Source: Octopus vulgaris
Lineage: Eukaryota
Direction of reading: 5' to 3'
NCBI GenBank assembly: GCA_951406725.2
Contig: OX597833.1
Span: forward strand, 47,306,001-47,370,000
DNA length: 64,000 nucleotides
Positions within the stretch are counted from its first letter, which is position 1; every line of letters begins with the position of its first letter. The notes beneath the pieces are model-generated. The model searched no databases and was not told the origin of the DNA. It was given only the letters and a program-made list of their open reading frames with translations. The translations under genes were made by a program, and so were the position numbers. Of the stretch, positions 1 to 64,000 are shown piece after piece.

Positions 1-1013
1 ATGTTTATCCATCATCTGCAAATGAGTATGGCCTGGTTGTTTGTACCATGCTTTCACGAGTGGTTTGTTGGTGCCTTGAAGTTGCTAACAGATAATGATG
101 CCGTCTTGGCCATTATACTCTTGACCTTGACCTGACAGAGTACTGAGGATGTGTCAGCAGGAGAAGAGATAGTTGTGCACCAACAGTCACCTGGTATTCT
201 TTTTCAGTTTAGTAGACTGGAATAGTGTGAAGTGAAGTGCCTTGCTCAAGAACACAATGTGCTACTCAGTTCTAGAATTGAACCAATGACCTCGCACCTG
301 GCAGCCTAACACCTTTAACTACTAGACTATGTTCTTTCATTTATGCCTATAGTTAGTCGCCATTACCCTGTAAGGAGCATAAGGCCAGTTTCCTGATTTA
401 TCTTGCATATACATTTCCTCCCTGGATGAGAAGCTGGTCCATTGCAGGAATATTCATTTTTACCAGCTGAGTGGACTGGAGCAATGTAAAATTACGTGTT
501 TTGTTAAGAAAACAATGCATCACCTGACCCAGGAATCAAATCCGCAATCTTACTATCATGAGCCCAACACCCTAACCATTAAGCCAGGTGCCTCCACAAT
601 TGGCATCTATGCCTATAGGGGAATAAAATTATGATGAATGTTGGCTTCTTAATTATCTGATCCTGAAAAGGGGCTTCTGTTCATATTTGATATCAGGAAT
701 TAAAACCTGAAATCTACAGCAGAAAATAATCTTTTAAATGAGCTGTTTATTGATTGTGACCTTGAAGGATGTATAAATGCACGATGATAACCTTGCTTTG
801 TGTGTTGCTAAAGATATATGATAATTTAGTACTTACGCCTCACTCATCGTTACATATCATTACCTCTATTTGGTCTGTTTGACTTTTTGGCACCAGTCCA
901 AACCATACATGTTTGATAGTTTATATTGTTTTCCTTTTCTTTTTAATATATACAACTAGCAATGGTATTTAGACATTCTGATAGCTCTATCTCATATTTA
1001 GTTTGAGGGAGGC

Positions 1014-1086
1014 TATTTAGAAAACTTAGTTTTAGACACAAATATCAGACTGATATTTCTGTCTGAAACAAAGAATTTTCTAAATA
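1014..1086. repeat. Fold-back palindrome, ~36-bp arms
   Basis: TATTTAGAAAA...AGACACAAATATCAG A CTGATATTTCTGTCT...TTTTCTAAATA. Confidence 0.8.
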
Positions 1087-4000
1087 ACTTGTCCTCGTAC
1101 TAAATACTTATGCTATTATTATCATTGATTAACAGACTGAAGTGACAATAAGTAGAATGATTAACAAAATGCTAAACAGTATTTAGTTACATTACTTAAA
1201 TTCTGAGTTCAGTTCCTAGTGAGGTCAGTGTAACTTTTCATTCTTGAGAGAAGGAGTACAGGTCAGGTCAGGTGTTCAAGTGATCTCTAAGGGCTCTGGA
1301 CTGTGTCCAAGTCTCGCAGTTGTAGAGCAAGATGGGAAGAACCAGAGATCTGAAGACCTGCACCTGTGTCCTCATGCAAATTATGAGAACCAGTTCAGCA
1401 TCCAGATTAAAGGCCTTGTGAGTATGTGTTTTGGCTTTTTGTGCTCCAAGGTGAAACTTAGTTTTTTTGTCCTTTCTGACCCATTAAAGTACCAGACCAG
1501 GACATTGGACCTTGTAGTAGACTATAAAAAAAAAAAAAAGAAATAGCATAGACCTTAAGAAAGAGTTTACATCATTCTTCTTAATCCTTTAACTCCACTT
1601 GAGCGCCAACAAGAGATCTTCATCTATCTCAATGTTTGGTAATGGGTTACAGCTTCCTTTTGACTTTCACTATGTTGCTTCATATGCAGTCTCTGAAAAC
1701 TACCTCCCCTTAACAGAATTAGTTTTCATCTGTCCTCTCATTGGTGTTTCAGTAACAGCGTAGAAAAGATAGTACAGGGCTGCTAACTCTGTGCCCATCA
1801 CCCTCCTTTCTCAACCAGGCTAGGAACTGCCTATGGCAAAATTATTTGCGTCATTGTTACAGGCAATTTAAGCTGAGGTCACAAAGTACTCAAAAGAGCT
1901 ATGGTGCTGGTGGCAGCACTGGATTCAATTTATGCAACTATAACACTCCTCACAAATTTGTGTCTTTGTGCCTCTATTAAAATTCATTTATTATCATTCC
2001 AGGGGAGTGGCAGGAAGGGTGAAATGCTCAGTTAAATACCTTACGAGTTGCTCAAACATTTTTTGCAAATTAGCACCAATGGTTCAAATGAGTTTGTCAT
2101 ATGTACACCTTGATACCATGTCATCCCATCTCACTTGTGAGGCCTAATCTGTGAAGACCTGATCTAACTTAACTTGTCTCAATATCTAACATTGTAAACA
2201 CTTTTCTATACTATTAACATACAGAAAAAAGAAGATAGGAGAGCAGTGACAAATCATTACACTGTTGGCCACTCCTCAGAGAATCCTAGCTTCCTTTCCC
2301 AACCAGTAGCACAAATCAGCTGCTTTATAAAGCAATCACAAATTAGGATAGCTTAATTTATATATTTTGGTAGCTTGACCCTTTAGCATTTAAACCGGAC
2401 ACACATAACCTGCAATGTCATTCTAAAATTAAACAGTTTCGTCACTGAAATCTTGAAGCTACAAAATAATGCACGAATAATTAAAGACAATGTGAATAAA
2501 TAAGCATAACAACCTGCAGATTCATTTCTCATGTTGTACCATGTTCCTACATAGCCGAAGACCACAGTGGACACTTCAATAAGCAGTGATGAGTCATGGT
2601 ATGCAGTGTGTTCGTCTGTACATGTTGCACCCTTTCCAGTGTCTATTCCATTATTTTTTCTCCCAGCAGATTCTCTTGATAGCTACAGGGGAGGTGGGTT
2701 CAGTGAACTTGATCAGTACATAATAATTGCTGTACCTCTACCAGTTATTAGTGAATTGGTGATGTGCGCGATTGATAATACAGCCTTTTCTATATGTATG
2801 GGTTTTGTGTTTGTTGGGGTCAAGTGAGAGATATGATGTTATTAGTATACTATCGTTGTAGTTTTCTGGAATTTTTGGAGAAGATTTTCATGAAGTGATG
2901 GGAATTGTGGGATATTGAAATGAGACTGCCCCACTTTGTCCTGGTGGTCTGTGTATGATAATACATCACACAGTTTTGTGTATTTTGTAGTTTACTGTGG
3001 TTTTATGGAGAAATCGAGGATCTGTGCATTTTGTCTATGGTGGATCTAATGTATTATTCACTTAAGCCCCTCACTCCCTGAGGAGCAAAGGGCATCAATG
3101 GTTTTTCTCTACTGGTATCGATTCTGGACTGTTTTCCTCTCACAGGTTTCGGGTTTTGAATTGTCATTGATACTTCTGAGTGAGATAGGAAGAAGACAGA
3201 CTTAAACAAAACCTTGTGAGAACAGACAAATCCTTTGGGATGAGGTGGTCTATATTAGTCTGGCCACTATCCTTTGGCCTGTCCTGCATAAGTCTCTACC
3301 AGGGCTTGTGCTCTGCTGACACATTGCAGAATCATTGAGGCATATAAGCCACAGCAAGGATTGAACCTTGTAGCAGATCTAATCTATTGTTTATACATTA
3401 TTGTTATTTATTTTTTGTGGTTTTAGGCAGTTTTATTTGGCTCTCTTTACTGTTTTCTATGAAAGGTGCTGAAAAGTTCCTGGTTTTAAGGGTATTGCGA
3501 AAGACCTGGTTGGAGGCCCAACTGAGTTCTTTTATGGGGCTTGGAAAATCTGAAGGACCATTGCAATAACTGTGAATATGAGAAGAGAATATGTTGAATC
3601 AAAGCTTAATTAACTGATCCTCCTGTATTTTCTTTTACCCAAAGCAAGGAACTTTTCAGCACCCCCTCATGCATGTTGTGAATGCTGTGGGGTTGTATGT
3701 GATTTATAGTATTTTTGCTTTCTCTGTATGTGTACGTATGTAGTGTGAGGTTGTTGACTGTATTTGATATTCACTGGTATTACTGTGAAAAGGAAGACTG
3801 GATTCAGATCCAGGATTTTATGTGATACTGTGTTTTGAGTTGTGGAAAGGTCATGAAGGTACAGATTAGAAAGAGTGGGTGAGAAAATGGGTTTGTGTGG
3901 TGATCCATTTGAAGCATGATATATGGTCAAAGCAGAAGGATACTTTTTCTACATCTTTCTGAATTCAAATCTCACTCATCAGTTCGAACTTTTATCCGGC

Positions 4001-4229
4001 AGGGTCTATAAATTACATGAAAAAAACCCATCTAGATCCTTTAACTCCATATGGAGTATAGAGCATCAACAAGATATTGTCATCTATCTTGATCATTGGC
4101 AATGGATTGCATTGTTCTCCATTGTAGCTGCCTGTCAGTGCTTCAGTTTCTGTGAACCTTCTCTTGTTGTCTTTGGTCTGCTGTGCTTGATTCTCCCTTA
4201 AGTTGTCCATTCAAGGTCTTACCTTATAA

Positions 4230-4860
4230 TCATCATCAACATTATCATTTAATGTCTGCTTTCCATGCTGGCATATGTTGGACAGTTTGACATGGAGCTG
4301 GCTATCAAAGCTGTCCCAGACTCCAATTGGCATGGTTTCTATGGTTGGATGCCCTTCTTAACACCAATCACTTAACAGAGTGTACTGGGTGCTTTTTACA
4401 TGTCACTGGCACAGGTGCGTCTACGCAACACTGACAGTGATGCATTAACGCAGTACTGGCATGAGTGCTTTTTGAGTGGCACCAGCACTCGAAAGGACAA
4501 GCCTGTTTGTGTAGAAGACAGCAATTTTGCTTAGCTTGACACATCTTACCAAGTACAGCAAATCACCACATCTCCCGGTCCCTTGTCATTTCCTCAGTAA
4601 GGACCAGTGTCCAAAGATCCTTTCTCACCCCATCCCACGTCTTCCTGGGTCTACCCCTTCTACAGGTACCCTCCACAATTAGAGCTTGGCACTTCTTTAT
4701 GCAGCTGTCCTCATTCATACACATCACATGACCAAACCAGCACAGTCTTCTCTCTTGTACACAACATCTGGTACCGTTTATACCTAGTTTTCCTCTTAAA
4801 TCATTTACGCTCTGTCATGCATGCACTCTGACATTACTCACCCAGTGGAGCATGTTGGAA
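4230..4860 (-). mobile_element. Older RTE LINE 3' fragment
   Basis: Similar to 34830-35980 (GRPRKTW-like segment at ~4630-4660; CAT-repeat tail at ~4230). Confidence 0.75.
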
Positions 4861-6423
4861 TTAAATTTCTGTAGGGTGTGTCCCATCCAATGCCATTTGT
4901 TCCTTTTCATCTGGATGTCAGTAGGTTTCTGATTTGTCTGTTCTCACAAGGTTTTAAGTCTGTCTTCTTCCTATCTCACTCAGAGGATGTTCCAGAGACA
5001 GAGACATCTATTCACAAACATTTAGAGTTTGCATGAAAAAAGCATAACGACTGTTGATTCTCTACAAATTATTGGCCTTGCGTCCAGTGAAAAGAACTCG
5101 ATAATATTTTATTAGATGCCAGTAGTTATGTAATTAGTATATTCCGTAGTCTATAATGTGTGAAGAGGCAAAAATGACCAACTAGATTACGTATTGAGCT
5201 ATCAGTTAGTGATTTATTTCCTGTTTAGCTAATCTAGACAGTTCACTGAATCTGTGAGAAGGTCATAGAAATTTCTACATACTTTAGGTCAATTAGTTAC
5301 TGTGAATCAACAGATTTTCCAGTCTCTCATCTAGCTTTATGGAATCCTGTAGTTTGCAAAAAGATTTAAGTATGCAAGTGTCTGGTGTTTTTTTGTTTTT
5401 TTTTTCTTTTTCTCTTCACAGTGTTTCTGTAAAATGCTCATTATTAAAGCTTCTTAAGCCCCCCCCTCCCAATATTTTATCCGATAAATCTAAATATGTT
5501 GTATTGTATTTTGTGTATTGAAATCAGTTTTCCAGTGTTATTTAGGCTTACAGAAAGAAATTGCTTTTTTCATATATCTTCATCACTGGATTTAATTATT
5601 GTTATTCAGCATTTGGTTAGCATTGATCCACCTCATCTTTTTGTGTATCTGGGACTTCATTGTTCAGTATGTCCTTCCTTTTTTTTTTTTTTTTTTTATG
5701 GTAGTTGGTTGTGATTTAACGGAAATTTGGTTGCTATTTCTAGCTGGCCAAATGACCTCATAGAGGTTCCCCTTGTTAAAATTGATTGGATGTAGATGTG
5801 TTCTGGTTTGATGTTAATGCTTTGTTATTTACAAGTAGTTTGGGCAGTGACTGCAGGGTTTCTTTCTATCAGTTGAACTGAGAGAATATTTAAGTTGTCT
5901 AGTCTACATGCTTACCTTGATTGAGCAGACCAGCATGATCAATGATGTTCCGTCCATGACTATTCCATCTATTTTGTCTTTGGTCAGTGTATAGCGGATT
6001 AGATCATTCAACATGTCCTTCATTCCCAAGATGATAAGAGTGTTATTTGGTGGAAATGTGGCTGCCAAATCTAGCAAATTGTGAAGCCCCCTAGAGTTTC
6101 CCTCATTGATTCATGAGTTATTTAGTTTAGAGTTTATTTTAGGCATAGGCATGGCTATGGTTAAGACATTTGCTTCCCATCTATGTGGCTTTTGGTTCAA
6201 TCCCAATGCATGGTACTGTGGGCAAATGTCTGTAGCCCTGGACCAGCCAGACATACATTGTGTGTGCATGTGTATATTTCTGTGTATATGCTTGTGTCTC
6301 CTTGTCTTGACATTATATGACTGTTGTAAATGAATACCATTCATTTCCAATATTCTGTGAAGATATATCTGGCCAAGGGGGAAATATTACCTTGCTTGGA
6401 AATGGGTAAGATTTGGTAATAGG

Positions 6424-6657
6424 TGACGAGTCTATTAAGGCGGCGAGCTGGTAGAAATGTTAGCACACCTGTCGAAATGCTTAGTGATATTTCATCTGCC
6501 GTTACATTCTGAGTTCAAATTCTGCCGAGGTTGACTTTGCCTTTCATCCTTTCAGGGTCGATAAATTAAGTCCCAGTTACACACTGGAGGCGATCTAATC
6601 AACTTAATCCCTTTGTTTGTCCCCTCTATGTTTAGCCCCTTGTGGGCAATAAAGAAA
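6424..6657 (+). mobile_element. SINE family 2 with a 17-bp TSD, inserted in another SINE; copies at ~16660, 18189, 21774, 22006, 22470, 39916-40322 (tandem dimer), 51381, 57885, 63328
   Basis: GAGCTGGCAGAA...GAGTTCAAATTC (A/B-box-like), core GCCTTTCATCCTTTCGGGGTCGATAAATTAAGTACCAG; TSD TAAGATTTG(G/A)TAATAGG at 6407-6423 and 6658-6674. Confidence 0.88.
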
Positions 6658-9169
6658 TAAGATTTGATAATAGGAAGAACATCTGACTTTAGAAAATTTG
6701 CCTTCGTAAACTCCGCAAGCATGGAAAAAATGGACATTAAACTGATGAGGGTCATGGTGGCGGTAGCGGTATTTTATGTGCATGCACAATGTTTTATGAT
6801 ATGGAGAGAATTATTATGCTGGAGGATTTGTAACTTATTAGGGTTTATGAGAGAAAGCTTTGGATTCAAGACAATATTCCATGATAATCCCTATATACTG
6901 TTTCTGGAGATGTTGCAAAAGGCAGAAGACAGGAAATATTTCATATCTGTCCTAGTAAGAGCAGGTATGGCTGTGTGGTTAAGAAGCTTGCTTCTCAATC
7001 ATGTGATGTTGGGTTCAGTCCCACTGTGCAGTGCCTTGAGTAATTATCTTCTACGATAGTTCTGGCCCGTCCAAGGCCTTGTGAGTGGATTTGGTAGGTA
7101 GGAGCTGAAAGAAGCCTGTCTTATATATCTACATATGTATGTACCTTTTGTCTAGACGCTTCATTATAGTTTTAAATGAGGATCATAATCATACAACCTA
7201 GGGTGTTTATTTCCAGCCTTCTGTGGAAAAAAAAAAAAGGCCGGCCATAAAGAAATATTATTGTACTTGAAAACAGATGAGGGTTAATGATAGAAAGGGT
7301 ATCTAGCCATAGAAAATCTACCTCAACAAATTCTGTCTTTAAGCATAGAAAAATGGATGTTAAATGATAATGATGATGGACAACAGAATGAATGAGTTTA
7401 TGTAGGTGGAAGCACTTTTAATGATTATAAACATTAAACAGCGAAAGTATATTGAGTTACATTAAAATATAAACAATAATATTAATTAATGACTCAAGTT
7501 ATTTTCATTGTGCAGATGTCACCATTCAGATATATTTTTATAGACTCAATAGTAAAATGCTGTACAGGGTAATTAGTAGCATAAGCAATTCCTATGGTAA
7601 CTACATAACATTATATGGTGTGGTAACGACTTACATCCAGGACTACTGTATGTATATATATATATGTGTGTGTGTATATATATATATATATACTGTTCAA
7701 TCTAAAGATGTCATTTTTTTTTGTTTGTTTCTTTTTTAACTTATTCTTGTCTTATTTTTTCTGTTTGTGTTTGTCTTTCATATCTGCTCATACATACCTT
7801 GGTAGCTTGTGTTGCCAGGGAATATATGATATATTATGATACCTGCCAAATTAAACAATATTATCAGGTGTCAAAATTGTGTTGATACTTGGTTGACAAC
7901 TTATGAGGGGTTGAGCAAGCCTACATCCATTGTGTGTGTGTGTGTGTGTGTTTTCCAGTTTATCTGTTTGTTCCTTTGTCATCCCCTGTACTTCCTCCTT
8001 CCATGTACCACATTTTTTATTATTGCTTTGTGAGATCATAGACTTCCACCTAGAAAGTTCCCTTTCCAAAGTGCAGACCTAGGCAGTTTTCCACAAGAGA
8101 AGAAGCAGTTGCTCATCCACGCAAATCTTGTTTCATGCCATTGAAAAGGACAAAAGCTGATACAGTTTGGTGCCAATGTTGCTGCATCTAACATCTAACA
8201 AATAGACATTCTCATTAATCATTTCAATAAAACCAGCCACCAGAAACCATTCAAAGCAGACAGAATCATAAAAATACTGCATACTTTATCTAATCAATGC
8301 ACCCCCTCCTCCGTCTCTCTCTCTCTCTCAAAAAAATCTATAAACTACGAACTCAGAAATATATACAGATGCATTAATCACATGGATCCTTAATGAGTCA
8401 TTAATAAATGTATATTCAACTGCTTATACCTAAGGCTATGAGTAATAATAAAGGTAACATCGCAATTTTACACCAAAGCAGTCAATGAAGAGAAAATTGT
8501 TGATGGCAGATTCTTGGTGAATAGCCACAGTTTACATTAAATTTATCACAGATTCACTGCCAATCTTAGGTTGACCTTTGGTACTGCAATCTTCTTGTGT
8601 TGCTTAACATGCAAGAAATAGCACCCGGATCTCTCTCCTCACACCCTACAGGGTTACAAAAAAGGAATGACATTGGATAATGTAGACCTAGAGACATCTG
8701 AACACAATAAGCTGGTGTGGTCATGACTGGACCACCTTTGAAGTAGGTTTGTTTCAATAAAGTTAGCCTAGGATTAAACAACAGCACGACCACCATTTCC
8801 ACCATACAAAACTGAAGTAACTATAACAATATATTTTATTCGACATCTCTTATCTTTCTCATTGTACGGCAAAATCCAATGAAAAGCTTTTCTTTAATCC
8901 TTTTGTGACCATATTTCTGTTGCAATACATTATTTTTCTTTCAGTTAATTTCTAAAATAATGAAGAATACAATAAAACAGCCTCATTATTCATCATCATC
9001 ATTAACATCTGTTTTCCATGCTGGCATGCGTCGGACAGTTTGACAGGAACTGGCCAGCTCTAATTGTCTGTTTTGGTATGGTTTCCCCAGCTGGATGCCT
9101 CTAAGTTGATATTTCAAGTGGTTGGCATTAGGAAGGGCATCCAGTTGTAGAGACATTGTTGAAACAGAC

Positions 9170-9898
9170 ATAGAGCTGGCTCCATTAGCCACTACTGCCT
9201 GACTTCTATCTTTTAGAAAGTCGTGTAACCACTTTCCAAATTTTCCAGCTATGCCGAGACCACACACTTTGTGGCATATCATACCATGATCCACTTTGTC
9301 AAAAGCTCTTGCAAAATCAAAGTATATTACATCCACATTTGAGTTGTTGAGTAACTGCCTCAACACCCAGTCATGATGTTGTAAGAGCTAGGCCAGGCAG
9401 CTCCTACCTGGTCGAAAGCCATGCTGGGTATCACTCAGCAAGTTATTTTCTTCAAGGAATGCGATTACTTTCCATCTGACTATCCGTTCCATCACTTTGC
9501 TGATGTGTGAAGTCAGAGAGATAGGCCTATAGTTCTTGGCATCTGCTCTGCTTCCTCCTTTTTGGATTGGGCATATTATTCCCTCCTTCAGCTTGCTTGG
9601 CAGTCTGCTATTTGCAAGAAAGCTCTAGAAGAGAATCTGGAAGGGTTTTGCCAGGACATGCTTACACGATTTGAGGAGGATTGCTGGGAAACCATCAGGA
9701 CCAGCAGTTGAGTTTGCTGTCCACCTCATCTGTGGCTAGTAGTATATCTTCTTCGCTAATGTCGATGTATTCCATCGTAACTGCCTTGCTGGTTATAGGT
9801 GAGGTGGCAAAGAAGTCCACTGATTCATTCACTTGTCTGTTTTCCAACGAGGTGGTAAAGACACTTTTGAACTGGTCATTCACTACCTCACTGATCCC
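9170..9898 (-). mobile_element. CR1/Jockey-group LINE reverse transcriptase fragment (decayed)
   Basis: Minus-strand translation gives NDQFKSVFT, YRPISLTSHISKVMERIV, QHGFRPGRSC, VDVIYFDFARAFDKVDH, WLHDFLKDRSQ. Confidence 0.9.
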
Positions 9899-10214
9899 CG
9901 AGAACTACATTAAGGGTACACGTGTCTGTGGAGTGCTCAGCCACTTGCATGTTAATAAATGAGCTGCAACGTCACTGGTGCCAAGCTGTATTGACCTTTG
10001 CCTTTCCCTTGGATAACATCGGTGGCTTGGAGAGGGGAGGCTGGTATGCGTGGGTGACTGCTAGTCTTCCATAAACAACCTTGCCCAGACTTGTGCCTCG
10101 GAGGGTAACTTTCTAGGTGCAATCCCATGGTCATTCATGACCAAATGGGGTCGCACACATATATATTTCTTTTTTATATATACATATATCTATATAAAAT
10201 TTAAAATTTAGAGT

Positions 10215-11048
10215 CATAGCTCTTTCAATCTGTCCCAGTAGCTCAGTTGTTCCATTGATGCAATTTTCTTTGTGTAATGTCTTTGGACTGTTTCAAGCTC
10301 TGCTATCGTCCTTGTAGTATAAGGTGACCATAGCTGAGAGCAGAAGTCCAGTCAGCTGAGGATAAATGACTTCCATAGTGTCATCGTAGTTTCTTGGTCC
10401 CTTGTCCGGAAGGTTCTCAGAATCCAACCGGCCAGTCTTCTGAATACTGCTACCATTTTGTTGATATGTGTGAAATGAGGCATTGTTGCTCATTTCTATT
10501 TCAAGATCACGCACCGTATTTGATTCTGGGATCGTTGCTCCACTTGGTCCAATGTACTGATGTCGTGATGCCTGAGCAGTGCTTAACTGGTAGCAGAGGG
10601 CCTGGAATTTACTTGCATTAAATTGCATGTTGTTATCCTCAGCCCATATATAGATGGCATCAAGGTCTTTCTGTAAGAACGTAGCATCAGAGGTTTCCTT
10701 GACTGACTGTGCAACTTTTGTGTTGTTGGCATAGCTGGTAAGCATAGCCGCCTCTGTCACTGATGGCATATCCGATAGGGCTACCATGAAAAGCAGTGAC
10801 CCCAGTACAGTGCCCTGGGGTACTCCACTCACTACTGGTGTCTCTGTGGAGAGAGCTCTGTTCGCTGCTACAGTTTGGCTCCTGTCCTTCAGGAAATCAT
10901 GCGGCCACTCTCCGACTTTACCTGTGATGCCAAGTCCCCTTATTTTGTGGCATATTTTATGGTCGACCTTGTCAAATTCCTTCGCAAAATTGAGCTATAC
11001 CACTTCCACCTTTGAGCAGTTCATTAATTGCTTCAGTACCCTATCATC
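10215..11048 (-). mobile_element. CR1/Jockey-group LINE reverse transcriptase fragment, second copy (decayed)
   Basis: SGVPQGTVLGSLLF, YANNTK (decayed YADD), LQKDLDAIYIWAEDNNMQFNASK, VRDL; frameshifted. Confidence 0.9.
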
Positions 11049-11968
11049 TTTCCACTTTTGTCGGATGGAGTTCGATGCTACTGCCTTCTTTTGAATTTCT
11101 TGCTTAGTTTAATATTTTCCTATCCTTCCTTTAATACTGGTTCCCATATACTACTCATATACTCCTCAGTCTGCTTAGGAGGTTGTTGTATCCTAGCATA
11201 TGTGCTGCTGCTTTTATTTTTCGTGGTGTGGTTGAGTGGTTAGTAACCACTTGGTTTCAGGTGCAGTACCACTGCATGGTACGTTGTGTGAGCGTCTTCT
11301 ACTATAGCTCTGAGCTGACTAAAGACTTGTTAGTGGATGTAAGAAGCCTGTCTTGTGTGCAAAGCCTTGTTTTGACATTACGCAATAGTTATAAATAATG
11401 TGCCATTGTCATACAAGCAGTGTCATTCATTTCTGCTGTTCTATCAGAATGTCTGGTCATATGGGGGAAATATCACCTTGCTTGGAAGCAAGTAGGGGTT
11501 GGTGACAGGAAGAGCATCCAACTAGCTGTAGAAATTTTGCCTCAATAAATTCTGTCCAACTGATGCAAACATGAAAGAGTGGGCATTAAAGCAATAATGA
11601 ATACCCTTGAAAGATAAAAGGCAAAAATTGACTTTGGCAGAATTCAAACTGTGAATGTAAAGAAGCAGAACAATTATCTCAAGATATTTCGTTTAACGTT
11701 CTAACAATTCTGCCAATCTCTTGTGTAAGATCTTCCATATAATAAGCCTTAGAAATTTAGTAATCACTCCAGGTTTTAGTAATGTGAAATTTATTTTAAA
11801 AATGGTAACCTCTCTCTGTCTTAGAGATCATAGATTAAGCTAATGGCTATACTCTTTTAGAGAGACACAACTAATTCAGCAACAGCTTTTATTATCTTTT
11901 CAGTGGGTTTCAGTTAATTTCTAAAATAATCAAGAATTCAAAATTTTTATTTGTTGCTATCCTGTTTA

Positions 11969-12150
11969 TCATCATCATCATCATCTTCATCGTTTAACGT
12001 CCGCTTTCCATGTTGGCATGGGTTGGACAATTTGACTGAGGACTGGCGAACCAGATGGCTGCACCAGGCTCCAATCTGATCTGGCAGAATTTCTACAGCT
12101 GGATGCCCTTCCTAACGCCAAGCACTCTGAGAGTGTAGTGGGTGCTTTTG
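11969..12150 (-). mobile_element. Short RTE 3'-end retrocopy with (GAT)n tail; further copies at ~22222-22467(+), 28008-28258(-), 33651-33832(-), 44045-44174(+), 56718-57032(+)
   Basis: CATCATCGTTTAACGTCCGCTTTCCATG...GGATGCCCTTCCTAACGCCAA matches the 3' UTR of the RTE at 34830-35000. Confidence 0.85.
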
Positions 12151-12667
12151 TATATATATATATGCTCAAGTCAGAGATGTGTTCCAGCTGTGACCATTTT
12201 GTTTTTGTTCTCAGACATAGTATATCGAGGAAGTCTGGTACTATTCTGTGGTTTTGTTTTGCCAAACCATCAAGTTGCAGGGACATAAACAAACCAACAC
12301 TATGCCAAGTGTGGGTGACATAAACACACACACACATCACATACAATGGACACATATACATAACGAAATTCCACATAGTTTCTGTCTATTCACTTACAAG
12401 GCATTGGTCAGCCTGCAGCTATAGTGGAAGCCCAAGGTGTTGTGCAGTGGGACTGAACTCAAAACCACATGGTTGCAAAGTAAGCTTCTTAACTTATGAA
12501 GCTGCACCTGACTTTGCTACTGATAGCAATGAGCTGATTTTCAGCATTTTACAGCCAAGTAGACTGAGCCAGTGATTTTGATATATGTTGATCATATATT
12601 CAAAATGGAAGATTATGTCAGTGACAGAATATAAACCATGGACTCTGATTGGATGATCAACATTGTA

Positions 12668-12884
12668 CAAGCAGGTGCTGAAATGTTCCTGACTTTGGAT
12701 AAAAGAAAATACAGGAGGATCAGTTAACTATGATTTTATTCAATGTATTCCTCTCTCAGAATCACACACTTATTACAGTGGTCCTTAAGTTTTTCTAAGC
12801 CTTGTAAAAGAACTCAGAAGGTTGGACCTCCAACCAGGCCTTTCGTGATACCCCTAAAGCCAGGAACTTTTGAGCAACCGCTTG
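12668..12884. mobile_element. Mariner-derived MITE (~210 bp); other copies at 3460-3669 and ~49860-50061
   Basis: TIRs GGTGCTGAAA(A/T)GTTCCTG / CAGGAACTTTT(C/G)AGCA, TA on both sides, three similar copies. Confidence 0.88.
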
Positions 12885-13088
12885 TAATTACATAGTGCTG
12901 GTTCTTATTGAATTATATACTCAGTGTGTGTGTTCTGGTTTCTGTCATTTAGGCTTCACTCATTGTGTGGAATCTCCCGTCGTTTTAGTTGATTAAATCA
13001 ACCTTGAAAAGTCAAAAGGCATAGAGACTCTAGATCAGATTTGAACCAAGAATTTTAAAGGGATGTAAACAAAAACTACAAAAACTTT

Positions 13089-14079
13089 TTAACTCCTTAG
13101 CATTCAGATTATTTTGTCAACTGTAATGCTTAATTATTCGCATTGCTAGGTGTCATCTCATAGCTTCAAAATTTTGATGATTGTATATTTTCAGAATGAC
13201 ATTGTAGAGTAGGTGTGAGAGGTCAGCTCTGACTAGTTCCAACATAAAACAGGTTGAATATTTGAGCCAGTTATGTCCGGTTTAAATGCTAATGGGTTAA
13301 TGGCTCTACAAAAGACCATAAGTGCCTGATCTGGAATGATAAGTGTGGCTACAAAATTAAATAATTCCATGAAATAAGGTAATGGTTTTGACATTAAGAT
13401 GCTCGGTTAGAACCACTTAAGTTCAACATGTAGCATATTCAGTGTGTTTGATTATAGATGTGATACATGTGTCTGACTGATGGTATTGTTCCCACATGTG
13501 TTACACTATTTACTGATAGGAGGAGGGGCATTCACTTATGAAATCATCTAATCTTCTCCAACGATATAGAAATATGCAAATTAACCCTTTAGTTTTCAGA
13601 TACTCTGTCAAATGTAATCCTTATTTATTCAAACTGTTTAGAATTAATCATGCTTAATCTTGTAGCTTTGATATTTCATTGAGCTGATTGTTTATTTTTA
13701 TGATGATATTTTAGGGTAGGTGTGAGAGGAAGGATCTGGTTAGTTTACACATGAAACAGTAAGAATATTTTGGCTGGACATGACCAGTTTAAAATCCTAA
13801 GGGGTCAAAACAAAAAAATCTTATCTCTGCTTGTATTAGAAATAGGTGTTTAACCCTTTAGTGTTTAAACTGGCCAAATCCGGCCCAATATATTCTACAT
13901 GTTTTATATTCAAACTGGCGATATCTAGCCTCTCACTCCTAACCTACATTGACATTCTAAAAATAAACAATCACATCACTGAAACCTCAAAAGCTATAAG
14001 ATAATGCAGGATTAATTAAAAATAATTTGAGTGAAAAGTTATTACATTTAACAGAGTAATCTGAACATTAAAGGGTTAA
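13089..14079. mobile_element. Three copies of a ~220-bp TTAA-flanked (piggyBac-type) MITE: 13089-13300, 13581-13808, 13850-14079; more at ~2375, 24820, 25293, 27020, 32206, 33330, 39770, 42350, 55410, 55686
   Basis: TTAA-CCCTTTAG...CTAAAGGG-TTAA termini and shared internal sequence in more than 10 copies. Confidence 0.88.
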
Positions 14080-14184
14080 AAAAAAAATGAAAGAAAATTA
14101 TAGTTTTTTTTTATTTACTTTTTTGAAAATCTGCTTTTTTGTGTGTTTTTCTTTTTGTCTGTGTATCTAGTTTTGCTTATATAC

Positions 14185-14217
14185 TTTAACTTTTTTTTTC
14201 TTCTTTTTAATTGCAGG
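14185..14217 (+). promoter_or_regulatory. 3' splice acceptor of the zinc-finger coding exon (exon starts 14217; 109 nt of 5' UTR before the ATG)
   Basis: Branch-like TTTAAC, long polypyrimidine tract TTTTTTTTTCTTCTTTTT, then TTGCAG|G. Implies upstream non-coding exon(s), which were not identified. Confidence 0.75.
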
Positions 14218-14325
14218 CTGCCATTAAACACCAAAGTCTCTGAATCTGACAGAAGGAGCAGTTAACAAATCTAATATTTTAACATCTTCAACCCTTCAAA
14301 GTTACCATTCCCTTCCCCTAGCATC

Positions 14326-16581
14326 ATGTCTGAATTCGATACTGCTTCAGCTGTTATCGTGGACAGCGGCGGTCAGGATTTGAAGTACAACTTCCCCGTG
14401 CATGTACTCATTGAAGAACCACCTTCAAGTGAGTGTATTGACCAAGATGATGAAGATTCCCTGATGCCTTTCGGGGGTAATGGAGATTTTTCAAACTACC
14501 AAACAGCTACCCATAATGGCCACGTATCCGATTCCTTTTTATACCAACAGACCCACTACTATTTACCACAGAATGAAATATCGTCTCTATATGAAATGGC
14601 AAGACGAGAGAGTCTCTACGAACATGGAGATCAGTCTGACTATGGTTATGATGAGTTCAGTATTCCAAACGGAAAGCACGACTATCAGTACCAGGAGAAT
14701 GAAGATTCTTCGGTAGATCAGAAGGACAAAACCATCGTCTCTGGTGTTAACCATACAGCCAGTCACGGCCATAATCATAAAGCAGCCCGAGCTTGTGAGT
14801 ACTGCAACATGAGTTTTGCAAGTACCGATGACCTCGCGCTGCATATGCGAGTTCATTCGGGTGGTAAGCCTTATTTATGCCAACAGTGTGGTAAGACTTT
14901 TAGTGATAGCTCAGCCCTGGCAAGTCACGTGAAGTCCCATACTGTCGAGAAAAGATTCAAGTGTGACTTCTGTGGAAAAGCGTTCACCAGGAACAGTAAC
15001 CTCAGTGACCACATGCGCACACATATTGGCAGAAAGCCGTTCAAATGCGAGACTTGCGGGAAACTATATGCCTTGGAAAACAACTACAATGCTCATATGG
15101 AAACTCATGCCAATGACAAACCTTATAAATGTGATATTTGTAATGTAGAGTTTACCAAACGCAACCTACTCATTTCACACATGGACGGCCACAACAAGGG
15201 CCGTTGCTTTGAATGTCAAAAGTGCCCTAGAAAGTTTGTCACTACGGGGGAGCTTGATTCACATATGAAGTCTGTGCACCCAGAAGCTGTGCCAATAAAG
15301 GACATGTCCGATAACAGTAACTCCCGTTTGAACAATCATGCAGACAACGGTGTTGGTAAAGACGGCAGCGCTCTCAACGACATTGTGCAGCGAGATAGTT
15401 CTGGTAATATAATAGGCCAAATTAGTAGCCCCGTAGTAACTACAACAACTAATGAGAAGAAGAGCTTCCCGTGTGACATTTGCACCAAGTCCTTTACTCG
15501 TCGTAGCAACCTCACCCAACACAAGCGTACCCATAGTGGGGACAAGCCGTATAAGTGTGAGTACTGTGGGAAAACATTTGCAGTGAATAGTAATTTGACT
15601 ATACACATAAGGATGCATACAGGGGACAAGCCTTACAAATGCTGTTTCTGCAGCAAAACTTTTATCGTCAATTCGCATCTCACTGCACACATTAAGTCTC
15701 ATACCACCGATAAGGTGCACAAGTGTGACTACTGCGGCAAGACGTTTCTGCATGCGTGCGACCTCACCGTGCACGTACGTACACACACCGGCGAGAAACC
15801 GTACAAATGTGTTTACTGCGGTAAAGCCTTTGCCCGCAGTAGCCATCTCACTGACCATGTCCGTACTCACCAGAGTGACAACGACTGCAAATGCAGCTTC
15901 TGCGGTCAAGAATTTGACCACCCCGATACGCTGGCGCAGCACGTGAAAACCCACAAAGCGGAAGGTGACGACAGCAGTTCCCTTAGCGAGGCCCCTACTT
16001 TGGCCGTGACGCCGACCCTTGTGCCACAACACTTTCATCATCATCATCATCCTGTGCAACAAGCGCAGCCTCAGCAGCACAAGCATCAGCTGCTCCAGGC
16101 ACAGCAGCAGCACCAACACCAACACAAACCTCAATTGCAACAGCAGCAGCAACATCATCATCATCATCATCAACAATTGCAACAGCAGCAGAAACAACAG
16201 CCACAGCACCAGCAGCAACAGCAGAAAATTCAATTACAGCAGCAGCAGCAACCACAGCAAAAACAGCAACCGCTGCAGCAGCAGCAGCAACAACAACAAC
16301 AGCAGCAGCAGCACCATCACCACATCCATCAGCATCAGGACACATCATCTCGAGTTACGACAACTGCTGCATCGATGCCCCAACCCCTGTCTCAAGAAAT
16401 GTTAAAAGTTGGTGTCGGTACCGGTGCCGAAAACCACACTGACCACCATCACCAGCATCATAACCAGCAGCCACAGCAGCAGCATCAGCATCACCATCCT
16501 CATGGTCATCATCATCATCAGCATGTGCATTTCCATCATCATCATCATCAACCTCATCAGCACTCAGATCCTAAAGTTTAG
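14326..16581 (+). CDS. C2H2 zinc-finger protein, 751 aa: acidic N-terminus, 12 fingers in two arrays of six (~14791-15279 and ~15466-15954), Q/H-rich C-terminal tail
   Basis: Twelve CxxC-x12-HxxxH/HxxxxH motifs with TGEKP-like linkers (SGDKP, TGDKP, TGEKP). Uninterrupted ORF. An in-frame TAA at 14263-14265 upstream fixes the ATG at 14326; TAG stop ends at 16581. Confidence 0.96.
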   Translation: MSEFDTASAVIVDSGGQDLKYNFPVHVLIEEPPSSECIDQDDEDSLMPFGGNGDFSNYQTATHNGHVSDSFLYQQTHYYLPQNEISSLYEMARRESLYEHGDQSDYGYDEFSIPNGKHDYQYQENEDSSVDQKDKTIVSGVNHTASHGHNHKAARACEYCNMSFASTDDLALHMRVHSGGKPYLCQQCGKTFSDSSALASHVKSHTVEKRFKCDFCGKAFTRNSNLSDHMRTHIGRKPFKCETCGKLYALENNYNAHMETHANDKPYKCDICNVEFTKRNLLISHMDGHNKGRCFECQKCPRKFVTTGELDSHMKSVHPEAVPIKDMSDNSNSRLNNHADNGVGKDGSALNDIVQRDSSGNIIGQISSPVVTTTTNEKKSFPCDICTKSFTRRSNLTQHKRTHSGDKPYKCEYCGKTFAVNSNLTIHIRMHTGDKPYKCCFCSKTFIVNSHLTAHIKSHTTDKVHKCDYCGKTFLHACDLTVHVRTHTGEKPYKCVYCGKAFARSSHLTDHVRTHQSDNDCKCSFCGQEFDHPDTLAQHVKTHKAEGDDSSSLSEAPTLAVTPTLVPQHFHHHHHPVQQAQPQQHKHQLLQAQQQHQHQHKPQLQQQQQHHHHHHQQLQQQQKQQPQHQQQQQKIQLQQQQQPQQKQQPLQQQQQQQQQQQQHHHHIHQHQDTSSRVTTTAASMPQPLSQEMLKVGVGTGAENHTDHHHQHHNQQPQQQHQHHHPHGHHHHQHVHFHHHHHQPHQHSDPKV
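16027..16563 (+). repeat. Coding trinucleotide repeats (CAG/CAA/CAT/CAC) encoding poly-Q and poly-H runs
   Basis: Directly visible; two Q/H blocks separated by a ~35-aa unique spacer (DTSSRVTTTAASMPQPLSQEMLKVGVGTGAEN). Confidence 0.95.
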
Positions 16582-18100
16582 GAAAGGAATTATTAAAAAA
16601 AAATGACTTTTTTTTTTCAACAGTCATTATTAATATTATTATTATTATTATTATTTGATTGGCAGAATCATTGGAGCATTGACAAAATGCCTGTGGCATT
16701 TTGTTATGGCTCTTTATGTTTTGAGTTCAAATCCCACCGAGATCAACTTAGCCATTCATCCTTCGACGGGTTGATAAAAAAAAGTACCAGTCATGTACTG
16801 GGGTTGATTGATTTAACCAACTCACCTTTTCTCTTCCCTACATTTCTGGCCTTGTGCCTATATTAGAAACAATTATTTTTATTTCTTTCGATTCGTTGAA
16901 AATTTTTTACAATTTCATATTTATGGGACAGTGGGGGGGATAAAAAAACCGATGAAAAAAGTAAACGAAGATTATTATTGATAAAGAAATAAAAGAAAAG
17001 ATTTTAAAAAAAACTGGGGCTGCAGCTGCTCTCCCTCCCACTGGCTGGAACCAGTAAAAGAGTAAGGCTTTTTGTCCTCCCTCTCCTTCCCCATTTCGAA
17101 TTTCAGAGCTGCTGCTGATGTTTTTAATTTTCATCACCTTATACCCTCTCTAAATGTTTCCCTATCTAAGCCCCCCCCCCCCCCTCGCTGCGACCCACCA
17201 ACCTACCTAACTACCTACCCAAATGATCGAATCATTTAATATTTGAGAGAGGTCGAAAGGGCTGAGAGAATGATGGGGCAATGTTGGAGAAAAAAAAAAT
17301 TTTTTTTTTTTTTTCTCTGTTTATGAAGAAGAAATTTTTTTTAAAGAATAAAATGAATCACTCCTCTCTCTCTCAGACACACACATGTATGCCCCCTCGA
17401 AGATAAAGGGAAAAGAAGCAACAAAAACCAACAAAACCAAAATAATTTTCAAAGATAATCTTCACCGATTTTTTTTTTGTCTTTTATTAAAAGATAAACA
17501 ACAAAAAAACAGTCCCGTTCATAATAACAATACCTTTATATTTTGGTCTATTGCGAAACCGACTATTAATTAATTAAACAATTTTATTTCACACTTTGCT
17601 CGTATAATTTCACACATCTGCCCCCCCCCCCAGTTTTTTTTTTTTGTATTTTTTTCTCGTGTAAAAAAAAAAATACTGCTGCAGGATTTTTTTTTAAACT
17701 TCAGTTTCCATCGAGAACTAATTTTCCCCAAAATATATTTACTTAAACATACATACACACTCACACAAAATTCCCCTTCTCCACAATCACTGGGGAAAAA
17801 AAAATTTAAATAACATGGTGGAAACTGAAATAAAAAAAAAAAATTAAATAATTAAAAAAAACATGAAAGGAAGAAACAGAAATTTTTTTTTAACGATTTA
17901 GCATTTTGCTTTCATTCTTCCCCCCTCCCCCCTCCCTGTCCTTATGATGTAATTTTAGAATTCATTTTTTAAAAAAAAATTTATTTTTTTAACATTTTAA
18001 TGTAGATAAATATCTTTTTCTTTGTATGTAAACGTATATTTATTAGTTGATAATTATAAATATTTTTTTTTGAGTTCCTTTCTCCTTTTCCAACACTTTT
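16582..18100 (+). other. Probable 3' UTR of the zinc-finger gene (end uncertain)
   Basis: Follows the stop codon; mostly non-mobile A/U-homopolymer-rich sequence with several AATAAA hexamers (~16988, ~17347, ~17829) and TGTA motifs. Confidence 0.45.
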
Positions 18101-18408
18101 CGTTGGTATTTTTTAAAAATAGTATTATTACCTCTTTTATCATTATTATTATTAATTAATTATTATTAATAATAATAATGATAATAGTAAGGCAGTGAGC
18201 TGGCAGAATCGTTACAATGCTAGACAAAATGTTTAGCGGCATTTCCATCTGGCTTTACATTCTGAGTTCAAATTCTGCCAAGGTTGACTTTGCCTTTCAT
18301 CCATTCAGGATCTACGAAATAAGTACCAGTTGAACACTGGGCTCAATATAATTAATTTGCCCCATCCCCTGGAATTCCAGGCTTTATACCTATGAGTAGA
18401 AAGGATCA

Positions 18409-18442
<34 letters not shown>

Positions 18443-20484
18443 CAGAAGAAGAATTGTACTTTTTCTAATTGTGTTGCCTGCTGATTTCATTACAATTTTA
18501 TTTTTACTTTACTTTGTACTAAAGTTTAACTAAACTAACCGATAATTTACTTGATGTGGGCTTATTTTTCTGTTTTTTTTTTATTATTATTATTTATTTT
18601 ATTTTCATTTTGTTTTTTAGTTATTATTTGTCATTGAATTCATTGCACAAGAGAAGTAAAGAGGTAAAAGAAAAAGGGTTAACAAACAAACAAACAAGCA
18701 AATAAATCTGTTCCTTCCTTTCTTTCTAATTACTTGGTTAATTGCATTTGTATTTTTATCAGTTGACACCAGACACTTAACTTCTTCGGCAAAAAGGAAG
18801 AAAAATTAACAGCAACTTTTTATTTTTGCATCTTGAGATTGAAATTTTATCCTCCCCCTCTTGCCACACACACACACACACACACACACTTCTTACTGTT
18901 CTTAAATCCAAACAACATTAGTACCATTTATGTGTTTCTGTAGGCACATTCACACACGTACATACACACACTACACTCCCAAATACACGTTTCCAATTTT
19001 TAAGAATGACCGTTTTACAATGCAGAATTATTTTTCCTTCTTCTTTCTTGGAGATTGTAGCAAGGCATCTTTTTCGGACTCAGGATCTGTTCTTTAAATA
19101 TTTTAAATGTTTTTCTCTTAGAAACCACCACCCCACCCTCCCACCAGTGTTCAACAATATCCTTCTATTGCTGGAATTTCTCCTTTTTTTTTCTTTTTTT
19201 CTTCATCTTCTCACGGAGGATGAGAGGGAGGTGTGGGTATTGAAGACTGTTCTCTCTGCCACCACTACCATCACTTAACTTTATAAATAATAGCAGTAGA
19301 CCATCAGCGTGTGTGTGTGTATATAGGTATGTATGTATATGGTGGTTAAATTAAACATACATACACATGCAAGGAATGTAATTTATATTTGTCTAATAAC
19401 TACCCTGTCTTTTACATCTCTATCTGTTCTTTTATTTATCAACTTATTATGTTAAAAAGATATGATTTTATTCAGCAATGTTTAGTAATTTACTATGTAA
19501 GACTGGCATTCAACACACACACACACACACATCCATTTAGGCAAGAAGGTATTGTATTTAATCGTTTGTGTATTTGTCATAATTCTCATCTACAAGGGGA
19601 TATTTTCAAATGTTTCCAAACAAAACCAGTTATTCATTTTTCTAATACCAAGCATCTACTCAGACCTTCCCTTGAATAGCAAACTTTTCCAATTGAACTA
19701 GTCTTTCTCCAGTGCCATTATCTCCTGTGCCATTGTTCACTTGGCAGTCTTTAGTCAACCCAACAGTATTTTGAAACATTTTCATTTTATTTAGATTAGA
19801 TTAGATTAGATTTTCATACACAATCACCTATTTATGAATATGCCTGTAACCAGCTATCTGGTCTTATTTTGTTTTTTTATTTCCTGGCTTTGAGAAGGAA
19901 GAACAGGGCTTCCCAGAATGTTGTGAGTGAAAAGATAGCTTGCAATGATGACGATAACTCATCAGGTATATCCTATGGATTTCCCTTGATCCAATATCAC
20001 TCACACTCTCGGTCAAGCTGAGATAGTGATACTTTGCAGTGGGATTGAACCTGATATCTCATATTTACAATGTAAGCTTTTTAAACACATAGCTATTTCT
20101 GCATCCACAAATATTTGTAGGTTTCTTAAAACAACTTTTTTATTTTTGGTACCCGCAAGTCCCTAATTTGCTCTTAATGTTAAGGACATGAATTTTTAGT
20201 TTTTGTAGTATGTATTCTATTAAACTGGTACAAGGAACAGTAATCATGAGGTTAAGCTGCTGAAGTCTAAGAGTATATGAGTTCAAACCTATTTCATCCA
20301 TTGTGTTATGTCACTTATTAAGGGGTACAAATATTTCACCTGACTGAAAAATATGTTCCTTTCCTGCTTCACATGTAATTAGACAATGGTAGGTTGGACT
20401 TCACTTTAAAATCAATTGCTTCAACAAAGCAAAAAAAAAAAAACTCTGCCCACCCATACTAGCATAGAAAATAAATTATGATCT

Positions 20485-20487
20485 CTG

Positions 20488-20558
<71 letters not shown>

Positions 20559-21069
20559 ATATATATGTATGTATATATGTATATATATATGTATATGTAT
20601 GTATATATATATGTATATGTATATATATATGTATATATGTATATGTATGTATATATATATATATATGTATGTATATATATATATATATGTATGTATATAT
20701 ATATGTATATGTATGTATATGTATGTATGTATATATATATATGTATGTATGTATGTGTATTTATGTATGTATGTATGTGTATATGTATGTATGTATGTGT
20801 ATATATATATATGTATGTGTATATATATATGTATGTGTATATATATATATGTATGTGTATATATATATATATATGTGTATATATATATATGTATGTGTAT
20901 ATATATATATATGTATGTGTATATATATGTATGTATGTATGTGTATATATATGTATGTATGTGTATATATATGTATGTATATATATATATATATGTGTAT
21001 ATATATGTATGTATATATATATATATGTATGTATGTATATATATATATGTATGTGTATATATATGTATG

Positions 21070-21100
<31 letters not shown>

Positions 21101-21119
21101 GTATATGTATATATATATG

Positions 21120-21151
<32 letters not shown>

Positions 21152-21165
21152 TATGTGTGTGTGTG
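20485..21165. repeat. Compound (TC)/(TA)/(TATG) microsatellite
   Basis: Directly visible; source of the Y/I/M/V/C-only ORFs. Confidence 0.97.
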
Positions 21166-22689
21166 CTGCAAAAATAAATCTGCCCTGTCTTGTGTCTGTT
21201 CACATTTTCACATACTCTTGCATGTAACATATCTCTCCCCTGTTCCTCTCTGTACTGACTAGCTTTGAGTCTTCAATACCTAAAGTGTTATCTTTGTTAT
21301 GCCTTTCACATGGTTTGTAATGACTACTTAATCTCAAGAAACCCCTCTGGGGTCAATTAATCTTACTGATCTATTCAAAAATTTAGTTAAAGAGCTTAAC
21401 GAACCTTTTACTCAATGAAACCCATATACAGTCTCCTGCAGTTATGTTTAATCCTTAAATATCACTGCTTCAAGTGATCCATTATGTTGGGTCTCTACTA
21501 AACATTGTAGAACCTCTATTTAATGTTATTTACTTCTGTTTTTATTATTATTATTATTAATTTCAGTGCCTACACATTCAAGTACAGAGTAGGTGGTGGG
21601 ATATTAATTTTCATTCTAAAAGATTTAAAGATTTAATTGCAATTAAAAGTAGGCCTGGAGAGGTTTTTTGGGGGGTTTTTTAACCTAGAACTCTGGTACA
21701 AACAGATAAGGACTCAGCTTTTGGAAACACTATTGAGGCATTAGAATTATTATTATTATTATTATTATTAAGGCAGTAACCTGGCAGAACCATTAGGATG
21801 CTGGGTGAAATGCTTAATGACTTTCCATCAGTCTTTATGATCTGAATCGGAATTCTGCAGAGGTTGACTTTACCTTTCATCCTTTCGGGTCTGATAAAAG
21901 AAGTACCGGTTGGGCATGGGGGTTAATGTTATTTACTACATACCTCTCACAAAATTTCAGATCTTGTGTCTATAGCAGAAAGGCTTATTATTATTATTAT
22001 TATTAAGGCAGTGAGCTGGTAGAATTGTTAGCATACTGGGTAAAATGCTTACTGGCAATTCATCCGTCATGTTCTGATTTCAAATTCTGCCGTGGTTGAC
22101 GTTGCCTTTCATCCTTTTGGGGTCAATAAATTAAGTACCAGTGTAATACTGGGTTTAGTGTAATCAACTAGTCCCCTCCCCCCAAATTTCAGGCTTTGTG
22201 CCTTTAGTAGAAAGGATTATTATGGGCCTCCATGCCGGTGGCACATAAAAAGCACCATCCGACCATGGCCATTTGCCAGCCTCGCCTGGCACGTAAAAAG
22301 CACCCACTACACTCACGGAGTGGTTGGCGTTAGGAAGGGCATCCAGCCATAGAAACATTGCCAGATCAGACTGGGCCTGGTGCAGCCTTCTGGCTTCCCA
22401 GACCCCAGTTGAACCGGCCAACCCATGCTAGCATGGAAAGCAGACGCTAAATGATGATGATGATGATTAGGACGGGGAGCTAATCATTAGCATGTTGGAC
22501 AAAATGCTTAGTGGTGTTTCTTGGCTCGTTATGTTCTCAGTTCAAATTTCACCGAGATTGACTTCACCTTTTTATCCCTTCAGGGTTGATAAAATAAGTA
22601 CCAATTGAGGGTTGGAGGTCAATGTAAAATTGCCAACCTTGTGCCAAAAATTTGAAACAATTATTAATCTTCCCAATTGGGAATTAAAG

Positions 22690-23120
22690 CTTTGAAGATT
22701 CAGCACTATTCAGATTGGTTTTTAACAACTTTGTACCTTTGCCTAGTGTAAGATGCATTTCTCTCTACTGCTCTCCTTCCACTGTTTTATGTCAGATGTT
22801 CATTGGCCATCCGGGACTTAGTTTTTCAGGTAGTGTCTATTTTATAGTTACCTTTGGCAACCTTTTCTGGTTTAGTCTGATTTTGTGGCCTAGCCATCTG
22901 AATTGTCCATGCTTTATTTTAAAGACTACCCTTTGTCAACTAGGTTTCTCATTTAATACTTGGTTGGACCAGAAGATAGAGCAACATTTTTCCAAGGCAT
23001 CTATTGTGGAAAGTATTAATCTTGTTCACATCTCTTTTTACCGCTGACCATGTTCTGAGACACACATCAAACCAGAACTGACGTTGCTGTTATAAAGTCC
23101 AGTCTTAGTCCTAAGACTGT
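22690..23120 (-). mobile_element. Decayed RTE-group LINE 3' fragment
   Basis: Minus strand carries LRWLGH...PKV-like and W..TV.GE-like remnants of a LINE ORF2 C-terminus. Confidence 0.45.
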
Positions 23121-26100
23121 TCTCTTATTTTCTACTTGTTTCAGTCATTGGACTAGGACCATTCTGGGGGCACCCCCTTAAATGGTTCTATTCAAACAAA
23201 TCAATCCTAGTACTTATTTTATCAGTCATTTTTGCTGAACCACTAGGTTATGGGGATGTACGCAAGCCAACACTGGTTGTCAAGCAGTGGTGATGGACAA
23301 GCAGAACAAATACACAAACACATTTATATGACAGTCTTCCACCCAGTTTTTGTCTACCAGATTCATTCACAAGACATTGGTCAGTCTGAAGCTATAGTAG
23401 AAGACACTTTCCTAAGTGGCCATGAAGTAGGACTGAATTTGAAACTGTATATTTTGCAAAGCGAACTTCTTATAATCACATGGCCACGCCTGTCTGGATA
23501 TCTTGCAAATGTCCCACAAGCTTTGGTGTACCTCATTGACTTTACTGATAAAGTTTCTTAGACATGTAAAGTCACCTCATAGTTTAGTACTTCGCTAATG
23601 GTAGTAAATAGAAGCAGGCTTACTCTCTTTTACTTGTTTCAGTCATTTGACTGTGGCCATGCTGGAGCACCACCTTTAGTCGAGCAACTCGACCCTGGGA
23701 CTTATTCTTCTTTGTTAAGCCTAGTACTTATTCTATCGGTCTCTTTTGCCGAACCGCTAAGTGACGGGGACATAAACACACCAGCATCGGTTGTCAAGCA
23801 ATGCTAGGGGGACAAAGACAGACACACAAACATACACGCACACAAACATATATATATATATATATATATATACATACAACGGGCTTCTTTCAGTTTCCGT
23901 CTACCAAATCCACTCACAAGCCTTTGGTCGGCCCGAGGCTATAGTAGAAGACACTTGCCCAAGGTGCCACACTGTGGGACTGAACCCGGAACCATGTAGT
24001 TGGTAAATAAGCTACTTACCACACAGCCACTCCTGCACCTTAAGGCTTGCTTAAGTTTATGCAGCATACTGTTGCCACACAATTTGGAGGAGGTGGGGGC
24101 ACGTTTGAATCAGTCAGACATGGTGCTTTAAACAAGTACTTATTTTAACAATGAAAGGCAAACTAAATCACTATAGGGTTTGGATCCAGAACATAAAGGA
24201 ATGAAATTAAATACCACAAGACTTTATATTTAGTGCTCCATCTGTTCCACTGTTAGTCCTTGTGATGCAAATAATAATTCCTTACAATTTTTTTTTTTTT
24301 TCCTGCTTTATACCTTGGTCAGAGAAGGATCAGTAGCATCAGATTTTTTTTTTTTGCAGTGCCTGTGAAACTGATGGAAGGAAGGGTGGTGGTTATCTGC
24401 AGACCTGAGGCTTGGTATGAATGCTTATGATAGCAGAACCCGATAAAGGCACTCAACACTTAAAGGGTAAAGACCTCCTTTGGTCATGAATGACCATGGG
24501 ATTGCACCTAGAAAGTTACCCTCTGAGGCACAAGGTTGTTTATGGAAGACTAGCAGTCGCCCATACATACCAGTCTCCACTCTCCACACCACCGATATTG
24601 TCCAAAGAAAAGGCAAACACTGATACAACTTGGCACCAGTGACATTGCGACCCATTTCTACAGCTGAGTGAACTGGAGCAACATGAAATAAAATGTCTTG
24701 CTCAAGAACATAATACTCAGCCCAGTCCAGGAATCAAACTCACTACCCCATGATTGTGAGCCTGACACTCTAAACACTGAGCCATCTAAATTGTTGTGTT
24801 AAACTGGGTGACAGATGAACCCATCAGCATTTAAACCAGCTTTATCCAGCCAAAATATTCTACCTGTCTTATGGCCAAGCTAGTCAGATCCACCTCTCAC
24901 ATCATAAACTCAAGGCTATGAGATAATGCATGATTAATTCAAAACAACGTGAATAAATAAGCATTACGTTTGGTAGAAAAATCTGGATGCTGAAGGTTAA
25001 ATCAACCGTCCCCAAATAAGATCTGTCTCTCTGACAGGGTTCCACAAAATTTCTGTCTTCCAAAGTTCATTCTTGAGGCTTTGGTCAACCTGAAGTTATT
25101 GCGAAAGACACTTCTCTAAGGTTTCCTGTGCTATGGGATTGAACCCAAAATTGCATAGTTTTGAAACAAACTTGTTAACCACAGAGCCATACCTGCACCC
25201 ATATAAATATATTAGTCTATACATCATTGTTGATAGGGGGAAAGCATTTGTGAGCCATAATACATTTCGCAAGTGATTGATCTCAATTGACTAAACCCTT
25301 TAGCAATTTAAACCAGCCAGATCAGGTCTTTCACACCTACCTTACAATGTCATTTGAAATATAAACAATCAAAATCTCAAAGCCTACAAGATAATGCATG
25401 AAGAATACAAATGATATTGAATAAATAAGCATTACATTTGACAGAATAATCTCACTGCTAAGGGGTATCTCCTAATATATTATATATTTTAAAGACCCTA
25501 TTTGGATGAAAGATAACAATCAGGATTTGGATTCAAAACTTCAAGGGACCAAACTAAGTAGTTCTATTCTGGTAATTTACTGTCTCAGATGCTTCTGTTA
25601 ATAATAATCCCTAAGTTGGTCCTGGCTGAATTTTAACTCAGAATTAAATACAGTAAAATACTTAGTTTAATTAATTAAATTTCCTTGGTCTTCAATTGAA
25701 ATTCCTCCCTCTCCACAACATCCTTTTGTATTAATGACTTCCATCTAATGATCAAATATGACGAGCTTTACTAGTGGAGACTAGCTTTCTGCAGATACCC
25801 TCTCTGATTTGTAGGATAAGGTTAGGATTAAAGTTAAGGATGAGCCATGATGTTTGTGGTGATCTGCCTGTGACACTATCGTAGACAGTAACAGTCTGTG
25901 CAAAAGTGAACTTCGGTTAAAAACGTGTTTATCCATTCAATCACCTCTTGCCAAAACCTTTCAAATAACTGGGGAATTCTTGATATCCAGATTTGCGTCT
26001 TTCTTTGCTGCTTCTTGTAATATTAGACATTTCTAACCTTTTGGTAACAAAACCCACAACTGCTTCTACATTAAAGGCAATGGGTCTGTTCTTTTTATGA

Positions 26101-26545
26101 AAAGTTAAATAAATAAGGGTATTATCTTCTATATTTTACTTACTTCAGTCACTTGACTATGACCAAGCTGGGGCAGCACCTTGGAGAATTTTAGTCAAAT
26201 GAATTAACCCGGGTACTTATTTTTTAAGCCTGGTACTTATTCTATCAGTCCCTTTTGCTGAACTACTAAGTTTTGGTGACATAAACACACTAATATCAGT
26301 TGTCAATTAGTGGTGAGGACAAACAGGCACACACACATGTACAACAGATTTCTTTCAGTTTCTACCTACCAAATCCACTCAAGGCTTTGGTAGAAGATAC
26401 TTACCCAAGGTACCATGCAGTGAGACTGAACCCAGAACCATGTGGTTGAGAAACAAACTTCTGATAACACAGCAAAAAGTATATATATGTAAATCTGATT
26501 CAAAATAGATATAAATGGTTCCCCCAGTATGAACATCTGTTGACT

Positions 26546-26831
26546 CTGGGGTTCTCAACCATTTACCTATGGACCCTTTTGATTGCTATTTTATTCTTGT
26601 AGAACCCCCCCATAGCCATTATCTTTAAAAATTAGTTTGATAGAAACTTCTTTCAGAATTCCTATTTTTCATGCATTAAGTGTAGGTTGAATTATGTATG
26701 TTAGAGAAAGAAACCTAGCTGTTTCTTGCAATACATACATTTAAAGAAAAAAATTTTTAGGGGCCCTTAAAATACTATTGTGAATCCCTTATTTACTATT
26801 TTGCTGTGTGGACCCCAGTTGAGAACCACTG
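26546..26831. mobile_element. hAT-type MITE
   Basis: TIRs CTGGGGTTCTCAAC / GTTGAGAACCACTG with an 8-bp TSD TGTTGACT / TGTTAACT. Confidence 0.8.
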
Positions 26832-29800
26832 TGTTAACTGGTTAAAACTAATAAAAAGTTTTCATAAAGTATATACCAGCGGTTTCCAGTCTTTTTGGCT
26901 TAGTTGCCTCTTGGAAATCAAATATAAAATTACTGATGCCTTTTGCATAAGATAAAAATATAGAAAATTACAGGTTCCTTTACTTTATTATTCATGCTTG
27001 TAATAGAATTTTTAAAAACTCTTTAGGCATTTAAACCAGCCAAAATATTCCTCATGTTTTATGTTCAAATAGGCCAGATCTAGCCTCTTGCACCAACCTT
27101 AGAATATCATTCTAAAAAGTTATCTCATCAAAATCTCAAAACTACAAGATTAATTAAAAGCAATGAGAATAAATAAGCCTTACATTTAACAGAATGTGAA
27201 TGCTAAAGGGTTAAACATGTTTTTGTTTTTGGTCAAGTTGCTCATGCATTATCTTTTACTTGTTTCAGTCGTTGGACTGTGGCCATGCTGGAGCACTGCC
27301 TTGAATGGTTTTAGTTGAGACAAATTGACCCTAATAGTTATTAGTTATTTTATCAGTCTCTTTTATTGAACTGCTAACTTTATAGGGACTTAAACAAACC
27401 ATCACTGGATGCCAAATAGTGGAAGGGACATACACACATACATATTCTTTTCTTTTATTTGTTTCAGCCATTTGACTGCGGCCATGCTGGAGCAATTCCT
27501 TGAGTTTTTTTTTAGGCCTAGTATTTATTCTATCAGCCTCTTTACCGAATCACTAAGTTGTAGGGATGTAAACACACTAACACCTGTTGACAAGCAGTAA
27601 CAGTGGAGGGACAACAAAGTCACACATATACATATATATATATGGCAAATTTCTTTGTTTCCGTCTACCAAAGACACTTGCCCAAGGTGTCATGCAGTGG
27701 GACTGAACCCAGAACTATGTGGTTGGGAAGTAAGCTTCTTACCACACAGCCACATATATATATATAATGTCAGAGTTCTATACACTTTCTATCTACCAAA
27801 TTTACTCACAAGGTATGGATGGGTCAGCCCAAAACTATAGTAGAAGACACTTGCTCAAAGTGTCATGCAGTGGAACTGAACCCAAAACGACTTGGTTAAA
27901 AAGTGAGCTTTGCTTTAAAATATATATATATTTTTTTAATCTGTAGTACATCTAAATGCCCCTTGTGACCCACATTTTGAAACCATGGGTGTAAACTACA
28001 ACTCTCTTCATCATCATCATCATCATCGTTTAACATCCGTTTTCCATGCCAGCATGTGTTGGACGGTTCAACTGGGGTCTGGGAAGTCAGAAGGCTGCGC
28101 CAGACCCAGTCTGATCTGGCAGTGTTTCTACAGCTGGATGCCCTTCCTAACGCCAACCACACCGTGAGTGTAATGGGTGCTTTTTACGTGCCACCTGCAC
28201 AGGTGCCAGGGGAGTCTGGCAAACGACCACGATCGGATGGTGCTTTTTACGTGCCACTATGAAAATTAATTACAATGTTATCGACTGGTTAGTGTTATCA
28301 AAATTAATGAGTTCCAAACTTTATTTGCTTAATGCTATCAGCCAGTCCATCATTTTAATGTCCACTTTTCCATGCTTGCATGGGTCAGACAGAATTCGTT
28401 TAGGTAGATTTTCTACGACTGGATGCCTTTCCTGTTGCCAACTTTCAATTGCTTCCAAGCAAGGCAATATTTTCCTATTGCTTGACATTTTTTTTTTAAT
28501 ATTTTCTCGGTCAACTGGAAACGAACAGCCTTGCTTGTATAACAGTGATGCTCATTTACAAGCATCACGTGATGTCTAGATAAGGGTACACACACACACC
28601 TTTCAGTTTCTATCTACCAAATATATAAGACTTTGGTTGGCTTGTGCTATACTAGAAGAGACTTACCGAAGGTGCCATGCGCTGAGACTGAACTCAAGAC
28701 CACATGGCTGGGAGGCAAGCTTCCCAACTACACAGCCACGCCTGCATCTATTATCACAAAAACCTTCATTGCAATGTGATTACAATATGCTACTTCTGAT
28801 GCACTTCTTTCTGAAACAATAATAGCTAGCACATCATCAACCAGCTGTCTTATAAAAGCTACCATTTAAGATTTATTAGGGGAAAATAGCTTCCTTTGAA
28901 ATAATAACTGGCATTATTTCTCTGCTTTTTTTTTTTTTTTTTTTTTTTTCATAATTTGGTTTCCTTTTTTTTTTTTTTTCCTGTGCGTTCATTACTGTGA
29001 TTTTGCTGCTGTTTATTTTTCGTTTATTTATTTATTTTTCTCGTAATCCAAACTGCCAAGCTTTTGTTTCTGAAAAAAAAAAAAAAGACAAAAAAAAAAA
29101 CCAAACTTACTCCCATTTCAATTATCTATTTACAATAATAATATTCATACATATATAAATAGAAAAACGATTTTCAAATTAAAAAAAAAAATTGTTTGAT
29201 TCTTTGCTTTTGTTTTATTTTTATTTATTTATTTTTCATTTTGTTTTCCATCACCAAACACTCAAACACTTGGCCCCTGTGACACCAACACAAAGCTATT
29301 TTCAGTGGTGCAACTTAAATAACTGTAGAACTTAATATAAGAAAAATATTGGACCCCGCCAAAAAATATTATGAAACCCATCCAATCAAATTATCCAGAA
29401 TATAAGTATTTCCTGTGTTGCTCTAGGGTACTTATTTAGAGTGCTTCCCCAGCCATCTTATTCAATGCAGTTTAGAGGGAGAAGTATCTCTCTTTTTTTT
29501 TTTCACCACCTTTTATTTTGATGCTTTCCTTCTCACCATTGTGTTACTATTCACTCTGCTGTTTCGTGAGAAATTTATTTTCTCAAAGCTGTTTGTCTAT
29601 ATTTTTTTGTGCTTTTTTAGTAGTTCCTTTTTGTTTTCTATGTCAGGTTGTTTTTTTGATGTACTCTGTTAAAGTTTTATTTATATAAGTGTGTGTGTGT
29701 GTGTGTGTAGAACCTTGCTCCCCAAGGAAAGGATCATGATTTTAACAGAATTAAATCCCAAAATTATTTTATTATTTTAGAGTAAGGTTTTATACTCATA

Positions 29801-30384
29801 TTTATGTATGTTAATAAGTCATTCTTTCACTGTATGGTGTTATGTAATATTTGTATATTGTTATATGTTGTGAACTTTTCTCAGTATTTGGTAAAACAAA
29901 AACGAAACACTTTGAAATGATTCATTCGTGTTTATTTTTGTCCTCTGTTAACATTTTTTTTTTCATCAAATATCATTATACACCCATATCTATATATATA
30001 TAATGAAATTAATTTTGAGAAAATGCTTAGGTTCTAATAGTCATAATGTGTGAGAACTGGTTTGATCTTGGATTTAACTATCGGAAGTTACTGAAAGATC
30101 TGTCGGCATTACACTTTATGTAGTCATAGAAAAGCAACCATGACTCATAAGAATTATTCGGAACTGGAAAGCCATCATAAGTGTCAGTTAAATTGCACTT
30201 AGATTATATTCTTGTGTCACTAGTGCCATAGCAGAATGAGCCTTGATCAAACAGACATGGCCAATGAAATTCCTGCTGTTATTATTTCATTTCTTTAAGA
30301 CTATCTAAAATGACTTTTTTTTTTCTTCTTTAAGACTGCAGATGTGAATGTTGGGTCATCACCGAGCGCATGATTGCAAATACA

Positions 30385-30620
30385 AGTGGCCAAAATAGGG
30401 TTCCTCCAAAGGACCTCTGGAGAAACCTTACTCAACAGGGTATATAGCTTGAAGATTAGGGAGTCCCTCCAGATCAAGTTGCTACTTTGCATTGAAGTGT
30501 CACAGCTCCAGTACTATGGACATGTGTTTTAGAATGTCATAGGAAAGAATCACAAGACATTCCTTAAGCTGAGCTGACCAGCAGAAAACCTAGGGGCAGA
30601 CCAAGAATGAGATGGTTGGA
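30385..30620 (+). mobile_element. Highly decayed RTE LINE fragment
   Basis: LQYYGHVFRM and RGRPRMRWLD-like remnants. Confidence 0.5.
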
Positions 30621-32753
30621 CAATATCTATGGCTTCAGTTGGTCACAGTTGGGAATCCAGCCAGAAAGTCTAATGATGGTTGCTTCTGGTATGACCCTTG
30701 GGAAGAGGTGCTTGAGTATAAGACTCTTTCAGGAACCACGAGCAGAGATGGATGGATGGAGACAGCAGGTTGTTATCTGAGGGAGAGTTTGTTTGCTATG
30801 TTTAGCAGGTTGAGTGACCATGTTTTCTGTGATGTCTTAGATATATTGCTGAGATCAGTGGCAGTGATTGGTCAACTGTGTGAAAGTGAAACTACATAGG
30901 CTAGGAGTATAAAAGCTGTATTCCATGGTTTATGGACTTGATGAGGCTTCAATGAAGGCATCATTGTCATGTTGAGATTGAAGTGAAGAATACATAGGAA
31001 TGTAATGAGTTTTCTTTACTTGCCCTAAGACTATTAGTTAATTTGAAGTTCACTCATGCAAGTTTACTGAGACGCTCAAGTGAGATGTTGCAGGAAAAAC
31101 CTTGCAAGTTGGAAGCATCTCTGACTTGCATATCATTCATCAGAACCAAGTATAAGAACAAAAGACTAATTACAATCATCTTATTGCCAATTCCATTCAA
31201 AATCCCCTTCTCCTCTCTGTCTACACCACTGAACTGCATCTATCAACAATAACTATTTAGAGATAACTGGAGTGACTAGCCCATTAAGAGTTGAGTATCT
31301 TAGTGTTGTAGCTGAAGTAGGTTGACTTTAGTATTGTTACTGTTTAGTCCCAGGTCTAAGTGGGGGTATGTAGAGTACATTATCTAAAATACCCTTCCTT
31401 TATTTAACAAGGTAGTGTGATTGAGGGAAACTTAGATGCTGTTTCTAGCAGGTGAAGAGATCAGATATAGGTCTTCCTATATTAGATCCTTGACCCCAAT
31501 GTTTTGTTGGTTTATTTTAGGGATCTATCTTGAGTCCAAGGATACATAAGGTGGGGGGGGGGAGGTTAATCTGGTTTCCATGGTGTACAAGTGACAGATA
31601 GATTGTAACACTCCCCTCTAGATGGGATGCTAGTCCATCACAAGATTAACTTCCCAGCCATTGCTGGGACTGGAGCAATGTGAAATGAAATGTTCTGCTC
31701 AAGAACACAACATACTGGCTAGTCCAGGAATCGAAACCACAACCTTATGCTTGTTAGTGCAACACCCTAAACTCTAGGCCACACACTCCCACAATGGTTT
31801 ATTTTACTTCTTAATATGTTCAACAACACCTTGTTATGTTATATAAGAATCCTAGTTCCTTCTGTTGGCTTTGTCCTATGTAGACCTTCGGCATCACAGA
31901 CGTAAGCCAACTGAATGTTTAAGAAGCAGCTCATGTGTTCACCTTCCAAAATATATATTGCTACACTCTGTAAAAATATCTGTATCAGTTTAAGTTGACG
32001 TTTGTACAATCAATTAAAGTACGGCTCCCCTAACAAGCCTTTACACTGGGAACACTATCCTAAAGTTTTGGATATATATATATATAATTTGGTTTCCATT
32101 TTAAAAACTAGTGAGAATTTGTAAATGTAGAATTTTATTACTGTATTGAATATCTCATACAAATGGTACATAAGCTTCTCCATCAGCTTTTTGTTTTTCT
32201 CTGTCTTAACTCTAGCATTTACACCAGTGATATCCAACCCAAATATTCTACTTGTTTTTGTTGTTTTTTTATGTTCAAACCGACCAGATCCAGCCTCTCA
32301 CACCCGCCCTATAATGTCATTCTAGAAATAAACAATCACGTCACTGAAATTTAGAAGCTATGAAGTAATGCACAATTAATTCAAAACAATGTGAATAAAT
32401 AAGCATATTTAACAAAGTAATCTGAATGCTAAAGGGTTATGCTGTTAGATGTGGTATTGCTGAATGATTAAAAAGTTCGTTTCACAACCTCAAGGTTCCA
32501 AGTTCAATCCCACTGCATGGTATTTTTGGGAAATATCATTTTCTACAACTTTGGGTCATTCCATACCTTGTGAATGAAATTGGGTAGATAGAAAGTGTGT
32601 AGTGTTTGTCAGGTGGATTTGAACCTGTAATTCAAAAATTACATCCTTGTCGCACACATACAAGCACATTGCAACATGCTGATCATCCTGGTTCTACCTT
32701 AGAATTACAATTAAGGTTGCCTCTGTGTCTGTAGAATGATCAGTCAATTGATA

Positions 32754-32981
32754 TTAACCCTTTTGTTACCAACCCGGCTGAAACTGGCTGTGGTTCTGTA
32801 GCACAAATATCTGTTTTCAAAAGTTCTGAATTAAAATCTTCCACCAAACCTTAGTCACAATTTATGTCCCTAACACTAGCTTAATGATAACTAAGTTATT
32901 TTACTAAATTCTTTGTTATATCAAAAATAATAGAAAGAAAAATAGAGCATCTTAAAATAGATACAGTAATGAAAGGGTTAA
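32754..32981. mobile_element. Second TTAA-flanked MITE family; copies at 39427-39639 and 41631-41859
   Basis: TTAACCCTTT(T/C)GTTAC...GTAA(T/C)GAAAGGGTTAA termini; three similar copies. Confidence 0.88.
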
Positions 32982-34829
32982 TTCAGAAGCAGGTTATTTG
33001 GTTGATCAAAAAGCCCAACCAATACTACATGTTCCACTATATTATTGTTGTTTAAATTATTTGAATATGAATGTAGGTATTTTAATTTGATGTCAAAGCT
33101 ATTTACTCAGCCATGAAGGGTACATTTATATTTCTGTACTACCACTGTATTCCAATTTTATTTAACAAGGATGTATGCATGGCTGTACAGTTAAGAAGTT
33201 TGCTTTGCAACCATGTGGTTCTGAGTTCAATCTTATTGCGCAGCACCTTGGGCAGGCGAGCAGTGTCCTCTACTATTGTTTTGGCTTAATAAGTACTTTA
33301 TGCATGAAAATAGGTAGATTGAAACTGTTTTAACTTTTCAGCATTCAAACTGGCCATATCCGGCCAAAATATTTAACCTGTTTTATATTGAAACTGACCA
33401 GAGCTTGCCTCTCACCTCAGCCCTACCGTGTCATTCTAAAACTAAAAAATCACATCACTGAAATCTCTAAACTACAAGATAATGCATGATTAATTCAAAA
33501 CAATATAAATAAACAAATATCACATTTTACAGAATAATCTGAACACTAAAGGGTTAAAGCCTATCAAATATGTATCTGTATTTAATCTATCCCTTTCTCT
33601 CTATATATGCATGTGTATGTACATACATACACATCTGTCTATCTATATATATCATCATCATCGTTTAACGTCCGCTTTCCATGCTAGCATGGGTTGGACG
33701 GTTCAACTGGGGGTCTGGGAAGCCCGAAGGCTGCATCAGGCCAGTCAGATCTGGCAGTGTTTCTACAGCTGGATGCCCTTCCTAATGCCAACCACTCCGT
33801 GAGTGTAGTGGGTGCTTTTTACATGCCACCGACAGAGATGCCGGTGGATATATATATATAGAACAAATAGTGAGGGATTATCAATCCAGGCAAAATACTC
33901 CACACCAGGCTAACAATATTACAAACTATAACTAATAGTGACAAACTATAAGTAATCCTTTGGTAGGGTCCCAAGTTGAGGCTCATCACAATTCTACATT
34001 GTAGATCCATGGATGGGCTTCAGATAAACTAGTTTTTACAGAGTGATATTTAAGAAGCAAGTTTAAAATAATGGTCATTACATATTATTCATTTATTAGA
34101 TTAAACTTGGCTTGCGGCTGTTTCCAGTAGCTATTATAGGTACATTATTAATAGGTTTACTCAGTTGGGGTAAATTGGACAATCTAAGAAAATTAATACT
34201 ACTTTCATTAGCTATTTCTGGAAGTAACAAGCAGAGCATATGAGGAATGGCTATTGTGTGGGGACGATGGGAGAAGATTAGGATGTTTGAGTGGAATAGA
34301 GAACAGGGAAGGCAGGTTACAAGGGGGTGGGAGTAAGTAAGGAAGTGGTACTTGGTAGTAATATAAGTACATATATATATATATATATATATACCTAAGC
34401 ACAACGCGGCTACAGTAGAAGGTAATGGCAAACTTCTGAGTCTTTTGCCACAACTTTTCCTCACTCTTTCCACCTGGATCTAGCAGCTCACATGCGACGG
34501 ACTAGCGTCCTGTCCAGGTAGGGAACTTATACGCCAAGGAAACTGGGACACCGGCCTTTATGAGCCAGGCATGGCTTGAGAAGGAACAAACAACATATAT
34601 GTATGTATGTATATATATATATATGTAATATGTATAGATGTATATATATATATGTATAGATGTGTATATATATATATATGTATGTATATGTATAGATGTA
34701 TATATATATATGTATAGATGTGTATATATATATATATGTATGTATATGTATAGATGTGTATATATATATAGATGTATGTATATATGTGTGTATATTTATA
34801 TAATATATGTGTATGTATATATGTATGTT

Positions 34830-35980
34830 CGTTTCGTTTAACATCCGCTTTTCATGCTAGCATGGGTTGGCCGATTTGACTGAGGGCAGGCGAACCAGAT
34901 GCCTGCGTCAGACTCCAATCTGATCTGGCAGTTTCTACAGCTGGATGCCCTTCCTAACGCCAACCACTCCGAGAGTGTAGTGGGTGCTTTTAACGTGCCA
35001 CCAGCACAAAGGCCAGTCCAGCAGCACTGGCAACAGCCACGCTTGAATGTTTTGTTCATGTGCCAGTGAGGCAACGCTGACAACGATCACGCTCAAATGG
35101 TTCTCTTTACGTGCCAGACAGCTGCTCTGGCAGTGATCCCGCTTGGATGGAGCTGTCAGCGCTCCACTGGCATGGGTGCCAGTCATCGAATTTGGTTTAA
35201 TTTTGATTTCACTTGCCCCAACAGGTCTTCACAAGCAGAGTTTAGTGTCCAGTGAAGGGAGGTTGGTATGAGTAATAGTCAACGAATTTGGTTCGATTTC
35301 ACTTGCCTCAACAGGTCTTCGCAAGCAGAGTCTTGCGTCCAAAGAAGGAAAGGTATGCATAAGTGGGCTGGCTACATCCCAGGTAGAGGCCACGGGTTAT
35401 GGCCTCACTTGTCCTGCCGGGTCTTCTCATGTACAGTATATTTCCAAAGGTCTCGGTCACTAGTCATTACCTCGGTGAGGCCTAATGTGCGAAGATCATG
35501 CTTCAATACCTCGTCCCAGGTTTTCCTGTGTCTACCTCTTCCACAGGTTCCATCAACCGCTAGGTTGTGGCACTTTTTCACACAGCTATCGTCATCCATT
35601 CTCGTCACATGACATATCAGCGCAATCGTCTCTCTTGCACACCACAACTGATGCTTCTTAGGTCCAACTTTTCTCTCAAGGTACTTACATTCTGTCGAGT
35701 ATGTACACTGACATTACACATCCATCGGAGCATACTGGCTTCATTCCTTGCGAGCTTACGCATGTCCGCAGCAGTCACGGCCCAGGTTTCACTGCCATGT
35801 AACATGGCTGTTCGTACACATGCGTCATACAGTCTGCCTTTTACTCTGAGCGAGAGGCCCTTTGTCACCAGCAGAGGTAAGAACTCTCTGAACTTTGCCC
35901 AGGCTATTCTTATTCTAGTAGCTACACTTTCAGCACACCCGCCCCCACTAATGACTTGGTCACCTAGGTAACGGAAGCTG
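34830..35980 (-). mobile_element. 5'-truncated RTE-clade LINE (ORF C-terminus plus 3' UTR)
   Basis: FRYLGD...[47 protein letters not shown]; GRGRHRKTWDEVLKHDL. 3' UTR ends GCGGATGTTAAACGA. Confidence 0.92.
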
Positions 35981-35994
35981 TATATATATAAATA

Positions 35995-36025
<31 letters not shown>

Positions 36026-36216
36026 GTATGTATATATGAGTATGTATGTATATGTATATATAAATATGTATGTATATATATGTGTGTGTATGTATGTATA
36101 TATAAATATGTATGTATATATATATGTATATATATGTATGTATGTATATATATATGTATATACATACGTATGTATATATATATATGTATATATATATGTA
36201 TGTATGTATATATATG

Positions 36217-36248
<32 letters not shown>

Positions 36249-36298
36249 TGTATATATGTATGTTTATATATGTATGTATATATATATATGTATATATG

Positions 36299-36330
<32 letters not shown>

Positions 36331-36511
36331 TGTGTGTATATATATATGTGTGTGTATATATATGTAGGTATATGTGTATATATATGTGTGTGTGTATATG
36401 TATATATATATATGTGTATATGTATATATATATGTGTATATGTATGTTTATATACATGTATATGTATGTGTGTATATATATGCGTGTGTGTGTATGTATG
36501 TATACATACAC
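35981..36511. repeat. Compound TA/TG microsatellite
   Basis: Directly visible; abuts the 5' truncation point of the RTE. Confidence 0.97.
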
Positions 36512-36687
36512 AAAAAGGGTATTAGTATGCATGCATAGTCTACCAGTCTTTTTCCATTGGGAGCTTCTATCTCCCAATATTAGACTATATTCTAGAGTCA
36601 ATACATGCTTAAAGTTTATGATGATTATTTACAGAATTTTTGCTCATCACCATTTCTTAATTTCACACAGGAAAAAAATATATATAT

Positions 36688-36832
36688 AAATTTAAAGAAA
36701 ACAGAAAATGGAAACAACATTGATGAGCAACAATTGATTTGCATCAATTATTATTTATTAATTAATAATAATTTATGCAAATCAATTGTTGCTCATCTAC
36801 GTTATGTCCATTTTCTGTTTTCTTTAAAGTTT
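36688..36832. repeat. Fold-back palindrome, ~68-bp arms
   Basis: TTTAAAGAAAACAGAAAATGGA...GATGAGCAACAATTGATTTGCAT mirrored by ATGCAAATCAATTGTTGCTCATC...TCCATTTTCTGTTTTCTTTAAA. Confidence 0.9.
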
Positions 36833-37218
36833 GATTCTTGATAAACTCCTGTTTATCCTTGTCTTTACCTTTAACTTATGAGCATAACATTTTTGCCCAT
36901 GTTTAAATATAGGCAATATACCGGGTTTTTTTTTGGATACTTTTATCCCTTAGGTGGTTATTTTAACCTCTAACTCACATATTTCATTCTGTATTTTTGT
37001 CATGGTTTTGAGGATATTTAAATAACAGGAGCACCAAATATTAATGTTTAATTATAAAATATTGAGTGGCTGTGTGGTAAGTAGCTAGCTTACCAACTAC
37101 ATGGTTCTGGGTTCAGTCCCACTGTGTGGCAACTTAGGCAAGTGTCTTCTACTATAGCCTTGGGCCAAACAAAGCCTTGTGAGTGGATTTAGTAGATGGA
37201 AACTGAAAGAAGCTTGTC

Positions 37219-37261
<43 letters not shown>

Positions 37262-37453
37262 TATGTTTGCCCCCCATCGCTTGACAGCCAATGTTGGTGT
37301 GTTTACGTCCCCATAACTTAGCAGTTTGGCAAAAGAGACCGATAGAATAAGTACTAGGCTTACAAAAAATAAGTCCTGTGGTTGATTTGTTCGACTAAAG
37401 GTGGTGCTCCAGTATGGCTGCAGTTAAATGACTGAACCAAGAGAATATATATA

Positions 37454-37490
<37 letters not shown>

Positions 37491-37581
37491 GTGTTTGTGT
37501 ATATACATTGTGTGTGATAGAGTGTACTGGGTGCTTTTTATATGGCACCAGCACCAGTGAGACCATCAAGTAATTATGTAC

Positions 37582-37612
<31 letters not shown>

Positions 37613-40600
37613 GAGGTACAATGGCCCAGTGGCTAGGGCTGCGGACTCGCGGTTTCGATTCCCAGACCGGGCGTTGTGAGTGTTTATTGAGCGAAAGCGC
37701 CTAAAGCTCCATGCGGCTCTGGCAGGGTGTGGTGGCGATCCCTGCTGTACTCTTTCGCCACAACTTTCTCTCACTCTTTCTTCTGTTGGCCATCCCTATA
37801 TATATATATATATATATATATAAGGATGGGCATTGAAAAGAAACTGATAAACTGATGGATTAGAACAAAAATACTTTGTAGTTATATTCTGCCTAAGTTG
37901 CACGGACACTATCTTGTTCTTGCCATTGGAAATACAGTAAGCAAGTGACTGGCTTGTTTGAACCTATAGCTAACAATTCTATTGTTCACAAAAGGCATGA
38001 TATTAAGAACATAATATTGTTTATAATTAAAAACCATAGATTAGCAAAATCATTAGAATATCAAATAGAATGCTTTGAAGTATATAGTTGAGGCTCTTTT
38101 ATGATTTGAATTAAACTTACTTTCCAGGGTCAATATAATAAAGTACCAGTAAAGTACTTAAGCCCTATTGTTTTCTGTGGAGCATAGGCCATTGATGATT
38201 TTTCTCCACTGTTCTCAACTCCAGACTGTCTTTTTCTTGAGGGAAGGCTTTCCTCTTTGCAGTTTTGTTAATTTTGATTTGTCATCAAGTGCTTCTGTAA
38301 TTTTGCTTTTTTTTCTAAATAGGTTCCATGCATATCCATTTTTATTTCTTGGAAAAGGAGATTCATATTAGTCTGCCCTCTATTCTTTTGACCTATCCTT
38401 CATGGTGGTGATGGGGGTGGCTTTACTAGCAACTTGTGCTCTGCTAGCATTGCTCTCGAGGTCATTGAGGTACACAAGCCATCTCACCACAACAAGGACT
38501 GGACCTTGTTATGGATTAGTAAAGTACCAGGGTCAATTTAATCTACTATACTCTCTCTCAAAATGTGTTGCTTTGTGCCTGTGGCATTAGAAGTCAGTGT
38601 TATATCAAAATCTTAAACTGTTAGTTCACAATATGTATGAATAAAAATATAATGCCCCCCCCCCCCACTTTTTTTTAATCTATTTGAAATATTCTTTTGG
38701 CTAGGCACCAAAGTCTCCTATTTTAGTTGGGGGTTAATGAAAACTTGTGATGTTGATATTTTTTCCCAAGATTGTTAGTAGCCTTAACATACCACCCATT
38801 TTGACATCATACCACTCTAACACTGTTACACTGTTTCTACAGTGTTACGGTCAGTCTCTACATGGTTGTTCAGCCTATTAGAAATAGTAACCAAATCTTC
38901 CTCGAATCACCCCATACAATTTTTTGCTAAAATAGACACATTAAATATTGCCTAGTAGATAAAGCAACCAAATGTCTCTCAAATCACTTTTTTTTATGTT
39001 AATTTTCCTAAAAATGTAGCATTGAATAATATAATTCTAGGTTCACAATACCTGTAAAAAAATAGGATGGGTCTGTTCATTCAGAGTTCACCTGGAGCTA
39101 AGCAAGAGCAGCAATAATAACACTGACCACCTGGTACCTTAGAGCCCAGATCCACATCATGCTCCATTACCTCACCATATTTGTTTTACCTGCAGATATT
39201 CAGGCTGGTAACTCAACTTCATCAGTAGAAAGGCTTACAAAAGTTGTAGGTAATATCCTGCCTTCTCTGACTAACTTATAAAAGAAAATAAACATCATAA
39301 GCAAGATAATACTGTAACTGGAAAGATTATGTTCACAGACCAACTACTATGCTTGTCTTCCAATTAGCAATTTTGTCATGTTTTACATCTTCATTTTCTA
39401 ATAATAGTAAGTAGCAATAGTGCTTGTTAACCCTTTAGTTACTGCATTTATTTTGAGATACTCTGTGTTTCTTTCAATTACTTTCAATATAACAAAGAAT
39501 TTAGTAAAATAACTTAGTGTTAGGAACATAAATTATGACTAAGGTTTGGTGGAAGATTTTAATTCAAAACTTATGAAAATAAGACATTTGTACACAGAGC
39601 CAGAGACGGTTTCAGCCGGGTTGGTAACAAAAGGGTCAAGTAATTTAGTTATATCTAGTTATAAAGCAACACTTTTTGTAAATCTCATCTAGAAACAATC
39701 ATAAATGTAATAAAATATTTTTTCAGTCATACTATTGCACAAATAGTGGAAACAAATTTGCTAAGCATTTAATGCATTTAACTGTTTGTCAAATGTAATT
39801 CTTATTAGTTCACATTGTTTTGAATTAACCATTCATTATCCAAATACCTTTGAGATTTCAGTGATGTGACTTTATTTTTAGAATGATATTGCAGGGTAGT
39901 TTTGATAGGTTTGAAAGGCGGTGAGCTGGCAGAAATGTTAGCATGCCAGGCGAAATGCTTAGCGGCATTTCGTCTGCCGTTACGTTCTGAGTTCAAATTC
40001 CGCTGAGGTTGACTTTGCCTTTCATCCTTTCAGGGTCAATTAAATAAGTACAAATTACGCACTGGGGTCGATAAATCAACTTAATCCCTTTGTTTGTCCC
40101 CTCTATGTTTAGCCCCGTGTGGGTAATAAAGAAACAGGTATTTCGTCTGCCATTACATTCTGAGTTCAAATTCCGCCGAGGTCGACTTTGCCTTTCATCC
40201 TTTCGGGGTCGATGAAATAAGTACCAATTACACACTGGGGTCGATATAATCGACTTAATCCCTTTGTCTGTCCTTGTTTGCCCCCTCTGTGTTTAGCCCC
40301 TTGTGGGTAGTAAAGAAATAGGTATCTATGATTGCAGTATCTAATTTGTCTTTCCTATTTTTTGTTTTCTTAAGATGGCAGGGTGTGATTTGAGGAACAT
40401 TGTGCTGGTATTTTTAGCAGGTTGAAGAGCCATGTAGTTCTCATTGGCTCATCATATTATATCACGTGTGTGTGTGTGTTGTTTTAATTAATACTATCAA
40501 TAATTTTAAAGAAGTTTCTGTTGACTATACATACATACATATTTGATAAGCTTTTACACAGTTTATGGATCATATTCTATTTTTTGTATCTATGAAACTT

Positions 40601-43038
40601 TGCAATGACCTTCCAAGTTGCTTAGTTTCAAGTCATGATTATGTTTCATCTTTTGAATGTTGAGAAAATGCAGCTTCAATGGTATAATCTATAACAGAAT
40701 AAGATCCACAGTTGTGAAAATGTCAACATAAGATTCTATAAAATTTATAGTTGTTTTCAATATGTTCAACTTGAAAGAAGAGCTGATGTTCATACTAGTG
40801 TAGACATATATATAAAGACATGCTCTAAAGTCTTTCAAATTATCTATGGCCAGACAAACATTCAGTGTGTGAGCGTTGTACCTTGAGGATATTTAGATAG
40901 CCCATATAACCATTCTTTTGCTTGTTTTTTATTCAATTGGACTAAGGCCTGGTTGGGGCACCTTGAAAGATTTAGATGATCAAATTGGCCCCAGTTTAAG
41001 TTCTTTTACCAATCAGTATCTTTTTGTCACTTAGTGAAAAGGATGTAATCAAACCAACCCCATTTATCAAGCAGTGAAAGACAAATACAAATACACACAT
41101 ATATATATTTGGGCTTCCACACAGTTTCCATCTACAAAACTCACTCACATGGCATTGGCTAGCCTAGGGTTATAGTAGCAGATATTTGCTTGAGGTGCTA
41201 TGCAGCAGAGTTTGAACCCAAAACCAAATGGTTACAAAGTGAATTTCTTAACCACACAGCTACTTTCTTTCTGTTACAAATAACATACAGAACGGAATAC
41301 AATTTGTACGATTCTTTCAATGTATGATGTACATCTCATTTGAAGCTTGATCAAATCACATTCTATTTAAGTTTTAAATTTTCTTATTTGTTTGTTTGAT
41401 TTTATAGTTTATTGTATTTATCTTTCTTTTGCAAGTTCGAACATTTACTTATTCTTAAAAGACAGAATGCTTGATGCTCTTCAGTCAATCACCTCAGCTG
41501 TGGAGTAGATGTAGAATGTAAAAATGTAAATGTCAGATAGGAAACCCAGTACTATAAGTAATGTGCCTTGCCTAAGAGGTACTGTTAAAGCTTTTGAACT
41601 CAAAACCCTGTGGTGAGCTCTTGAATACTCTTAACCCTTTCATTACTGTATTTATTTTGAGATGCTCTGTGTTTCTTTCAATCATTTTAAATATAACAAA
41701 GAATTTAGTAAATTAACTTTGTTATCATTAAGCCAGTGTTAGGAACATAAATTTTAACCAAGATTTGGTGGAAGATTTTAATTCAAAACTTATGAAAACA
41801 AGACATTTGTACTAAAGAGTCAGAGCCGGTTTCAGCTGGGTTGGTAATGAAAGGGTTAATCTCACTGCAACTGTACTTCTTCAGTTTGGTGCTGTTTACA
41901 AAAAGAAAAAAAAGGTTAAGTTTGAAGTGATACCAGTATTATAAAGTCACTTGCTATTACAGCAGTGGCATAGCTAGAGTGTATGCAGGCCAGGGCAGCC
42001 CTTGAGTTTTCCAGGCCCTGTACAATTATTCACTGTATGTCACAAACAAATGCCATAGGTACTCTAAATTGAAAGCTGTGATTAGTGTCTCAAAACTAAA
42101 AACACCTATTTCAAAACAGCCTATACAGCAGATCCAAAAGTGCCACTCCTATAAAAACATTGCCGGACTGCTCCCTGCTTCCCACCAACAAATTAGTGTG
42201 TAAGGACTGCGATTTAGGAATTAACAGGGGAAAGCCGGGGAATAATAGGACAATAGAGAAGAGAAACAACGGAGTAAATTCTTGCCTTAACTTATGGAGC
42301 TGTTTGCTACACATGAAATGTTCATTAGTGTAATTGTTGGGGAATTTGATTAACACTTTATCATTTAAACTGGCCATATCTGGCCAAAATATTCTACGTG
42401 CTTTATGTTCAAACTGACCAGATCCAGCCTTTCCCACCTGCCCTACAATGTCAACCTAAGAATAAAATAATCATGTCATTGATATATTGGGAGTATGAGA
42501 TAATGCCTGATAAATCCAAAACAATATGAATAAATACGCATTTCATTCGTCAAAGTAATTTGAATGCTAAAGGGTTAAAAGAATGGACACATTCATGCAG
42601 TCCACGTACCTCTCTTTGTACAGCTATTATATTCAGTGTCAAGCCATTTAACTTAGCTTACTTAAAAGCAAAGCTGTATGTCTATTCAAAAGATGAGAAT
42701 TTCTTCCTAACTAGGTGATATATAGCTTTATACAGAGATGGATGGCAATCAATTGAATTGCTTCTTCTGTGTTCCTGGAAATGTAATGAAAAGCATGTAG
42801 TGTGTTGGCCTGAGGGAATTTAAATTCAGGTCATATAGAAAATCAAAACTAAATAGATGTAAGACGTTTTTGTCTCGTGATCTATATAGTTTCTGCCAAC
42901 TTAGTTTATCCTTTGGAAGATCAATATTGTAAAATTTATCAAGATGATATATTTATAGCATAATATCTGACTTGTTTCAAACTCACTCGTCTTTTCTTCC
43001 ATTTTAGAAATTCAATCATAAACGAACACACACATGAA

Positions 43039-43074
<36 letters not shown>

Positions 43075-43248
43075 TGTGTGCGTAATGCAGTTTATTCCTT
43101 TGCTTCAAGCTCATGATTCACCCTCTCACTTCATCACGGTTTCTTACTGAACATAAATATTCACACATTTTTAGATACAGACAACATACAAAAATTGTAC
43201 TGCAAATATATGTGTGCACACATATACACATATATATATATATATATT

Positions 43249-43285
<37 letters not shown>

Positions 43286-43364
43286 ACATATATATATATA
43301 TATACATACATATGTAATATACACAATCATTTTAGCATAATGAAAACATGGAGGAAGTATTGGA

Positions 43365-43424
<60 letters not shown>

Positions 43425-44240
43425 GTATACAACAATATAAATGTATACATGGACAAATACTGAGGGATTATATATATGTGTGTGTATGGCAGTGCCCCAT
43501 CATGGCCACAGCTCGTGAGCTGAAACTAGAATCAATCAATATTTTTATATCTTTATATAAATATTGATATATATTTTAGATGTATATGTATTTATATATA
43601 TATATCATCATCATCATCATCATCGTTTAACGTCCGCTATACACACATATATATACACACACACGTACAAACACATGCATTTATATAGATGTATATATAT
43701 GCAAACACACACATATATAGTGGGTGATTTTATGTGCCACCGACACAGGTGCCAGACGAGGCTGGCAGACACACACACACACACTTATATAATGTACATC
43801 AATATACATACATATATATATACATTAATATATATATATATGTATACATATATATATACCGGAGTAAACACATAAATGTGAAACAAGGTGGAAAAAAGAG
43901 TACTCAAATACCAGGAGTAGAGTAATATGCTTTAAATAATATGTATATTTAAATATAAATATACATGTATTTCTATATATATCAGTATATATATAAATGA
44001 TGTTTGTATGTATTTAAAAATTTATGTTGAATATATGTTTTTCTGGCATTAGGAAACTCTGCCAGATCAAGATTGGAGGCTGGTGCAGCCATATGGTTCG
44101 CCAGGCCTCAGTCAAAATCGTCCAACCCATGCTAGCATGGAAACTGGACATTAAACGATGATGATGATGATGATATATAAAGTTGTATATATATGTGTAC
44201 ATATATGTATATATATACATGTATATATGTATATATATAC

Positions 44241-44290
<50 letters not shown>

Positions 44291-44342
44291 ATATGTATAT
44301 ATATACATGTATATATATATATATACATGTATATATATATAA

Positions 44343-44378
<36 letters not shown>

Positions 44379-44558
44379 AGAATAAAAAGTTTTGAATGGT
44401 TCAACAACGCACTATAATACAGATAATGGGCTATATACCTGTTGTAATTTAGTCATCCATAGTCTGATATTAGACTATGGATGACTAAATTATAACAGGT
44501 ATATAGTCCATTGTCTGTATCATAGTGAATTTTTGTACCATTTAAAACTTTTTATTCT
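44379..44558. repeat. Fold-back palindrome, ~90-bp arms, essentially no loop
   Basis: ...TATACCTGTTGTAATTTAGTCATCCATAGTCTGAT|ATTAGACTATGGATGACTAAATTATAACAGGTATA...; outer ends AGAATAAAAAGTTTT / AAAACTTTTTATTCT. Confidence 0.92.
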
Positions 44559-44656
44559 TTACAAGCAATACACAATGCTTCAAGCTAACTACAAAACTCT
44601 CCTGTATGTGTGTGTGTGTATATGTGTGTGTGTGTATATATATGTATGTATATATA

Positions 44657-44687
<31 letters not shown>

Positions 44688-45009
44688 TTGTATGTGTGTG
44701 TGTGTTTGTATATGTGTGTGTGTTTGTATATGTGTGTGTGTGTGTGTTTGTATATATGTGTGTGTGTTTGTATATATGTGTGTGTGTGTGTTTGTATATA
44801 TGTGTGTGTTTGTATATATGTGTGTGTTTGTATATATGTGTGTGTGTGTGTTTGTATATATGTGTGTGTGTGTGTTTGTATATATGTGTGTGTGTGTGTG
44901 TTTGTATATGTGTGTGTGTGTGTGTGTTTGTATATATGTGTGTGTGTGTGTGTGTTGTATATATGTGTGTGTGTGTGTGTTTGTATATATATATGTGTGT
45001 GTGTGTTTG

Positions 45010-45040
<31 letters not shown>

Positions 45041-45043
45041 TTG

Positions 45044-45078
<35 letters not shown>

Positions 45079-45121
45079 TTGTATATATATATATATATGT
45101 GTATGTGTGTCTGTGTTTGTG

Positions 45122-45173
<52 letters not shown>

Positions 45174-45942
45174 CACAGGCGCAGGAGTGGCTGTGTGGTA
45201 AGTAGCTTGTTTACCAACCACATGGTTCCGGGTTCAGTCCCACTGTGTGGCACCTTGGGCAAGTGTCTTCTACTATAGCCTCAGGCCGACCAAAACCTTG
45301 TGAGTGGATTTGGTAGAAACTGAAAGAACCCCGTCGTATATATGTATGTATATATATACATATATATGTGTGTGTGTATGTTTGTGTGTCTGTGTTTGTC
45401 CCATCCAACATCGCTTGACAACCGATGCTGGTGTGTTCATGTCCCCGTCACTAAGCAGTTCAGCAAAAGAGACTGATAGAATAAGTAGTAGGCTTACAAA
45501 GAATAAGTCCCGGGGTCGAGTTGTTCGATTAAAGGCGGTACTCCAGCATGGCCGCAGTCAAATGACTGAAACAAGTAAAAGAGAGAAATATAAAAATATT
45601 GCTGTATATATATAATTGTATATATACCTTTATATATATATATATAGATGTACATGTATATATATACATATTAATGTATATATATATTAATGGACATATA
45701 TAAATATAAATATTGTTGTATATATGTATATTTATATAGATATATACATATATATGTATAAATATTGACATGTATGTATTTGTGTATATATATATTTAGA
45801 GATACATGTATATATATCGATGTATAGATGGATACATATATATGTATGTAAATATATATATATATGTATGTATATAGATCTATATGCATGTATATATATA
45901 TATAGAGAGAGATAGATGTATATGTATGTATATATATATATA

Positions 45943-46009
<67 letters not shown>

Positions 46010-46099
46010 TGGGAATGTTTACGAAAAAAACAAAAGATGAAGACAGGTGGTGTACAAAACAAACAAATGTATTAGTATAATGCTCAGGAATAGAAAAGT

Positions 46100-46135
46100 C
46101 TTTTACATTTCGAGCCTATGCTCTTCTACAGAAAG
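46100..46135 (-). ncRNA. Variant minimal hammerhead-like motif within a ~190-bp non-coding insert (~46005-46200)
   Basis: Minus strand CTTT-CTGTAGA-A[GAGC ATAG GCTC]-GAAA-TG-TA-AAAG: 4-bp stem I, perfect 4-bp stem II, non-canonical core (A6>U). Confidence 0.5.
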
Positions 46136-46825
46136 TGACACAGAAAAAACAAGGCAAGAAAAAAATGTGTGTGGTAGCTAACGATCCATCATGGCAACTG
46201 ATATTACATACATATATTATATATATATGTTATGTATATATATATATTTATATACATACATGTACATAGTGCAATATATATATATACATACATTATATAT
46301 AAATGCATATATACATCTGTATATATGCAAATACATATATACAGTAATATTTATATATATATATGTATATATATATATACACATACATATATATATATAT
46401 ACATACATACATACACATACATATATATATATATATACATACATACATACACATATATATATATATATACATGCATATATATATCTATGTATATATATAT
46501 ACATGTATATATACAGGAGAGTATTGTAGCTCTCTTGAAGCATTGTGTATTGTTGGTAAAGAATAAAGTACGTATATGTATATATATATATTGCATTATG
46601 TATTTATATATATGTGCGTATGTATATAAATATTGCAGTGTGTGTATATATCTATATATATATGTATAAACATTGCAGTGTGTATGTATATATATATATA
46701 GATATATGCATATATATATATATTGTTGGAAATTTTTGGTGCATTCAAATTCCAGTGGGAGCTCATCATTGGATACTGAGGTGATGGCATTTCTTTAATC
46801 TTGCTTATTACTACTTACCTGTAGA

Positions 46826-46856
<31 letters not shown>

Positions 46857-47233
46857 TACACAAACATACAACATGTGTAATTGATAAAATACATCCTTTT
46901 GTCACCCTTTTGTTTTCTTCATTTGCTGACATTATTTCATATACAACAGTTCATAAAATGAGGAGGAATATCCAAATGAACTAAGAAAGTAACAAGAAAG
47001 TCTGAATAATAATCTATGATGGAAAAAAATGATTATAGCTACAATACATTCAAATATCAGCCTTCAACATTATTGTTGCTAATTATTTTAGTTTCTATTT
47101 CTATATGTTTGGTGTTTTGTATTAGTTGAATCTAAGCTGTTACAAATGAATAAGCATGTGTATGTGTTTATGTAGATCATTCATATATATATATATGTAC
47201 TTTTATAAGTACACACACATGTATATGTACGTT

Positions 47234-47268
<35 letters not shown>

Positions 47269-47373
47269 GTATATATATATATGTATATATATGTATATAT
47301 ATGTATATATATATGTATATATATGTGTATATGTATGTATATATATGTATATATATATGTATGTATATATATG

Positions 47374-47404
<31 letters not shown>

Positions 47405-47550
47405 ACTAATACATACACATGTATATGTATATACAAATAAATGTACATATATGTATATATAGCTTCATGTATATGTACATACATATATGCACACACACTC
47501 ACACATATGCATACACATATATGTACATATATATATATGTATATAATCAT

Positions 47551-47594
<44 letters not shown>

Positions 47595-49211
47595 GTACAT
47601 ATATTTGTGTGTAGTTATGTGTATATATGTGTGTGTATATGTGTATGTATATATACATATATATGTATATTTATGCATATATATATTACACATACATATA
47701 TACAGGTATATATGTCTGTCTGTATATATATGTAATATTTGTTATACCTTCTGTGTTTGTATGTACGTGTATGTGTATGCATGTGAATGATTGTGAGAGC
47801 AAGTACTTGCACCTTAATTAACACTTACTTGATAAATAACAGAATTAAAAATATACACAAGTTGTGGCCTTATAGTCTCTCAAGAATTCCCCTTAAAAAT
47901 ATCAAATTTGTTAGGGTTAGGATTTCGTCTTTTTGTTTTTTGTAAAGAAAACCTCAATTACATAGAAGGTTTAAAAAAGGAATAATTTGTACAAAGTTTT
48001 GTGTCTCTCTCGAAACAACCTAACCTAAAGAAAATTTCAAATATTGTTATGAGACTATTTTTATTTTATTTATTAATTTTTTTTTTTGAAAGCCTTAAAA
48101 TATACCATATTTGCCAGCATATATAAGTTGCACCGGATTATAATACATTTCACCATTTTTTTTTTAAATTCCAAGTGTAAATTTTTTTTGTAGGGGAAAA
48201 GCAAATGTAATTTTCAACTATAATTATTCTGGGTGAATTACCCAGCTTTATAAATATATTTAAACTGTTTCGGGGGTACATTTTTTTTTTTTTTTCCAAA
48301 GAGTAAAAAAAATGTGTCTTATCTATCTGCAAATATTGTACATTAAAAAAAAAAGTAATAAAAAGAAAAAAAGAAAGATTAAAAAAAAAAAGAAAAGATG
48401 TTTAGACTGCAACTATATTGTTCAAAAATATTTGTACAGTGTAAAGAGAAGAAAAAAAGAATATTTGTAAGCACCATATGTAATAACCAAAATTTTTTTT
48501 CTTTTATGGAAGTATTTTTGCAACTGCAAATGATATCTCTAGTCTCTGATTGTATAATAACAATGGACTGGGAGGAGGGAATGACTAGTACATTGTCTCC
48601 CCTTTTTTAAAAAAAATCTGTGGCCTAATCATTATGTAATGAAATAGAAGATAACAATACTGTTTACTATGACACTACCTTCTCTTGATGATTTTTTAAA
48701 AAACCTCTGGTGTGTTGTGTATGAAGAAAGAAGATATAAAAAAAAATAATTAAAACTCCTTTTACTTCTGGGCTCGAAAATTTTTTGTTTTATGCAAAAA
48801 AGAAAAAAATGAAAAGAAAGTGAGAAAAAAAACAAAAACAAAAAAAACAACAAAGCAAAATGACAAAAAAACCATGAATACAATACAGTACATGTCTTAT
48901 AGTCTTATCTTTGTTGTTATGATGACCTGGACATATTAAGACATAACCCAGCTTTTTTTAACACTTAGTGGACTTAATACATCATTTGATGAACTCGAAA
49001 ACATTAACAAACACAGCATACATGCATTTATCTACTCCTATGTTTCTATGGTTTGTCATTGTATGATGAAATAGCTACTTTGAATCCAACACATTTCTTC
49101 CTTCTGTTACATATGCGTGTGTGTGTGTATGTGTGTGTGTGTGTATACATATATATATATATCAGATGTTGCTACATATCGCTGGTCACAATGCGCTTCG
49201 CATTGTTTATA

Positions 49212-49515
49212 TGTGGAGGTGCAATGGCCCAGTGGTTAGGGTAGCGGACTCGCAGTTGTAGACTCGCAGTTTCGATTCCCAGACCAGGCGTTGTGAGTGT
49301 TTATCGAGCGAAAACACCTAAAGCTCCATGAGGCTCCGGCAGGGGGTGGTGGCGATCCCTGCTGTACTCTTTCGCCACAACTCTCTCTCACTCTTTCTTC
49401 TGTTGGCCTGCTCGCTTAGCCTGCAGGGTGGTGTCATTTGAAGGCTAAAACAATGCGAAGCGCATTGTGACCAGCGATGTGTATCAACATCTGATAGCCT
49501 GGTCAGTCACGGTGA
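49212..49515 (+). mobile_element. tRNA-headed SINE family 3; partial copy at 37610-37795
   Basis: TGGCCCAGTGGTTAGGG...GTTTCGATTCCC A/B boxes; two similar copies. Confidence 0.8.
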
Positions 49516-50164
49516 TATATATATATATGTATATATATATATATGTATATATGTAATGGAAAGTCAAGGAAAAATATAGCAAAAGAAAGGAAGAGAAGCT
49601 AGAGACAATTTACTATATACTTTTTGTGTATGTGTGTATGTTCTTTTGTTGTAATCATGTATAACTCCTGATTCCTGAATACAACATAATTCTTCCTCTC
49701 TCCTCTCTCTTCTTATTCCTTCCTGTATAATAAAAGAAAATGTGTAATAATGAATTGAAACCTAAAGAATATCCAAGTACCACATGGATGCAACATGTTT
49801 TATCACTGTTGTATCCATATTCACATGGGTTGGGTTGATTGGTGTTATATATATATATATGAGCGGGGTGGTAAAATGTTCCTGGCTTTACATAAAAGAA
49901 AATACAGGAGGATCAGTTAATTATGATTTTATTCCACTCTCAGATTCACACACTTATTGCAGCAGTCCTTCAGTTTTTTTAATCCCTGAAAAAAAAACTT
50001 GGATGGTTGGACCTCCAACCAGGCCTTTTGTGATAAACCTAAAGCCAGAAACTTTTCAGCATATATATATATATTTATAACTACTGTAGGATAAAATTTT
50101 TTTTGAAAAAAATTTTATCAATGGCCAGCATATCAAAAAATACCTTTAAAGGTTAAATTTATAA

Positions 50165-50304
50165 ATAACATAAAATAAGGACAAAAGAAAAATTCTAATG
50201 CCAAATATGCCGAAAAAAAGACTATAATGGTTATTGACAACTTTGTCTTTTTTTCAGCATATTTGGCATTAGAATTTTTCTTTTGCCCTTATTTTATAAG
50301 TTAT
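50165..50304. repeat. Fold-back inverted repeat, ~58-bp arms, ~20-nt loop
   Basis: AAAATAAGGACAAAAGAAAAATTCTAATGCCAAATATGC mirrored by GCATATTTGGCATTAGAATTTTTCTTTTGCCCTTATTTT. Confidence 0.9.
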
Positions 50305-50319
50305 ATATATTTATATATA

Positions 50320-50705
50320 TATATTATATAAAATCTGTTCTGTCTGTCTCTGTGTGTGTCTTCTAGGATCTCTGGCATTCCTCCATCCGATTATGCTCAA
50401 ATTTGATATGTAGATACCGACGGTATCAGGGCATGTATAAGTCTTTAAAAAATTACAACAATTGATTCCAGGTGAGAATGTAATCGATAAAGCCGTGGGA
50501 ATATGCATTTGCAAAATCGTTTTTCTTGGAATAGAAAAAAGTCTATCTTTATTTCTTCTTTTGCAGGTGTCTCAAATTTAGGTTAAATCTGTGCTTCTCA
50601 AAGGGGAGGCCTATGGGATGGTCGGACAAATTGTTTTGAGAAAATTTAGTTTGAATGTTTGACAACTCAGCACTGTCTATTGGACGGCGGGGGGTCGTTT
50701 TGCTC

Positions 50706-50707
<2 letters not shown>
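50320..50707 (+). mobile_element. Probable non-autonomous Helitron, second family
   Basis: TATATAAAA followed by a CTGT/GT microsatellite at the 5' end; weak GC hairpin and CTCGT at the 3' end. Confidence 0.5.
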
Positions 50708-50740
<33 letters not shown>

Positions 50741-50745
<5 letters not shown>

Positions 50746-52397
50746 TCCCAGAAAAACGTATACATTGAATGATTACAAAAAAGGTGTTTATTAAAATACA
50801 TTTTAATTCCAAGGTTTAAGAGAATCTACAGAGAGAATATAATTTTGTTATGATTTCCTGTTTTCAAACTGATCATTCTGGTTTAAGCACTGCTGATAAT
50901 GCAATTCAATGGGATCATAAATATAAAGAAAGAAGTATTTGTCAGCAATTTTGTTGAATAGCTGAACTCAATTTGACAATTGTTACTGGTTTTGTAATGT
51001 AAACTTTAGTTTTGCAGTATTCCCATTAAACAAGTTCTAGTAGCGAACGTGGAGGGTGTTCTACTGAACCTCTTCATACAATCTTTTTGGTAAAATCTTA
51101 TAAAGGTAAGCCCTTACATTACTATGGTAGTGTGGTTGGTGCCCCATGTTCCTGAAAATAAAATGTCCACATCTTCAAATCCTCTTTTATACTTATCACG
51201 ATAGAAAGTTCAAATAAAAGGAACAAGTTATGGTACCATAAGAAGAGAATGGTCCAATTAATCCTGTTGATGATAAACTGTACTATACTGTAACTTCTGG
51301 TAACTTAACATGATGTTCCCCTCTAATGTGTGAATTCTCAGGTCCCCAATAAGTGCAATTGTGGCAGTTAGTTGAGCCATTGAGTTCAAATTCCGCCGGG
51401 GTCGACTTTACCTTTCATCCTTTCGGGGGTTGATTAAATAAGTACCAGTTATGCACTGGGGTCGACGTAATCGACTTAATCCTTTTGTCTGTCCTTGTTT
51501 GTTCCCTCTATGTTTAACCTCCTGTGGGCAATCTCTCTATATATAAATGGCAAAATGTCTGTTAGAGGGCTTGCACTTTCTATGATCATTCAAAATCGTC
51601 CAAGGGTGATCGTGCACATCTTTACATTTCCGTAAAGCCATTAAAAAAATCAAATGAAGTGACTTTTTTGTGAATTTTCTATCCAAAACCCAATCAAAAT
51701 GCCTAAAACTTGATACGCCATTTGAATGCCAGCTAGCTGTATGGTGATTGGTCAGAGATTTGGACAGTACTCGCGTGTATGTGCGCACGCATGCAACTGT
51801 ATATGCATGCACTAGCACTATGACCTGGCAACGCCAGGTCATAGTTCTAGTAAAGGTATTAATTTAAAAGTAGCCTTATCACTCCAAGCAATCTTGGACA
51901 GTGCACATCTTGCCAAGTACCACTCATAAAGCTTCACTTTTCGATCCAAATCATCTTCATCAAGAGCATGGAGTATTGAATCTAACTTTTCCAATGACAG
52001 TGATTCATAAATCGCTTGCTACTCTGATTTCATGGAATTCTGGCTTTATGTTCCTAGTACACTTTCTTGCTTTGTATGAATTGTTGATGTCCATGGTCTT
52101 CTGGAACATTTCTTGAGGATCTTCTGAACAGTTCCATCTACTTCAAACATATCTTTAATTCAAGTGATGGTGGTTCACATACATGGATCTGTTTGAAATT
52201 CCCTTCTAAACTGTCTTTGTATTCCAACTGCATTTTTAACTTCCTGTAGCACTTTAGGATATATTTCCTTTGTTCAAAGTTTAATCTGGCTCCCTTCATC
52301 ATTTCTTATAGGCTAAATTTAAAGAAAAGAATGAAAACTGAGTTATCAGCTGTTAAAGTGTGTATACATTTTTTTTTTTGTTGGGAGGGGTGACACA
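50741..52397 (-). mobile_element. Decayed Tc1/mariner-superfamily transposon (DUF4817-type N-terminus), interrupted at ~51380-51855
   Basis: Minus strand from ATG ~52299: [80 protein letters not shown]. Degenerate TIRs GTCCCAGAAAAACGTATACA / TGTATACATTTTTT..TGGGA. Confidence 0.82.
51532..51850 (+). mobile_element. Non-autonomous Helitron
   Basis: 5' TC, 13-bp subterminal hairpin ACTATGACCTGGC-AAC-GCCAGGTCATAGT, 3' CTAG; inserted between A and T with no TSD. Confidence 0.88.
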
Positions 52398-53729
52398 TAT
52401 GTCTTTATATCTTTTACTTGTTTCAGTGATTTGATTGTGGCTATGCAGGGGTTTTAGATAGTTACTTTGAAGGGTTTTGTTTGAATAGATCGATCCTAGA
52501 ACTTTTTTTTTTTCTAAAAGCCTTGTACTTATTCTATTGGACATTTTGGTTCTGGGAATGTAAACACACCAACACCAGTTGTCAAGCAGTGATGGTGGAC
52601 AAACACAGACACAATGATATACACAGATGGATATATATATACGTACATACATATATGCATGCATGCATACATACATACATACATGCATACATACATGCAT
52701 ACATATATAATAATTATTTGAGGGAATATTAATCCTAACTTACAGGGAAAAATTCAATTTAGAAATACTAAATCAAATTTCACACAATATGGTGTAATTT
52801 AATTGTTCATTTTGAATTGATAAAAGGTAGTTTTTCTAATATATATATATATATGTATAAGAGGAATGGCCACTAGGTGGATTCCTAATATGCTAAAGGT
52901 AGACCCCATATTAAATTTATATATATAGATATATATACTCTCACATATACACAATGATTTTCTTTCAGTTTCTGTCTGCCAAATCCACACAGAAAGTTTT
53001 GGTCTGCTTGAGACTGTAGTAGAAGACACCCAAAGTACCATGCAGTGGGACTGAACACAGAGCCATGTGGCTGAAAAGCAAGTTTCTTACCACACATCCA
53101 TACCTGTGCCATCTATAGGGATTTCTATCATCTCATATTCTTGAGTCATTGTAGCACAATGATTTGCCACTCTCTCTCTTTATCTTTCTTTCTCCTGTTG
53201 GTCAAGCATTGTATAAATTGTATAAAATCATTGAAGTTTACCAATGCAAAACATTTCTGTGTGATGCCTTTGTACTTTGCATGATGAAATGAAACACTAT
53301 TGTGGACCCGTGGCCTATCATTGTAGGATCAATCCCACCAAATTCAATTTCACCTTTTATCCATCCAGGCTCTCTATAAAATAAATTCTACTCGGTGTTG
53401 AGGTAATCAACTGATTCTTCCCCACAAAATGTGTATCTATCGGAAATCAATATAGGATGAAATAGATTTACAAATATTTGTTTCCTTTGGCTTAACATTG
53501 TATTGTACACAGTATTTCTCTCTTTCATATGATAATTGAAAATTGGAAATTTGCTTAAAAGTTTCTATAGAACATCGATTTCTCTATATTCAGCACACAA
53601 TGTCAATTTTTGCAATATAAAGGCAGAGTTGGTCAAACAGTAATATAGGACAGAGGTATTCTTCAGTCTTGTCAGGGACTTCTTTTATCTTGGTGGTAAA
53701 ATATAATATTCCCCCCTTGTATATTTATG

Positions 53730-54525
<796 letters not shown>

Positions 54526-54526
54526 G

Positions 54527-55117
54527 CCCAGGGGCACAGTCAGTGCGAGACCTGGGCATTTACATGAGTAATGATGCATCCTTCCATGTGCATGTTGCTA
54601 AATTGGCAGTAAAATGCAGGCAGCTGGCTTGATGGATTCTTAGAACTTTTAAAACAAGAGATCAGGAAACCATGATGGTCCTCGGGAGGACACTTGCCCT
54701 AAGCCACTTTGACTATTGCTCTCAGCTGTGGTCACCAACCAGTGTCAAATTAATCTCAGAACTTGAGGCAATCCAATGAAGCTACATGAAGTAGATAGCC
54801 TCTATGTAGCATACTGGGAAAGACTCAAGAGATTAGGACTCTATTCCTTAGAGCATTGGCGAGAAAGATATGCCATAATATACATCTGGAAGATCCTGGA
54901 AGGACTTGTCCCAAACTTTGGCATCGAGAGTTACAAAAATACTAAAACTGGGCGCCACTGCATAGTGCTAAGGACTCCAAATTTACCATCAAGATGTAGG
55001 AGAAGATACTGTGATAGCTTGGGCTTCAGAGGTCCACAGCTCTTTAATATCCTCCCGAAAGACCTGAGAGACCTGCATGGGGTGGATGTAGGTATCTTCA
55101 AAATAAAGCTGGACCTC
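54527..55117 (+). mobile_element. CR1-like LINE ORF2 C-terminal fragment
   Basis: VRDLGIYMS...; YWERLKRLGLYSLEHWRERYAIIYIWKILEGLVPN; FKIKLD. Same family as 10215-11048. Confidence 0.88.
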
Positions 55118-58100
55118 TAGGGGCATATCAGCTCTCAACTATTAGTACGCATACTAATACCCATTTCTGGCTATTAGTATGCATACTAATACCCATTTCT
55201 AATGAGGCATAAATACAGACATATTCTTTTGCATGAAAATTGTTTATGTGATGCTTGGAGTAACAATCTTTTGACATTGTTAAGGAAGATCCTGTTTTAA
55301 GTAATAAATTTGGTATCCTATAGTCTAGATTTTCCCTGATGGTGGGCTGTTTGTTATAGCTGTCGGCAAGTATGTTTAATTGGGAGATGTTTGTGCTACA
55401 AACCTTTAACACTTAGGCATTCAGATTACTATGCCAAATGTAATGTTTATTTATTCACATTGTTTTAAGTTGATCATGCATTGTCTTGTAGCTTTGGGAT
55501 TTCAATGATGTGATTGTGTATTCTTCTACTATAACCTCTGGTCAACTAAAACCTTGGCGGTGAGATTTGGTAACAGGTACTATGTGGAGGTCCACTAGAT
55601 GGACTTTGTTTCTTTGAGACATACACTTAATCAGTCACCTGATTTTAACATCACCAACTTAGCCCTTGAGTGCACTTAGTGGAGTATAACCCTTTAGCAT
55701 TCAGATTACTCTGTCAAAAATGTATTGCTTATTTATTTACATTATCTTGTAGCTTTGAGATTTTGATGATGTGATTGTTTATTTTTAGAATGACATTGTA
55801 GGGTAGGTGTGAGAGGCCAGATCTAGCTGCTTTGAACATAAAACAGGTAGAATATTTGGGACAGATATTGCCGGTTTATATGCTGAATGGTAAAAGCGGC
55901 AACCTGGCCAACTGGGGCTACTCGTAGCCGTATCAGACCCTGTTATTGATGACAGATCTGGTGACTTCAATTATGAGTGCTCCAGCCATTTGATTCTCAT
56001 AACCATCTACCATTGAATCAGGTATGGTGTAAGTGGCTCAATATTCCATAGACATTTATAATTATAGTATGTGGAAACTACATTTTATTTTCCGGGCTGA
56101 GATTCAAAACTGAATCTAAGAATTCTTGCTCACCATTGGCTGACCAGGTGGGAAAAATTTCGTTGTCCTGTCAAAAGTGATAGATGAGTTTCCACTCAAC
56201 CTCCAACCTGGCTGTCTCATGGAAAGTTCAGATGGACAACAAGTGACCTAAATAGATACAAGCCACTCTTATAATGGTATATCCATCCTTCTAGCTAGAA
56301 TGGGCCATTATAAATATGAGTTCCGTAGGAGACACAGACAGTCAGAACTGTGATTGAGATGGTGAGCCCTATGAGCAGAGCGACATGCAAAAGTTAGCTG
56401 TTGCAGACCATAGAACAGACAAGATAGAGAAACAACACCACAGAGGTGAATGATGAACTCATACACAGACACAAAATATGTCTTTGTACTATCTTGCCCC
56501 ATCAACATTCTCTTTCCTCTGTTTTATGTATCCAAGTATCCAACAAAGTGAAAGCAACTGAGACCAAATAAATAATGTAACCTACATTCCTATTCTTTCT
56601 TCATTGTTTTTCCATTTATGCCGGTCCAATGTGCCTAGCATCATCTGCTACACCCAACAACTTATATTCATCCCTCAGCATCACATTTCACTACAAGTAT
56701 AACCCTTAGTCAGAATTCGTAAAAAGCACCATCTGAACATGGCTGATGCCAGCACAGCCTTGACTGGCTTCCGTGCCGGTGGCACGTAAAAAGCACCAAT
56801 CCAATCGTGGCCATTGCCAGCCTCACCTGGCACCTGTGCCGGTGGCACGTAAAAAGCACCCACTACACTCTCGGAGTGGTTGGCGTTAGGAAGGGCATCC
56901 AGCTGTAGAAACGCTGCCAGATCAGACTGGAGCCTGGTGCAGCCTTCTGGCTTCCCAGATCCCCAGTTGTACCGTCCAACCCATGCTAGCATGGAGAACG
57001 GACGTTAAACGATGATGATGATGATGATGATGTATATGACAAGATAGGTCCCTTGAGTTTACAGTTACAGTCCATCCAAGTTTCTTTCAACCTGGTTCCA
57101 CTCAGAAAGCTTGGGGCAACTTGGAGCATTAGTAGAAGATACTTGCCTGATGTGCCAAGCAATGGAATTAAAACCCAAATCTCATAAATGCAAAGTGAAA
57201 ATCCCTAACTCTTCAGTCATATCTTTACCTTAATATTGTCCACACACATTCTTTTAAGCTCCAACTTCACATATAAAGCTTTAATCGTTATCATACCATT
57301 GAATACTTAAAGCATTATAGTATAAGAAAATATGTGTAGTAACGGTAGGAGTAGGAACTGTCAACTTTTGAATTTTTTGTCAGGTCTGGAGCAAGATTTC
57401 TAGAAAGAAGACACAGATTGCAAATAAATATATGTGATAGGAGTAGAGATGAATTCTTGAAAGTTTTTAAGGCCTTTCAAGGATTTAAAAAATCATACTG
57501 TCCTTTCGAGGATTTAAAAAAATAAATTAATAGCATAGTGATTCATTGTATCACTCACATGACATTTAGACTTCTATTTGGTATTACAGGAATTTATTGG
57601 AAATTTTGCAGAAAAACCAATACTTAATGGGTAAATTCCCAACTGCATTGTAATAATGATTATTTTTCAAACTAAAGAACTTAGGAATAAATTTGAACCA
57701 GTATCTTTTTTTTACACACTGTTGTAGCTATGGCAACTATAAAATTTTGAGGACTCTCTCTCTCTCTCCTTTCTCCTTGATTGTGGATTGGCAAAATTGA
57801 TTGAACATTGGATGAAATATTTCGTTTTTGGATTTGGTTTGCAAGATTCTTTATATGAGTTCGTGTGTTGAAGCCAGACACAACAGAATTGGATGAAATG
57901 CCTTGCAGTATTTCATTGCATTATTTTATATTCTGAGTTCAAATCCTGCTACAGTTATCTTTGCATTTTATTCTTCAGAGGTCAATAAAATAAATACCAG
58001 TCAAATATAGGGGTGGATGCAATCAATTATTTTCATTACATTGAAACATCTGGCCTTGTGCCAAAGTTTTAAAAAATCATTATTATTAATGGTAGTTGTA

Positions 58101-58699
58101 GTAGTTTTTCAATTTCTTTGAATTTCATTCCTTTTGTAACCATCACTTTTTGTTCCCAATTCAATTCCCAATTCGTTCCTAATACAATTGGTCACATATT
58201 ACTGATTAGATTCCTTGGCCATCTGGTAGAATGTGTTACATAAAACATCTTTTTCTCTTGGCTTTCTTGAGAAAATTCTGTAGTTTGTAAGCTATTTGTT
58301 GTTAAACTTCTTGAATTTCGGCAATTTCAACCAATCAATGACGTCTATTGAGGTCCCACTGAATGGCACTTTGGGAAAGTGTCTTCTATCATAGCCCTGG
58401 GGCAACTAAAGCCTTTTGAGTGGATTTGAGTGGTAGATGGAAATTGAAAAAACCCATTGTATACATGCTTATTTTTGTATTTTTGTTTGGCTCCCACCAC
58501 CACTTGACAACTGATGTCAGTTCCTTTACATCCCTGTAACTTAGCAGTTTGACAAAAGGTACTGATGAAATAAGTACCAGGATTTTTAAAAAATAAGTAC
58601 TGGGATCAATTTGTTTGACTAAAACATTTCAAGGTGCTACCCCAGCATGGTTGCAGTCCAATGATTGAAACCAGTAAAAGATGAAAGATACTGCTGCTT

Positions 58700-58819
58700 C
58701 TAACGGATCTGGTGCCTTTCGTGGAAGCTTTTGCCCGCTTCTTAGGACCGACTGACCCATGCTCGACCGCCGTTGGCATGGAACCCTTCTCCACTTCGGC
58801 CTTCAAAGTTCTCGTTTGA
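58700..58819 (-). rRNA. 28S rRNA fragment (dispersed pseudogenic piece, ~90-120 bp)
   Basis: CTTAGGACCGACTGACCCATG...CATGGAACCCTTCTCCACTTCGGCCTTCAAAGTTCTCGTTTGA is the reverse complement of a conserved eukaryotic LSU rRNA segment. Flanks are not rDNA; left boundary approximate. Confidence 0.88.
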
Positions 58820-58984
58820 GGCGCAGGAGTAGCTGTGTGGTAAGTAGCTTGCTAACCAACCACATGGTTCCGGGTTCAGTCCCACTGCGTGGCATCTTGG
58901 GCAAGTGTCTTCTGCTATAGCCCTGGGTCAACCAATGCCTTGTGAGTGGATTTGGTAGACAGAAACTGAAAGAAGCCTGTCGTA

Positions 58985-59029
<45 letters not shown>

Positions 59030-59231
59030 TTGTGTGTCTGTGTTTGTCCCCCTAGCATTGTTTGACAACTGATGCTGGTGTGTTTACGTCCCCGTCACTT
59101 AGCAGTTCGGCAAAAGAGACCGATAGAATAAGTACTGGGCTTACAAAGAATAAGTCCCAAGGTCGATTTGCTTGACTAAAGGCGGTGCTCCAGCATAGCC
59201 GCAGTCAAATGACTGAAACAAGTAAAAGAGT
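58820..59231 (+). mobile_element. Full-length tRNA-headed SINE, family 1 (internal TA/TG microsatellite); similar copies at 23622-24040(-), 37064-37445(+), 45178-45585(+), plus many older ones
   Basis: A-box-like T(A/G)GCTGTGTGG and B-box-like GGTTCAGTCCC; tail CAGTCAAATGACTGAAACAAGTAAAAGAG; repeated many times in the window. Confidence 0.9.
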
Positions 59232-59389
59232 TCTGTAAAAAATGAGAAAAATGCTTTGAATCTTGTGAGAAATTCTTTAATCAGCCATTTAGAATTTCTT
59301 CTTTCTCTTAAACATTGTGGAAAATTTGTTTTAGTATGAACCTACAAAATGAAATCATTGGAAATGATAAACTGAAATAACACACTCAC

Positions 59390-59570
59390 CACACATATAT
59401 ACATGCATACACATACATGCATATATACATGCGTATATATCTATCTATATGTACATATATATATACATACATACATACATAAATACATACATACATATAT
59501 ATACATACATACATATATATATATATATACATATATATATGTATGTGCATATATATACATATGTATGTGC

Positions 59571-59649
<79 letters not shown>

Positions 59650-59685
59650 CATACATACATACATACATAGACACATGTATATATT
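59390..59685. repeat. Compound TA/TACA microsatellite
   Basis: Directly visible. Confidence 0.96.
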
Positions 59686-60378
59686 CAGTTTGATCTGTAT
59701 GCCCAATCAATTAACCATATAAATAAAACAAAGAATTAAAAACTAAGCAAGTTAAACATTTTGTTTAATCCAATAATATAGCATAGATAACTAACAGAAA
59801 TAAGTTCATGACTACATGGCACTTTTTTCAGGGATAACCTTCAAATGCTATGTCGCATAAACATTTGACAGTTATCTCTGATAAAAATTGATATTTTACA
59901 AATACATTTTCTATCCAGATATATCTTTTTACTCTCATTTGTAGCATCTCACTCTCTTGCTCTATCTCTCTCTCACACACACACATATGAGAAATGTGGA
60001 TAAACACAAACCTTGTACTATAGTTTCTACATGCATTTTGCCGTTCAACTACAGCAGACACTGAAGGAACACTTTATTGCTTTAAGCTATTAAATGCACA
60101 TGGAGTGCCTATTACAGAGCTCCAAACAACATAATGGGGAAATGTACAGAGGAACTACACTATAAACTTGTGTTCATCCTTATTTTTCCTGCATTTGTTC
60201 TGTAGCTTGAAAGTGGTAATACAACCCAGTATAGAAGTTAACAACTACAAGGAAGGAAGAAGCAAACTGGATTATAATAATCTGTGTCAAGCTCTAACTA
60301 TAATAGTAGCTGTCATACAGCCATTTGTAAACACAATTTCTAATATATATATATGTGTGTGTGTGTGTGTATGATGTA

Positions 60379-60424
<46 letters not shown>

Positions 60425-60425
<1 letters not shown>

Positions 60426-60865
60426 ATAATACAAAATAAGAAAATGGAGGAATAGATTTCTTTCAATCATCAACTACTACATAATACCAATTCATATAAT
60501 ATATTAACTAATTATTTAGGAATATCCAGATCAAACAGAATAATACAGAATAAAACAGTACACATCAATAAGACGAGGCCCTGAGATATATATATAAGTA
60601 ACTTATTTTTAACTGTATATTACCTCAATACAACTGACTAATATGAGCATAATGAGATACTCTTATCTACAGGCTGAAACAGCTGTAAGATCCATTTTAT
60701 ATGTATTGTTCTTATGGTATTATCTTACTTATTGATGTGTACTGTTTTATTCTGTTTGATCTGGATATTTCTAAATAATTAGTTAATAAATTATATGAAT
60801 TGGTATTATCTAGTAGTTGATGATTGAAAGATATCTATTCCTCCATTTTCTTATTTTGTATTATG
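60425..60865. repeat. Long inverted repeat (~140-bp arms 60425-60572 and 60728-60865) around a ~155-bp spacer
   Basis: CATAATACAAAATAAGAAAATGGAGGAATAGAT...ACAGTACACATCAATAAG versus CTTATTGATGTGTACTGT...ATCTATTCCTCCATTTTCTTATTTTGTATTATG. Confidence 0.92.
60645..60692 (+). ncRNA. Degenerate hammerhead-like motif in the spacer of a long inverted repeat
   Basis: ATAATGA-GATACTCTTATCT...GAAA-CAGCTG-TA-AGAT; the same GAAACAGCTGTAAG 3' half as the 62658-62703 motif, with a decayed 5' core. Confidence 0.4.
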
Positions 60866-61065
60866 AATTTGAGGTAAAACATTTTACCTTCGCCCATATA
60901 ATACATTAAATGAATTAATTGCATTGCAATTCTTAGCATTTATGTATTAGCCTCTCTGGGTACTTTACTGGCAGTATATTGGATAAATGATATCCCATAG
61001 TGGGTTACACTCATAACCCCTATCTCACTTTGTAATATATAAAAACATAAATATATATATAATAG

Positions 61066-61400
61066 TGAAGGCACATGGCTCAGTGGTTAGAGCATCGAGA
61101 TTATGATCATGAGGTTGTGAGCTCAAATCCTGGACTGGGCTGTGTGCTGTGTTCGTGAGCAAGACACTTTATTTCACATTGCTCCAGTTCACTCAGCCGT
61201 AGAAATGTAGAAATGAGTTGCAACGTCACAGGTGCCAAGCTGTATCAGCTGTTGCCTTTCCCTTGGATAACACTGGTGGCGTGGAGAGGCGAGGCCGGTA
61301 TGCATGGGTGATTGCTGGTCTTCCATAATCAACCTTGCCTGGGAGGGTAACTTTCTAGGTGCAATCTCATGGTCAGTGTCGTGACCGAAGGGGGTCTTTC
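61066..61400 (+). mobile_element. tRNA-headed SINE family 4; related copies at 24465-24786(-), 9955-10150(+), 365-598(-), 31560-31793(-)
   Basis: TGGCTCAGTGGTTAGAGC A box; shared body TTGCTCCAGTTCACTCAGC...TTTCTAGGTGCAATC. Confidence 0.82.
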
Positions 61401-61447
61401 AGATATAAAAATATATATATAAACACACACACACATACATATATATA

Positions 61448-62370
61448 CAGGGTGTGGGGAATAAGTTGCTGTCTAAATTATGCAAAAATGAAAATAACAC
61501 TGACATCTTATTTTAACAGATATATTTACCAAAATTACATAAAAATATCTTGAAATACTAAAGAATAAATTTATTCAATAAAATCGCCATTGGCTTCAAC
61601 CACTGCTTCCAGACAACTTCAGAATCTCCTTGTTTAACTTGGTGAGAGCTGCCATAATCCTTGCCTTCAGTTCATCTTTGATGTTACAAGGAGTTTTGTT
61701 GGTCTCTTGCTCCACACATAATAACGAAAGAGGTTGCAGTCTGGGGAGTTAGGTGGCCAGATGTTAGGGATGATGTGGTCGCAGAAATTGTCTGACAGCC
61801 ATGACTGGGTTCTCCTGCTTGTGTGGCATGTTTCCAGATATAGGGTCTTCCAGCAGCCACCTTCTTCATCCGGGGCAGTGCTACCTCCTCCAGGCACTTG
61901 ATGTAGGCCTCTGTGTTGAGTCTGAGGCCAAGTGGGAAAAGCGGAGGTATAATGTCACCATCGTTAGTGATCACTCCAAGTACCATGATGTTGACTGGAT
62001 GTTTGATTTTTATCACTCATGGTATATATTTTCGGGACATGGCATGCCAACGGTTGTTCTGTGTGTTCACCATCTGATCCTGGCAGAAATTTTTCCCGTC
62101 TGAGAAAAACCAAAGCATGTTTAGTTGAAGAGGATGCTTGAGTTTGTTCAAAAGCTTCCTAGCATGGTCTTTCCTCTTGCCCTTGATAGGCTGGGAATGA
62201 AAATTGGCCCTTTCTCATCTCGTATGAGGAACATTGAATGTCTTCATGCACTACCTACCTGATAAGAAACTCACACTCCCATGTCCCTGGCAAAGGACCT
62301 GATTGACTTGGAGGGAGTGTTGTTAATCATAGCCTGGATATCACCAACAAATTCAGTTCTTTTCTTAACC
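61448..62370 (-). mobile_element. Decayed Tc1/mariner transposon (maT/DD37D-like)
   Basis: KHPVNIMVLGVITNDG, YIKCLEEV, WPPNSPDCN..YYVW, WFFSD motifs; TA-CAGGGTG terminus at 61446-61454; frameshifted. Confidence 0.88.
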
Positions 62371-62458
62371 TGGATTCATTAACGTTTTTTTGCATTCCTG
62401 GACTTCTGAGCATTTGCTTATGTCTGTGACATAGATATTTAAAAATATGTGTTCATAT

Positions 62459-62519
62459 AGAGTCTGACGAGCTGTCCTCAAGGCTTTAGCTTTGTGGGTG
62501 CAAAACCTTGGGTAACTCT
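62459..62519 (+). ncRNA. Type I hammerhead ribozyme-like motif (G12 mutated)
   Basis: AGAGT-CTGACGA-[GC...CCTCAAGGC TTTA GCTTTGTGG...GC]-AAAA-CC TTG GG-TA-ACTCT: 5-bp stem I, core box, long stem II, stem III, GUA cleavage triplet. GAAA reads AAAA, consistent with CpG decay. Confidence 0.7.
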
Positions 62520-62542
62520 TTGTCCAAGATAAAAAATTTTTG

Positions 62543-62589
<47 letters not shown>

Positions 62590-62657
62590 CAAAAACAGAT
62601 AACAAAGACAAGGCTGTGAAGAGTTTTCAGGACATTTATAAGGAAAGAGAAAGTTAG

Positions 62658-62703
62658 CCTTACAGCTGTTTCTGAAATATTAGGGATATCCCTTCATCAG
62701 AGA
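62658..62703 (-). ncRNA. Minimal type I hammerhead ribozyme-like motif
   Basis: Minus strand TCT-CTGATGA-A[GGGATAT CCCTA ATATTTC]A-GAAA-CAGCTG-TA-AGG: intact core boxes, palindromic stem III typical of Penelope-associated minimal hammerheads, 3-bp stem I. Confidence 0.7.
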
Positions 62704-62832
62704 TGATGTGAGAGAGGTAAATGTTTGTGTTTGAAGTAAGGAATTATTATGGAAAAGGAGGAGATAGGGAAATAGAGGGAAATAAGAGAATGAAAGTAGA
62801 AATAACATAAAACATTGTAGATGCAGTTCCAT

Positions 62833-63089
62833 TATTCAAGTAAAGTGGTGTATAGAAGTGGTAAAAAAGTTTCCTGTACATGGTATATAAGTTCCGATAG
62901 TAGTTCGTATTTATCATTTCAAAGTATGGAGCCATGGATTCTATATTACCCATTCAAAGGGGCTTTGTGGGCAACACAGAATCCACAGCTCCATACTTTG
63001 AAATGACTAAACACGAACTACTATTGGAACTTACATACCGTGTACAGGAAACTTTTTTTACCACTTCTATACACCACTTTACTCGAATA
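62833..63089. repeat. Fold-back palindrome, ~120-bp arms
   Basis: AGTAAAGTGGTGTATAGAAGTGGTAAAAAAGTTTCCTGTACA...TCATTTCAAAGTATGGAGC mirrored by GCTCCATACTTTGAAATGA...TGTACAGGAAACTTTTTTACCACTTCTATACACCACTTTACT. Confidence 0.93.
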
Positions 63090-63635
63090 TACACTTTAGA
63101 TGAGTTGTAGTGCACCTGAGCACTGTACACAATTATTATTATTATTATTATTATTATGGAACTGCAAGTACAATATTTTACATACAACAGACTTCTTTCA
63201 GTTTCTGTCTACTAAATCATCTCACAAGGCTTTGGTAGAAGACATCTGCCCAAGGAGCCACGCAGTGGGACTGAACCCAGACCCATATGGTTGGGAAGCA
63301 AGCCACTCAAGTATAAATTAGTAAAATAAGGTGGTGAGCTGGCAGAAATGTTAGCACGCCGAACGAAATGCGTAGCCGTATTTCGTCTGCCGTTATGTAT
63401 GTCCTGAGTTCAAATTCCACCGGGGTCGACTTTGCCTTTCATCCTTTTGGGGTCGATAAATTAAGTACCAGTTATGCACTGGGGTCGATGTAATCGACTT
63501 AATCCCTTTGTCCCCTCTGTGTTTAGCCCCTTGTGGGCAATAAAGAAATAAGTAAAATAAGATTCTATAGAATCTAGGCACATCAACATGCAGGATGCCA
63601 GAAATGGCTAGGTACAAACCCCATTTATGTTCTTT

Positions 63636-63706
<71 letters not shown>

Positions 63707-64000
63707 TGGGAATGCATCCCAAGGTTGCCTGGGTTTTATGACCTACAGTTTCATTGTATTATTTTTTTTTTCTTATGGGCAGAATCGGCACACAAGGAAT
63801 GGGAAGCAAATAACCCTTCTTTATAAACATGGATTTCAGTCATTTTGTGATGAACAATGCTGAAATTGTTGACACCAAAAACATGTAGAATAGCAGCTTA
63901 GATTAAAATGAAATCCTAACACTGGCCCCCAAAATGACCTAGACTTATGGATGTAAAGAATTGGATGACAATTTGGGATTTGCCAGCCTCGCCTGGCCCC

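Follow-up and report, generated by a model that had tools for sequence, protein, structure and literature searches.

Among the Penelope-like elements (PLEs) with a C-terminal EN, the Hydra clade, in which Hydra-1_Obim from Octopus bimaculoides is included, is the described group closest to the sequences considered here (Craig et al. 2021, PMC8557442). According to the accessible text of that work, its marks are a CxCX5C linker, the absence of CCHH, a CxxC/CxH arrangement beside E/N, the RWK and DKT motifs and insertion into (TA)n. An inverted 5'-truncated copy is given there for Penelope-13_HM, and the origin of inverted and tailed PLE insertions is named as an open question. As reported in the accessible part of a study of the green anole element Poseidon_Ac (Frangieh et al. 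2024, PMC11167929), both target strands are cut and extended in vitro by a PLE protein, which starts at two RNA sites that bound the tail, and the pLTR hammerhead of this element is dispensable for in vitro insertion. Minimal type I hammerheads are known from metazoan PLEs (Cervera and de la Pena 2014, PMC4209133), where, in the text available, they are mostly single motifs from truncated PLEs, with opposite-strand pairs 100-700 bp apart. Retrozymes, as far as the description was accessible (PMC7229834), consist of short non-coding units in tandem, from which RNAs of 170-400 nt are expressed. Hydra-type PLE insertions, pLTR hammerheads and inverted partners are all described in print, and the two loci analysed here are of this known kind.

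The sequence under study (the window) comprises 64,000 nt of Octopus vulgaris DNA (GCA_951406725.2, contig OX597833.1, positions 47,306,001 to 47,370,000). A scan of the window found the 14-mer GAAACAGCTGTAAG exactly at 60676-60689 (+) and 62659-62672 (-), as well as a third match with 2 mismatches at 34111-34124, the chance expectation at up to 2 mismatches being a mean of 0.39 matches in shuffled sequences. The 14-mer consists of the conserved GAAA-helix III-UA part of the hammerhead, that is, its 3' half, and two further bases. The original prediction had seen in it a half-ribozyme occurring twice, each time tied to an inverted duplication; the 14-mer and the inversions are real, but the hammerhead of the second locus is complete, while that of the first is incomplete in this copy only, the family having the full motif. 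Both loci are 5'-truncated 3' ends of two separate high-copy PLE families, here called F1 and F2, which have RT and GIY-YIG in their longer copies. With high confidence, they can be understood as truncated insertions of two PLE families with Hydra motifs, their inversions having probably resulted from two-ended priming in (TA)n, with two fixed RNA start sites.

Locus 1 begins after a (TA)n tract at 60389-60424, the target microsatellite at the outer end of the inverted copy. It is a typical pair, with a short-ended partner on the left and a long-ended main copy on the right. The 5'-truncated partner (60425-60572, - strand, reference positions 751-884) ends at the short 3' terminus, and the main copy (60572-61035, + strand), a 5'-truncated 3' end (pLTR region) of a Hydra-type PLE with 87% identity to the 3' end of the RT- and EN-bearing copy L172, ends at the long 3' terminus, the two having a single base, G60572, in common at the junction. 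The tail between the short and long termini occupies 60866-61035 (+), and is 174 nt long in the reference copy L007. The arms, 60425-60572 and 60728-60865, agree at 134 of 138 aligned bases, with 4 mismatches and one 10-nt indel; a lower identity of 92.8% in a second comparison was depressed by the alignment around that indel.

Locus 2 lies on the opposite strand. Its main copy (62585-62970, - strand), a 5'-truncated 3' end of the second Hydra-type PLE family, ends at the short 3' terminus against a (TA)n tract at 62546-62584, and has 78% identity to the 3' ends of the EN-bearing copy L130 and of L118, which bears RT and EN. The inverted partner (62968-63180, + strand) is in two pieces, 62968-63089 and 63153-63180, since a 67-nt insert (about 63090-63156) interrupts it before it resumes for some 28 nt up to 63180. 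The arms, 62833-62952 and 62968-63089, have 110 of 120 aligned bases in common (10 mismatches, two 1-nt gaps), and the near-symmetric inner junction shows 3-4 nt of microhomology, a 15-nt loop and a 4-bp CCCA/TGGG stem. The outer end of the partner past 63180 was not found in the next 9.9 kb; a 30-nt match at 63638, considered as the rest of the partner, is TA low complexity, and the outer edge of the hairpin, considered as a recurrent F2 terminus, gave 0 matches with two patterns and is not a family end.

The extents first assigned to the loci, which closed at 60865 and 63089, were too narrow, since F1 continues to 61035 and the outer arm of locus 2 resumes at 63153-63180. The statement that both repeats start at TA tracts applies to locus 1; the hairpin of locus 2 does not start at one, the TA-flanked 3' end of the element being 248 nt away (62585). 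That the arms of the two loci are unrelated was borne out, as they have nothing in common except the 14-mer. Relative to their families, the two arms show 1 shared against 10 private departures at one of the window's loci and 2 against 10 at the other; they have therefore departed from the family mostly independently, which gives the duplications roughly the age of the insertions. F1 and F2 are oriented with their 3' ends towards one another, about 1.5 kb apart, and the TA tracts between them contain two repeats belonging to neither family. The segment at 61036-61447 contains TA-rich tracts and an interspersed repeat (61064-61405), matched in 15 of 222 loci and at 4 further places in the window, which we take to be SINE-like, whereas 61448-62545 (-) is a decayed transposase-like repeat, presumably of Tc1/mariner type to judge from its motifs, although a Pfam search with two stop-free pieces of it returned nothing. 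No match to RT or GIY-YIG was obtained anywhere in the window, as the original prediction had also stated, because both copies are truncated to less than 500 nt.

The coding sequence is found elsewhere in the genome. A first look gave 2430 genome candidates for F1 and 2938 for F2, of which 40 were scored in each case, ranked by likeness to the window copy and hence a biased sample. The copies of both families have a fixed 3' end in (TA)n and staggered 5' ends upstream, that is, they constitute a 5'-truncation series. In the F1 parent L172, RT (3775-4362) and EN (5233-5659) are followed by the counterpart of the window's F1 core (8712-9202, at 87%), so that F1 spans more than 5.4 kb in this copy, from mid-RT to the 3' end. 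RT followed by a C-terminal GIY-YIG is documented in F1 by L172, L175 and L223, and in F2 by L118, L119 and L122, the F1-linked L223 having a 705-aa stop-free RT frame with a tblastn match to P0002 at E 1e-62. In F2, the C-terminus of GIY-YIG lies about 1.4-1.5 kb from the 3' end, RT being present in L118, L119 and L122, while L118, L128, L129 and L130 have EN with the F2 core after it. Extending the hits thus yielded the parents with Penelope RT and GIY-YIG that had been proposed (L172 for F1, L118 for F2), and these are continuous with both loci, which upholds the suggested link between Penelope-like elements and the hammerheads. Nevertheless, the loci do not represent one system, as had been supposed, but two families, the RTs of F1 and F2 being 41% identical over about 300 aa.

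No intact full-length ORF was present among the F1 or F2 copies (150 scored each), the longest stop-free frames being 705 aa in the F1-linked copy and 366 aa among close F2 matches, and a complete 5' end was not recovered among the fetched copies of either family. Moreover, the number of F1 candidates fell from 2430 with the 3' end to 239 and then 46 with successive probes further upstream. The same genome also contains a third, young Hydra-type family, with at least 60 intact ORFs and a partial tandem arrangement that places a direct pLTR upstream of the ORF; since no intact full-length ORF was found for F1 or F2 and intact Hydra-type relatives are present, late copies could have moved in trans. 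As regards database searches, GIY-YIG was matched in Pfam only below the cut-off (E 0.0027), Pfam and PDB searches did not recognise the intact Hydra-type protein, and a homologue search with an F2 fragment returned a single unnamed protein.

The clade assignment was made by motifs, with the published alignment compared by eye, and on this basis F1 and F2 appear to belong to the Hydra clade, whose marks they carry. The CxCX5C linker reads CNCRIKDNC in L172 and L173 (F1) and is of the CNCRPGTIC type in L120, L125 and L127 (F2); the EN of both families is without a cysteine pair between GIY and YIG, and the motif around E/N is CSLC..E..N..CLH in F1 and CKLC..E..N..CNH in F2. DKT is found in the F1-linked L223 and in L218 (78% to the F2 RT), where WWK is also present, while RWK occurs in L215, which is 79% identical to the F1 RT and has no link here to the F1 3' end. 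Both families insert into (TA)n, as Hydra elements do. Their size departs from that of the clade, F1 exceeding 5.4 kb against less than 3 kb, a figure given in the accessible text with the word 'generally' and hence a tendency rather than a defining motif (PMC8557442). An assignment to Neptune, considered first, was dropped against the clade definitions in the same text, where Neptune and Nematis have a CX2-5CxxC linker and a CCHH motif two of whose cysteines lie between GIY and YIG, neither of which is matched by F1 or F2.

Regarding the hammerheads, full motifs were found in the fetched loci as 35 distinct F1-type and 29 distinct F2-type sequences. The complete type I motif of the F2 main copy (62657-62704, - strand; predicted cut between 62661 and 62660) keeps every core base, with CTGATGA (CUGAUGA), GAAA and GUA all present, while helices I and II are slightly decayed: helix I has 3 of 4 pairs, helix II is of 7 bp with two G-U pairs, and helix III has 3 bp and a palindromic GC loop. 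In the F1 main copy the broken type I motif (60572-60691, + strand; predicted cut after 60687) begins at G5 (60572), because the core is interrupted by the inversion junction; C3/U4 and the 5' strand of helix I have been lost, whereas G5-A9, a helix II of about 100 nt, GAAA, helix III, GUA and the 3' strand of helix I are kept. In the 35 distinct F1 sequences, 86-127 nt separate CUGANGA from GAAA, a stretch which folds into one long helix II (z -1.9 and -3.0 in two copies). The hammerhead is not the lowest-energy fold of the window copies (z 0.30 and -1.12). In each family 92% of cells are paired, but the covariation score is no better than that of shuffles, being attained by 61 of 500 and by 306 of 500 of them, so the structure is backed by the hammerhead core and by complementarity, without independent covariation. 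Rfam gave no hammerhead among the 150 matches listed of 219, the listed ones being chance microRNA-hairpin matches. An intron in the F1 hammerhead, suggested by a GT..CAG look, was considered and rejected: the one spliced junction tried had no genomic copy, an acceptor-like CAG is found in 28 of 35 sequences and is missing from a divergent subfamily, and no joint skipping the stretch was seen in the contigs of 4 runs (taken to be RNA by guess). In F1 and F2 the hammerhead is the usual motif of the pLTR, and is predicted to work only as a dimer or with the help of a protein.

In both families the copies end within (TA)n at one of two fixed 3' termini, which are 174 nt apart in F1 and about 145 nt in F2, and it is the distribution of these ends over inverted pairs that bears on how the inversions were made. 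Exact-pattern genome matches numbered 756 for the F1 short end with its adjoining TA (the reversed control gave 0), 25 for the long end and 314 for the F1 hammerhead, counts which differ in stringency and from which no ratio is to be drawn. In an unselected set, the first 30 short-ended F1 copies in genome order, an inverted partner lay within 1.5 kb of 16, and was long-ended in every one of these 16 cases; the other 14 had no partner within that distance. Conversely, 10 of 21 non-redundant long-ended F1 copies had a short-ended partner and one had a 44-nt piece not at TA, in a survey from which 9 F1 loci had been dropped as near-duplicates and 2 F2 loci as mirrors. For F2, 9 of 28 loci were flagged for inversion, which, after discounting three TA artefacts and one 45-nt piece, leaves five including that of the window; the pairs L032, L040, L047, L052 and L108 each have one long and one short end. 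In the young third family the two ends are about 70 nt apart; both ends are visible in 2 of 15 loci, and each of these two has a short-ended inverted copy with a long-ended direct one. A search of the openly accessible literature found no paper on such long/short pairing in PLEs. Both ends of an insertion lie within (TA)n, where a target site duplication cannot be read.

The outer ends of the F1 pairs are fixed, whereas inner breakpoints and arm lengths vary. Junctions were clean in 9 of the 16 F1 pairs (the other 7, L192 among them, being without a clean junction call): four have arms that do not overlap, four are near-symmetric, and in one the short arm extends 31 nt further 5'. Two-ended priming would account for these features as follows. 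The element protein would cut (TA)n on both strands; one cDNA would start at the long site and the other at the short site, one on each target strand; both would stop early, at variable points; and their inner ends would be connected, either by 0-6 nt of microhomology or with a few extra nucleotides, giving a head-to-head pair whose members differ by the tail. At locus 1 the stop would have fallen within the hammerhead core, leaving a copy expected to be inactive. The 1.5-kb distance between F1 and F2 would reflect the TA target common to both, the other repeats having landed between them later. The main competitor involves the same PLE families, but with a single cDNA which folds, is copied back and is resolved by the endonuclease at the AT-rich short site. 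It is suited to the four near-symmetric pairs, to the near-symmetric CCCA/TGGG stem and 15-nt loop of locus 2, and to locus 1, where the long arm extends further 5', as it requires; in addition, the tail is attributed to EN-mediated resolution in the accessible text of PMC8557442, and both window loci, taken alone, are compatible with it, the outer end of the locus 2 partner being lost. However, folding back demands that the arms overlap and that the long arm reach furthest 5', which is violated in five of the nine clean pairs (L180, L182, L189, L198 and L193) and, marginally, in L195 as well; in the F2 pair L040 the short arm extends further and yet the partner has the tail, and at locus 2, too, the further-reaching arm is the short-ended one. 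A single folded cDNA cannot produce those five, whereas two cDNAs from two sites, joined at their inner ends, give all nine clean junctions, and are for this reason favoured. They also agree with what is reported of a PLE protein in vitro, namely two-strand cutting and extension from two start sites (PMC11167929). As a general cause, fold-back priming, which the original prediction had invoked, gives neither long/short pairing nor arms without overlap and is unlikely, although it may lie behind some near-symmetric insertions.

Two further explanations deny that the loci are ordinary PLE copies. One of them, in line with the short self-cleaving RNAs mobilised in trans of the original prediction, would make them a non-autonomous retrozyme-like RNA, short, self-cleaving and circular, moved by PLE proteins. 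The excess of short copies over ORF-bearing ones (the 2430, 239 and 46 F1 candidates) and the failure to find an intact full-length ORF in either family would fit such an RNA; but homology is unbroken from the hammerhead to EN and RT, 5' ends are staggered and short copies grade into coding ones, so that what is seen is a truncation series of multi-kb elements. No tandem 170-400-nt monomers were found in the F1 or F2 loci examined, and two hammerheads on the same strand were present in 0 of 124 F1 loci and in 3 of 70 F2 loci, about 1.0-1.2 kb apart (overlapping loci included). A retrozyme is thus very improbable. That the loci might be MITEs or fold-back DNA transposons, with fixed TIRs and TA duplications, is hardly credible at all: the inverted arms do adjoin TA and the F1 partner has a constant outer edge, but the arms differ from copy to copy in length and in their inner edge, 14 of 30 copies, or about half, are without a partner within 1.5 kb, one arm is longer by the 174-nt tail and the parents encode RT. 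Neither fixed TIRs nor a uniform size is seen in F1 or F2. In fact, since the inner breakpoints vary between copies, the arms are not MITE TIRs, and the comparison of breakpoints bears out the earlier proposal that the inversions were made at insertion.

Two-ended priming may be carried one step further. Hydra-type PLEs might prime obligately at both ends, one dimer using one RNA with sites 145-174 nt apart, F1 representing a form with a helix II of about 100 nt which is absent from the Hydra table and from the searches; to this extension we give as much credence as doubt. If it were true, every inverted pair would be long/short, and inverted pLTRs and tails would be the product of one event. 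As a locus, the two insertions carry little weight, since both are decayed and thousands of other copies exist. On the other hand, strict long/short pairing and arms without overlap turn start sites seen in vitro into a prediction that can be counted at genome scale, which makes the families a record of mechanism, and the young Hydra-type family, with its intact ORFs and the same two-end pattern, could be assayed. In practice, the default reading of a hammerhead beside a palindrome in this genome should be a truncated PLE, not a retrozyme.

Compared with known systems, F1 and F2 resemble the animal non-LTR retrozymes in the type I hammerhead and in the link to PLE pLTRs (PMC7229834, 10.64898/2026.07.22.740005, in the parts accessible), but differ in lacking tandem 170-400-nt monomers or a fixed unit and in having coding parents. 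With the minimal hammerheads, as far as the text of PMC4209133 was available, they have in common the short palindromic helix III, the 4-bp helix I and the extra base after A9, to which F2 adds its 7-bp helix II; the extended F1 helix II of about 100 nt is not described in that text. The likeness to Poseidon_Ac consists of two fixed start sites whose spacing equals the genomic tail, the cutting and extension of both target strands, an AT-rich target and a pLTR hammerhead, while Poseidon_Ac belongs to another clade, has a tail of 30-40 bp and, in the accessible part of the paper, is not reported to use different start sites for the two arms of an inverted pair (PMC11167929). The closest resemblance is to the Hydra clade (compared with the accessible portion of PMC8557442): RT then GIY-YIG in one ORF, an inverted 5'-truncated partner, (TA)n, and a type I hammerhead whose helix II is flanked by one additional base on either side and whose helix III reads acag/ctgt, features also present in Hydra-1_aMil, Penelope-1_NV and Penelope-1_SK. 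The differences from that clade are the 3' untranslated region of about 3.5 kb in F1 and 1.4-1.5 kb in F2, where whole Hydra elements measure less than about 3 kb; an ORF with Asn-rich inserts of low complexity; longer tails, at 174 nt and about 145 nt compared with 30-40 bp in print; a helix II region of 86-127 nt in F1, where the Hydra rows of File S2 show loops no longer than 10 nt; and an RT core and hammerhead which differ by eye from those of Hydra-1_Obim. What is new, therefore, is the two families themselves, the greater length of their tails, the extended helix II in F1 and the counts that favour two-ended priming.

The Hydra-type Penelope-like family F1, one of the two families with 5'-truncated copies in the window, includes a divergent subfamily (L182, L188, L191 and L200) in which the long helix II of the hammerhead is retained and the core reads CUGAAGA; a number of substitutions in this helix compensate one another, three sequences having G-C in place of A-U. 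Long Asn-rich and Lys-run inserts were found in the F1 ORFs (L223:2874-4988, minus strand; L172; L175), located in the interval separating the RT from the thumb and ahead of the EN domain, and these are apparently in-frame microsatellite expansions. In addition, one F1 insertion recurred with its flanks, near-identical, across several small contigs (L015-L019, L025 and L027; C21, C35, C36 and C44), representing either a segmental duplication or unplaced haplotypes.

In the window itself, the TA tract separating F1 from the second family, F2, contains a decayed transposase-like repeat (61448-62545, minus strand), which was matched in 5 of the 222 loci; with the boundaries chosen for it, it is not flanked by any clear pair of TIRs. 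The outer arm of the F2 locus is interrupted by a 67-nt insert with (ATT)n at its end (63090-63156), for which no match was obtained among the other loci retrieved from the genome. A third match to the 14-mer hammerhead 3' half, with two mismatches, lies at 34111-34124 on the minus strand.

A young Hydra-type family was also identified (L156-L170, e.g. L156:1348-3528, plus strand; G000:C1:64218971-64220983), in which most of the 66 copies listed maintain a 727-aa frame without stops, with both RWK and DKT present; Pfam and PDB searches did not recognise the protein. Its hammerhead is compact, its two 3' ends are spaced by about 70 nt, and the inverted or tandem partners of its copies are 99–100% identical; the 3' ends of F1 and F2 have no DNA relationship to it. 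Further Hydra-type families occur in many places in the genome, with 50–75% identity to the F1 and F2 RTs and stop-free frames reaching 980–1090 aa, and in one such group dozens of copies share the same single TAG within the matching stretch.

Follow-up and report, generated by a model that had tools for sequence, protein, structure and literature searches.

Known hammerhead-bearing elements

The closest described relatives of the elements considered here form the Hydra clade of Penelope-like elements (PLEs). In the passages of PMC8557442 used here, the clade is defined by RWK, DKT and CxCX5C motifs, by loss of CCHH, and by CxxC/CxH around conserved E and N; its members carry canonical hammerheads, insert into (TA)n, are generally shorter than 3 kb, and include the octopus element Hydra-1_Obim. 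A hammerhead in an octopus Hydra element, Hydra-1_oBim, has already been published in the same source (Craig et al. 2021, PMC8557442).

The minimal PLE hammerheads of Cervera and de la Pena (2014, PMC4209133), as far as the cited passages go, cleave weakly and in a dimer-dependent manner. They resemble the motifs of our locus in a stem II of 7-8 bp, a short stem I and a palindromic stem III, and in being mostly solitary in truncated PLEs (PMC4209133). Opposite-strand pairs 100-700 bp apart have been noted in Schistosoma (PMC4209133); unlike these, the opposite-strand pair described here consists of two different families, which we call A and B. Minimal PLE hammerheads also show one bulged base before G10.1-C11.1 (PMC4209133), whereas in B the base of stem II carries an A.A mismatch; a similar mismatch is seen in the published Hydra motifs (PMC8557442).

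Two further systems are comparable in part. Metazoan non-LTR retrozymes (Cervera and de la Pena 2020, PMC7229834) share with our families a type I hammerhead, multiple copies and low GC content, but are described there as non-coding tandem repeats of 150-450 bp, while A and B encode RT and GIY-YIG endonuclease (EN), and no short tandems of them were seen. The Poseidon element PAc of the green anole (Frangieh et al. 2024, PMC11167929) has a 3' "tail" on some copies only, as A and B have short and long 3' ends; according to the cited part of that study, it belongs to a clade different from Hydra, and its hammerhead overlaps the ORF start.

Two hammerhead motifs at one TA tract

In the analyzed 64-kb stretch of octopus DNA (the window), the initial annotation had described two convergent, ribozyme-like motifs of the minimal type I, Penelope-type design, the plus-strand one lacking G12. 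Both motifs are there, of this design, on opposite strands and facing each other across a gap of 138 nt that includes the (TA)20 tract, and an A indeed occupies position G12 (Table 1). The window A copy has a stem I of 5 bp, compared with 7 bp in most family A copies, and the family B stem II, with the mismatch at its base, has 7 bp. BLAST alignments of the window A fragment to other copies begin at 62366 and stop at 62540-62544, so that the fragment ends at the short 3' end of family A; the window B copy is of the short-3'-end type as well.

Table 1. Features of the locus (window coordinates)
Feature	Position	Strand	Details
Tc1/mariner-like remnant	61428-62367	-	one terminal repeat; TA-rich tract at flank
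Family A fragment	62366-62544	+	5'-truncated 3' UTR, no coding part
Family A type I hammerhead	62459-62519	+	long stem II; UUG loop on stem III
Family A stem I, 5' strand	62459-62463	+	
Family A core CUGACGA	62464-62470	+	
Family A position G12	62502	+	A in the window copy
Family A stem III	62505-62513	+	predicted cut after 62514
Family A stem I, 3' strand	62515-62519	+	
(TA)20 tract	62546-62585	none	common to 3' ends of A and B copies
Family B fragment, main arm	62586-62960	-	5'-truncated 3' UTR; left boundary exact, right approximate
Family B minimal type I hammerhead	62657-62704	-	intact core; loop-less palindromic stem III
Family B core CUGAUGA	62700-62694	-	
Family B GAAA	from 62672	-	
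Family B stem III palindrome	62669-62662	-	predicted cut between 62661 and 62660
Inverted second arm of family B insertion	62968-63089	+	stops short of hammerhead
Short repeat fragment	63087-63157	none	(ATT)n end; interrupts inverted B arm
Inverted B arm, continued	63153-63180	+	whole inverted arm spans 62968-63180

The remark that such ribozymes are easily missed by annotation also proved right, as none of the 62 Rfam matches to the window at E<=10 belongs to a hammerhead family, all of them being noise from microsatellites and hairpins. Single-sequence folding gave z-scores of -0.5 to -1.5 (not significant). A strict descriptor applied to the 64 kb detected only the minus-strand motif (0 matches in 20 shuffles); its G12-free version still missed the plus-strand motif, with a mean of 0.2 matches per shuffle, and a looser descriptor found the plus-strand motif only. 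Support from the window by itself is thus modest to weak for both motifs, and it is the family evidence that confirms both as real.

Conservation of the hammerheads within families

The DNA search of the octopus's own genome produced 43-44 matches per motif, most of them at 82-92% identity. The relatives have common 3' ends and staggered 5' ends, which is the pattern of retrotransposons. An exact 14-mer over the A stem III occurs 131 times in the genome (8 matches for controls), and the one over the B-type stem III, 14,584 times (18 for controls).

After removal of the window copy and of duplicate loci and arms, 36 of 45 rows remained for A and 41 of 48 for B. Non-CpG differences are rarer in the core than in the flanks both in A (3.7% vs 9.0%, 36 copies, p=0.0008) and in B (2.9% vs 7.1%, 41 copies, p=0.0002), although misalignment in low-complexity flanks may inflate this contrast. 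All 11 core positions are intact in 17 of 36 A copies and 29 of 41 B copies. The type I core (CUGANGA, GAAA and UH, with stems I-III) is present in the family majorities and in the window B copy, while in the window A copy it is broken by G12A.

Pairing was counted for A in the window copy and 27 of the 36 copies, selected by pattern (the 9 dropped were truncated or rearranged), and for B in the window copy and 16 short-stem B-type copies from 45 sampled; in both families the selection fixed stem III. With this selection, 85% of cells pair in A, compared with at most 46% when the strands are slid, and 93% in B, compared with at most 53%. Of the two signals expected by the initial annotation, conservation of the core over the flanks is seen in both families; stem covariation is only slight in A, and B shows none. 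In A there are 11 double-change cells (23 of 500 shuffles score as high), mostly from one sister subfamily, namely, stem I A-U to G-C (4 rows) and stem II C-G to U-A (3 rows), that is, few independent events. In B there is a single double-change cell, and 446 of 500 shuffles score as high.

The A sister subfamily (L158, L162, L169, L171, L174) keeps stem III unchanged; its stems I and II carry compensatory changes, and its 3' tail differs.

Coding elements of families A and B

Upstream of the hammerhead, in both A and B, the sequence leads into GIY-YIG endonuclease, a CxCX5C linker and RT. The proposal of two distinct hammerhead-bearing retroelement families stands, both families being multi-copy and a copy of each ending at the one (TA)20 tract, but their description as protein-less has to be abandoned, since the motifs are parts of the 3' UTRs of Hydra-clade elements encoding RT and GIY-YIG. 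Every A and B copy seen is interrupted by stops or frameshifts. With an intact 636-aa database protein, the alignment extends from RT to EN in both long A copies and in three of four long B copies; in the fourth it covers RT and the post-RT region.

Family A has two complete pLTR-ORF-pLTR copies, L194 and L195, with a period of ~2790 bp, which is within the length of less than 3 kb typical of the Hydra clade; L187 is likewise counted among the full-length relatives. A single ORF with RT and C-terminal GIY-YIG is seen in L187, L188, L194 and L195, the RWK and DKT motifs in L194, and the CxCX5C linker before EN in L064, L065 and L069. (TA)4+ lies within 136 nt downstream of 25 of 38 A copies, compared with a background of 18%. 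Among 42 A copies, 15 have long, 11 short and 16 unclear 3' ends (copies L143-L182 and L005, L011, L026 cover A and B); the tail of the long 3' end can fold into a hairpin. A 91-bp tandem unit, suggested by the 19-nt direct repeat 62441/62532 flanking the plus-strand motif, was rejected, since other copies reveal it to be the TA tract together with two distinct stretches of the A 3' UTR.

Family B has a 3' UTR of 1.2 kb, owing to which its length probably exceeds 3 kb. Copies L183 and L185 span RT to EN, and 7 of 14 B EN loci (L073, L076, L078, L080, L082, L083, L085) continue into the hammerhead, ~1.2 kb after the stop and closer in L078; the same continuity is seen in L193. The latter overlaps L183 by 857 bp at 80%, and the link between RT and hammerhead in B is through this overlap, as no single B copy spanning both was found among those retrieved; neither was the N-terminus with RWK and DKT recovered. 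The CxCX5C linker precedes EN in L075, L076 and L097. Pfam gave a sub-threshold GIY-YIG match for one B protein only and none for the RT pieces. Proteins of A and B are 30% identical in RT and 35% in EN. Of 29 B copies, 21 terminate at (TA)3+. The tail was detected by pattern in 4 of 29 B copies, with a short TA run between the short end and the tail. There is a direct partial tandem in L097 and an inverted arm in the window, the latter being a usual PLE structure.

Two observations concern the surroundings of B copies. The segment L082:439-888 (minus strand), which adjoins a B copy, belongs to a different PLE clade, being a GIY-YIG fragment of the CCHH type. The region C22:13923103-13931730 (L191, L192) is a recent host tandem duplication with a ~2.86 kb unit (95-99% identity), four units of which carry one intact B hammerhead each; these four hammerheads, 2.86 kb apart, were considered as a tandem PLE array, and this was rejected, the duplication having no ORF.

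Placement in the Hydra clade

In the EN alignment both A and B have CxCX5C, YIGS and CxxC..E..N..E..CxH and lack CCHH, in contrast to the fragment in L082. Judged by motifs and by-eye comparison, A and B are Hydra-clade C-terminal EN+ Penelope-like families. They resemble Hydra-1_Obim, as given in the cited part of PMC8557442, in the domain order, CxCX5C, absence of CCHH, CxxC/CxH around E and N, RWK and DKT (in A), the (TA)n target, and the position of the hammerhead near the 3' end; the RT of A is ~60% identical to that of Hydra-1_Obim over ~147 aa (counted by eye), a similarity that also points to an octopus-like host. The hammerhead sequences of A and B both differ from the motif listed for Hydra-1_oBim. 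Family A further differs from this element in its long stem II and in an insert rich in Thr and Asn that follows the linker, and B, being distant (see its identity to A above), in the long 3' UTR and the loop-less stem III. The Hydra motifs shown there for coral, anemone and acorn worm have the four stem III pairs of B, but with a 2-nt loop (PMC8557442).

Neither family was found in the literature on octopus PLE hammerheads or cephalopod hammerheads, where Craig et al. (2021) and a paper on a twister came up; Repbase or Dfam may hold them. The main text of the 2026 octopus repeat annotation, in the part consulted, mentions no hammerhead, ribozyme or Hydra, and its supplements may contain A or B (PMC13282606). 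We suggest that A and B are new families within the known Hydra clade.

State of the window copies and neighboring repeats

Position G12 of family A is a part of a CpG: the C11.1-G12 dinucleotide in 38 A copies is CG in 16, TG in 10, CA in 9 and other in 3. Loss of G12 in the window A copy is hence ordinary CpG decay. The window B copy is degraded too: one pair of stem I is gone, and wobbles have arisen in stem II. Its hammerhead fold comes to +1.3 kcal/mol with an MFE of -10.1, compared with -7.4 and -10.9, respectively, in the intact copy L116. Both window ribozymes are probably inactive. The A copy diverges from its family majority by 12.8%, and the B copy by 6.1%, which weakly suggests that the A insertion preceded that of B.

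To the left of A, the remnant that we class as presumably Tc1/mariner-like, from a WPPNSPD-type motif in the translation, is cut off at the TA overlap where the A copy starts, while its other copies extend past 62367. The missing remainder is absent from the window and the next 6 kb, and deletion of target DNA during the insertion of A may have caused the truncation. The fragment interrupting the inverted B arm is, we assume, SINE-like. Directly to the right of this arm, at 63179-63554, there are two more high-copy short repeats, which we also take to be SINE-like. Farther away, at 16102-16559, the window contains runs of the trinucleotides CAG/CAA and CAT, possibly an exon encoding poly-Gln/poly-His.

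Origin of the motifs and alternative explanations

We consider it well supported that the motifs are 3'-UTR hammerheads of two Hydra-clade PLE families, and that the window holds decayed, 5'-truncated and probably inactive copies of these, likely inserted independently at one (TA)n. By analogy with what is published for other PLEs, the GIY-YIG endonuclease would nick AT-rich DNA, and RT would prime there within the RNA of the element, at a point 3' of the hammerhead, which would explain why even the shortest copies keep the ribozyme. A model with AT-rich nicking and internal RT initiation, the latter leaving the 3' tail on part of the copies, is given in the cited part of the anole PAc study, where hammerhead cleavage was dispensable for insertion in vitro and was protein-assisted (PMC11167929). 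In the source elements, the hammerhead might process a tandem precursor RNA, either by dimerizing via its palindromic stem III, as in B, or assisted by protein.

That both motifs are chance look-alikes in repeat sequence might be thought from the lack of Rfam matches, the insignificant folding z-scores, the miss of one motif by each of the two descriptors, and the absence of covariation in B, but this hardly agrees with cores kept intact and stems pairing far above the slid alignments throughout the families. Moreover, the place of the hammerheads after the EN stop matches that of published Hydra hammerheads, and the same core and stem III are found around unrelated stem II sequences, which makes coincidence extremely improbable. 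Protein-less retrozymes, that is, short non-coding hammerhead elements mobilized in trans, would account for the window copies, which are 3' UTRs without an ORF, with no RT or EN found within the window or 6 kb beyond it, and for the fact that most retrieved copies are short 3' fragments. Nevertheless, the same 3' UTRs continue unbroken into GIY-YIG and RT in longer copies, and the 5' ends are staggered rather than fixed. The two same-strand repeats studied more closely are a full coding element and a host tandem duplication, with 2.8-kb periods instead of 150-450 bp units; no head-to-tail repeats of the latter size were seen in the retrieved copies or among the listed match positions. We therefore regard a retrozyme origin as very unlikely.

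The convergent pair could also be a functional unit, e.g. a bidirectional self-cleaving cassette or a heterodimeric ribozyme, as the motifs face each other at a short distance and the arrangement recurs once. However, A and B motifs cannot be in one RNA, since they are on opposite strands and no transcript has both in sense; cross-pairing of A and B stem III is estimated at -0.6 kcal/mol, compared with -8.2 and -11.1 for self-pairing, and neither the G12-less A copy nor the poorly folding B copy favors such a role. A convergent B-type motif within 400 nt occurs at one (L044) of 62 other A loci, compared with ~0.9% expected per tract; this expectation is a rough estimate, from 36 (TA)n tracts in the window scaled to the genome, i.e. 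~0.009 exact B-type motifs per tract, and the recurrence fits chance. We thus see almost no room for a functional unit: the pairing is ordinary, no function is predicted for the head-on arrangement, and a shared preference for (TA)n targets likely placed the two PLE families in one repeat.

Two probably dead insertions at a shared target matter little by themselves. They add two octopus-type Hydra families not encountered in the literature searched, show how a coding element, once truncated, may be mistaken for a retrozyme, and point to families with intact natural hammerheads, including 42 identical B copies, suitable for asking whether Hydra ribozymes cleave as dimers.

Stem III shared among families

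Several unrelated hammerhead families keep an identical loop-less palindromic stem III, with stem II ranging from 21 to ~100 nt. The B stem III forms no hairpin alone, but its self-duplex is the stronger of the two given above. Among 45 sampled B-type matches, 26 have an upstream core and stem I of at least 3 bp, 11 have a core with a weak stem I, and 8 have no core; the stem II segments of the 26 are very different in length and sequence. Family RNAs could, in principle, activate each other as cross-family dimers, so that Hydra elements and their parasites would cleave in trans by a shared dimerization code, though we consider this unlikely.

Across the genome, the B-type 14-mer is common to several families whose stem II and flanks show no relation to each other (copies L103-L142). 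Core position 4 is C (CCGANGA) in 8 of 17 aligned B-type hammerheads (L106, L108, L110, L111, L123, L124, L130, L137), apparently fixed in a sister subfamily. The window itself contains a third hammerhead-type insertion (60430-60880) that shares its stem III palindrome (plus strand, near 60677) with B; its stem II is long, its core is interrupted at a fold-back joint, and its inverted arms start at (TA)n 60389-60422.
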